Source of the DNA: Octopus vulgaris
Taxonomy: Eukaryota
Reading direction: 5' to 3'
NCBI GenBank assembly: GCA_951406725.2
Contig: OX597818.1
Span: forward strand, 47,182,001 to 47,246,000
DNA length: 64,000 bases
Both the position numbers and the translations under genes were made by a program. This document shows, one piece after another, positions 1-64,000 of this stretch (position 1 is its first letter; each line of letters starts with the position of its first letter). The notes under the pieces were generated by a model. That model worked only from the letters and a program-made list of their open reading frames with translations. It did not search any database and was not told the DNA's origin.

Positions 1-214
1 TTTAGTGAAATAAACTTTTTTGTTATCAAGGTGAGTTCATCAGTACATCAAATTTCTTAGTGCCAGCTGGCTGCTTTATCACCAGTGTATATGAGTGGCA
101 CAGCTTTTTCAAGCCATCTGCCCTCATCTAGCTAGTATACCACCTGCTAGATCAAAGAGATTTGGTCACCAACGTATTATTGTTATATGCAATCAAAAGG
201 GTGATACAATAAAA

Positions 215-520
215 CAGTGGTTCCCAAACTTTTTTGAGGCCTCCCCCCCATAAGCAGGCCACATTCCTTGTGTCCCCACCCCAATTAACCATCACAAACA
301 GACCTCTTCCTGAAGCAAATTCAAAGCAACTGCATTTCACAAATAAAACTTTACCTAACGAACCAATTATGTTGTTATTTTTACATGGATCGCTCCCCCA
401 TTATTGCCCCACTTTTTACATGCATTACTACTTCATTACTACCCCCACTTTTCTTCAACATTCCCTTGGAAATTTCCACCAACCCCAGGGGTGTAATACT
501 GCCCACTTTGGGAACTACTG
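215..520. mobile_element. hAT (Charlie-like) MITE
   Basis: TIRs CAGTGGTTCCCAAA ... TTTGGGAACTACTG; TSD is degenerate (caataaaa/ctgtaaaa). Confidence 0.7.
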
Positions 521-887
521 CTGTAAAAGAACAAAATGAATAAATGGCAACAAAGCTGTCACAAATGATACAAAGTGAATCAGAAATGTGACTAGCTCTT
601 CATTAAAATGAAAAATGATGCTGATTGTGTTTTAATGAAACATCCTTTCTAAGCAAAATATTTACAAGAGACAATAAAATAAATAAATAAATAAACAAAA
701 CAAGTTAAAAATAAAACAAGTTCAATAATTTATCAATAGGCATCAGTGATGAGTTCGTATATGGGATGAAATAAAATCTAGTCAGTCTGGATTTGAGGTA
801 GAAACAGTGAAAATTTGGTTGATTAATATTTATCAGAAATATAAAATTTCTAAGTATCTCAGAGATATGTGCAGTGGTGGAGCGACA

Positions 888-1046
888 GAGTGGCTGTATT
901 CTCTCAACTTAAGGTGACAGTCCCATGAAGGGAATCACACCACCGCTATTTAGCCCTAGGAAGCGTCGATGCTTCCTAGGGCTAAATAGCAGTGGTGTGA
1001 TTCCCTTAATGGACTGTCACGTTAAGTTGACAGTATACAACCACTC
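888..1046. repeat. Near-perfect 159-bp inverted repeat (hairpin)
   Basis: Arms include GGGAATCACACCACCGCTATTTAGCCCTAGGAAGC and GCTTCCTAGGGCTAAATAGCAGTGGTGTGATTCCC, extending to GAGTGGCTGTAT / ATACAACCACTC, with almost no loop. Confidence 0.9.
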
Positions 1047-1454
1047 GATTAATATTTACTTCAGAGTAAATATTAATAGACCATATACTATATTTGATGG
1101 CATAAAAGACACACAAACATATTACATATACTTCAATTCCAGCATGTTCAAAATCTGGAATAAAATAAGCTTATGGAAGGCCCAACTTTGCATATAGGGC
1201 CCAGGATGACATTTTGAGATACTCTTTGGAAAAAAAAAATGCATCTTACATACCATTGAGTATGGTATATATTGTGTATTTAGATTTTACATTGTTCGCC
1301 AATTAAAGCTGTAGCAATTGTGTGTTTTCGAGCAATTTGAGCTGAAATAGCTGCCAAAACTTTTATCAACAGAATTTTGTAAATTCAGTGAAAAGGTTAC
1401 ATTTTTTTCACTTGTATATGAACCAAGTTTAAAATATAAATAATTCTTTCTAGT

Positions 1455-1665
1455 TTTATCACAAGGCCAGTAATTTTAGGAAGTGGGGGCTAGTTGATTA
1501 CATTGACCCCAGTACTTGACTGGTACTTATTTCATTGACACCCCAAAAACATGAACGGTGAAGTTGGCCTTCGTAGGATCTGAACTTAGAATGTGAACAG
1601 CCAGAAGAAATGCCACCGGGTATTGTGTCCAACATGCTAATGATTCTACCATTTCACCACCTTAG
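1455..1665 (-). mobile_element. SINE family B, diverged copy
   Basis: Similar to the copies at 7.6-8.9 kb and 45.8 kb (gaccccagt...ctggtactta...gaactcagaa). Confidence 0.7.
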
Positions 1666-1687
1666 TTTAAAAATAAATAATGAATTT

Positions 1688-2061
1688 GGAAGCACTCCGT
1701 CAGTTATGACGACGAGGGTTCCGGTTGATCCGAATCAGCCTGCTCGTGAAATTAACGTGTAAGTGGCTGAGCACTCCATAGACACGGGTACCCTTAACGT
1801 AGTTCTCGGGGATATTCAGCGTGACACAGAGAGTGACAAGGCCGGCCCTTTGAAATACAGGTACAACAGAAACAGGAAGTAAGAGTGAGAGAAAGTTGTG
1901 GTGAAAGAGTACAGCAGGGATCACCACCATCCCCTGCCGGAGACTCGTGGAGCTTTAGGTGTTTTCGCTCAATAAACACTCACAACGCCCGGTCTGGGAA
2001 TCGAAACTGCGATCCACTGACTGCGAGTCCGCTGCCCTAACCACTGGGCCATTGCACCTCC
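1688..2061 (-). mobile_element. tRNA-derived SINE family C with 21-bp TSD, just downstream of the METTL15 stop codon
   Basis: Head has A box TGGCCCAGTGG and B box GTTTCGATTCC on the minus strand. TSD TTAAAAATAAATAATGAATTT at 1667-1687 and 2062-2082. Confidence 0.9.
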
Positions 2062-2080
2062 TTAAAAATAAATAATGAAT

Positions 2081-2498
2081 TTAAGAGCTGCATTTAATAG
2101 CAGCCCTTAATTTGGCGGATCGAGCTCGAGGATTCCGTTTAACTTCTGTAGGATCAGGAACAATAACTTTCTTTTGTATAGGGTTCCATTTCTTTGATAT
2201 AATCCCTTGCACAGAAGCTTCATTGTATATTTTGGAAGGACTCAGAAACTGATGAGAGCTTAAAGACATGTTCTTAGAAGCATTAATGTCAATTCCATGA
2301 AAATGTCTTTTGACAATACGGTCTTCAAGAGAATGAAAAGAAATAGCTGCACAAACGCCTTCTTCTTTTAGATAACTGTGAGCGACAAGTAATCCGTTCG
2401 ACAGCTGGTTTAGTTCATTGTTCACAAATATACGTAACGCTTGAAATGTTTTCGTTGCAACATGGGCTGGTCTTTGGAGTTTATCGAGTTTCATTGGA
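2081..2498 (-). CDS. METTL15: METTL15 last coding exon
   Basis: Acceptor TTCTTTTTTCAG; [29 protein letters not shown]...[12 protein letters not shown]...[17 protein letters not shown] carries the RsmH C-terminal motifs. Stop TAA at 2083-2081. Confidence 0.97.
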
Positions 2499-2717
2499 CT
2501 GAAAAAAGAAAGGAAATTTTTAAGTAAATAAAGCAAAATTAATAATGTTAATTTGAAATCGTAGTCGTGGACCATGCCACTGCTGTCTGACTGACATACA
2601 AACACCCAGCACATTCTGCAAAGTGGTTATCATTGGTAAGGCCATCCAGCCACAGAAACCATGCCAAAACAGACAATTGGAGTCTGGGCCGATCTTCATC
2701 TGGCCAACTCCTGTTAA

Positions 2718-2927
2718 CCCTTTTGATACCAACCGGCTCTTGCTCTGTGGTACAAATGTCTTGTTTTCAAAAGTTTTGAATTAAAGTCTTCCACCAAACC
2801 TTAGTCACAATTTATGTTCCTAACACTTGTTTAATGATAACTAAGTTATTTTACTAAATTCTTTGTTATATTTAAAGTAATTGAAAGAAACACAGAGCAT
2901 CTCAAAATAAATACAGTAACGAAAGGG
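2718..2927. mobile_element. piggyBac-type MITE
   Basis: TTAA|CCCTTT ... AAAGGG|TTAA, interrupting a family D element. Related copies at about 10595-10790 and 12390-12990. Confidence 0.8.
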
Positions 2928-3916
2928 TTAAACCATCCAACCCATGCCAGCATGAAAAACAGATGTTAAATGATGATGATGATGATGATGATGATGACTT
3001 TTGTTGAAATACACTGCCTTTCTTACATTTAATTTTTGAAAAAAATACAGAATTTGTTATTACTAGGCTGATATTTGTACTGCTTTGTATCACGGAACCA
3101 AGGGTGGTCTCAAGCAGATTGATATTAAAAGGGTTAAATATGCTATGTGTTGCTTCACATACTTATACTGCTTTCAGCTATTCTTATCTTTAAGTGCTTC
3201 GTGCAATCTAACCTCTATTTCAAAATGTCACTCTCACCTAACACACAAACCAGTCTTTTTAGATTTCTTTGTTGCTTTCTTTCTCTCTCACATTTCCTCC
3301 TTCACTGCCAAATGTTTCCTTGTAATTCACCTGCAAATCTCACTCTGTCCCTCTGGAGATTTTATAGGTTTTTTTTGTCTTTACAAAGAAATGTGTCCTA
3401 TGTTTTGATGAAGGCAACATTTAAGAGTGTAGGCATTCGGGAATAATAAAATCAATAAGTCAAAGAAACAGAGCAGTTTGATCTGTCGAAGAGAGACATT
3501 ACTGACTTATTTCAAAGTAATAAAACAACACCTTCACCCACTTCGCTAAGAAATGATTTTTCTCTTCAGAACCAAAGAATATTCGAGTGATGAGTAACTA
3601 TTGACTCTCAAATCATTTCCCTCATAATATGGAGTGGGTTTCTCATACTTGGCATGGTTGTAAATATTTTTATCACTAACATGCTGGACAACATTCAGAA
3701 AACTTACTTGATCAATAATACATTTTTGCATGCTGAAAATCTTTAATCATAAGGTTTTGTGCTTTGTCAGTTCTTTTTATTATGTACCACCACCACAACA
3801 ACAAGAAGAAGAACTAGAACAACAACCACAAGAAGAATAACAACAATAACAGAAACTTTTCTACAAAACTGGTTTGTTGCACAAAATTGGTTGCATTCAG
3901 TTCTGTCTCTTTTTTT

Positions 3917-4315
3917 CTCTTTTACTTGTTTCAGTCATTTGACTGTGGCCATGCTGGAGCACCACTTTTAAGTCGAGCAAATTGACCCCAGGACTTATTC
4001 TTTGTAAGCCTAGTACTTATTCTATCGGTCTCTTTTGCTGAACTGCTAAGTTACGGGGATGTAAACACACCAGCATTGGTTGTCAAGCGATGTTGGGGGG
4101 ACAAACACAGACACACAAACGTATACACACACACATATATATACACCCATACAACAAACGTCTTTCAATTTCCGTCTACCAAATCCATTCACAAGTCTTT
4201 GGTCGGCCCGAGGCTATAGTAGAAGACACTTGCCCGAGGTGCCATGCAGTGGGAATGAACTCGGAACCATGTGGTTGGTAAGCAAGCTACTTACCACACA
4301 GCCACTCCTATGCCT
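3917..4315 (-). mobile_element. tRNA-derived SINE family A (internal CA/TA microsatellite, GAGTAAAA tail)
   Basis: Head AGGAGTGGCTGTGTGGTAAG with a B-box-like GTTCA motif; highly similar to many other copies in the window. Confidence 0.9.
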
Positions 4316-5652
4316 ATGTACATATTGTTCCAGGGTGAATGTTGCATATGAAGCTTATCTTATCATTTATGACACTTTGTTTATCCGCAACAGAAATGCA
4401 TTAAGAACATTTCACACAGTTCAGTATTTTTAGAACTGTAGTGGTTAAGAACATTATCTTTCTATATATATTTCTGCCACACACACACACACACAGTGCC
4501 ATATTAAGACCCAGAAAGGCCTTAAGTACTAAAAAAATTTTGGTGTCCCCATATATATGTAATTCAAAATATAAACAATGATAAACCATAAAATAAATTT
4601 TTATCTTTCAAAATTAAGCAAAACTAACAGTAAGACAGAAAATAATGTCTAATTTTGTATCCTTCCACTTTTATTTATATTTGAAAAGTTTTCTCCACCT
4701 TTTTTCTTAATTGTAAGACCCTCAAAATTAATCTTACATAGCATATCTGCTTCTGTATTTAGTAGAGATAAAGCAACATGAATATCATTTTAGCAAGTTT
4801 AAAGTGATTTCTTTTGTGCCTTAAACTATTTACCATTTCTGTGGTGCTCCTGTTTCCCTTGAAGCCCTAAGCATGTGCTTATTTCACTTAATGATTAATC
4901 TAGCACTGGCAACACATTACCTTACAACTTTTCAAAGGTTAGTGTCAGAAGTTCAAAATTTCTGATATTCATCTTCACACTTCTGATCAAAAGAAATCCT
5001 TAACAAACTACAATGTTTTCCCTCAAACAAAAAAAAAAATCCATCAACTTTGTTAGTGGTCAGCACCAACAAGGCCCAAAGGATTATTCAATCTAAATAT
5101 CACATTCTTCACATAAATTAATTCTTAATAGAAAGTAAATGGATCTCATTAGGTAATTAATATTTTAACAAATGCTCCCCACTTGTAATTGGACCTGATC
5201 GTTGATTTAATTAAGACTGTGCAATGATAATTAATTACAGTGTTCTGACATTAGAAGAGCCGGTCAGCCCTTTATTGTAGTAAAGCATACTTTGTTACAG
5301 TTGTTGATTGTTGTAGTTGGACAGAACAGTTAACTATGGCAATGCTGGAGCACTACCATAATGGGCTTATGATGTGGTGAGAGTTATTGTCAACCCCGTG
5401 GGATTGGAAGAATGGACTTGCCAAACTCTTAAAAAGAGTAGCGTACTGGTTGAAATCGGAGAAGTCGTAAGAGTCATTGAGAGTTCGTGGAAGTTGTTGA
5501 GATTGTTGAGAGTTTGTATTTATTGTAGTATCATGTTTAGTGGAGTAATTTGAAGTACGTTGTGTGAAGACAGTTGTGTCTGTCCCTGATTTGTGAAATC
5601 TGTATATCCAATGCATAGAAGGATATAAAAGTTTAGTACTTCTTTTGAAGGT

Positions 5653-5955
5653 GGAGGCGCAATGGCCCAATGGTTAGGGCAGCGGACTTGTGGCTGGAGG
5701 ATCGTGGTTTCGATTCCCAGACCGGGCGTTGTGTGTGTTTATTGAGCAAAAACACCTAAAGCTCCATGAAGCTCCAGCAGTGGGTGGTGGTGACTCCTGT
5801 TGTACTCTTTTGCCACAACTTTGTCTCATTCTCTCTTCCTGTTTCTTGAGTAACACTGCAATAGACTGGCATCCTGTCCAGCTGGGGGGAACACATATGC
5901 CACAGAAACTGGAAAACCGGGCCCATGAGCCTGGCTAGGCTTGAAAAGGGTGGAA
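5653..5955 (+). mobile_element. SINE family C
   Basis: GGAGGCGCAATGGCCCAATGGTTAGGGC...GGTTTCGATTCCC; same head as 1688-2061 and 16855-17098. Confidence 0.85.
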
Positions 5956-6877
5956 AAAAAACCCCCTTCTTTTGAAGTCTGGTACTTGTTTTATCAGCCT
6001 CTTTTGCTGAACTGCTAAGTTAACTGGTACTCCGTTGGTTATGATGAAGTCCCAGTAGATCCAATCAATGGTACGGCCTGCTAGTGAAATTAACATTGAT
6101 GTGGTCGAGCACTCCACAGACACGTGTACCCTTAACGTTGTTCTCAGGGAGATTCAGTGTGACACAAAAAGTAACAAGGCTGGCCCTTTGAATTACAGGT
6201 ACTACTCATTTTTGCCAGCTGAGTAGACAGGAGCAATGTGAAAATAAAATGTCTTGTTCACGGACGCAATGCGCTACCAGGGATTGAACTCATGACCTAA
6301 CAAATGTGAGCTGAATACTCAAACCACAGACCCATATACCTTCACAATCAAACATGGCAAGACAAAGAAGCAAATGTTAAGCCTTTCATCACCATATTTC
6401 TGATGATACACCACTACTTATGATTTACAATTAATATTTTATATCTTTTCTTGTCATTTGAGTGTGGTCATGCTGGAGCATTACCTTCAAGGGTACTTAT
6501 TTTAAAATTTGGTATTTATAGTATCGGTCTCTTACGCTGGACTGTTAAGTTACAGGGCCATAAACAAACAAATACTAGTTGTAAGAGTGGTGGGGCGGAC
6601 AAATACAAAGAAACACACACATATAGATAATAGGCTTCTACACAGTTTCCATCATCAAATTTACTCACAAGGCATTGGTCAACCTAGAGCTATAGAAAAA
6701 GACACTCACTCAAGATGCTGCACATGGTTGCAAAGTGAGCTTCTCAACCATAGACATGCCTGCACAACTTTTACAATTTACAAAAATCGAAAAAAAAAAA
6801 ATTAAGAAAAAATTGATAACTAATTTAATTAAAAATAGCATAACTAATTTAATTGCATTTTAAAGCTGATTTTTAGA

Positions 6878-7495
6878 ATCATCATCATCATCATCATCAT
6901 TTAATGTCCGCTTTCCATGCTAGCATGGGTTGGACGATTTGATTGAGGACTGGTGAACCAGATGGCTGCGCCAGGCTCCAATCTTGATCCGGCAGAATTT
7001 CTACAGCTGGATGCCCTTCCTAACACCAACCACTCCGAGAGTGTAGTGGGTGCTTTTACGTGCCACTGGCACGAGGGCCAGTCAGGTGGTACAGGCAATG
7101 GCCCCGGAAAAATCATGTTTTTTTTTTCCATTTTTTATTTTTTACATGTCACCTGCACACCGGCACAAGTGCCAATAAGGTGACGCTGGTAACGATCATG
7201 CTCAAATGGGGCTTTTTATGTGCCACCGGCACAAACGCCAGTTAGCTGCTCTGGCAACAATCATGCTCAGATGGTGCTCTTAGTGCTCCACTAGCACGGA
7301 TGCCAGTCATCGAATTTGATTTCGATTCCGATTTCACTTGCCTCAACAGGTCTTTGCAAGCAGTGTCCAATGAAGGGAAGGTACGCATAAGTGGGCTGGT
7401 TACAACCCTGGCATAGGCCACAAGGTTATGGTCTCACTTGGCTTGCCGGGTCTTCTCAAGCACAGCATATTTCCAAAATTCTTGGTCACTGGTCA
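6878..7495 (-). mobile_element. Family D SINE-like element with (GAT)n tail, probably RTE-related
   Basis: (CAT)n followed by TTTAATGTCCGCTTTCCATGCTAGCATGG...GGATGCCCTTCCTAAC. Copies at about 10055-10256, 11570-12051, 12503-12880, 15571-15895, 16360-16556 and 60598-60737. Confidence 0.8.
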
Positions 7496-7612
7496 ATTGC
7501 ATATTTCATAACTTTATAAAGAGACTTAAATACTTATTGTGGAATGTCTTCATTTAAATACAACCTTTTTATAACAGCCAGCTTTATATCATAGAATCAG
7601 AAGCTGTCTGAA

Positions 7613-8972
7613 TTAAATATAATCCTCCACTATAGGCACAAGGCCTGACATTTTTTTGGGAAGAGGGCCAGTCAATTACATCAACCCCAGTGTGTAACTG
7701 GTACTTAATTTATCAACCCCAAAAGGATGAAAGGCAAAGTCGACCCCAGTGGCATTTGAATTCAGAACGTGATGACAGACGAAATACTGCTAAGCATTTT
7801 GCCTGGCGTGCTAATGATTCTGCCAACTTGCCACATTAAAAGGTTTATATATAATCCTTTCTACTATAGGCACAAGGCCTGAAATTTTTTTTTTTTTTGG
7901 GGGGGGGAGTCAATTACATCAACCCCAGTATGCAACTGATACTTAATTTATTGACTCCAGAAAGATGAAAGGCAAAGTTGGCACCAGTAGCATTTGAACT
8001 CAGATCATAATAACAGATGAAATACCGCTAAGCACTTCACCCGGTGTGCTAACGATTCTGCCAGCTTCCCACTTTAAAAGGATTAAATATAATCATTTCT
8101 GCTATAGACACAAGGCCTGAAATTTGAGGGGAGGGGGCCAGTCGATTAGATTGACCCCAGTATGCAACTGGTACTTAATTTATCAACTCAGAAAGAATGA
8201 AAGGCAATGTCAACCCCGGCGGCATTTGAACTCAGAACATGATGACAGATGAAATACTGCAATGCATTTTCCCTGGCATACTAATGATTCTGCCAGCTTG
8301 CCGCCTTAAAAGGATTAAATATAATCCTTTCTACTATAGGCACAAGGCCTGAAATTTTGGGGGAGGGGACCAGTCAATTAGATTGACCCCAGTATGCCAC
8401 TGGTACTTAATTTATTGACCCTGAAAGGATGAAAAGCAAAGTAGACCCTGGCGGCATTTGAACTGAGAACATGACGACAAACGAAATACCTATTTCTTTA
8501 CTACCCACAAGGGGCTAAACACAGAGGGGACAAACAAGGACAGACACACGGATTAAGTCGATTACATCGACCCCAGTGCATAACTGGTACTTATTTAATT
8601 GACCCCGAAAGGATGAAAGGCAAAGTTGACCTTGGCAGAATTTGAACTCAGAATGTAGCAGCAGACGAAATACCGCTAGCATTTCGCCCGGCATGCTAAC
8701 GTTTCTGCCAGCTCGCCGTCTTCAAAGGATTAAATATAATCCTTTTCTACTATAGGCACAATGCCTGAAATTTGTGGGGAGGGGGCCAGTCGATTAGATT
8801 GACCCCAGTATGCCACTGGTACTTAATTTATTGACCCTGAAAGGATGAAAAGCAAAGTCGACTTCGGCAGAATTTGAACTCAGAACCTAATGGCAGACGA
8901 AATACCGCTAAGCATTGCGTCTGGCATGCTAACGATTCTGCCAGCTCACTGCCTTAAAAGAAGTAAATATAA
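7613..8972 (-). repeat. Head-to-tail tandem array of SINE family B (about 235-bp units, 5 units plus one nested)
   Basis: Unit starts near 7613, 7847, 8083, 8315 and 8729 (TTAAATATAATCC...TATAGGCACAAGGCCTGAAAT); a variant copy is joined in at about 8491. Confidence 0.9.
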
Positions 8973-8997
8973 TGACAAATGATTTAGACACATTTAC

Positions 8998-9192
8998 CTG
9001 TCAAATACACTGGCTACGATGGCTACCAACTGATGTGTAGTTACAATTTTCCCAAATGCAGCCCGAAACTGTACAATAGCATGAGCTATATCGTGAGCTT
9101 TCTTCTCCTCTCCATATTTCTTGATAAGTTCCTGCAAACTTTTTTCATCCAAAGTGTTTACCACATCAGCAGCAGTAGGCTGGTCAGCTTCC
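8998..9192 (-). CDS. METTL15: METTL15 coding exon 4
   Basis: Acceptor TTTTCCTAG; EADQPTAADVVNTLDEKSLQELIKKYGEEKKAHDIAHAIVQFR...TTHQLVAIV contains TAAxxVN and YGEE motifs. Donor AG|GTAAAT. 195 nt, phase 2-2. Confidence 0.95.
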
Positions 9193-9435
9193 CTAGGAAA
9201 ATATTTTGATATATTTGTTATAAAATATAGCAAAACAAACAGACAATAAAATATGATGTTATGCTATGAAAAAAAAAGCTCCCAGTACTCTCTGTAAAGA
9301 AACTGGCATTAGGTAGTGTATCCAGCTGTAGAAACTTTGTCAAAGTAGACACTGGAGACCAACACAGCCCTCAGGGTAACCAGATCCTCTCTAATTGTCC
9401 AACTCATGCCAGCATAGAATACAAATGTTAGATAC

Positions 9436-9842
9436 TCTTACTCTTTTACTTGTTTCATTCATTTGACTGCGGCCATGCTGGAGCACCACCTTTTAGTTGA
9501 GCAAATTGATCCCAGGACTTATTCTTTGTAAGCCTAGTACTTATTTGATCGGTCTCTTTTGCCGAACTGCTAAGTTACGGGGACGTAAACACATCAGTAT
9601 CGGTTGTCAAGCAATGTTGGGGGGACAAACACAGACACACAAACATATACACACATACATACATACATATATATATATATATACATATATATGATGGGCT
9701 TCCTTCAGTGTCCGTCTACCAAATCCACTCACACGGCTTTGGTCAGCCCAAGGCTATAGTAGAAGACACTTGCCCAAGGTGCCATGCAGTGGGAACAAAC
9801 CCGGAACCATGTGACTGGTAAGCAAGCTACTTACCACACAGT
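9436..9842 (-). mobile_element. SINE family A
   Basis: Matches the other family A copies. Confidence 0.9.
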
Positions 9843-11569
9843 TTTCCATGCTAGCATGGGTTGGACGATTTGACTGAGGACTGGCGAGTCAGCAGTAAAC
9901 CAGTGTCACTATCATACAAAGTGGTGTCACATGCAATTGTCCAGGGAAACACATGAGGAAATATTACTGCCTTGCTTGGAAACAGGTGAAGGTTGGCAAC
10001 AGGAAAGTCATCCGGTACGTAAAAAGCACTAACCAAATGTGATCGATATCAGGGCCTCCTGACTGGCTCCTGTGCCAGTGGCACGTAAAAAGCACCCACT
10101 ACACTTTTGGAGTGGTTGGTATTAGGAAGGGCATCCAACTGTAGAAACATTGCAAGATCAGATTGGAGCCTGGTGCAGCTGCTGGCTTTCCAGACCTCAG
10201 TCAAACCGTTCGACCCATGCCAGCATTTAAACGAACGTTAAGCAATGATGATGATGAAATTTCACCTGCCCCATTTGAGTATTGGATGATGACAATGACG
10301 ATGATGATGGTGGTGGTGGTGGTGCTGATGATGATGATTATGATGATCTAATGCAGGAGTTCTCAAAGAATGCATACATTAAAGAGTATCTAAGTGAAAC
10401 ATGGATTAAAAAAAAATATGGCTTAAGGATTTGGAAAACCTATATTAATACTTGAGTGTCTTGAAAATAAAACATGTTATTCATAATTTTTGTTACCAAC
10501 ATGAATGACTTGGGTTCGGTCCCACTTCATGGTACCTTGGGCAAGTGTCTTCCACTATAACCCTGGATTGACCAAAACCTTTTGAATGGATTTAACCCTT
10601 TCATTACTGTATTTATTTTGAGATTCTCTGTATTTCTTTCAATTACTTTAAATATAACAAAGAATTTAGTAAAATAACTTAGTTACCATTCAGCTAGTGT
10701 TAGGAACATAAATTGTGACTAAAGTTTGGTGGAAGATTTTAATTCAAAACTTATAAAAAACAAGACATTTGTACTCAGAGCCAGAGCCGGAAACTGAAAC
10801 AAGCCTGTCATACATACATGCATGCATATATCATGTATGTATATAAATATGCATGTGTTTGTGTTTACTCTTGTCTAGACATCATGTGATGGTTATAAAT
10901 GAGTCTATCTTCTCCATAACTTCCTTACACCTTGCTCCATTCCCTCTTTCCCTTCCTGATATACAGGGTGTTTAGGTTAAATTTGATTATTTTTCATAAA
11001 TGAACATTTCAGGTTGTTTTGGACCTTTTTCTTACTCTCAGATATGTCAAAAATTAACAATGAAGCACAATGTTAAGAAATTAATGGTAATCATTAAGAA
11101 ATAAAGGTAACCATTATTGTCTAAATTTGTCTTCAACAGCTTAGGTAGTATCTTCTTTTATCTTTTACTTGATTCAGTCATTAAACTGTGGCCATACTGG
11201 GGCACTATCTTCAAGACTTTAACAGAACAAATTGACCCCTGTACATATTTTTTAAGACTAGTGCTCATTCTATTAGTCTCTTTTGCCAAACCACTAAGTT
11301 ACAGGACATAAACATCACCACTAATTTATAGGACACAACAACAAGTGCTAGGGAAGACAAACACAAACACACAACACACAGTTTTCTTCTACCAAATTCA
11401 CTCAAATGGCACTGGTCAGTCTGGAGCTGCAATAGAGAACACTTGCCAAGGTGCCATGCAGAGGGACTGAACTTGAAACCATGTGGTAACAAAGCAAGCT
11501 TCTTAATCGCACAGCCATGCTACTGCCTATGGAAATTAAATAAACTAATCTTAGAAAATATCCAAATCG

Positions 11570-12051
11570 TTGACAGAGCGGCTAACCGGCTTCCGTGCCA
11601 GTGGCACATAAAAGGGCACCATTCAAGTATGATCGTTACCAGCGTCGCCTTACTGGCACTTGTGCCTGTGCTAGTAGGGTGCCAAGAGCACCATCTGAGC
11701 GTGATCGTTGCCAGAGCAGCCAACTGGCTTCCGTGCCAGTGGCACGCAAAAGGGCACCATTCGAGCGTGATCGTTAGCAACGTCGCTTCACTGGCACCTG
11801 TGCCGGTGGCATTTGTAAAAAGATTCAAGCGAGGTCATTGCCAGTACCGCCTGACTGGCCCCCATGCTGGTGGCATGTAAAAAGCACCCACTACACTCTC
11901 GGAGTGGTTGGCGTTAGGAAGGGCATCCAGCTGTAGAAACTCTGCCAGATCAAGATTGGAGCCTGGTGCAGCCATCTGGTTCGCCAGTCCTCAGTCAAAA
12001 TCGTCCAACCCATGCTAGCATGGAAAGCAGATGTTAAACGATGATGATGAT
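11570..12051 (+). mobile_element. Family D element
   Basis: GGCGTTAGGAAGGGCATCCAGCTGTAGAAAC...GTTAAACGATGATGATGA, with an internal duplication of roughly 140 bp. Confidence 0.85.
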
Positions 12052-12124
12052 CCAAAATAGTTTCAAGAATATAAATGTTTGGAAAGAAGAAACACATCAA
12101 AATATAAGCTGAATTAATCCAAAC

Positions 12125-12319
12125 CTTAATCCATTCATTCTCATATCCAAATTACCATTGAGACTGAGAGAAAAGCCTCGATTTGCAGCACTGTATTGCA
12201 TAGATGAGGCTCCTGCATCAAGAAGAACACTGTGGATGGAGTTTGTTGGCACTTGGTGTTGTTGCAGCAGATGTGGCAGATCTTCGAATGTTCCTAACAA
12301 AGGGAGTATCTTACAGTGG
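12125..12319 (-). CDS. METTL15: METTL15 coding exon 3
   Basis: Acceptor CTGTCTTTCCAG; HCKILPLLGTFEDL...LLDAGASSMQYSAANRGFSLSLNGNLDMRMNGL contains DxGxSSxQ, RGFS and LDMRM motifs. Donor AG|GTTTGG. 195 nt, phase 2-2. Confidence 0.95.
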
Positions 12320-12502
12320 CTGGAAAGACAGAAAATATAAAGGAAATGATGTGGAACAAATAGGGTAATTAATTCTTCATTTGTTCAATGAACTCTTTTG
12401 ATACCAACCTGACAGAGACCAACCTTAGTTCTATGGTATAAACTTTCTGTTTCAAAGTCATCTAAATTTAAGCATTTCATGTTATTGTTCTAAGTATCAG
12501 CT

Positions 12503-12878
12503 TCATCATCATCATCGTTTAACGTCCGTTTTCCATGCTAGCATTGGCTGGACGGTTCGACCGGGGTCTGGGAAGCCAGGAGGCTGAACCAGGCCCCAGT
12601 CTGATCTGGCAGTGTTTCTACAGCTGAATGCCCTTCCTAATGCCAACCACTCTGTGAGTGTAGTGGATGCTTTTTATGTGCCACCAGCACAGGTGCTAGG
12701 GGAGGCTGGCAGCGGCAACGATCGGTTGGTGGTTTTTACATGCCACTGGCACAGGTATCACAGCTACAATTTCCATTTGATATTTATTTTGATGTTGATG
12801 TACTTGACTCAGTAGGTCTCCTCAAGCACAGCAGGTCATGTGCCACCAGCACAGAAGCCAGTCAAGGCAGTGCTGGCT

Positions 12879-12880
<2 letters not shown>
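12503..12880 (-). mobile_element. Family D element
   Basis: Reverse complement of the 3' part of 11570-12051. Confidence 0.85.
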
Positions 12881-12909
<29 letters not shown>

Positions 12910-13466
12910 GTTATTTTTACTGATTTCTTCATTATGTTCAACATTAATTGAAACAAATATATTCAACAGAAATATGATAACAAAAGGGTTAAAGGACATT
13001 ATAACAATGATGATAGTTTTTTTTGGAAGAAAAAAGCAGGGTAAGAAGAATTTATGTAGATAATTCCAGGCATGGCTCTGTGATTAAGAAGTTTGCTTCC
13101 TAATCATGTTTTGGGTTCAGTTTCACTGTGGGTGGCACCTTGGACAAGTGTTTTCTACTACAGTTCCAGGATGATCAAAGCCTTGTGAGTTGATTTAGTA
13201 AATGAAAACTAAGACGTCTATTGTGTGTGTTTGCTTACATTTGCATTTCTCCAAAAATTACTGAGCTGCAAGTTGTTATACTGTTGTTGTTCACCTTGTC
13301 AATAAATCACCTGTTGACTTTGCATTTTTATAGACGTAAAGAATAAAAGAACCCTTACTTGAAAAACAGGTGAGAGTAAGCATCAGGAAGGGTTATCAGA
13401 CTCCAAAACAATATCTCAAAAAATTAATGCATGGATAAATGATCTTAAAAACAAATGAATATATAT

Positions 13467-13720
13467 ATGGATTTGGTAAATGGAAACTGAAAGAAGCCTG
13501 CTGTATGTGTGTGAGTTTGTGTGTCTGTTTGTCCCCCCACCATCACTTGACAACCAATGCTGGTGTGTTTACATCCCCTAACTTAGCAGTTTGGCAAAAG
13601 AGGCTGATAGAATAAGTACTAGACTTACAAAGACTAAGTCCTGGGGTTGATTTGCTCGACTAAAGGTGGTGCTCCAGCATGGCCGCAGTCAAATGACCGA
13701 AACAAATAAAAGAAAAATAA
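13467..13720 (+). mobile_element. SINE family A, 3' part
   Basis: GGATTTGGTA...GGTGCTCCAGCATGGCCGCAGTCAAATGACCGAAACAA; ends about 15 nt from the exon 2 donor. Confidence 0.85.
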
Positions 13721-13734
13721 AGAAAATCTCTCAC

Positions 13735-13874
13735 CCAAATTCGTCTGCAAAGTCCAAAGCAATTTCATGTGCCAAGGGATCACGATCTAAAACTATCAAT
13801 TGTTGCAGTTGGGGTGCTGTTCGTAGAATCTCTCGACTGTGGCCTCCAGAACCAAAGGTCATGTCAAGAATCAC
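13735..13874 (-). CDS. METTL15: METTL15 coding exon 2 (SAM-binding motif)
   Basis: Acceptor TTTCTTCTAG, then VILDMTFGSGGHSREILRTAPQLQQLIVLDRDPLAHEIALDFADEF(G) with DxTxGxGGH and DRD motifs. Donor GG|GTGAGA. 140 nt, phase 0 to 2. Translated by hand; not in the minus-strand ORF track. Confidence 0.95.
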
Positions 13875-14150
13875 CTAGAAGAAAGTAAAAGCAAATTTAA
13901 GAATTGTAGAAAAACACAAGAAAGCTAGCAACAAGGGCTGCACAATCATTGGGAAAAAGAAGAGATTTTACTAAAGGAAGACTAAAGTATGAATTGACAA
14001 GAATAGAAAAAGCAGTAACATGATAGGACAAATATCCTCCTCCTCCTAGTTTTAACATCTACTTTACCCTGTCTGCATGGGTCAGATGGAATTTGTTGAG
14101 ACAGATTTTCTATGTCTGGATGACCAAGCAAAATAATAATTCTCCATGGC

Positions 14151-14525
14151 TACTCTTTTACTTGTTTCAGTCATTTGACTGCGGCCATGCTGGAATGCTG
14201 CCTTTAATCGAGCAAATCGACCCCAGGACTTATTCTTTGTAAGCCTAGTACTTATTCTATCGGTCTCTTTTGCCGAACTGCTAAGTTATGGGGATGTAAA
14301 CACACCAGCTCGGATGTCAAGCGATGTTGGGGGGACAATCACAGACATGCAAACACACACACACATATATACAACAGTTTCTATCTACCAAATCCACTGA
14401 CAAGGCTTTGGTCGGCCCGAGGATATAGCAGAAGACACTTGCCCAAGGTGCCATGCAGTGGGACTGAACCTGGAACCATGTGGTTGGTAAGCAAGCTACT
14501 TACCACACAGCCACTCCTATGCCTA
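14151..14525 (-). mobile_element. SINE family A
   Basis: Matches the other family A copies. Confidence 0.9.
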
Positions 14526-15023
14526 GATTATGTTTCCACAGAAGACTGGAAACATACAAGCAGTGTATGTATGACACTCACAACTACTTTGTGATGGGAA
14601 GGATACACACACATACAATTGGCTTTTTTCAGTTTTTGGTTGAGTTTGGTCGGCCTTGGGTGGCCCAGGTGCCATACAGTAGGACTGAACCCAAAACTAT
14701 GTGGTTGGGAAGCAAACTTCTTAACCACACAGCCATGCCTGTGTCAATACAATAATACAAATATTTGATAGCACCGATCAAATTATCTCCGCATAACATT
14801 AAGGCCTACATTATGTGTCAATTCTGCTGACATCCTGGTAAACATTTCTACTTGGTATGTAAACAAATACCTATGAAGTATTATGATTTTCTCATGTTGT
14901 GTACTAAATGGTTTATAGTTTTAAATCATGATTTATTAACCTCTGTAATCAATATTGTTTGACAATTTTTATGGTAATCCAAATGGAGTATAATTTTAAT
15001 TTTGTAAAAGTCAATGCATCTGC

Positions 15024-15232
15024 TTACTCTGTTACTCTTTTACTTGTTTCAGTCATTTGACTGCGGCCATGCTGGAGCACCGCCTTTTAGTTGAGCAAAT
15101 CAACCCCAGGACTTATTCTTTGTAAGCCTAGTACTTATTCTATCAGTCTCTTTTGCTGAACTGCTAAGTTATGGGGACGTAAACACACCAGCATCAGTTG
15201 TCAAGCGATGTTGGGGGGTGGGACAAACACAG

Positions 15233-15288
<56 letters not shown>

Positions 15289-15442
15289 ACGACGGGCTTC
15301 TTTCAGTTTCCATTGACCAAATCCACTCATAAGGATTTGGTCAGCCCGAGGCTATAGTAGAAGACACTTGCCTAAGTTGCCACATAGTGGGACTGAACCC
15401 AGAACCACATGGTTGGTAAGCAAGCTACTTACCACACAGCCG
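15024..15442 (-). mobile_element. SINE family A
   Basis: Matches the other family A copies. Confidence 0.9.
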
Positions 15443-16854
15443 CTGCATTCTTTAGTTTGATCTGTATTTATTATCTCTCATCATCCTTCAGTGTGGTTAA
15501 AAAACCAATCCCAACCAACTGGGATTAATAGAGTGACCTACATCTACACTCCTCAACCCTGGTGCTTCATTCATCATCATCATCGTTTAATGTCCTTCCT
15601 CCATGCTAGCACGGGTTGGACGGTTCGACCGGGGTCTGGGAAGCCAGGAGGCTGCACCAAACAGCAGTCTGATCTGGCAGTGTTTCTACAGCTGGATGCC
15701 CTTCTTAACGCCAACCACTCCGTGAGTGTAGTGGGTGCTTTTTATGTGCCACCAGCACAGGTGCCAGGGGAGGCTGGCAATGTCCATGATCAGTTAGTGG
15801 TTTTTACGTGCCACTGACACAGAAGCCAGTCAAGGCGGCGCTAGCATCGGCCACGTACGGACGGTGCTTTTTACGTGCCACCGGCACAGGTACCAGGGTA
15901 GGCTCAACCATACAATTCATTCATTTGATCACTGAAAACAAAATGCAACTGAGTCATCAATATTACTAATTTTTGCTAATTGAGTTAACTAGAGCCATGT
16001 GAAATGAAATGTTTTGCTCAAAAACACAACACATTGTCCAGTCCAGGAATCAAAACCACAATCTTATGATCACGAGTCCAACATTATAACCACTAACCAA
16101 TGCACCTCCATGTATTATGTCTAACTACCAAGATATTTTACATTTAGTGTAACTTCATTATTTAGATATCAAAAACTTGCCTTGCTCTCAGGGGCCTGAA
16201 AATACTTTAGTTCTCAGCAACTACAAACCCTTTACAGTGCTCAGATGGAACACAATGAAATACTGTTCCCTCAACAAAGCTCAGGTGACACACATAATAG
16301 TGTACTACACATTCCATCATCTTTGACTACATCCAATAAAAGGTCACACAAGTGATTAACATCATTATCATCATCATCATCATAATCATCGTTTAACGTC
16401 CGCTTTCCATGGCGAGCCAGATGACTGCACCAGGCTCCAATCTGATCTGGCAGAGTTTCTACAGCTGGATGCCCTTCCTAACGCCAACCACTCCGAGAGT
16501 GTAGTGGTAGCTTTTACGTGCCACCGGCACGAGGGCCGGTCAGGTGGTACTGGCAACTGAAGTTGCAAACCCCCACAATCATACTCTGGCTCACAGACAT
16601 GCTGCTTCTCTCTCCCCTCCTTTGTTACTACAACAACAATGGCCTCCACTACTTGGGGCTCACTGGTCTCATATCACATCTATTCAGGCACTCTTAACAT
16701 TACTAGCTCCCATAAATTGTTTGTGGGGAAATCTAATTGGAGCACCTTTTCTTGTACACGACACATACCCACTCACCTCAGTTCTAGTATCTCAATTATT
16801 TTATCAGACCTGCTTTTCAATGAACTGATATTACTAATAAATAAAAAATAAATG

Positions 16855-17098
16855 CGCCCTTTTAAAGCCTAGCCAGGCTCGTGGGCCCGGTTTCCCAGTT
16901 TCTATGATGTATGTTTTCCCCAGCTGGACGGGATGCCAGTCCATCGCAGCATTACTCATTTTTGTCAGCTGAGTGGACTGGAGCAACGTGAAATGAAGTG
17001 TTTTGCTCAAGAACAAAATGCGTCAACTGGTCCAGGAATCGAAACCACAATCTTACAATCATGGTGCTGACACCCTAACCACTAAGCCACGTGCCTCC
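16855..17098 (-). mobile_element. SINE family C
   Basis: Head GGAGGCACGTGGCTTAGTGGTTAGGG...GGTTTCGATTCC on the minus strand; 3' end shared with 5653-5955. Confidence 0.8.
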
Positions 17099-17209
17099 AC
17101 GATATTACTAATACCACTTTGAAATTTTGGCACAAAACCAGCAGTTTCAGGGGAGTGGAAAAGTCAATTACATCAACTCCAGTGCTCAATTGGTATTTAT
17201 TTTATTTTT

Positions 17210-17548
17210 TAAACTTTTTTGCTTCAGTCATTTGACTGTGGCCATGCTGGAGCACCGCCTTTAGTCGAGCAAATTGACCCCAGGACTTATTCTTTGTAAG
17301 CCTAGTACTTATTCTATCGGTCACTCTTGCCGAACTGCTAAGTTATGGGGACGTAAACACACCAGCATCGGTTGTCAAGTGATGTTGGGGGCACAAACAC
17401 ATGCATATATATATATATGACAGGCTTCTTTCAGTTTCCGTCTACCAAATCCACTCACAAGGCTTTGGTTGGCCCGAGGCTATAGTAGAAGACACTTGCC
17501 CATGTGGTTGGTAAGCAAGCTATTTACCACACAGCCACTCCTATGCCT
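17210..17548 (-). mobile_element. SINE family A with internal deletion
   Basis: Matches the other family A copies. Confidence 0.85.
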
Positions 17549-18199
17549 ACGTTCTTCATTGTTTTCAAAAACTCCAGCTTAATTAAATATGCATCCCAAT
17601 GAGTATTGTAGCAAAATTAGATGTATTAACAGACAAATGTACGCGAGAAGGTCAGAGTTGGAACGCATTTGATCATAGGACTACAGGATTAGAGTTGGCC
17701 AGGGGGTTAAACAACGACAATTCAATGCTATAATTTTAAATCTACCGTTTCCAATATTCCAAACTTTAACTTTCTTTTAAGTTTTCACGAAGCTCCAATA
17801 GTAAGTGTTTACAAAAAGAAAAAAAAAAACATTGTTGCCATATAAGAAGGAAAAGTTTGGGAGAAACTCAACTAGTAGCAGACTAAAATGAGTAAATTGC
17901 AATCAAATCAGAATACTTTATTTTATGGAAAAGAAATAGCCTTTTAAAATGTGCGACTACCATCATGTTCAAATATTAGAGAGAGAAAGAGAGAGTATAA
18001 ATAACAATTAAAGCTAATAAATTACTGAACAAAAACGACTTTTGTAGAAGTGAAAGTGGTACGTTATACTCCAAGACCGCCCTTATGTTTTCCCGTGTAA
18101 TCAGTCAAAATAAGGAAAACACAAACAACGGTTGACCTTCATTTCCTTAATTTCAATTTCCGTGTGATCCTCGTAACGTAAAATGAATAAAATTCTCAC

Positions 18200-18406
18200 C
18201 TGACCTTCTTTAGGATTCAAAATAGTCAGTATTTCGTTTAGCATCACAGGTATATGAGAACCTTTAGTATTTTGTGGTTTCTTTACTTGACACACGTGCC
18301 CGGTGGAGCAGAAACGATAATTTGGCAACAGCTTGAAATCCAACGGTCGCTGAAGCCGTAAACAAAAGCCTATAACAAGAGTTTGATGCATTCTAAAATG
18401 ATACAT
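18200..18406 (-). CDS. METTL15: METTL15 coding exon 1 (69 codons; likely mitochondrial targeting peptide plus HIPVM motif)
   Basis: MYHFRMHQTL...SHIPVMLNEILTILNPKEGQ; HIPVM matches the RsmH N-terminal HxPV motif. N-terminus is basic and acid-poor. Donor CAG|GTGAGA at 18199, phase 0. An alternative ATG at 18391 is possible. Confidence 0.9.
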
Positions 18407-18501
18407 AATGTTGGAAATGTAACATTAAGGAGTGATATAAGCTGAAATGATATTCAAAGTCGTCGAGTTACAACAGAAGCCATAACAGCAGATTGTAAAC
18501 A

Positions 18502-18509
18502 ACTTCCGG
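18502..18509 (-). promoter_or_regulatory. ETS/GABP-type motif CCGGAAGT in the putative METTL15 promoter
   Basis: ACTTCCGG on the plus strand, about 100 bp upstream of the ATG in a locally CpG-richer patch. Single motif; function is inferred. Confidence 0.35.
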
Positions 18510-18589
18510 AATTTACAAAACAGTTAAAAAGCGCGATAAGTATGGAAGTCCATTCGTATATAATTTTCTCACCCTATTACTGACAAGAG

Positions 18590-18776
18590 ACTATGGCACT
18601 ACAACCAGCCAGGAACAGTCTTCGCTACATTTGCGGTACCTGCCAGAGGGAGTGTTTGTCCAGGATAGGACTACACAGCCACAGCAGGAAATGTATCAGG
18701 ACATGAAATATAAAAGCCGGACTAGACTACTTCATGCGCAACTCCATTGTCTCCCGAGACAGAAAGGATGCCAACC
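18590..18776 (+). mobile_element. 3' end fragment of an RTE-clade LINE
   Basis: One frame reads ARNSLRYICGTCQRECLSRIGLHSHSRKCIRT*, matching the CxxC...SRIGLxSH C-terminus typical of RTE ORFs, followed by a short 3' UTR. Confidence 0.7.
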
Positions 18777-19254
18777 ATTACTGACAATGAACACTTGTGG
18801 AGTTTTCATCACGAATAATTTCATGCGCGAGTAAATAAGACAAATTATCATGTCACTTAAAAGACAGGATACAGTTCTGTAAGACACGTTCATTGCATTT
18901 ATGAGACCATCTCCCATCTACTTTCATTTCTTCCAAATTTAGACCAGCTGACATCTCTTGCGTTTCGATTTTAAACACTCAAAGAGAGAGTTTTATTTTA
19001 CTAATTACAGAGATAATTGCAGTAAATCGCAGTTTTTCAACTCGCTGTATTACATATGGGAGTTCTTACAGTATGTGTATTTAGTTTGCAGCCCTACGGA
19101 TAGCTCCGCACGAGAACTAAATGGTAAAGTCAACAGATCGCTTTAGATCGTGTAGGTTTTCATTGTATAGGAATTTGTTGGGCGAAAAAAAAACTGCGAT
19201 ATAATAAGGAAATATGTAATAAATCTACTACCTATACACACAGCGCGCGCACAT

Positions 19255-19327
<73 letters not shown>
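19255..19327. repeat. (CA)n microsatellite
   Basis: Direct reading. Confidence 0.95.
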
Positions 19328-19331
<4 letters not shown>

Positions 19332-20327
19332 TATACAAAACAATTCTAAATTGCTTATAATCATGCTCATCATTGCCTTGACTGTCATCATCAACAGAGT
19401 TTTTTGAAGTTGCGATTTTTGCCAATTCATTTTCAGAATCGGAATCTCCATAGCCGAAAACGTGGGTTTCCATTTTAAAAAAATGAACAAAGTGCGTTAC
19501 GTCTCCGCCATGTGCGCCATAGCATGTTATCCAGACGATCCTTGAAGACCACAAAAGTCTTCTGGAGCTGTATCTCGTTGTGGGGTTTGACGAGAAAGTA
19601 ATTAGACTGATGGTTCAAGGTAGAAAGCCTGGTTACTATACATCTGGCTGTAAGAGCTTCGTGGGTGTTTTCTACTCAGAGTAGCTGGAAAAGAAGGGTA
19701 ACAGATAAAACAGAGGACGATTGCAGAGCCAGGAAGCCTCTAAAACTTCGCTTTTCAAGAGGTCATTGATCATAGCTTTGAAGGCAGCAGGGTAAATGGC
19801 GTTGTCTTTAGTGTCAAGAATCTACGAATAGGAAATCTGGAGACCCTCTCCATGTGGTAACCACTTCATTGCCTTGCGAGGATGGAAAGGCAATAGAATC
19901 TGGTGGATGATGGCAAACTAGCGGAGATAGGAAAAACACAGAAAGGACAGCGAGACTAGGTCTAAGATAAACGAGATCTAAGAATAGAAATTCATCCCTC
20001 TCTGGGACGTCGTGAGATATACAGTTCTCCGAATTACCAACTGATGGATCATCTGAACTACTTGTAGAAGATCAGCGGAGAGAATGGTGTGCTGATTGAG
20101 TAGGAGATGCGGTCAGATTTTGTGGGACATCTAAATTATAGGCTGTTGGTTTGATTTTCACGAACAGGCTATGTACAAGAAAAAGTTTTTGAAGTTATTG
20201 CACTTTGGAGCATTTGAGTATCCACTATTTTTACTTTGGCGTGGGAAAACAAAACAAGTTTTGTCACTGGAGAATTTTTGATGATATATTTCATAAATAT
20301 TCGTAGGAGTGGCTGTGTGGTAAATAT

Positions 20328-20757
20328 AGGCGTAGGAGTAGCTGTGTGGTAAGTAGCTTGCTTACGAACCACATGGTTCCGGGTTCAGTCCCACTGCGTG
20401 GCACCTTGGACAAGTGTCTTCTTCTATAGCCTCCGGCCGACCAAAGCCTTGTGAATGGATTTGGTAGACGGAAACTGAAAGAAGCCCGTCGTATATGTAT
20501 ATATATATATATAAATATATATGTGTGTGTGTTTGTGTGTATGTTTGTGTGTCTGTGTTTGTCCTCCCCCCAACATCGCTTGACAACCGATGCTGGTCTG
20601 TTTACGTCCCCGTAACTTAGCGGTTCGGCAAAAGAGACCGATAGAATAAGTATTGGGCTTACAAAGAATAAGTCCTGAGGTCGATTTGCTCAACTAAAGG
20701 CGGTACTCCAACATGGACACAGTCAAATGACTGAAACAAGTAACAGAGTAAAAGAGT
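20328..20757 (+). mobile_element. SINE family A (duplicated head fragment at about 20302-20323)
   Basis: AGGCGTAGGAGTAGCTGTGTGGTAAG...GGTTCAGTCCC; GAGTAAAA tail. Confidence 0.9.
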
Positions 20758-20868
20758 TACGTGCATAATAACATGTCTTCTTTCTCCAGCAAACACGTCT
20801 TCAGGAATTTTGGACAGGACTTTGAACAGGAACATAAATTTTAAAACAAATTTGATAAAAACAATAAC

Positions 20869-21275
20869 GAGTGGCTGTGTGGTAAGTAGCTTGTTTACCA
20901 ACCACATGGTTCCGGGTTCAGTCCCACTGCGTGGCATCTTGGGCAAGTGTCTTCTGCTATAGCCCTGGGCCGACCAATGCCTTGTGAGTGGATTTGGTAG
21001 ACGAAAACTGAAAAGAAGCCCGTCGTATATATATGTATATATATATATATGCGTGTGTGTGTTTGTGTGTCTGTGTTTGTTCCTCTAGCATTGCTTGACA
21101 ACCGATGCTGGTGTGTTTATGTCCCCGTTACTTAGCGGTTCGGCAAAAGAGACCGATAGAATAAGTACTGGGCTTACAAAGAATAAGTCCCGGGATTGAG
21201 TTGCTCAACCAAAGGCGGTGCTCCAGCATGGCCGCAGTCAAATGACTGAAACAAGTAAAAGAGTAAAGAGAGTAA
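20869..21275 (+). mobile_element. SINE family A
   Basis: Matches the other family A copies. Confidence 0.9.
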
Positions 21276-21954
21276 CACTAAAACAATTAAAGGCAGGCAT
21301 GTGCAAACAATTTGATAAGCAGTAATCAGCAATGATAACGGCAACAAATGTAAATATTTTGACAACATTGTCTGTGAAAAATATTTCAAAATATGGGTCA
21401 GTGCACAAAAAAAAAACGAAAAAAGAACGTGGGACAGATAAGTCTCAAAATCTCTCTTTGCCTCACGATGTTATCGAAGAAAGAATAATGAGAAAAGTGA
21501 CATCTGTCACTCGAAAAGTAGGGTAGATTTTCTGTATGATTTCAAAAAAGCCGAATATTGCGGTTTTCATCGAGAAAGAACCTTCCCAATTTTCAATATT
21601 GAAGATGGAGTGAGACGTTCCAGAAATCTACCGTCCCAGCTCCGAGGATGGCCGGAAGACTTGTTTCGCTCTCTGAACCAGCAGCCGATGACCGGGAGAG
21701 GACCCCCTCTCCTAGTAGTACTACCCCATTGTCTTGCGATGAAGAGTGAATGGAGGCCTGACGTGGAGTAAACAAATTGTGGTTGACAGTAAAGAGAGAA
21801 AGTGAAAGAATGAAAAAATATGAGCTAAAACAAAAGGCGTTCAAGACGCATGCGCACACATTACATTTATATTTCTGCGTCTAATTCTATGTACAGGTAT
21901 CGCCTGCATTACGGTCGTCTCAAGTTACGTGATTTTACGGAAATTGTAAAGTAT

Positions 21955-22566
21955 CTCTTTTACTTGTTTCAGTCATTTGACTGCAGCCATGCTGGAGCAC
22001 CGCCTTTAGTCGAGCAAATCGACCCCAGGACATATTCTTTGTCAGCCTAGTACTTATCCTATTTCTTTATTGCCCACAAGGGGCTAAACATAGAGTAGAC
22101 AAACAAGGACGGACAAAGGTATTAAGTCGATTAGATCGACCCCAGTGCGTAACTGGTACTTAATTTATCGACCCCGAAAGGATGAGGCAAAGTCGACCTC
22201 GGCGGAATTTGAACTCAGAACGTAACGGCAGACGAAATACCGCTAAGCAGTTCGCCGCCTAGTACTTATCCTATCGGGCTTTTTTGCCGAACCGCTAAGT
22301 GACGGGGACGTAAACACACCAGCATCGGTTACCAAGCGATGTTGCGAGGACACACACAGACACACAAATATATACACACACACACATATATATACAGATA
22401 TACGACGAGCTTCTTTCAGTTTCCCTCTACCAAATCCACTCACAAGGCTTTGGTCGGCCCGAGGCTATAGTAGAAGACACTTGCCCAAGGTGCCACGCAG
22501 TGAGACTGAACCCGGAACCATGTGGTTGGTAAGCAAGCTACTTACCACACAGCCACTCCAACGCCT
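21955..22566 (-). mobile_element. SINE family A interrupted by a 5'-truncated family B SINE (22063-22256)
   Basis: 18-bp TSD GCCTAGTACTTATCCTAT at 22045-22062 and 22257-22274. Confidence 0.9.
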
Positions 22567-23053
22567 ATTAGTATGACCACTAATTTCGGGAGACGGTCTC
22601 TAATTTCGCCCTTACGGATATTCGGATAAATATTAACAATCTAAAAAGCTACACTTTCTTCTTAGCCCAAGGCTGCTTATCGACATTTTATTGAAGATTT
22701 AACATGGTTAACAATTTGAAAAACTATAATCACGATATGACATACCTACACCGACTTTGTTTCCTCATAGCTTTCAGAAAAATGGGTACTTTTAATGAAA
22801 TTTTGAAATTTTCAGCTAATATCTCTCGGGTGTGTAGATTATGATTATATCAGAATCTGAAGGTTGGGTGGAGGAATGGTGAGCACGTACACATATATTT
22901 TCACAACTCCACTTTAAAAATTTGGGATGTGCAAAATGGCTGCCGATGGACGCAAATATCTTTAAAGCTCTTCGTAAGGATACAATGCGAGAATTTCCTC
23001 AAAAAGAATTTGAGCATCTCTCACATCTATTTCTGTTCTTTGCAAGGCGACTG

Positions 23054-23279
23054 TTACTCTTTTACTCTTTACTCTTTTACTTGTTTCAGTCATTTGACTG
23101 CGGCCATACTGGAGCACCGCCTTTAGTCGAGCAAATCGACCCCGGGACTTATTCTTTGTAAGCCCAGTACTTATTCTATCGGTCTCCTTTTGCCGAACCG
23201 CTAAGTGACGGGGACGTAAAGACACCATCATTGGTTGTCAAGCAATGCTAGGGAGACAAACACAGACACACAAACACAT

Positions 23280-23364
<85 letters not shown>

Positions 23365-23530
23365 TACGACAGACTTCTTTCAGTTTCCGCCTACCAAATC
23401 CACTCACAAGGCATTGGTCGGCTCGGGGCTATAGCAAAAGACACTTGCCCAAGGTGCCATGCAGTGGGAACAAACCCGGAACCATGTGGCTTGTAAGCAA
23501 GCTACTTACCACACAGCCACTCCCGCGCCT
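23054..23530 (-). mobile_element. SINE family A with expanded (TA)n
   Basis: Matches the other family A copies. Confidence 0.9.
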
Positions 23531-23985
23531 ACTGAACGTAACTTTCGTAAATTGTCTTTCAGATTCTGCAGATCATTATGATCGCGTGGAGTCAACAGAT
23601 AATTAACCAGCTTTGGATCACCTTGAAGAGATCAACCAGCTTTGGATCACCTTGAAAAACGGCTTGAGTTGGATGTATCTCTCAATCATGTCATAAGTAC
23701 TGGACCAACGGGTTTTACTTCTTTGTTCAGGTTGCAAAGGCGTGTCTTCCCTAAGTTTACCCGCATGTTTTAATGATTTTTTGCTTGCCCATCAACATAT
23801 TGATTTTATCAAGCAGAACTTCCTGCTTGTCAAGATAAGCAGAAACACTCAGGTTGAATTTATGAGAGGCACATCCAATCAATGGTATTCTATATAAATT
23901 CGCTATAGATTTGTTCACTTCAGTATTATCTCCGGTAATAGCTACAACATTTCTTTAAATTTATTTTTTATAGACATTTAACACA

Positions 23986-24377
23986 TCTATATATATAAAA
24001 CTGTAGTTGTGTGAGTGTCTGTCCCCTTCGATTTAGATTCCTAACTACTCCCACATTTTGCGGTGCAGTTTAACCAAAACCCGGTATCTTATAGTCGTGA
24101 TTCATATCGAGCCCTTCTGGGTATTAGCGCGCGTCTACGAAGAGTCTACGATTTAAAAAAAAATTTACCATCATTTTTTTCCATTTTCATGCATATTTTT
24201 TAAAGGGAAGTAACTCTCTAAAAATGTCTACGATGAGTCAACGATTTAAAAAAAATTTACCATCATATTTTTTCCATTTTTAATGCATTTTTTTGCTATT
24301 TTTTGGCTATAACTCTCTAAAAATGCTGTATAGTTATTTCCCTTACAAACCCGAGCAACGCCGGGCGATACTGCTAG
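23986..24377 (+). mobile_element. Non-autonomous Helitron
   Basis: A|TC...CCCGAGCAACGCCGGG hairpin...CTAG|T, no TSD. Confidence 0.85.
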
Positions 24378-24874
24378 TACTCTATAAATTCAATGTAATT
24401 AGAAGTAGTGAATGATGTTTCACTTACCATTGGCAAAAATGCCAGCAAAACAGTACAATAGTCATTTTGATAATTGCACGAATGAGATGCAAAACGTGCA
24501 AGGAAATGCATCGAACACTTAGTCCAACCGTCGATTAACAACGAAAATTCATCAGATATTTTATTTCCCCACTTCTTGAGTAAGCTTCTCTTTATATTTC
24601 TTTAAGGTCACATTTGTCATACTTCCCAAGTTAGTGTACTTACGAGTCAGTGGGTCTTCAGTAAAGGAAAATGGTTTTAAACCAGCGCAATACCTACTCA
24701 ATCGAATCATAAACATTTAACGCCGTGCGGCTGATCAAACTACTTCTTGGTGAAAGAAGACTCGATATATAAATAGTAAATCAAAAACGAACAAACACAC
24801 AAAAAAAAACTACAACGCGTGGACGTGGTACATGTAAAGTATTAGCAGACGCTCAGGGAAGGAAAGAGAGATGG

Positions 24875-24907
24875 TTTAACGTTTCGAGCAACGCTCTTCC
24901 TCAGAGA
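24875..24907 (-). ncRNA. Minimal hammerhead ribozyme motif within a repeat spanning about 24780-24957
   Basis: Minus strand reads CTGAGGA-A-GAGC-gtt-GCTC-GAAAC-GTT; homologous to 47846-47875. Stem I is weak. Confidence 0.5.
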
Positions 24908-25036
24908 CGGAGGAAAGTCCAATGGAAAGGAAGACGGAGGAAGAAAATCTCCAACGATTCACATTTGATTATATATAGATATAAAATACATCAAGTACAG
25001 GACATCACCAACGAGTGAAAAATACGTAAATGCATA

Positions 25037-25391
25037 ATGTATGTATGTATGTATGTATGTATGTATGTATGTATGCATGTATGCATGTATGCATGTATGT
25101 ATGTATGTATGTATGTATGTATGTATGTATGTATGTATGTATGTATGTATGGATGGATGCATGTATGTATGTATGTATGTATGTATGTATGTATGTATGT
25201 ATGTATGTATGCATGCATGCATGTATGTATGTATGTATGTATGTATGTATGTATGTATGCATGTATGTATGTATGTATGCATGTATGTATGCATGCATGT
25301 ATGTATGCATGCATATATGTATGCATGCATGCATGTATGTATGTATGCATGTATATATGTATTTATGTATGTATGTATGTATGTATGCATG

Positions 25392-25425
<34 letters not shown>

Positions 25426-25451
25426 TGCAAGTATGTATGTATGTATGCATG

Positions 25452-25483
<32 letters not shown>

Positions 25484-26012
25484 CATGTATGCATGCATGC
25501 ATGTATGCATGCATGTATGTATGTATGCATGTATATATGTATGTATGCATGTATGTATGTATGTATTATGTATGTATGTATGTATGTATTATGTATGTAT
25601 GTATGCATGTATGCATGTATGCATGCATGTATGTATGCATGCATGTATATATGTATGCATGTATATATGTATGTTTGTATATATGCATGCATGCATGCAT
25701 GCATGTATGTATGTATACATGTATATATGTATGTATGTATGCATGTATGTATGCATGCATGCATGCATGCATGTATATATGTATGCATGTATATATGTAT
25801 GTCTGTATACATGTATGTATGCATGCATGTATGTATGCATGTATATATGTGTGTATGTATGTATGCATGTATGTATGCATGCATGCATGTATGTATGCAT
25901 GTATATATGTATGTATGCATGTATGTATGCATGCATGCATGTATGTATGCATGCATGCATGTATATATGTATGCATGTATATATGTATGCATGTATGTAT
26001 GTATGTATGTAT
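25037..26012. repeat. Roughly 975-bp mosaic TATG/CATG/TATA tetranucleotide satellite
   Basis: Direct reading; explains the long low-complexity ORFs in the track. Confidence 0.97.
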
Positions 26013-26013
26013 A

Positions 26014-27280
26014 CGGTGGGGGGTATCCAAAAGTAACTGGAAACGTTTTCTGTAGGACAAGCCCGTTGTAGTTCAGGCTTCAGCCGTTAGAAACCACTTG
26101 ATGCGACCCTCAGGGATCAGCCTGCCCACTGGCATTCCCTAGTTGGGTCAGATAGCCACGTCCTACGTCATTGTTTTGCAGTACTTTTCTCCTGTTCGTC
26201 GATTTTTGCGATGGCTGAAACGAAGGGACAGCGTGCTTCCGTGAAATTCTATTTTCTCCTCGGGGAAAACGGCAGCCAAAACAGTTCTCATGCTTCAAAC
26301 AGCTTACAAGGACGCTACCATGAGCAAAACACAGGTTTACGAGTGGTTTTCCCCTCAACCTCGTTCAGGGAGACGGTCGAACTCCCGAACGAATGAAAAC
26401 ATCACGAAAATTCATGAACTGATCTTGGAGGACCGTCGCCGAACAACTGACGAACTTGTTAAGATATGACTGGTGTGTCCTGGAGCTCCAGCCAACAAAT
26501 TCTAAACAAGGAATCGCGATTGAAAAGAGTTGCAGCAAAATTGGTGTCTCACTTGCTCACGGAAGACCAAAAGCATCTGAATGCGTGTCGTGAACTGAAA
26601 CAACAGTTTGAAGCTGATGGACGAAAGCAAGTGCTACAGCTGCGACCCGGAAACGAAGCAGCGACCAAGTCAATGGAAACATTCAATGTCACCACGCCTT
26701 CAAAAAGTGCGTCAAGTGAAGTCCAGTGTCAAGACGATGATGATTTGTTACATCGATGCGAAAGGAATTGTTCGCACAGTATTTGTTCCTCCTGGTCAAA
26801 CTGTTTACCAGACATTTTACTAGGCAATTCGGAAGTGTTTGCGAGACACGGCGAGACGAAACGTCCCAACTAGTGGCAAAGTGGAGAACGGTGGTTTCAT
26901 CACAACAATGCTCCTTCGCACACCGCCTTGAATGTGAGACAGTTTTAAACCAAAAATGGCATGACCCCGTTTATCCACCCTCCCTATTCACCCGATCTTG
27001 TTCCCTGCAACTTTTTTTTTCCTCCGAATGAAAAAAGTCCTTAAAGGAAAACGTTTTGCAGATATGAAAGAGGTGAAGAAAAAAAAAAACAAAAACACGG
27101 AGGCGTTAAAAGGTATCACTTTGCAAGAGTTCTGGACTGCTTCGAACAGTGGAAAACGTGCCTGGACTGATGCATTGCTTCAAATGGAGAATATTTCGAA
27201 GGTGATAAAAGTGTAAATATGTAAAACTAAGTGAATATAATAATATTGCAAAATTCCGGTTTCTTTTGGGTTCCTACTCG
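26014..27280 (+). mobile_element. Decayed near-full-length mariner transposon (transposase pseudogene, about 26211-27216)
   Basis: Degenerate TIRs (...CCAAAAGTAACTGGAA / TTCCGGTTTCTTTTGGG...). Frameshifted transposase with KTQVYEWF, AAKLVSHLLT, MDES...DPETKQ, HHNNAPSH, HPPYSPDLVPCN and LKGKRF. Confidence 0.92.
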
Positions 27281-27299
27281 TGTGTGTGCGTGTGTGTGT

Positions 27300-27472
<173 letters not shown>

Positions 27473-27581
27473 TTTAATACTTTTGATATATATTTAAAAT
27501 AATATAAATTAATTAATTTTATGTATTGGCTTAAGTTTTTCATTGTTTGATTTGTCTAATAGTGGTTTTATCTCTAATTTA

Positions 27582-27654
<73 letters not shown>

Positions 27655-27789
27655 GACGTGCTTTCAGTTTCCGTCAACCAATTCCACTCTCAAGCCTTTG
27701 GTCTGCTCGAGGCTATAGCGGACACTTGCGCAAGGTGTCACGCAGTGGGACTGAACCCAGAACCATGTGGTTGAGAAGCAAGCTTCTTA

Positions 27790-27837
<48 letters not shown>

Positions 27838-28023
27838 ATATGTGGGTGTATGGAATCGTTTGTGACAGTGTCATTATAAAGACGGAGTGTGGAGCTTTTC
27901 ATTGTGAATATTTGTGTTTGTGTATAGGGGTAGGTGCACGAGCATAGCTAGGGGGGAGGGATAAGGGTGGTGGTCCATCCTTAGATCAGAAATGCGACAA
28001 AAATTAAAGCTACTAGGTCCACT

Positions 28024-28259
28024 CAGTGGTGTAGCTAGAATGTGTGCCGTCCTTCAGTTTTCCACACTCGCCCCCCCCCCCCCAAAAATACATGTTGCTC
28101 AGTGACTATATAGATTGTCGCATTTAACTGTGAGTAATATCTGTGTCCCGACATTAAAACCTCTACTATTTGATTTCAATACAGCCTAGAGCAGATCCCC
28201 ATAACTACCGCCCGGGGCGGACTGCCCCCTCTGCTGCCCTCGCTCTAGCTACGCTAGTG
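28024..28259. mobile_element. hAT-like MITE
   Basis: TIR CAGTGGTGTAGCTAG / CTAGCTACGCTAGTG; imperfect 8-bp TSD ggtccact/ggtcaacc. Related partial copy at about 43729-43857. Confidence 0.65.
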
Positions 28260-28472
28260 GGTCAACCGAAAGTGACCACAGGAAAATGGCACATGATATA
28301 AAATTAACGATAGTCGATTAAATCTAAAAAAGCACAAAATATTCTCTATAGCTTCTTCACGATCTACTAAGGGTGGCGCTCTTCCTGGTATATTTACTTG
28401 CCATGCAATCAAAGAGAAGAAATTATTGAAATTTTGCCCGAGTTTAGATAATTTTTTTTGAAAATTGAAACT

Positions 28473-28632
28473 AGGAGTGGCTGTGTGGTAAGTAGCTTGC
28501 TAACCAACCACATGGTTCCGGGTTCAGTCCCACTGCGTGGCATCTTGGGCAAGTGTCTTCTGCTATAGCCTCGGACCGACCAATGCCTTGTGAGTGGATT
28601 TGGTAGACGGAAACTGAAAGAAGCCCGTCGTA

Positions 28633-28708
<76 letters not shown>

Positions 28709-28922
28709 TGTGTCTGTGTTTGTCCCCCTAGCATTGCTTGACAACCGATGCTGGTGTGTTTATGTCTCCGTTACTTAGCGGTTCGGCAAAAGAGACCGAT
28801 AAAATAAGTACTGGGCTTACAAAAGAATAAGTTCCGGGGTCGAGTTGCTCGATTAAAGGCGGTGCTCCAGCATGGCCGCAGTCAAATGACTGAAACAAGT
28901 AAAAGAGTAAAGAGTAAAGAGT
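28473..28922 (+). mobile_element. SINE family A
   Basis: Matches the other family A copies. Confidence 0.9.
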
Positions 28923-29323
28923 TATCAAATTGGACATTAGTGTGGGAAAACATTGACATGGAATCCAACAGAAAAAAACAATACTGATTTTTAGACACTA
29001 AAAATTATCCAGATATTTTATTAGCAGCCTCAATTACAGTGGGGTCAAAATTGAGGGAAAATTTCTTGAGAGCAATGTATCTCTCACCTGGCTATATTTC
29101 AACTCCCTCAACTTCAATAACAACTACGGTGACCAGTTTTTACTACTAACGATGATGCAACAGAACGAAATGATGATGCGATACTTACAATGTAATCGTT
29201 TCAAACAGGTAAGGAGAAAATAACGAGAAATCAGAAATTACGCATTTTGCCTAAGTTATCCATTTTGTCCCCACCATTTTCTTGGTTGACAATTAGTATC
29301 TGTTTATATTTACCCATCTCTCC

Positions 29324-29408
<85 letters not shown>

Positions 29409-29673
29409 ATAAATAAAATATAAAATACACATCGGATACACGACATCAACAACGAGTGAAAAATACGTAAACACACGAGAGATAAGTAGAGGACAAAATG
29501 CCAAAAGAAGATAACTCCTCATCAGTTGTCGGACTGTTTATTACTCCAATTTCGTGCTTGACCACAGTAAGTTCTTACACCTATATATATATAATTAATA
29601 TTAATATTAGGGAAGTTATTTCCGAGTTATATATATAGATAAGTTTAAGAGACAGAATCACCCTCAAGCAACT

Positions 29674-31071
29674 TGTAGCGGACGCTTAGTGAAATTCTCT
29701 CTCTCTGTTATATATACACAAGTACGGACGTAGCAGATAACAGTTAGCCTTCGGCCGCTTGGACCCTATTGTGTCCAGTACTCAGATTGGTTGGTACTGG
29801 CGCAGTTTGTATCTTGATACATTACGCGCCAATGTGCAACCCAACCAATCTCAGCCTTCTGATAAGGTCACGTGAGACAGTTTCTTCTGGATCTCCGTTT
29901 GCGCCGACTAGTCCCTACAAAATGCTAGCTTCAATACCGAGTCGAAGTCTTTTGGTTCTAGAACTTCTAAAGTCTAACCATTGACCACAGAGCACGCAAC
30001 CTGTTCCAGCGACAGACAACAGCAGCCCACGTGGAGAAACATCAACACTTCATCCAGCAGCATACAGGACCTCCATCTCCGTTGCCTCCGTCTTTTTAAA
30101 GTCGCCAACCACATCTCTACGTACAGAGCAACCGTCGCCAGGTTCTATCTCCTCACTGTTCGTGAATTACTTCACCAAGGTTAACAGCAAGTACAACCTG
30201 CGAGATCTTCATGTATCAAGTGACCGGCAGCGGCATAGTAGCTACAACTTCTGACACGATATGTGCTTCAACCAGCTCTGCTTCTTCACCACAACTTCAC
30301 GTTACAGTACTTCAACTATTGTGTACCTTACTACGAACTGGTATTTATCATCATTGTGTGTGAATATTCTTCTAATGTCCTATTATAGACTCTTTCAATG
30401 CTCTGTATTTTATCTCACACGCATACACCCTTGTTTGTACACACATACACATTATGTATTCATGACGGCCTATCTATTGTTATCTCTCTATATATAAACG
30501 GCAGTTTGTCTGTGTGTGTTTCTGTGTGTCTGTTTGGTTGTACCCTCACCCTGACCACGGCTTTCAACCGATTCTGATGAAACTTGACACACACATAGAC
30601 CAATGTCATAATTCAAAACTAACGCAGCGAAAATTTTGAAAAGTTCCCCCAGTTCTGAAAAAAATCGATAAATTCGACATGGGGTCGAGAATCAGAAACA
30701 CAAACCACAGACTGTGTAGGGGACGCAACTCGACCTTTTTAACTCTCAAAAAAATTTACCATAATTTTTTTCCCATTTTTTTGCTATTTTTTGGCTATAA
30801 CTCTCTAAAAATGCTTTATAGTTATTTCCCTTACAAACCTGAGCAACGCCGGGCGATACTGCTAGTTATTTATATATGTACATATGACACACACACAGAC
30901 ACACACATGTTAACACCTAAAATCTTCTCTTAAACCTTCTTCCGGTTGTGTCGTCTTTTCCCGCTGGCATTCATATTCATTTATCCCATTTTGCTTTTAT
31001 TGTAAACGACCATGCGGTGTATTAAAGGAGTCATTCATTCGTCACCTCTCCTGCGCACGGTCGTTCTTACA
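29674..31071. mobile_element. Probable solo LTR containing a Helitron insertion
   Basis: TGTAGCG...CTTACA termini with 4-bp TSD aact/gact; both ends are homologous to 49885-50617. Confidence 0.7.
30483..30865 (+). mobile_element. Non-autonomous Helitron
   Basis: A|TCTCTCTATATATAAA...GAGCAACGCCGGGCGATACTGCTAG|T. Confidence 0.85.
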
Positions 31072-32136
31072 GACTCAATCATCATTGAACGACATTATCC
31101 ACGATAGATACATATAAGGCTAAATATTAAATTTGCAGAGGTCGACTTTGCCTTTCATCTTTTCGGGGTTGATGAATTAAGTACCAGTTGCGTAATGAGG
31201 TCGATCTAATCGACTGGTCCCCCCTCCCTCAAAATTTCGGGCCGTGTACCTAGGGTAGGAAAGAATGATGTCCTTCTTGGTTCGCGTCCTTCTTAGGCAG
31301 CGTCTCTGTTCTCTGACACAAACAATTAGGAATACACCCAGTCTACAGCTGTCACGATTGACCAAGACAGTATCGAACAAGTCTGGTATGAAAACATAAA
31401 ATATTCATATTGCAGACCATCCAAGCCCGACGATTTGTTCCTTGCACCACCGCGTATAGCTGTCCGTAGATTAGTTGTAATCGTATTATTATTTTTTTGC
31501 GGCACTTTAGCTCGATGTAGTCTTTGATTTCAACGTTCGCAATCCGTCACTTCCTCCAAACTGTCAGGCAAAAGTATCGATGGAAATCTACTCACGTTTG
31601 CTTTGAATCGAATAGCATTGTGGTCCGTCCACCGACGACACCATTTACCGAGGTGTGTGTATGTGTGTGAGAGACACACACACACACAGACACAGAGAGA
31701 CAGAGACACAGAGACACAGAGAGACAGAGAAAGTCCGCTTGCGTGTGTTTGTGTGTATGAATAGGAGAGAAAAATAGCATGTGTGCGTGCGTGTGTGTGA
31801 GAGTGTCTGCATGCGTGTAGAATCGGATTCAGGCCAAATGACGCATCCCTTCGACCTTTCCATTGTCTAACTGACGAGATATTAAAGTGCAGATTATAGA
31901 ATATTTGATTAAAAAGTTTTCTTACATGCCATTCCTCAGGATAAAGCCCAAAACTGCATATACCAAATGTAACTGTTTTTATCTTGTATATTTATTTAAT
32001 ACTAAATACTAAGGGAACAATATAATCAGATAATTTACTAGAACATAGAGAAAATGAAAATTTGTAACCCTATTTTTTTCCCAATTGTTATAACTGTTAT
32101 AACTTACCATTTGCATTCTAACCGAAGACTCGGGTG

Positions 32137-32562
32137 GGATCTTTTCGCTTTGACTGGCAGTTTTTTAAAATAATTTCCATGTAACTAAACACTTTAAAAC
32201 TTCGTATACTGGTAGAACGTGTTTATAAAACATCTTTTTCTCTTGTCTTTATTGAGAAAATTTTATAGTTTGTAAGATATTTGTACGATATTTTCTTAAA
32301 TTTCTGCAATTTCAACCAATCAATGACGTCTATTGATGTGAAAACATTCTCTGCCGTATGAAAATGTCCCTCGTTTAAGAAACAGATTGGGTTTATTTAC
32401 ATTTCTGAAGAAAAAAAATACCCTTCCCCCCATCCCTAACCCTAACCCTAAAACAGATTGAAATGCAATAGATCGATACTAGGGTCATAATTATGGGTGA
32501 CAATTTCATATGACACCGCTAGAGATTATTTTAAAAAACTGCTGGTCAAAGCGAAAAGGTCC
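32137..32562. mobile_element. MITE with GG termini and 8-bp TSD (Merlin-like)
   Basis: TIR GGATCTTTTCGCTTTGAC.../...GTCAAAGCGAAAAGGTCC; perfect TSD CTCGGGTG; internal short CCCTAA repeat. Superfamily is inferred from the termini and TSD length. Confidence 0.8.
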
Positions 32563-32699
32563 CTCGGGTGCCATATATGTAATAGCACTAATCGTCTAAA
32601 GGTCTTTTGCTCGCAAGAAAAAAGAAACTAACAAAACAAGGGGGAGTAACTCACCTTGCTGCCAACTCTACAATTACAATTCTATTTGCAATCATAGAA

Positions 32700-35220
32700 A
32701 ATCTGGCACAGGAAAAAATTCTATTGTGCCACTCTTTCCTTTGATGCTCTTAAGTATGCGCTTCAGGCCTGTATGCATGTTGTCGAGACTGCAGCTATTC
32801 TTGCTCTTGTTTTTATTGACCGGTCTATTGTTGAAAATTGAAGAACCATTCGCGACATAGTCACAGAAACTGTCTTCAGATTCACCAAGACCAAAAATCA
32901 GGACTAGTTTGATGAAAACAACATTGAAATCAACAACCTGATTGCAGCAAAAAAGAATGCTCGACTGGCTCATGAACAAGACTGAAAATCTAAACTCAAA
33001 TAGCAGCATTTCCAGAAGCTAAAACAAGAGTTTCAAACAAAACTAAGAGAACTGCGGAACATTTGGTGGCATGAAAAAGCAGTCGAACTTCGGAACTATG
33101 CAGATGCGCGAGACATCAGAAATTTCTATGCTGGAATGACACAAATATTTGGACCAGTACAAACAACCAGTTGATGTACGAACATCAACTGGATGCCTTC
33201 TAGCAGCATACAATACAAACATCCTGACCGATCCACAAGACATACTCTTACGTCGGAAGGAACATTTTTCCATCCTCCTTGTGGTGTTAGTAGTGTTATG
33301 GGCTGTGTTGGAGCTATGTGGTGTTGGTGGAGGGGATTGCAGATGAGGTGAACGGAAGTAAGGCTTGCAGGGGCCGGCGGAAGAGAGAAAGGGGCATGCG
33401 TGGGCAGGAAGCACGTGTGGTCAGTTCGAGCAAAGACGGCGCAGAGAAAAGACGTGTTTAATTCGTGAGAGTGACCGCTGATTTCGCCGAGGTCAACAGG
33501 TAAGGCCTTTGTATTTCTTTCTCCCGTTTGCTTCTTTTTTCTGTCGTCCTTTTCCTCCATCACACTACACTCCTAAATAGAAACTCGAACATAGCTGGGA
33601 ATTTCCTGAGAAACGCTCCAAATTATCATCTTCAGCTGTGGATGAACAGGACGCCTATTTTTCACGAATTCAAGCAAGCTATGAAGCGAATGGGATCGTG
33701 GAAGTCTCCAAAACCAGATAACATCCCTTTCGAGCAGATGAAATATGGAGGCTTAACCCTTGCAAACCTGCATCTTCGCCCTCATCCTGAAGATGCGGGG
33801 ATCAAAACATGTTCCTAAAGAACTGAAAGATGCAGTCATCATAACGATCTTCAAAAAAAAGTGATCGATAAAGCTTGTGGGAGCTAAAGAGGAATAACAT
33901 TACTTACCATCACTGGAAAGGTCTTTGCTAGGATTCTTCTAAATCAGCTCCAGATCATCGCCGAAAAGATCCTACCTGAATCTCAATGTGGATTCCGTTC
34001 TTCTCGTGGCATAACTTACATGATTTTCTGTGCAAGGCAACTCCAAGAGAAAAGCGGGGAACAACAAAACCTCATTTTACTTGTTTTCTATGACTTAGAA
34101 AAGGCCTTTGATAGTGTTCCAAGAACTGATGTGCGGAAGGTTCTTCATCGTTTTGGATGTCCTGACCACTTTATCTTTCTAGTTCGAGCAATGCATGACA
34201 ATATGTCTGGACGTGTATTCCACTAAAACATGCAGTCAGAAAAAATTCCAGTCCCGTGCGGACTATAACAAAGATGTGTCATGGCACCTACGTTGTTCTT
34301 GTGTCTGGCTGCATTGCTTCACAAAGTTCCTCCAGACAATCCAAGAGTTTACATCAGATATCGATATATTGGAGGACTTTTCAATCTTAGAAAACTTCGA
34401 TCTAAACATCTAACACACAAGCAACACATCTCAGAACTTTAATATGCTGATGACAGTGCTGATCTCTCTCATTCAAAAGAAGAACTCCAACTTTTCTGTG
34501 ACCTACCATCACTTTGGCCTTACAGTAAACATCAAGAAAACTAAGGTCCTTGCACAACCATCCCCAAATACATCTTACCAGATTTTAATGTTACCACCTC
34601 GAATACACCTCTCGAAAAAGTTAAGCATTTTCTATAGCTAGGCAGCCTATATCTAGGCAGCCTATATCTAGGCAGCTTATATCTAGGCAACCTTTTATCA
34701 AACAAGTGCAACCCAGAAAAGGATGTGGAACACAGAATTGGAGCTGCACACGGAGCATTTGGAAAGTTAATCAAACGCGTCTTCAACAACAAATGACTTA
34801 ACAGCGAAAATATTGTCTATAATGCTGTTGTCATTTCAACCATACTATATGGCTGTGAAACCTGGACTCTATATCGTCGCGACATCCAAAAATTAGAACG
34901 CTTTCATCAACAAAAAGCCTCACTCAAACTTGAGCATCAAATGGGAACACTACGTGACCATGAATAAAGTCCTGGAAAGAGCCAACAGTCAAAGTATCGA
35001 ATCACTGATCACGAAACACTGTCTTCGATCGTCAGGCCATTAGCAAGAATGGAAGAGTCAAGGTTTCCATGCCAAATCTTATTCATTGAACACACTTCAG
35101 GAAAAAGAGCATGGAGTTGCCCTCTTCGAAGATACAAAGAACAGCTCAAAGCAACACTGAAAGCCACTGGAACTGAGCTTAAGTCGTTTGAACCACATGC
35201 TCGAGACCGTATCAAGTGGT
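32700..35220 (+). mobile_element. Decayed RTE-clade LINE (reverse transcriptase pseudogene)
   Basis: ILPESQCGFRSSRG, MIFCARQLQEK, FYDLEKAFDSVPR, YADD at about 34443, LTVNIKKTKV and LYGCETWTL motifs; many stops and frameshifts; a 15-bp unit repeated about four times at 34637-34692. Confidence 0.92.
33280..33569. mobile_element. Solo LTR (290 bp) inserted in the RTE LINE
   Basis: TGTGGTG...CACTACA termini with perfect 5-bp TSD CTCCT; removing it rejoins the LINE reading KEHFSILL|NR. Confidence 0.8.
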
Positions 35221-35404
35221 GATTGTGATGTTGGAAGTTATACCTTTCCTGTTTTGATTTTCCTGCGGACAGAAAACCTTTACATGCCGGTGCTACAACA
35301 AATGTGTTATCCCGACATTCTGCTCTCCCTCTCAACGTATAGTCTTGTGTAGCTCGGCTAGTCTATCTGGTCAAAATTTTTCTCAAAGTCCACCTGGAGT
35401 GAAA

Positions 35405-35960
35405 CAGTATTTTCTAGCATAGACACAAGGCCAACGATTTGGACAGGGAAGTTAGTCGATTACATCACCCCCTGTACTTGACTGATACTTTATTTTATTG
35501 ACTTCGGGAAAATGAGAGGCAAAGTTGCTCTGAATGGGATTTGAACTTAGAATGTAAAGATCCAGAACAAATACTGTAAAACATTTTGTTTGACATGCAA
35601 ACGATTTTTCCGATTCGCTGTTCTTAATAATTTCTTACACAGACACAAAGTCAGAAATTATGATAAGAGAAGCAGTCAATTATATCAACCTTAGTACTTG
35701 ACTAATATCTATTTCATTCATCCTGGAAAGCTGAAAGGCAAAGTAAGCCCAGGCGGGATTTGAACTCCATATAAAAAGAACTATAACTAAACACCGCATG
35801 TAATTTTGTCGGTGGCTTTATCGATTCTAATATAGATACCAGAAGATACGTTGAAGGTTTTGGAACAATCGCTTAAATTGTTTAAACGATTATTTTACAG
35901 ACGTCGGAAAGATAAAAGGCAGTCGACTCCAGTGGGATTTTAGCTCAGTCATGAAGGGAT
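35405..35960 (-). repeat. Two to three highly diverged tandem family B SINE copies
   Basis: Recurring acacaa...gtacttgact...aaaggcaaagt...gatttgaact blocks. Confidence 0.6.
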
Positions 35961-37022
35961 GTAACCGAATATCCCAAGGTATCCAGTTTGATAGATAAAC
36001 TCGGAAATCGTTTCAAATAACGGCAATTAGAAGCAATTTCAACAGTATCAACATCTCAATGGCGCCTTTGGGAACAAGACAGCGGAGTCAGTAAGCGTAA
36101 AGATGCTAATGGTCATAAAGATAATGCATAAACGTTGGCAAAAAGATTTAGAAGAATATACTGAAATTTCAAGTCACAAATCTATGACAAAGATTGTTGT
36201 GTCCTCTTCTCAAAAATAAGTTTAAACTGGGTCTATCTGTCTGTCTCTCCCCTTTATTTTTATTATCAATTTGACCAATACTCAAGGTACTGCCTAGTTT
36301 CTGTGAGGCAAATTTTCTCAAGATTGGGTTGACGCTTTACCTTTGGCTGACATCGATAACTTATGCGATACAGAGATGAGTTACACGTTTCCATCGATTT
36401 CAAAGTCGGAGCTCGTTTGTAAATGAAAAGGCGATGTGGCAAACCCTATAAGTTTAGAGGCCTTCATGGATTGCCTTGTCGATTAAACGTGGATTGCTTT
36501 GGACACCACAACCAAAGAAACCTAATCATTAAATGAGTTCTAGACAGAATAAATATTTCAGGATATTCTGGAGCCAGTGAGATTTCCAGGGATGTGGGTT
36601 ATGAGACACAATGGACTTATTCTTTTCTTAGGTAAGGGTCAGATGACTCATATCAGACTTCATTGTTAACAACTCTTTTGTTCCATCCCGTGTCTTCAAT
36701 GTTGTAACTGCGGTGGGAGTTAACTGCAGCCGTAGGTGAACGGAAGACCCTAAAATGCTGTAATTCTGTCGGAATATTACTTTTTCCAATCTGTGGCTTT
36801 TGAGACTTTAGGGGAAGTTGGACCACTGATTTGGAAGTTTTTGAGTTCGTTAATGTATCCTGTCACGGGGAGGGTGCTTGGCTGTTCCAAGTACCTCAGT
36901 CTCGCAATCACATGCGGTAATACTGCAAGTGTTTAAGGTTACCTCAAAAAATTTTCGGGAGAGACAGAAATGTCACCGAGCGCGATGTAAGATTGAAGGA
37001 GCGTGTATGCCTCTTCAGTTTA

Positions 37023-37386
37023 TCTCTCTATATATAAACGGCAAAATATCTGCGTGTGTGTTCTTTATACAAATCCACAATTTTTCAGTTAGAGGGCTCG
37101 CACTTTCTATGGTCATTCAAAACCGTCCAAGGGTGGTCGTGCACATCTTTACATTTCCCCCAGTCACCCCGCAAAGCCATTAAAAATCAAGAGAAGTGAC
37201 ATTTTTGTGAATTTTCTATCCAAAACCCAATCAAAATGCCCGAAACTTGATACGCCAATTGAATGCCAGCTAGCTGTATGTGATTGGTCAGAGATTTGGA
37301 CAGTACCCGCGTGTATGTGCGCACGTACGCAGCTGTATATGCATGCCCTAGCACTATGACCCAGCAACGCCGGGTCATAGTGCTAG
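37023..37386 (+). mobile_element. Non-autonomous Helitron with extended terminal hairpin
   Basis: A|TCTCTCTATATATAAACGGCA...CTAGCACTATGACCC-agcaacgcc-GGGTCATAGTGCTAG|T. Confidence 0.8.
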
Positions 37387-38758
37387 TTTATTAATAAATA
37401 TCTTTTTTTCTTTACTCCCACTTTCTTTAATTTTTTTTTACTCCCACTTTCTTTAATTTTTTTTTTTGATGTTTACTTTTGGAAATCTTGATTTTTTTAA
37501 AACTCCTACTAACAAGAAATAAATCGCCATTTGGTTCCTCCAGACGTTGTCGTAGGACCGATATACATCTCCACTCAATTTCGATACATTTTCACATAAA
37601 CAAGCAGATTATTGGAAAGCAGGACCAGTTCAGATTGATCGAGCAGCAAGAGTCGTACATGTTACAGAACCTTGCTACATGTTATAGAACATAAATGCTA
37701 TCCTGCTTTCCACTTTTATGAACGACGAGATGTTTAGGATTGATCCAGAATCTGGAAAATATCCGAGATCCAATACACTTTAAATCCAACAAATTACAAT
37801 AATCAAATTAAATAACAACCGTTTAATTTTTTTTTGTCGGATGCTAAGTATATAGATTCGTCGTTCTATCAAAACAAAAATGAGACATCATATTCGTCAT
37901 AAAAGGCGGCAAGCTAGGAGAATCGTTATGTCGGAAAGTTTGCTTCGTAATATTTCTTCCGGTTCTTTACGTTATGATTTCAAATTCCGCCGAGGTTGAC
38001 TTTGCCTTTTTTCCTTTCGAGGTCAATAAAATAAATACTAGTTGAGCTCTGGGATCAGTGTAATCGATTTATTTCCCCCTTACGATTGCTGTCTTCATGC
38101 CAAAATTTGAAACCGTTATATTTGTCATAGAACAGCTGAGCTTAATTATTATTTTTCTCATAGATAAGATTGGCTAAATTAATCAGATTATTAATGCATT
38201 ATTGACCAGGCCCATGAATGAATCAAATTATTACTAATATATCAGGTCCAGACCGGATGTGAAATGCAGGTCTAATTTTATTTGGTTATATGACTGAGGC
38301 TAGACGTAAAATGCAGGCCTCGTTTTAAACTGCCCATTAAGTATTTTAGTAATAAATGCCAAAAACATATTGATGTAAGGGCAGTGCCAGTTTAAGGCAT
38401 GAGCACACCGGACAGTTTCCCGGGGGCTTCACGGGTCCAGAAGCCCAATTCTGATCTATATATGGGGTGATTTACTGTCAATAAATAAATACTACTAAGT
38501 ACAGTGCATTGATTTGCCCCGGGGTTTATAATGCAGCTAAGGCGGCCCTTTGTATGGGTCACTAGTATATTAGATATACACCTAGTGAACAAGAAATATT
38601 TACCAGTAACAGAATAGTATATAAGAACTAGAGCGATTTAGAAAATAGGAAATTATTTGCCAAAGGGTTCTCTTTGCGTTTATTAGAGAGGAGTAAACCG
38701 CTTTTAATAACGTTGGTTCATGCCAACTTGATCTCTTCTCTGGTCTGTTGAAGATACC

Positions 38759-39172
38759 TATTTCTTTGCTACCCACAAGGGGCTAAACACAGAGAAGACA
38801 AACAAGGACAGACAAACGGATTAAGTCGATTATATCGACCCCAATGCGTAACTGGTACTTATTTAATCGACCCCGAAAGGATGAAATGCAAAGTTGACCT
38901 CGGCGGAATTTGAACTCAGAACGTAGCGACAGACGAAATACCTATTTCTTTATTACCCATAAGGGGCTAAACATATAGGGGACAAACAAGGCCAGACAAA
39001 GGTATTAAGTAGATTACATCGACTCCAATGTGTAACTGGTACTTAATTTATCGACCCCGAAAAGATGAAAGGCAAAGTCGACCTCGGCGGAATTTGAACT
39101 CAGAACGTAGCGACATACGAAATACCGTTAAGCATTTCGCCCGGCGTGCTAACGTTTCTGCCAGCTCGCCGC
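38759..39172 (-). mobile_element. Dimeric SINE family B
   Basis: Two units joined at GAAATACC|TATTTC, flanked by one 14-bp TSD CTGTTGAAGAT(A/C)CC. Confidence 0.9.
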
Positions 39173-39954
39173 CTGTTGAAGATCCCGTTAGGTTAACCAT
39201 CTTCCAGTGGCATAGCTAGAGAGTGTGTCGCTCGATGCTGTTTTTGAGTTTGCTGCCGTTACACGGGCAACATGGCCAATGCAAGCTTATACAATAGACT
39301 CAAAAGTGACCACCCCCACCTATGCTATTGCCAGCTTTATTAATTCAAATAAGGATTTTAAAAAGGGAGTAAACAGTTTGTCTGCAATTTCTCCTTCAAT
39401 TTTATGAAGTTAAAAACAAAATTTTTGCACAAATAAGTCGAAATGTTTAGGTTAAACCGCAAAATAAGTAACAATGTCACATAATGGATTCGCGTAATGT
39501 TGTAGCATTTGAGTTTTATGTTTGGTTTAAAACAAAACCACGATCTAAAGGGAAAGAGTCCACACATTCAAATTCGTCGCATAATTTAGAGTGTCCAAGG
39601 CATAGACATAGTAAAATGGTGCAACATGTCCTTTAATGAAGGTGGAGCTACCGAAAGTCTCTTTGCTCCTGGGTACTGAGAACCTTTGCTATGTTTCTAG
39701 TATAAGGCATTATCTTCCAGTGTTAACCTTCTAAATATATCTCAAAAACATTTGCAGATGGTGGTAGCAAGCTTTAGAAAAAACAAATACTAGAATTCTA
39801 GTATTTATTTCAATTACTTCACCTCTCTGCTAATTGATCTGTGTACATCGGCCCTTAAAATATGAAGTTGGGGGATCTTTTCGGTTTGACAGGCAGTTTT
39901 TTAAAAATAATTTCCACGTAATTAAACACTTTTAAACTTCGTATACTGGTAGAA

Positions 39955-41539
39955 TCTCTTATTATAAAAGGCAGATTTTATCTGCCTCCCTTTGTCTCTT
40001 ATAGAAATCTACAATATAGGATTTCTTCAATTACAATTTACCTAGCATTTTTAAGAGTAGAATACATCGGGTCGTGCCAGGTCCAGTTTTTCAAATTTCA
40101 ACCCCAATTAAGCAACATTTCGAGAAAACTCACATTGTGGTGTGTAAGTGAAGTGCTTTTCTTAGTGTGGGCTACAGCACACACACACACACACAAAAAC
40201 GGAGCGAATTGCTTCACTCATGCTATCACCCTAATTTCTCCTCCTTTCTCTTTGCAAGTGTGCAACGATTAAAGTGAAAGTATTTATATAAAACGGATCA
40301 CTCATGCTATCACCATAATTTCTCATACTTTCTCTTTGCAAGTGTACCTTAAACCACTACTCAAAAAAAAAAACAGCAAACAGAAACAAATAAATACATA
40401 ACGATTTACTCCTCACACAATTTCTTCAATTAGAGTTTACCTATGATTTTTCAAAGTACTTCCATTCGGTCATGACATACAAAATTTCTTTCAATTTTAC
40501 CCCCATTTCAGAAAAGTATAATGAAAATAACATCTAAAGTTATCTCTAAGAAAAAGAAAGATCGCCCAAAAGTGTATATAGATATTTAAATGTATTTATA
40601 TATTCATCTATACACACATGTATGTATAATGTGCGTGTGTATATTTCCATAGAGGTAACCATTCAATCCATACAAAGTTTTTTAGGACGAAAATCTTTAT
40701 ATATAAAAGAAAGGTTGTGTGTCTGTCTACTCCGATTTAGATTCCTAACTACTCCCACATTTTGCGATGCAGTTTAACCAAAACCGGGTATCTTATAGTC
40801 GTGATTCATATCGAGCCCTTCTGGGTATTAGCGCGCGTCTACGATGAGTCTACGATTTTACAAATAATTTACCATCATTTTTTTCCATTTTAATGCATAT
40901 TTTTTAAATAAAGGGAAGTAACTCTCAAACTTCACACCAATATGCGTGCTCATATGCGACGTAATATCACATCAGCAGCATTTCCTCACACCCTCCTTGC
41001 ACTTGGCGTAGGCAAAATACCAGGGGATGAAACTGGTAATATTGCCATCGATTCCATTTGTACCTTTGTTAAGACGCCTTCTGATCTCAGAGATGCAGTG
41101 TTCCCAGATCTACAAGCTAATTATCAGAATATGGATTGGATTGGCCAAAAGGCTATACTGGCCCCGAGGAATAAAACTGTTCACCATATTAATGATGAAA
41201 TGCTAAATCTCATTCCTGGGGAAGTCTATGTATATCAGTCTTTCGATACAACTCCTGACCCAGAGGACGTCATCAACTATCCAATAAAGGTACTCAATTC
41301 CTTTGAGCACCCCGGACTACCACCACACTTTCTCAAACTTAAAGTTGGTGCCCCTATAATGCTCATCAGATATTTGGTTCCCCCAAAACAATGCAATGGC
41401 ACACGTTTGATCGTTAAGTCCTTATCTCCCACCGTAAACTTATATCAATATTTGCCTGAATAATCATCATAATTCAGTGCAATCATTAACAGTACTTTCA
41501 AGCAATTCAGCCCCGAGCAACGCCGGGCAATTCTGCTAG
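39955..41539 (+). mobile_element. Composite non-autonomous Helitron with helicase fragment
   Basis: Inserted at A^T in the MITE sequence GGTAGAA|TGTGTTT with no TSD. 5' TC, second 5' end at 40694, 3' hairpin plus CTAG. Confidence 0.9.
40942..41463 (+). pseudogene. Helitron RepHel Pif1-family helicase fragment (173-aa open frame)
   Basis: MR...VFPDL...AILAPRN...IN...LIPGE...LNS...GLPPHFLKLKVGAPIMLIR...CNGTRLIV are Pif1/Helitron helicase motifs; truncated at both ends. Confidence 0.92.
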
Positions 41540-42457
41540 TGTGTTTATAAAATATCTTTTCCTCTTGGCTTTATTGAGAAGATTCTATGGTTTGTAAGAT
41601 ATTTGTTGTTTTTTTTTTCTTCAATTTCAACTAATCAATGACGTCTATTGAGGTGAAAACATTCTGTGTCGTATGAATATGTCCCTCATTTAAGAAACAG
41701 ATTGGGTTTATTTACATTTCTGAAGAAAAAAAAAGATACCCTTCCCCCACCCCTAACTCTAACTCTAAATCAGATTGAAATGCAATAGATCGATACTAGG
41801 GTCATAATTATGGGTGACAATTTCATATGACATCGCTAGAAAAAACTGCCGGTCAAACCGAAAAGATCCGAAGTTAGGTCCTTAAAAATAAGTAATTATA
41901 ATTAGATAAAACTGCTAGATTTTTGAAATTTGATTTTGGGCCTCTTTATAATATATGCTACAATCCTCGGGTTAGCTTATTCTGGTCCGGAAAGACAAGT
42001 CTTATTTCCCATAATATAAGTACTAACAATCCTCAAAATAGTAGATTAACTGTGCGCACACCTGGAAAAACACAACCAGCTCAATCCTTATAAGAAAATG
42101 GTTTTCCAAGAATGACTCATTATCACTGCTTGCTCCGAACTGACACTCCTAACGGATGTGGCAAATAGGACTGCGTGTTGCTATATCAGTAATGGAGAGT
42201 TGGTAATTTATTTCATGTATATAAATGGCTTGAACCAGTGTGCATTGGATAACAAAATACTAGAGGCCCGACATATATAATTGAAAGATCCAGAAAATTC
42301 ATTTGCACGTGTTTGGGAACTTGGGAAGCGTGTGAAAGCCAGTTTAAACAATAAAAAAAAAATTGAGAAAAGCAAACAACACCAAGATAAATAATAAATA
42401 AACAAATTATATATCTAAAAATATTTAAGAATAAATAAATGAAACAGGCAATTTATA

Positions 42458-42755
42458 TCTTTATATATAAAAGTGAACTTGTGTGTCTGTCTCCTACGAT
42501 TTAGATTCCTAACTACTCCCACATTTTGCAGTGCAGTTTAACCAAAAGCGGGTATCTTATAGTCGTGATTCATATCGAGCCCTTCTGGGTATTAGCGCGC
42601 GTCTACGATGAGTCTACGATTTAAAAAAAAATTACCATCATTTTTTCCCATTTTCAATGCATTTTTTTGCTATTACATAAGGGAAGTAACTCTCTAAAAA
42701 TGCTTATATAGTTATTTCCCTTACAAACCCGAGCAACGCCGGGCGATACTGCTAG
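42458..42755 (+). mobile_element. Non-autonomous Helitron
   Basis: A|TC...CCCGAGCAACGCCGGGCGATACTGCTAG|T; body similar to 23986-24377. Confidence 0.85.
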
Positions 42756-42764
42756 TTTATGATA

Positions 42765-42975
42765 TAAGGCAGCAAGCTAGCAGAATTGTTGGAACGCCGG
42801 GCAAAATGCTTAGCGCCATTTTGTCTGTCTTTCTGTGTTCAAATTCTGTCGAGGTCGACTTTACCTTTCATCCTTTCAGGGTCGGTAAAATAAGTGCCAG
42901 TTGAACACTGAGAACCATGTAATCGACTTATCCCTCTCTCGAAATTGCTGGCCTTGTGCCAAAATTTGAAACCAA
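42765..42975 (+). mobile_element. SINE family B
   Basis: AAGGCAGCAAGCTAGCAGAAT...GTTCAAATTC...GAGGTCGACTTT; a similar copy lies at about 37903-38112. Confidence 0.75.
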
Positions 42976-44984
42976 TATATATTTATTATAGACCGAAATG
43001 GTTAGGGATTAAAGGGTGAATATTGTTGGTGAATTTAATTACTATTAAAAACATAATTAAAAAAACACAGTCATTAGAGCGTCGCATACAGTGCATCGCA
43101 GTTTTTATTCTGGCTTTCGGCGTTCAGAGTTCAGATTACGCCGAGGTCATCTTTATTATTCATTCTTTCGGGGTCCTTAAAATAAGTACCAATCCAGGGT
43201 GGAGGATTGATGGTAAGAACGTCTGACAAGATGCCTAGCGGTATTTGTTCTAGTCCTTTACGTTCTCAGTTCAAATCCCTCTATGATCCACATGGCTGGT
43301 TTAACGTCACCACCGTGAAGTGGTAAGGGTATTTGACTCATGATTGTAAGGTCGTGAGTTCGATTCCTGGCAGTGCGCTGTGTCATTTAGCAAGATATTT
43401 TATTTCATGTTGCTCCAGTCCACTCAGCTGGCAATAATGAGTAGTACTTACAATTCAAAGGGCCAGCCTTGTAACATTTTGGGTCACACTAAGTCTCCCC
43501 GAGAACTACATTAAGGGTACACATGTCGGTGGAGTTTTCAGATGCTTGCACGTTAATTTCACGAGTATGCTTTTCCGTTGATCAGATCAACTGGAACCCT
43601 CATCATCGTGACCGATCGAGTGCTAGTTTAACTTCACCACTTGGCATTTTGGGTACCTATTGCAGAGTCTACTCAGTTAAAAACATTCGAACCAGGCGTC
43701 CACTTTGAACATACTTTCCTCCATCCATCAGTGACGTAGCTAGAGTTATGTGCTGCCCATGGCAGCCCTTAGGTTTGCCGCTGTGCCTCCGGTATTACAG
43801 CCTGCAAACCCAAAGATGCCGTCCCAATAAAAGTGTCGCTCGGGCGGACTATCCCTCTGTAGCAGAAGTGATTTACATTATCATTTTGTGAGATGTTTTC
43901 GTTCTGACTTTTCTTGGCTTAAATACCCAAATATCGGTTCCAAAGCCGTTTTCGTTCCAACAGGTTACATGACCTCGTGATTAAACGAACCTGTGGTTTG
44001 TATTGGTCAGTTTCTACCCATCCAGTCGTGTTGGCAAAACTGTTCATTCTTCCTTACGCGGGAAATTAATCACCAGCTTCTGGGAGCCTACTGATCTCTA
44101 TAGGAACGGCAATTCTCTACAAGAACGGCAATTCTAGGCAGTGGCAGCTCGTAGATAAAATTAGTGGGAGTGCTGCTTCAGAAAATTTTTAGCCATTGTC
44201 TGATGATGAGCCAGGTCTCATGCAGCCTGCTTCTCGAAAAAGGTTGCCCATATCTGATTTAGAACAATAGTAGTTGAGGAACAACAGCCCTGTTGTAAGA
44301 AAGAATAACATGCAGCTTGAAACCAAGATATGATTATTGGAAGGTGACAAAAGATACATAGTAACTTTCAGACGAAACTGCACAGGTCTGAGGCAATTGT
44401 AAAAAACCAAAATTGGTTTGAGTAATAATGTTTGTCTCATAAAAAGTTCGGTCAGAAAGCTCTATAATCGTTGCACAATGCTTAGAGCTGAAGTAAACTA
44501 CTTTAAAAAATATAACAAACCAAATCGAGAGATAGTAAACACTGATAATGGAGTGTACTTCACAGGACAATCCAATACATTATCTTGCCAGATTAGAATA
44601 CACATACTAACATGTCCAAATAAGTATATATTCAATGGGCAATATGTAAGTTTTATTCAATAGGCAATATGTAAACACTTTTTAGAATATAGACGTTAAA
44701 TGGTATGAACATTTTAACAAACTATATCACTTAAAACACTTACTTCACAATATACTGAGACATGGTGATGCAAGCTGATTGGAAAATCAGAACAACGCCC
44801 CAAAAGATCAGAAAAAATCAATGTCTCTTTATCAACATATTAATTGGTTTTGTTGACGATGAGAGACCATGGAAACAAAAATAGATGAAATAGAATAATT
44901 TATGGAATAGAAAAGATGAATTAAATTATTATTAGGGTATGAATATAATGGTGACCGTGTTTTTAAGTGGTGCATAGCTATATA

Positions 44985-45493
44985 CCGTAAATCCTCGAGT
45001 ATAATCCGCCCTTGTGTATAATACGCAGGGGATTTTTAGGGGGCTGTACCTCAGAAAAACCTAAACCTTGTGTATAATACACACCCCTTCTCTAACTTGA
45101 GTCGTGCGTAATTAAGCCAGCAGCACCTCGTCGAAAAAACACTTCCGCGCATGCGTAATACAATAATGGTGATGTTCTTAACTGTTATATGGGAATGTAA
45201 ATATGTTTGCAAATTGTTTTTGTTACATGTTATTCTGTGTTCTGAATACTTTTATTTTAATAAATGTTGCTTATTGCAAGTTATGGATGATCCTTTTATG
45301 ACTTCATTGCTTTCATCCTTTTTCGCACCCGACATCACAAAATGCACCTGAATAAATATTGCCGGACAGCAATTAGAGACTCGGACATTGCTTCGAAAAT
45401 ATTTTTCATTTTTAACCTTGTATATAGTACGCACTAGGGATTTTGACCTTTAAATTTTGGGAAAAAATGCGGATTATACTCGAGGATTTACGG
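44985..45493. mobile_element. Tc1/mariner-superfamily (Tc2/pogo-like) MITE
   Basis: Perfect 25-bp TIR CCGTAAATCCTCGAGTATAATCCGC flanked by TA on both sides. Confidence 0.9.
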
Positions 45494-45833
45494 TAGTTCG
45501 GAAGTTCGCTTCGCAATCACGTTTCCAAGTTAGGTCTAACAGCACAGCACCTTGGGCAAGTATTTTCTCTTTCTAACCTTAGTATTGCTAGTAAACATTA
45601 TCATCAGCCGGGGTTCGGCTCGCCAAAACTCTCCAGTTCCTTCTTTTGTGTTGTGCCGTATGTTTACAATCAACCAGGCTCTTGTTTCCAGACCCTTCTT
45701 TGATGTCGTTCTTTCACAGACATCTTTGACTACCTTCCACTTTTCCTATCAGGATTGTCTTGGGCAATGACCCTAGTAAATATGGATATATAAAAACAGC
45801 GGAAACTCGTCGAATGAATTATATCTATTATTA

Positions 45834-46436
45834 GGACGGCGAGTTGGTAGAAATGTTAGCACGCCGGGCGAAATCCGTAGCCGTATTTCGTCTGCCGCTA
45901 CGTTCTGAGTTCAAATTCCGCCGAGGTCGACTTTGCCTTTCATCCTGTCGGGGTCGATTAAATAAGTACCAGTTACGCACTGGGGTCGATGTAATCGACT
46001 TAATCCGTTTGTCTGTCCTTGTTTGTCCCCTCTGTGTTTGGCCCTTTTGGGTAGCAAAGAATTCATTCTTTCGGGGTCGATAAATTAAATACCAGTTACG
46101 CACTGGGGTCGATGTAATCGACTTAATCCGTTTGTCGGTCCTTGTTTGTCTCCTCTGTGTTTGGCCCCTTGTGGGTAGTAAAGAATTCATTCTTTCGGAG
46201 TCGATTAATTAAGTACCAGTTACGCACTGGGGTCGATGTAATCGACTTAATCTGTTTGTCTGTCCTTGTTTGTCCCCTCTGTGTTTGGCCCCTAGTGGGT
46301 AGTAAAGAATTAATTCTTTCGGGGTCGATAAATTAAGTACCAGTTACGCACTGGGGTCGATGTAATCGACTTAATCCGTTTGTCTGTCCTTGTTTGTCCT
46401 CTCTGTGTTTAGCCCCTTGTGGATAGTAAAGAAATA
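45834..46436 (+). mobile_element. SINE family B with its 3' half repeated four times (124-bp period)
   Basis: One head followed by units restarting at about 46062, 46186 and 46310. Confidence 0.9.
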
Positions 46437-46965
46437 TATATTTATTATCAAGTTTAACAGCACTAGCCGATTTATTTAGAGAAGGGTTTCGCTCTTTCGC
46501 GAGCATTCTGACTAAATCTTAGGATTCTTCCTCAGACGCAATTCTGAATGACTACATAACGCGTTTCCCGGCAATTAAAAGACAAAAGCAGCATATGATA
46601 ATGTAATCACTCAGAATCGTAAGAATGAAGTTTCATTTATTCACATTACAGAGAACCCATGGGAGAGGTTGCAAGCTTAAATCCATCCTAATCTATTTTC
46701 TCAAACGAGACTTAAAAGAGTCTTGTTTCAATTTCCTATTTCAGATGATCTTTGCTTTTAATCTTCGGCCTAGAACAAATCGTCTCCTTGACTACCCGTA
46801 TAAAAACCATACAGAGACTATCTTTACAGAGATTATCGGCTTCACTACATTGATCTGCATTATAACGTTGCTATCACAATTTCAATTCCCTGAGATTTGA
46901 ATGTAATCTGGTAATCGGACACCAAAGGGATTCGGCCAGCTGTGACTGCCATATATAATTGAAGC

Positions 46966-47569
<604 letters not shown>

Positions 47570-47674
47570 AGAGAGAGAGAGTTTGTTTCTTTTTTCTTTT
47601 CTTAATTGGTTTTTACACCTGATATCATGTTACACTGAAAATCTTAGAAGTTAATTCTTGAATGCTGGCTAACG

Positions 47675-47757
47675 CTCTGGCGGCCAGATACTAGCGACTG
47701 AGGACAAGCCTAGAAGCTCGAAACTGAGTCAGTCTCGCGATCCTGTGTCTGCTAGAG
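47675..47757 (+). ncRNA. Type I hammerhead ribozyme (full fold, predicted GUC cleavage after 47734)
   Basis: Stem I GCGA/TCGC, extended past an internal loop by CAGATAC/GTGTCTG; core CTGAGGA at 47698-47704; stem II (A)AGC/GCT(C); GAAA; stem III ACTG/CAGT; GTC site. The closing pair of stem II is an A-C mismatch. Confidence 0.7.
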
Positions 47758-47842
47758 AATGGTAGGGGTTCGCTCCCCCTGCTGGCACGTTGGCGATTTT
47801 CTTTCTCCGTCTTCCCTTCCTTGGGCCTTTCCCTTTTCTATG

Positions 47843-47875
47843 TTTCTGACGAAGAGCTCCGCTCGAAACGTTAAA
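47843..47875 (+). ncRNA. Minimal hammerhead ribozyme motif (palindromic stem III)
   Basis: TTT-CTGACGA-A-GAGC-tcc-GCTC-GAAAC-GTT-AAA. Confidence 0.6.
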
Positions 47876-47997
47876 TCCTTCTTTCTTTGCTTTCCTGAGC
47901 GTCCAATAACACTATACTTATTCCACGTCCTCGCCTTGTGTTTTCTCTGTTCATTTTGGGATTCACTATATACATACATACATACATAAATCCATAC

Positions 47998-48054
<57 letters not shown>

Positions 48055-48132
48055 GCAGTGTCACACCGATAACCAGGTGGCAGCCTATCTGCTTAGGGTT
48101 AATGAAACAGCCACTTGTTAGTTAGTATAGTT

Positions 48133-48681
48133 CAGCAGTTCTCAAACTTTCCAAAAACTTTTCGTGCCGGTCCCCTTATAGTTTTTTCGATGATTCGCGG
48201 TCCCCTATAAAATGCGGGATAATCAACATAGAAAAAAATGACACACGTTCGTGTACCGTAATTTCCGGACTATAAACCGCACTGCCTATAGACCCACAAC
48301 CCCGAAAATCCCAACTTAATCCAAGCAATTCCCCGTTAGGATACAATAAATGCACATGAAAATATGGGGAATCGGTTGATTAATTGGTTACAAAATAAAT
48401 TTGAAACGAAAAATACGGACAGTGCATGCACGATCAGCCGTTATACCCACATATTTTCCATCGGTCAATCATACTTGTACAAGTGTGATCAGTAAATGAG
48501 CGTGTAGAAGTGACGTGGGGTTTTGAGGCCGACGACGAAAAGGATGATAGCATGCGTAAAAATTGAAAGTCTTGAAATTTCAAAACTTAATTGTCTCAAG
48601 CCACCCCGTTTTCACGATACTTCAGTGTCCCTTCGCGGTGTCCCTAAAATTGATTCACGGCCCCCAGTTTGAGAACCACTT
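48133..48681. mobile_element. hAT (Charlie-like) MITE
   Basis: TIR CAGCAGTTCTCAAAC / GTTTGAGAACCACT; perfect 8-bp TSD GTATAGTT. Confidence 0.85.
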
Positions 48682-48754
48682 GTATAGTTACTACTCTGAT
48701 ATCGTCTTGAGATTTTACGACTAGCTATTTTGCTTGTTATATATATATATACAT

Positions 48755-49530
48755 ATGCTGAAAAATTCCAAGCCCTGCGCTACCAGCATCCAAAACTGAA
48801 TATGAAACTTACAGAGTACACCGGTCCACAGGGAATTTCAATCCCAGAGCCTAAATCAGTTAGGGACCTGGATATCGACATGAGTGATGATAGCTCTTTC
48901 CAAGTGCACATTTCCAGGATGGCGACAAAGTGCAGACGACTGGCTGGATGGAACCTAAGAACATTCAGAACCGGAGATAAGGAAACCATGATGGTCCTCT
49001 GGTGGACATTCGTTCTCAGCCGCCTGGTTTACTGCTCACAGGTATGGTCACCCATCAGTGTGAAATTAACAGCGGACCTTGAAGCAATCCAGAGACGATT
49101 CACAAAGAAGATCGTCTCTTTGCAACAGCTCAGCTACTGGGAAAAGGTTGAAACTGCTAAGACTCTATTCCCTGGAGAGAAGACTGGAGAGGTATGCAGT
49201 AATATATATCTGGAAGATCCTGGAAGGAATTGTGCCAAATTTTGGCATTGAAAGCTACACCAATGCCAGAATGGGACGACACTGCATAGTGCCAAAGATC
49301 CCAGCAACGCCATCACGACTTCAGGACCAATTACTGCAACAGCCTGGGTTTCAAGGGCCCACAGTTTTTTAATATTCTCCAAAAGAGTCTGAGGAACTTG
49401 CACAAAGTAGATGTAGGGGTTTTTAAATCAAAGCTGAACCTCTTCATGTCGAGAGTCCCAGATGAAACTACCTCACGGCAAGAGGTGCAAATGAGGGTAG
49501 CTATATCAAACTCCATTCTTCACCAAGTGC
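48755..49530 (+). mobile_element. 3' fragment of a CR1-like LINE ORF2
   Basis: EKFQALRY...VRDLDI...LSRLVYCSQVWSP...LEAIQRRFTK...LSYW, then frameshifted RLKLLRLYSLERRLER. Confidence 0.88.
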
Positions 49531-49775
49531 CACATATTAGAGGCGGCTCTTAGTAATATAGTAAAATATGGATTCAGATAGAATCAAGTACTGGAAAAGA
49601 TATGTACCAGGTAGGGTTTGATAAACCTGTAGTTCCGGCCTATGGTTGGTAAGTATCAAATAGGCTATTCCGGTTGTATACTTCAGAGAAAACCAACTCT
49701 GTGAGTATTTAGCACCTGGAGGTTGATCCAAAGTACGCGTAACGTTGAATTGTACGTTGTTGGTATACTCTGGGG

Positions 49776-50659
49776 CAGTGGTTCCCAACCAGTGGTCCGC
49801 AAAGGTAGGACTGGGAGTCCGTAAACATGTTAAGCTGACAGACCTTTCGATATCCAAGGGACCGTGGGAAAGCTCATTTAAATATGTAGCGGGCGCTTAA
49901 GGGAAAATTCTCTCTCTCTCATATATACATAAGTACAGACGGAGTATAGCCTTCGGTCGCCCTTTTGCATCCTGTTGAGTCCACCACTCTGATGTATATA
50001 TGACGCATACACAGACACACGTTAACCTATAAATAAAATCTTTCTCTTAAACATTCTACCTATTTCTTTACTACCCACAAGGGGCCAAACACAGAGAGGA
50101 TAAACAAGGACAGACAAACGGACTAAGTCAATTATATCGACCCCAGTGTGTAACTGGTACTTATTTAATCGACCCCCGAAAGGATGAAAGGCAAAGTCGA
50201 CCTCGGCGGAATTTGAACTCAGAACGTAGCGGCAGACGGAATACCTATTTCTTTACTACCCACAAGGGGCTAAACACAGAGAGGATAAACAAGGACAGAC
50301 AAACGGACTAAGTCAATTATATCGACCCCAGTGCGTAACTGGTACTTATTTAATCGACCCCGAAAGGATGAAAGGTAAAGTCGACCTCGGCGGAATTTGA
50401 ACCCAGAACGTAACGGCAGACGAAATACCACTAAACATTTCGCCCGGCGTGCTAACGATTCTGCCAGCTCGCCGCCTTAAACATTCTACCCGGTTGTGTC
50501 TCTCTTTTCCTTCTGGCACTTAAACTCATTCATCCTTTTTCGAATTTATTTCTAATCGACCGTGCGATGTACTAAAGGAGCCATTCTCGTCACCTCTCCT
50601 TCGCACGGTCGTTTGCAAATAAAAGGGGTCCTTGGTAGTGAAAAGGTTGGCAACCACTG
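49776..50659. mobile_element. hAT MITE hosting a solo LTR (49885-50617), which hosts a dimeric SINE B (50061-50476)
   Basis: TIR CAGTGGTTCCCAACC / GGTTGGCAACCACTG with TSD CTCT(G/A)GGG; LTR TG...CA with TSD AATA; SINE TSD TTAAACATTCTACC. Confidence 0.88.
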
Positions 50660-50700
50660 CTCTAGGGATCCGACAAGTTAATCCCCTTGGTATATTATAG

Positions 50701-50935
50701 TCAAATGAATGATAACAGACGATGCATAATTGTCAGCTCATTACAGTTGGCTTCGACAGACTTCAGCCACGTCCCTGCTGTATTCTTGGGATATTCTTTT
50801 GCTTGTAAAATATCGTTTCATCTCATGATTACGGTTTTTCGTAATGGAGTAATGTTCTCATTCGTCTAATTAAAAAGATGTGTAAGAAACAGCTGTAATG
50901 AGCTGACAATTACCCATCGTCTGTTATTCATTTGA
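50701..50935. mobile_element. MITE-like element with roughly 50-bp inverted ends
   Basis: TCAAATGAATGATAACAGACGATGCATAATTGTCAGCTCATTACAG versus CTGTAATGAGCTGACAATTACCCATCGTCTGTTATTCATTTGA. Confidence 0.7.
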
Positions 50936-50936
50936 T

Positions 50937-51233
<297 letters not shown>

Positions 51234-53735
51234 TACACTTCAGTTCTTGGATTGCGGCCATGCTAGTGCACCACTTGGAAGCGGTTTAGTCATTTATATC
51301 GACCTGACTACTTATTTTCAAGTCTGACACTTATCGTTTTCAATTTACCGAACTGCTAAATTGCGGAACATATAAACAAAATCACACAGAGACACGCACG
51401 CACACATGCTTGCAGACGACCAGCTTCCGTCTGCCAATTTTACAGAGAATTACTCAACCCGAGGCTATAGTGAAACATACTTTCCCCAAGATATATTACA
51501 CAATTATGTAACAACAATATCAATAAGTATATGTCTGTTAAAATAGCGTGACTCAACCGGGTAATGAAGCAGACAGCCACTTAATGAATATCTGGGCACC
51601 CCAGTATTTCGTCCTCGTTCAGTCCTCCCTTGGTAAACTCCTGCGATCTGTTTTGTTCCATAAACCACATGAGAATGCGACACTTTCATCCGTATCATTA
51701 TTACTAATCACTCTTAATAAGCACGTTTAATAAAATCTTGTCGCGACTAAACTACCTCATTCCGCTTCTACTGTTTTTTTTTCTTTTAACATATACATGC
51801 AGAAGTGAGATGGAAATTTATCATTCATGATTTTAAGAATGATAAATATCTTCTATCTAACATACAAATTAAAATAAGGTTTTCTGACTATATTTGTTTA
51901 GAATTTGTTATCCAAACGACCAGGTGGTTCTCTATTAGTTACTTAGGTATTAATATTTATCAGAAAATTCAGTTCACATTGGAACAAAATGAAATTGAAC
52001 CAATCTTAGATGTTATTGTCATCATGCAACTCCTTGTACATCTATCTGATCATCTGATACTATCGATAATTGCTGTGATATTGACAGCGTCGGAGAATTT
52101 AGGATTTCTTTGATATTAAGGTTTTGAAAGGGTTAATAAGTGTTACCCTGCTGGTTATCATAGACTAAAAGGTTAGAATTTTTAATGGTCTGGTCAAGAG
52201 AGAAAAGGAAATACCTATGTATCCCTTCAGGGTCTCTGAAACTGATAGGGGAAGCTATCCTCAGATATGTCCACCACCCAAGAACAGGAACGATCCCACC
52301 AACCAGCTTTCAGTTTCCGTTTAGCAAATTCCGCTCACAAGATATTGGTCGACCTGAAAACACCTACTCATGGTGCCTCGCGGTGGGATCGAACCAAAAG
52401 ACGATAAGGAAATCAGGGATGAATAAAGTTATTTGACTACCCTTGATTTTCCTTGGTGGATCTATGAAACGTTTCGATAAAATAAAGAGAAGAAAAAATA
52501 AAATGATGTAATAATTGGTTTTGTAAATATATCACTTATGGTATCTTAGAAACTAATTAGTTAGCCTTAATTTCGTGAAATTACGGAGAATTGCTTATTT
52601 AGATAAAAAGTACTTTTCATACTAGTAGCACCAATAAGGTTTAACGAAACATTTGAATAACCACAACTTACATGAAAGATGGGTTTGAAAAAATCTTAAT
52701 AATTAAATGATTTGTATGTCCACCCATACTTGATAATAGTTAACACTTGAAGCATCTAATAGCTTTAATGAACATGCACTCATTCAGTTTTCCTCGCGTT
52801 CAACTATTAAGTTTCTATCATTGTGTCGCGCTTGCCTGCTGACTACTACAATCTTTTAGCCGCCGTTGCAGCAGCAGCTACTACATCCAGAATTACTACT
52901 ACTTTCCTGACACGCTCAAACTGACTTCTTACAAACTGACGACTGCACCCGTTTTCTCCACTTTCTTCACTACTTCTCCCCTACCTAGCTTTCTTCCGTG
53001 TGTGGTAGACCACTTTCTAAAGGCTCTTTCCATGAAAAATGTGAAATAGCTTTAAATATTTTTCTTTCACCTTTATATACGGATTGTTTACCAAAATGGG
53101 TTTTGAAGGAAAATCGTTCTGTCTCAAATTGTGTGTGTTATGTTTCACCTTTTTATTTTGGGTAAGTGTTTTGATTTATTAAAAATTAGGAAACATTTTT
53201 CTCTTACATTCACAGATATTTAATACGAAATCGATCATCCTGAAAATCTAACTTAAACCTATAATTAATCCTGTATATATAAACACTTATCGTAAATAGA
53301 TTAAATGCGCTTGTTTTCCAAGTAGATAATTTAAAAGGAATATTACTAATAAAGATTGAAAGAGTGACTCTCAAAAAAATTAAATCGAAACCTCTGTCAA
53401 ATGAAATCTATTTGTCAATGAAAGGAATTGGTACAATGGAGTCATGTTATCAACGATATGTTCAAGATAAGTGCGTGATTAACTAACAATACGAAATGAT
53501 ATAAAATAAAAGTGAAGCCTCTTTGTTCTGCCTGTGACAGTTGGTTTCTTTAGCTTTATTCAGTTTCTATTTATTACTTATTCATTTTCGCTCTCGGTTA
53601 ATTTAACATGCACATATGCTTATATATGTGTGTGGAGACTTGCATGTTTGTGCAAATACATTAACACTCACTATATATATACACACACATATATATATAG
53701 GCTTGCATGTTCATGCAAATACATACATTATCACA

Positions 53736-53771
<36 letters not shown>

Positions 53772-56700
53772 TGCTTGTGCGAAAAGCGTTGTTTTCCAGA
53801 TTGCTTTAAATGTTACAATCAGTTTCCCATTACATAAACAATTAAAAAATCTTTTTTTCTCTCAGTTGTATATTTTAAATGTTTTACGTTCATTTGAAAT
53901 CTATTTCATTTTTACTCCGATCGGGGGATAAACGATAGAACATGTTTAATATCAATCTTCATTTAAGAAATATTAAATATCTTTCTGTCTGATTTTAGAA
54001 CAAAAAAAATACCTGATTTTTATTTTATTATTGTAATACTGATATTTCAGCATTTAATATAAAATTTGTCGGGCCGCTGGTGTAGTTTTAGAAAAATTCA
54101 CCCAAGAACTTGATGTGCAAAACAACCCTATAGTGCGTGTCATCGTACAAAACTGTTAGTAACTGGAATGCAAGTGTCACTTATAAATATATTTTCGTTA
54201 TGAATAACCATTTGAACTGATCTGTTTGCCTTTCCTTAACGAAATATTTAGGTATTTTTATATTTATTTATTGTGGGTAATTCAATCATGAATCAGTGCC
54301 CCGCCTTAAAATCGAAATCCATAGCATGTATGTATGTCTATATGGCGAATAAAATGGAACACTAGAAGCAATTAAAATCGATGGGTTAAAATTTTCCGAG
54401 TTATTTTCGTGTTCGTGTGAATTCAGTTGAAAATTGAGGGCGAATTAAAAGTATATTTGTATGAAATATCAGCTTGTTTTTTAAAATCGCTTATCCCTAG
54501 TTGTTGCATTAATTACCCCTCTTTCTTTCTCTTTCATTGATAGTGTCACATCTGGTGGCGGAAAAAAAAGATCCTTTTGTTCAGAATTTAATTTTTAAGA
54601 TGCGAACACCCACCGTCTTTTTTACATTTTCATTATCTCATTTTAATGGAGGGTTTGCTGTAAAATGCATGAAAACTCACGGGTTGTTTAATTCTACATT
54701 TAATTAGCTGCTTGTAACAATGAACTACTCTAGCTAGTATCGAACTAGTAAATTAATAGACGGTGAACGGCACTATACTCTACTGTTTCCACTTAGCATG
54801 AAAGCTTGTTCCAGTTGCTTGCTCTTTCTAATTTAAACGATTATTGTCTTTTGTAAGAAAATCCTGACATTTATCTGTATTCAAATGTTCCAAGTGATCT
54901 TTGACAATTTCTTATCTGAACCTCCATGTTTAAACACAAGATTATTTTATTTATGAAATTCATAATTTGCTAATTATATTCCGTGTTCTATTCTGATTTA
55001 CAATGGTTAGACATGTAGTATCTTGTTTTTTTCCTTTTTTGCTCAATAAAGGTTGCTTGTTTTTAAAAAAAAATGAATTAGGAAGTAATTGCTGTTGATA
55101 AATAAAAGAAAAGCTATGATTTTAGTTACAAAATAAGCCTTCAATGAATCAGATCCAGTGTTTCAAGTATATTCTTCCGAATGGTAAATTATAACTTCAT
55201 TTCTATCGGAACTTCTCACAACTGTCTTCTTACTCATTCATCTTCGAAGGCTCTCTGTGATAGTCTTCCTGACTTCAATATCATTTATAATATGAGGGCA
55301 CAATGTCCTGTGTCATATAGTGGTATTAAATAGAAAGTTATGTTGCTAATGGTTTTCTCAAAGATAATTAGTAGCAGAGAAGGTGCAATGGAATGGGTTC
55401 AATCTGCCAATCCGAGGAACATTGGCAGCTATTCATTTTCCGTTCATCTTCGAATACTTTCTTTTCTTTTATTATTTCTCATAACTCTTTTTATTTTTCT
55501 TTCTCGTCTACTCTGACTTAATGTCGCTTCTTTTTAACTTTTTATTTTTATTCTTTATCTCCAGCTGTTTTTTTCTTTCTTTTCTGTTGACTTCACCTTA
55601 ACTTCCCTCATCTAAATAATTCTTTTTCTCTTCGCTTATCTCAATTAGCTGTATCTTCAGTTCTTTCAGTTTGCGGCTTTTATTTCCCACTCTCTTTTCA
55701 TTATCGATCTCCTTGAAGTCGCATCTTTTCTCACTATCCCGTCGATCCTAAATTTTCTCGCCACATTTTGCCGTATACACTTCAGCTCTTCTCTAAAACC
55801 CCAAGCAATTAGGCAATTAAAAACAATTACTATTTTACTCCTCGCTAGAATTAAGGAAATACAAGGTGATTTATTATAATCATTGGTTGATATTACAAGT
55901 TGAACTATTTTAATAAATTCTTTATTGAGAAATGAAAGTAAAGTATTTAATTTCATTTACAAATACACCCAAAACATTTTTCCTTTGTCAAACAATTAGA
56001 TACATTTTTAATTAGTGGTTTAGATAGGGTGTTTTGGAATGATACTATTCGAATTTCAAAAATTTCCTTTTATCTTTTTATTCAGTCTTGCTACTATCAG
56101 AAATATACTATTAGTTACATCACTCCTCACATATATTACTAAATCTTGTTTTTTCTCCTTTTGGTTCAAACGTGTTTGTCAGTTCAGTATTTGTCAAATA
56201 CTTATAGGTATTCAGTTGGGAAAATCCTTGTTGGCTTCACTTTCAAAGCATTCAACTGTAAAATCCTTTTTTTTTTTTTTGTCAACAAATCGACATTTTT
56301 TTTTTCTTTAATTTGGTGTCAAAGAAGAAAGACATCTCCCATAGCCTGTCCTGCAGGATGGGAGTGGCATGCAATACAAGTAAAAAAAAAAAATAATAAA
56401 ATAAAAATAATGATCTTCAATTAGCTTAATTTTTCTACAGGAATTTTTTGACATCAATTCAAGATATTTTTGTTGTTGTTGTTGCATTAATGTTTATAAA
56501 TTTATCTTGTAGCATTTTGTTACAATGTATCGTAATCCTAATAAATATCAAAAAATCATTTGATTTCATTATTTGTAAATTTATATTTTAAAATACAATT
56601 GTCCTTATTGCTGGCATTGATGAAATGGCTTAATTAGGTATTAAATATAGTTAATTGGTTTGTTTTTGATCAGATAAAAATTTCCAGATCAATTAGTTGC

Positions 56701-57741
56701 TAATTCGATTTAATTTAACGGTAACTTTATTTCAATTAATCAAGGTCTTTAAATTTTATGTATAATCATCTGTGAATGGGAAAAGGGGTATCGAATCTCC
56801 AGTTGGAAAGAAGTTCAGGCGTCACACCTTTGAGTTATAATCAGGCAAAACTCTGAGAATCTTGAACCTTGTAAGCTTGATTTTCTGAAGACAAAATGTG
56901 AAGTCTTGTCTTCAAGACTCTAGAACTATTTAAATCAAGTTTTAAACTGTAAATCTTTCTGTGTCCCAATACAAAAACAAGAAACTGTGTTCGATGGTTA
57001 TTCAGTTTTACAGTTTTATTGCATAAAGCATTAGTTTGTAATGCGAGATCGTTCAATAACGATATAAAAATTGTATAGTTAATATTCTCGGAAACTTTGG
57101 TCCATTACCTGTCGTTCATAGGTAGGCCATCTTGAATTACAGCTGATAATTGTACAGACCTCGTGATCCATATATCGTTTTGTCATCACAACTTGATCGT
57201 CATTGACATATTCACACACACGTAAGGTTCATTAAACTCATTGTCAAATAGTCGATGTTGGAATAGTGTTTGAAAACTGTTTGAATTGATTGCAGCAATA
57301 GAAAGGACAATTTACGAATTCATCACGCTCTCTCCTGAAAACTGAGCATGCAAAAGTAATCACAGTTGTTACCTGAGATAGAAAATAAAATGAAGTCGAA
57401 GTCTATATATAATTGGGGGAAAACCGCGTGAATTTTCTTCCTTAAACCAATATATACCAAAACATAATTTGGCTCAGGTGGTAGGGTTGTAAACATAATT
57501 TAATAGTGAAATTGATTACCACATATGTTAACGTCCAATTTCTTATGTTTGCATGAGTCAGACGGAATTCCTTAGGGTAGGTTTTCTACAACCGGATGCC
57601 ATTCCCGTCAACTCTCACCTGTTTCCTAGCAAAGTAATGTTTCCCCTACATTGAACTCCTTTTATGGAAGACTGGAAATGAATGACACCACTTATATAAA
57701 GTGAACCGCTTATAACTATCACATGATGTCAAGACGAGACA

Positions 57742-57788
<47 letters not shown>

Positions 57789-60700
57789 AACGATGGGCAT
57801 CTTTCAGTTTCCACCTACGAAATCCACTCTTTGGTTGACTTGGTGCTATAGTAGAACTTACTTGCCCAAGGTGCTGTGCAGGGTGGCTGAACTCAAAACA
57901 TTTGAAGTTATTTCAACTGCTTCCATTCGAAAAGATTTTTTGATGGCTGATCTAGAATAAGCACAGCTATCTCTCTTATAGTAACAAACTTTTTCTTGTT
58001 TTCCTATGCATCAACCATTATAGTGAGAGATTTCTGTACAAGAACTTTATTATTTGAAAATAGTATTTGTTCATGGCAAAGATAACTTTGTCTTCTATGA
58101 CCCCTCATGCTAGAGCCAGTATAGACACCTTGTCACACATTTTTGGAATAAGCCTCATCTCCTGCTTATTTTAAGATCACCTTTTGATGTTTGAGTATTG
58201 AACCATCTTGCTTTGTTGCACTCTCTCTCTACTGTGAGAAAGTACACATCCAGAAATTACTAGAGGAAAAAAGTTTCCTGGAAGCAGTCTCCTATTCAAT
58301 GGTACTGAAACCAAAACTCATGGGTAATGTGTTGGGAAGCTGCAATACCATCTGGATTATAATCCCTTATTCAGTTTTCTCTTACTTCATTACTAGCATA
58401 TTTCTGGCACAGAGTTCCTAAAGGCCACCTGCAGTTTCTTTGACTTCCGGCTGGCTACAGACATGTAAATTGATATGGGATCGTTGGTGTTTTTCCTTTC
58501 TCTTCTCTGTTAAGAGCCAGCATTTTCCTCCATAAAATCATATCAAAATATACAGGAAATGAGAACCAATTTACTGGTAATTCTTCTTCCTCTGCTCCAA
58601 TTTCTGTGGACTTTGGTTCACCTGTGATCACCATTTGTGCAGAACATACCTGCTATACATCATTAAAAAATACTCTCTTATTCGTTATTTCTAACCCATC
58701 ACTGCTAGCATGGTTGCATTCAGTATTACAGCTCGTTTCCCAAATATGGTGTTTGTACCCACATGAAATTCCACTTTATTCACCTAAACATAACCTACAA
58801 AGATTTTCTATTACTTGGGGGTTCAAATCCTTTATACAATTCCTTTTTAAATTTATCTTTTTTTTTCTTTAGCATGCCAAATTTCTCCAATTAACAATTG
58901 TTTCATCCTGTATTGAGAAGAACTATCTCCCTTCATCTCTCTCTAAAACCATATTCTTTGATCTTATTGCACACAATTTCTCTTGGCTTTCCTGCACATT
59001 CCGTATCACTGCTGATTTGATACAGGAAGTTGAAGAAACTGATTCAGACAGTTCATTTTGAACGTGTCACACTTTCATAACACTGATCCATTTAACAGGA
59101 TTTCTGTAGATAAAACCATATTTTCTACCCACTTTGCTTCCAACTTTGTGCATCTCAAAACACTTTCTGGAATCCCCTTAATGTTAACTTTGCATGAACC
59201 CAAGAAAGCAAATATTCTACTGCTTCCCTTCAGTGTACTCTTTAAGACAGACTCCATCCTTACTGAATTCTTCAACCACTGTCTTTATTGTTTTGTATCA
59301 GAAATTGAAGAAATGATTCCCTGTGCCCTGTTCCCAAGAAGGGCAACCTCTCTGAACTTCCAACCACCAATTTATTGTTCTGGCATCAAACATCTCTAAA
59401 CATATGAATGATAACCATCAATTCTCTTAGTTGCTTTCTCTGTTACCATTAGCGTAGCTTTTGTAAAGAGAAATTTACTATAGAGACTACTTTGTATGTT
59501 ACATTCAAATCAATGGTCATTCATTGCTTTTGAGAACTCTCAAAGTAATGTAGCTTTTGACATCAGCAAAGTGTTTGAATTTGTCTAGCAAGAAAACCCA
59601 GTAAAGTCAACAATTTGTTCTTTTATGCTACAATTGTAATGTTTTCTTAAGCTAATCCATTTGATCAGAGTTAAAGAGAAAAAGATTATTTGTATTAAAC
59701 ATATGAAATTAGCTAATTATCAGATAAGATTTTCCTGATAGCCTTTGAAGCTTTTATTTTATATTCCGATGTTCACACTCAGCTTTGTCCCAGATAAAAA
59801 TCTGAGAGGAAAAAAAAGAAAAAATAAGATTAGTTATGATACAATATTCCCCCTTTTTTTTTTCACTAGTTCCCGCCATCTGACTGCGACCATGCTAGAG
59901 CACCACTTCTAACAGTTTTAGTTGACCTCAGTACTTATTTGTTTCTCGTTTTATCAATTACTATTTATAAAAAGGCTGTTATCTTTTTGATACACTTTTT
60001 TTTATTTATTTAAATGACACTATAGTCAAGCATACATAGGACACAGACATTTGGTGGGCTTTTGCACACAATCTGTCTACCAAACTCTACTCACAAGGTA
60101 TTTGTCAACCTGGGACTTTAATAGAAGATTGTTCCCTGAGGTACCATATACGGAGATCTATCCCATAACCATATGGTTGTGAATCTAACTCCCTATTCAT
60201 TTAGCCATGTTTGCATTTGAGAAAAAGGCCTTTTATTATTTCATAATAAAAGACATTGAGAAGATAAAATCATAGCATCAGACAAAATGCTCAGGTGGAT
60301 TTCTCCCGACTCATTATGTTTCGAGTTCAAATTCTGACGAAGTCTACTCTGTCTTTTCATCCTTTTAGTGTTGATAAAATACGTAGCAGTTGACACAGGG
60401 GTCAGCGTAATCATCTTATCGTCTCCCTCTAAAAAATATGTTGGCCTTGTGCCAAATTTGAACCCATTATTATTTCATAATCATTGTCTTTAGAATCATC
60501 ATTGTCAGGTTCTGCTTTCTATCGTAGCAAGACATAGTGGGAGTTGGCAGTAAAGTATCTTTCCAGATATCTTAATCTTGCTTCATCTGTTATATAGTGT
60601 TAGGAAGGGCGTCCAGCTGTAGAAACATTGCCAGATCAGATTGGAGCTTGGCACAGCCTACTGCCTTGCCAGTCCCCCAGTTAAACCGTCCAACCCATGC

Positions 60701-61318
60701 CAGCATGGAAAATGGATGTTAAACGATGATGATGATGAATATATACGAGCAAAACGCCCCCACCCCCGTCCAATGGATGGTGCTGAGTTGTCAAACATTT
60801 AAACCAAATTTTCTCAAAACAACTTGTCCAACCGTCCCATAGGCCTCCCCTTTGAGAAACACTGATTTAACCTAAATTTGAGACACCAGCAAAAGAAGAA
60901 ATAAAGATAGACTTTTTTTCTATTCCAAAGAAAAACGATTTTATTCACACAAATATGCAACCAAAGAGTTTAAAGTACCAGTAATGATAAGGCTGTTGAC
61001 TGGGAGAACACAAACATGGTTTAAACAGTAAGCTTGGCAGGAAAGAAACGTGCCTTTAAGCAGTACAAAGACAACAAAAAATGGAAGGTGCAGTTATGTA
61101 CAGGTTGACGGAAGAAAAGCAGGCTTTATCAATCGCATTCTCACCTGGAATCAATTTTTGTAATTTTTTCAAGACTTATACACACCCTGATACCGTCAGT
61201 ATCTACATATCAAATTTGAATGCAATCAGATGGAGGATGCCTGAGATCCTAGAAGACACATACACAGACAGACAGAACGGATTTTAAATAAGATATATAT
61301 ATATATATCCAATGTTCT

Positions 61319-61710
61319 CAGGAGCAGGAGTGGCTGTGTGGTAAGTAGCTTGCTTACCAACCACATGGTTCCGGGTTCAGTCCCACTGTATGGCACCTTG
61401 GGAAAGTGTCTTCTACTATAGCCTCGGGCCAACCAAAGCCTTGTGAATGAATTTGGTAGACGGAAACTGAAAGAAGCCCGTCGTATATATGAATGTGTGT
61501 GTATATGTTTGTCTGTCTGTGTTTGTCCCCACAAAATTGCTTGACAACCGATGCTGGTGTGTTTACGTCCCCGAAACTTAGCGGTTCGGCAAAAGAAACC
61601 GATAGAATAAGTACTAGGCTTACAAAGAATAAGTCTTGGGGTCGATTTGCTCGACTAAAGGCGGTGCTCCAGCATGGCCGCAGTCAAATGACTGAAACGA
61701 GTAAAAGAGT
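61319..61710 (+). mobile_element. SINE family A
   Basis: Matches the other family A copies. Confidence 0.9.
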
Positions 61711-62338
61711 GAGCCTCGTGTAACCACTCCCTTCAGCTCCAACTGGAAAAACTTACATTAGCTAATGGCTTTTCATATACAATAGCCTTTCTTGGTTTAT
61801 TTGTGCTTTGACTTTGTAAGTTAACATTGCATTATCATGAACTTTTCTTAACCTATACTTCTGTAAATTCTCTGCATTCCCTGCCCATGTTTCATTGCTT
61901 TACAAAGCAATGACTTGTACATCTCATTTTGTGTTACATACTAAGATATAAACCCTTTTGTTGTGTAATCTCAATCAGCATAATTTATTGATAAATCAAA
62001 GATGTATCAATGTAGCTATGGTGATAGTGTAAATAACCTTTTAAAACTATGGGAGTGATAATTCATTTAAGATATAACAATAGTGGTTTCTATACATTAT
62101 AATGTGTCAACTTTTGGATGTCCTGTATTAGGGTCAATTGATTTTTTGTTTGTTTTTGTTTTTACTCAGAATATTTTATCTAGGTACATAGAACTCACAA
62201 TTATTGTAACCTAATGAATGAATCCATATGTGGTCATTTGACCTGCAAGAAACAGCAGTCAAATTTCTTCAAATCACCATCGTAAAAATCTACCATCTTA
62301 AAAAATAACTGACACACAGCAATAGATATGCAAAAAAT

Positions 62339-62748
62339 GGATCTTTTCAGTTTGAACGGCAGTTTTTTAAAATAATTTCTAGCGGTGTCATATGAAATTG
62401 TCACCCATAATTATGACCCTAGTATCGATCTATTGCATTTCTATCTGTTTTAGAGTTAGGGTTAAGGGAAGGGTATCTTTTTTTCTTCACAAATGTAAAT
62501 AAACCCAATCTGTTTCCTTAAACGAGGGACATTTCATATGGCACAGAATGTTTTCACCCCAATAGACGTCATTTGATTGGTTGAAATTGCAGAAATTGAA
62601 GAAAATATCTTACAAACTATAGAATTTTCTCAAGAAAGCTGAGAGAAAAAGATGTTTTATAAACACATTCTACCAGTATACAAAGTTTAAAAGTGTTTAG
62701 TTACATGGAAATTATTTTTAAAAACTGTCGGTCAAAGCGAAAAGATCC
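62339..62748. mobile_element. Merlin-like MITE, chimeric copy
   Basis: GGATCTTTTC...GAAAAGATCC; inverted relative to the 32.1-kb copy. Confidence 0.85.
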
Positions 62749-62865
62749 CACCCGAGTCTTCGGTCAGAATGCAAATGGTAAGTTATAACAGTTATAACAA
62801 TTGGCAAAAAAATAGGGTTACAAATTTTCTGACACACAGCACACAGTTATAGATATGCAAAAAAT

Positions 62866-63278
62866 GGATCTTTTCGGTTTGAACGGCAGTTTTTTCTAGC
62901 GGTGTCATATGAAATTGTCACCCATAATTATGACCCTAGTATCGATCTATTGCATTTCAATCTGTTTTAGGGTTAGGGGTGGAGAGAAGGGTATCTTTTT
63001 TTTCTTCAGAAATGTAAATAAACCCAATCTGTTTCTTAAACGAGGGACATTCATATGGCACAGAATGTTTTTTACCTCAATAGATGTATTTGATTGGTTG
63101 AAATTGCAGAAATTGAAGAAAAAAAAAACAACAAATATCTTACAAACTATAGGATCTTCTCAATAAAGTCAAGAGAAAAAGATGTTTTATAAACACATTC
63201 CACCAGTACAACGAAGTTTAAAATTTTTTAGTTACCTAGAAATTATGTTAAAAACTGCTGTTCAAACCGAAAAGATCC
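62866..63278. mobile_element. Merlin-like MITE
   Basis: TIR GGATCTTTTCGGTTTGAAC / GTTCAAACCGAAAAGATCC; TSD (C/A)AAAAAAT. Confidence 0.85.
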
Positions 63279-64000
63279 AAAAAAATCGGGATTATTCCCT
63301 GCAAAAATATGGTACCACAATTACCACACTACGTGAGACATTTAGTAACAACCTTCTCTCTTGTTTTAAGATCAACTCTTAATGCTTGAGGATTGAAATT
63401 TCCTGCTTTGTTGCAAGTTCTTGGGAATTAAAAATAGTTACAGCTATAAAATCTTTTATTTGTAGCTCTAATTACAGTTGACTTGGACAAAATAACACCC
63501 TCGCAATTGGCATTGATGGATGTTATTTTATATCAGTTAAAAACTGAAATAACTTTGTTTGGTAACAAACACTATTTTCATAAAATTAATTCTATCATGT
63601 TTTGGAAGTAATGTTAATTTTTGAAAACTTGTCAATTATCAGATTTTTAAGACTAAAAACTGATGAAACCAAGGTTTTAGCTTCTCGGTTTCATTAAATT
63701 TTTATTTTTGAAAGTTGATGTAAAACCATTTTGGCTCGGATTTGTTTTACACTGAAATGTGAAGTGATAATTTTTCTTCAAATAGATACAGGCATGGTTA
63801 TATGGTTAAGAAGCTTACTTTGCAACAGTATGGTTCTGAGTTCAGTCCCATTGTGTGGCACCTTGGGCAAGTGTATTTTACTATAGCCCTAGGCTGACCA
63901 ATACCTTGCGAGAATTTGGGTGACAAAAGTTGTATGGAAACTTGTCACATGTGTGTATTCCCCCTCCACTTGACAGTTGGTTTGTTTATGTTCCTGTGAC

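What the first reader, a model, noticed from the sequence alone, without database searches (positions are those of the whole stretch)
47564..47967. Two tandem hammerhead ribozymes in a ~400-bp non-coding element between TA microsatellites
Seen: a complete type I hammerhead fold at 47675-47757 (CUGAGGA core, GAAA, stem III ACUG/CAGU, GUC site, stem I with an internal loop). Its predicted cut lies 138 nt upstream of the cut of a second, minimal hammerhead (CUGACGA-A-GAGC/GCUC-GAAACGUU) on the same strand. Known: tandem and minimal, dimer-cleaving hammerheads occur in Penelope-like elements and retrozymes, and double cleavage yields 5'-OH and 2',3'-cyclic phosphate ends that can be ligated into circles. 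Inferred: this is a cephalopod Penelope-associated or retrozyme-like element pairing two different ribozymes that could excise a 138-nt RNA (47735-47872). The A-C mismatch closing stem II may be CpG decay of an ancestral G-C, so this copy may be impaired.
Basis: partly seen in the sequence, partly recalled or inferred. Interest (0 to 1): 0.85.

Follow-up and report, generated by a model that had tools for sequence, protein, structure and literature searches.

The report
Nested repeats mimic a double ribozyme
Two self-cutting-RNA (hammerhead) motifs do sit 138 bases apart here, but they belong to two separate repeat families, one of which likely jumped into a worn copy of the other, so the pairing is likely an accident and not a new double-ribozyme element.

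Summary
Both hammerhead cores are at the stated places and exceed chance. Contigs of public runs split it at 47787/47788 into two repeat families. Family A (47665-47787) carries the full type I hammerhead. Family B (47788-47967) carries a Penelope-type minimal hammerhead and is far more abundant. Other A copies continue after 47787 into a TA-rich stretch and a motif that reappears here at 48045-48062, right after B and its microsatellite. B therefore likely inserted into A's TA-rich site. No laid contig runs from A into B at this junction, and a second B copy in the window has no A upstream. The 138-nt piece could not rebuild a hammerhead as a circle. Three contigs joining A to B's 3' part elsewhere are unexplained. 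Cleavage and expression were not tested. The scan has noted other hammerhead repeat families in this genome but no look-alike of this DNA. Two new members of known kinds; low interest.

The parts
47501..47563 (.). TA microsatellite to the left; 101 bases away from family A and not shown to belong to either family
   Evidence: family A contigs begin no further left than 47665
47564..47664 (.). AT-rich flank (30% GC); not family A sequence
   Evidence: GC; family A contigs carry other sequence before 47665 (loose ends)
47665..47787 (+). Left piece of a family A copy (retrozyme-like repeat with a full type I hammerhead), about 85% alike to the nearest long contigs
   Evidence: contigs in 4 of 4 runs lie on exactly 47665-47787 with 18-20 other letters and then leave the window sequence (tables 7 and 8)
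47675..47757 (+). HHR1, canonical type I hammerhead, predicted cut after 47734; worn at helix I (47693), helix II (47706) and loop II (47711, 47713, 47714); helix III is self-complementary
47788..47967 (+). Family B copy: very abundant Penelope-type end sequence with a minimal hammerhead, cut short on its 5' side, 3' end at the microsatellite
   Evidence: depth rises about 50-fold or more at the bin holding 47788, and other B copies carry their own upstream sequence; 78% match to 24806-24956
47842..47876 (+). HHR2, minimal hammerhead: extra base between positions 9 and 10.1, G10.1-C11.1, palindromic ACGU in place of helix III, 4-pair helix I; predicted cut after U47872
   Evidence: features as listed in PMC4209133
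47968..48049 (.). TACA/TA microsatellite standing where other family A copies have a short TA-rich stretch; the inferred target site of B
   Evidence: loose ends behind 47787
48050..48132 (+). Right piece of the same family A copy; only its first 13 bases are matched to family A, and the right end is inferred from the next insertion
   Evidence: the motif taken matches once in the window, at 48045-48062 with 1 mismatch, and 0 times in 100 shuffles; 8-base direct repeat at 48125 and 48682
24806..24956 (-). Second family B copy in the window, with a minimal hammerhead core at 24904 and no family A sequence upstream; its helix I has a mismatch

Best explanation
The two hammerhead motifs belong to two separate repeat families, and a 5'-shortened copy of the abundant minimal-hammerhead family (B) likely inserted into a TA-rich site of an older, worn copy of the full-hammerhead family (A), so the 138-nt spacing is likely accidental. 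Shown: the family boundary at 47787/47788, the resumption of A after the microsatellite, and the departures of this copy from its family. Inferred mechanism: a Penelope-like element's GIY-YIG endonuclease nicked the TA-rich stretch about 55 bases downstream of A's cut site. Reverse transcription was primed at B's 3' end and stopped early, at 47788. The TA stretch then grew by slippage into the 83-base microsatellite. Each ribozyme likely served its own family. A's hammerhead sits in a long hairpin and would cut unit-length RNA from repeated units, as monomer or through its self-complementary helix III. B's hammerhead would cut only when paired with a second B copy, and probably poorly, because most of the family has U at the cleavage position. 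At this locus HHR1 is predicted to be weak or dead and HHR2 has no partner in cis, so no 138-nt product is expected in quantity.
For: (1) Summed contig depth peaks about 450 to 2,800 times higher on B than on A in 3 of 3 DNA runs, with the step at 47787/47788. This is no copy number, but it shows two families. (2) A contigs leave the window at 47787: 16, 14, 9 and 11 contigs in four runs, all continuing into a TA-rich stretch; depth at 47798-47806 is 0 in 4 of 4 runs. (3) B contigs carry another sequence before 47788: 107, 90, 94 and 48 contigs. (4) The continuation of A matches once in the 64-kb window, at 48045-48062, directly behind B and its microsatellite; 0 of 100 shuffles match. (5) The second B copy also starts beside TA-rich DNA, ends at the same 3' motif and has no A upstream. 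(6) Neither hybrid helix I pairs at its first two positions. The helix III regions of HHR1 and HHR2 do not pair (+0.3 kcal/mol), whereas each pairs with itself (-13.2 and -3.5). (7) The hammerhead fold of this copy lies 10.9-14.2 kcal/mol above the best fold; with family-majority letters the gap is 6.4 and helices I and II form. (8) Published: most Penelope-like insertions are 5'-truncated (bioRxiv 10.64898/2026.07.22.740005). TA microsatellites are preferred targets of Naiads, and a microsatellite bias is mentioned for Neptune elements (PMC8557442). Most minimal hammerheads occur as single motifs of truncated elements (PMC4209133).
Against: Three contigs (2 in X2, 1 in X3, none in X1 or X7) join A at 47744/47745 to B's 3' part at 47877/47879, with the letters between not known (table 5); I could not resolve them. 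One X1 contig reaches into 47789-47797 at depth 22.5. The continuation motif fits the X1 and X9 consensus well but the X3 and X8 consensus less well (agreement 0.55 and 0.62), and I chose it after seeing the match by eye, so the shuffle control is after the fact. No laid contig holds this locus itself (47627-47662 is uncovered), so no empty site was seen. No target-site duplication can be read in the microsatellite. Even with family letters, ViennaRNA does not predict helix III, because the core can pair with it. No Penelope ORF was linked to either family here.
Confidence: 0.85

Rival explanations
1. A and B form a composite element that has itself been copied a few times, so the two-ribozyme arrangement is mobile even if it began as a nested insertion.
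For: Three contigs join A to B's 3' part (table 5), at a shared 5-base word at 47740-47744 and 47875-47879. Both ribozymes lie on the same strand and share the helix II arms GAGC/GCUC in the family form.
Against: Those joints skip the minimal hammerhead and lie at another junction. No contig of the 146, 94, 79 and 85 laid covers 47798-47806. The tool warns that joints at likeness under 95 often come from repeats.
Confidence: 0.07
2. The pairing is accidental but active: read-through transcripts are cut at both sites (HHR2 with a B partner in trans from the many B transcripts) and release a 138-nt RNA that a host ligase may close.
For: Both cores are intact. A run guessed to be RNA holds many B-like contigs (X7), although it may be DNA.
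Against: HHR1 lacks G10.1-C11.1 and is predicted to misfold. Minimal hammerheads showed no detectable cleavage as single motifs and low cleavage as dimers (PMC4209133). HHR2 has U at position 17, a poor cleavage site by recalled knowledge. A 138-nt circle could not rebuild a hammerhead, so it could not be processed again.
Confidence: 0.06
3. The junction is an assembly artefact or an ectopic recombination product and not an insertion.
For: No laid contig spans the junction or the whole stretch.
Against: A mis-join would not leave A's two pieces in order on either side of B. No run held more than 0.24 of the stretch's words, so the runs need not contain this allele.
Confidence: 0.02

Closest known systems
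Minimal hammerheads of metazoan Penelope-like elements (Cervera and de la Pena 2014, PMC4209133; parts 1-2 of 4 read)
   Same: Family B: extra base between 9 and 10.1, G10.1-C11.1, palindromic 15.2-16.2, short helix I, spread as single motifs in many copies.
   Different: Helix II is 4 pairs, not the 7-8 of the Schistosoma families. The family mostly has U at position 17, and 35-45% of depth has C for U4. No parent ORF was found here.
Metazoan non-LTR retrozymes (Cervera and de la Pena 2020, PMC7229834, passages and part 3 of 6 read; Li, Clavereau and Pollet, bioRxiv 10.64898/2026.07.22.740005, parts 1-3 of 5 read)
   Same: Family A: canonical type I hammerhead in a short non-coding, self-paired repeat with dispersed copies; lives beside Penelope-type minimal hammerheads, as reported for mussel and axolotl.
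   Different: This copy is single, broken by two insertions and worn. Tandem units, unit length and circular RNA were not shown for family A, so it could also be the end repeat of a Penelope-like element. Retrozyme monomers are cut by two copies of the same ribozyme, not by two different ones.
Rfam Hammerhead_HH9 (RF02275)
   Same: Core, helix layout, the UAC bulge in helix I and a six-base loop II starting with C and ending with A align to HHR1; the family's loop II (C-A-A/C-C/U... read) is closer to the model than this copy's.
   Different: The score of 19.2 bits is far below the gathering score of 52. HHR1 has the extra base after A9 and a different helix II sequence.

Membership tests
Canonical type I hammerhead (HHR1) | Core CUGANGA, GAAA and UH | tested here: met
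   in the family no variant row at 47699, 47700, 47703, 47704, 47720-47723 or 47733, and at most 11% other letters at 47698, 47701 and 47734; contigs had to be 80% alike to be laid
Canonical type I hammerhead (HHR1) | Three helices, helix I open | tested here: met
   pairings, with one mismatch each in helix I and helix II; not the predicted best fold
Canonical type I hammerhead (HHR1) | G10.1-C11.1 pair | tested here: not met
   A47706.C47719 in this copy; met in 81-87% of family depth
Canonical type I hammerhead (HHR1) | Compensatory changes in helices among copies | tested here: inconclusive
   only per-position tables were available; the helix I changes seen (47695, 47736, 47737) look like CpG decay and cannot be paired up
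Canonical type I hammerhead (HHR1) | Self-cleavage | not testable with these tools
   needs in vitro transcription
Penelope minimal hammerhead (HHR2) | Unpaired base between positions 9 and 10.1 | tested here: met
   A47853; same in the copy at 24904
Penelope minimal hammerhead (HHR2) | G10.1-C11.1 and palindromic 15.2-16.2 without helix III | tested here: met
   G47854-C47864; ACGU 47868-47871 pairs with itself
Penelope minimal hammerhead (HHR2) | Short helix I of 4-5 pairs | tested here: met
   4 pairs; 58-80% of family depth has C at 47876, which turns G-U into G-C
Penelope minimal hammerhead (HHR2) | Lies in the end repeat of an element with RT and GIY-YIG domains | tested here: inconclusive
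   no genome held; 9 of 57 listed frames scanned against Pfam gave no GIY-YIG and one RT fragment about 13.5 kb away
Metazoan non-LTR retrozyme (family A) | Tandem units, each with the same type I hammerhead | tested here: not met
   single copy at this locus and in the window; the family elsewhere was not seen at unit length
Metazoan non-LTR retrozyme (family A) | Short, non-coding, highly self-paired, multi-copy | tested here: met
   79-146 contigs laid on 47564-47806 per run, most on the family A part; the family's upstream loose end is complementary to 47767-47787 and beyond, read by eye; 58% GC over 123 bases
Metazoan non-LTR retrozyme (family A) | Expressed as unit-length circular RNA | not testable with these tools
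   only contigs were served, which cannot show RNA ends or circles
   hybrid helix I fails at its first two pairs

The most novel reading that the evidence does not exclude
Full-hammerhead retrozyme-like repeats and minimal-hammerhead Penelope ends recombine or nest repeatedly in this lineage, and some of the hybrids are copied onward. That would give mobile units with two different hammerheads, or with one swapped for the other, and would be a direct route by which retrozymes exchange ribozymes with Penelope-like elements. The three contigs that join A to B's 3' part at a shared 5-base word are the only hint.
Probability: 0.08. Interest if true: 0.6.

Novelty: new member of a known kind. Interest (0 to 1): 0.22.

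Why it matters
As it stands it is an ordinary nested insertion of two hammerhead-bearing repeats of known kinds. It is a warning for ribozyme scans: in a genome this rich in hammerhead repeats that share TA-rich targets, close same-strand pairs of different ribozymes will arise by accident. The families have some value. Cephalopod hammerhead repeats were not found described in my searches (one relevant paper, on Naiads). Family B is very abundant although it mostly has U at the cleavage position and often C for U4, which bears on the open question of whether Penelope minimal hammerheads need to cut at all.

Tried and rejected
No whole genome is held, so no genome-wide search, consensus or covariation test was possible. 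Rfam over 8 kb gave only microsatellite-driven miRNA and snoRNA hits. My first two descriptors were faulty: one search allowed no extra base after A9 and missed both motifs, and one search missed HHR1 by over-extending helix III; one search is the corrected control. Free folding gave no unusual stability (z -1.10, -0.72, 0.62 and 0.22 for four pieces). Exact patterns found nothing in metagenome contigs or viral contigs. No RNA holder was listed. X7, guessed to be RNA, had no cover on family A, which is no evidence on expression. 47627-47662 was uncovered in all four runs, which proves nothing. Look-ups among the scan's earlier notes found no look-alike DNA and nothing for the nested case by words. 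No tRNA gene was found in the window, so there is no sign of a tRNA-derived head. The bacterial promoter scan is not informative for an animal. Rejected: the TA microsatellites as the two ends of one element, because family A starts 101 bases inside the left one and continues beyond the right one. Rejected: HHR1 as dimer partner of HHR2. Both read-laying runs are used, so the three A-to-B contigs and the rest of family A could not be read. Supplements were not opened; the larger alignments in the supplement of PMC4209133 may include mollusc minimal hammerheads, and the preprint's supplements are closed.

Full report
Observation. HHR1 has its core at 47698-47704 and 47720-47723, the triplet GUC with a predicted cut after 47734, a 4-pair helix III, helix II with an A47706.C47719 mismatch, and a long helix I in three parts with a second mismatch, A47693.G47739. 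HHR2 has its core at 47846-47852, an extra A, a 4-pair helix II, GAAACGUU to 47872 and a 4-pair helix I. Rfam matched HHR1 weakly to Hammerhead_HH9 (19.2 bits, E 0.031, gathering 52) in a 361-base search and gave no hammerhead hit in an 8-kb search. A corrected descriptor finds these two motifs only, and none in 60 shuffled windows or 20,000 shuffles of the stretch (searches had faults, described under Tried and rejected). The motifs are real.

Setting. The window is animal DNA full of repeats and microsatellites, with a MraW/METTL15-like exon at 2084-2626. Earlier notes of this scan call the genome an octopus; I did not test that. No whole genome is held. I scanned 9 of the 57 listed frames against Pfam and found no GIY-YIG domain and one RT fragment about 13.5 kb away.

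Two families. A self-search found one other match, 24806-24956 on the minus strand, 78% alike to 47788-47944 only. It has a minimal core at 24904 and no HHR1-like sequence upstream. I then laid contigs of public runs (20 of the 24 listed runs held part of the stretch, none more than 0.24 of its words). On 47540-48000, summed depth peaked about 450, 2,800 and 900 times higher on the HHR2 part than on the HHR1 part in the three DNA runs. This sum is not a copy number, but the step lies at 47787/47788. There 107, 90, 94 and 48 contigs of the abundant family (B) carried a different upstream sequence. On 47564-47806 alone, 146, 94, 79 and 85 contigs were laid in four runs of four species labels. 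The longest covered exactly 47665-47787 with 18-20 other letters. At 47787, 16, 14, 9 and 11 contigs left the window sequence for a TA-rich stretch followed by a short G-rich motif, and depth at 47798-47806 was zero in all four (one X1 contig reached into 47789-47797). So HHR1 belongs to a separate, less abundant family (A).

Nesting. The motif that follows the TA-rich stretch in other A copies occurs once in the window, at 48045-48062, directly after B and its microsatellite (1 mismatch; 0 of 100 shuffles). I saw this match by eye first, and it fits the X1 and X9 consensus better than those of X3 and X8. The order is therefore A-left, B, microsatellite, A-right. The simplest reading is that B was inserted into A's TA-rich stretch, with its 3' end at the TA run and its 5' side cut short. 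That agrees with published behaviour of Penelope-like elements: 5' truncation (bioRxiv 10.64898/2026.07.22.740005, parts 1-3 of 5 read) and a bias for microsatellite targets that hides target-site duplications (PMC8557442, 12 of 25 passages seen). The enzyme and the order of events are inferred. A further insertion with an 8-base direct repeat (48125 and 48682) interrupts A-right.

State of the ribozymes. In family A the core hardly varies among laid contigs, while this copy departs from the majority at 47705 (68-81% T), 47706 (81-87% G), 47711 (87-96% A), 47713 and 47714. Most loose-end lines also show C at 47693, which would close helix I; one X3 group has A, as here. The hammerhead fold of this copy lies 10.9-14.2 kcal/mol above its best fold, against 6.4 with majority letters, where helices I and II form. 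Helix III is not predicted in either case because the core can pair with it; helix III is self-complementary and would be far more stable between two copies (-13.2 against -0.5 kcal/mol). That suits a family working in repeated units. Compensatory changes could not be tested. HHR2 shows the marks listed for Penelope minimal hammerheads in PMC4209133 (parts 1-2 of 4 read), which also reports no detectable cleavage of a single motif and low cleavage of dimers. In family B, 70-96% of depth keeps U at the cleavage position, a poor site by recalled knowledge, and 35-45% has C for U4.

The 138-nt RNA. Retrozyme monomers are cut by two copies of one ribozyme (PMC7229834, passages and part 3 of 6 read), so a closed monomer would hold a whole ribozyme again (my inference). 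Here the closed 138-nt piece would join HHR2's core to HHR1's 3' strand, and that helix I fails at its first two pairs; the reverse hybrid fails too. The helix III regions of the two do not pair. So the piece could not be processed again, and HHR1 cannot activate HHR2.

Against my reading. Three contigs (two in X2, one in X3, none in X1 or X7) join A at 47744/47745 to B's 3' part at 47877/47879, with unknown letters between. The joint falls at a 5-base word shared by both families. They may be other B insertions, hybrids or alignment noise; I could not read them. No contig spans this locus and no empty site was seen.

Comparison and novelty. Family B works like, and passes the structural tests for, Penelope minimal hammerheads; its parent element was not seen. 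Family A works like a metazoan non-LTR retrozyme, but tandem units and circles were not shown, so I do not file it as one. Searches for hammerhead, Penelope and octopus, retrozyme and octopus, and hammerhead ribozyme, cephalopod and retrotransposon listed no paper on cephalopod hammerhead repeats; I saw most of these only as listings. The scan's own notes hold many other hammerhead repeat families from this genome, unchecked by me, and no look-alike of this DNA. PMC6155905 was seen as passages only. The paper on dimer cleavage of small hammerheads is recalled and was not read (one search found only papers that hold its title words).

Verdict. Observation confirmed; interpretation partly supported. 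These are two new members of known kinds, placed together by a likely nested insertion (confidence 0.85). Interest 0.22.

Noticed in passing
window 29553-29519 (-): GAAA comes before CUGAUGA, 24 bases apart: a hammerhead-like core in reverse order, of the kind that earlier notes of this scan describe for Naiad-type elements. Its tail (29408-29471) is 84% alike to 24970-25030, the DNA just upstream of the second B copy, so that B copy may also sit in another element's TA-rich tail.
   Followed up: no
window 47788-47877, in runs X1 and X7: Contigs go back from 47877 to 47788 with 9 letters between, which gives a 99-base tandem unit holding the minimal hammerhead (depth 3346 in X1, 27.5 in X7). 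Such arrays would supply the dimer partner in cis and may be a small retrozyme cut from family B.
   Followed up: no
window 47847 and 47872 (family B): 35-45% of family depth has C for core U4, and 70-96% has U at the cleavage position: a very abundant family with a probably weak ribozyme.
   Followed up: partly
window 47744/47745 to 47877/47879, in runs X2 and X3: Three contigs join family A to the 3' part of family B at a shared 5-base word; the letters between are not known.
   Followed up: no
window 48133-48681: Insertion with inverted ends and an 8-base direct repeat at 48125 and 48682; looks like a hAT-type miniature transposon by recalled criteria.
   Followed up: partly
window 2084-2626 (-): Exon of a MraW/METTL15-like methyltransferase gene (PF01795, E 4.9e-27); a frame at 18101-18424 may be an earlier exon but gave no Pfam hit.
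   Followed up: partly
window 33888-34223 (+) and 40912-41460 (+): Reverse transcriptase fragment (PF00078) and a Pif1 helicase 2B fragment (PF21530), likely remains of a LINE and a Helitron. A 34-base word at the end of 47122-47500 recurs at 24345, 30833 and 42723.
   Followed up: no
window 7612-8490, 38754-39126, 45939-46433: Short tandem arrays (232, 184 and 124 bases) of one abundant dispersed repeat; no hammerhead core found in them by my descriptor.
   Followed up: no
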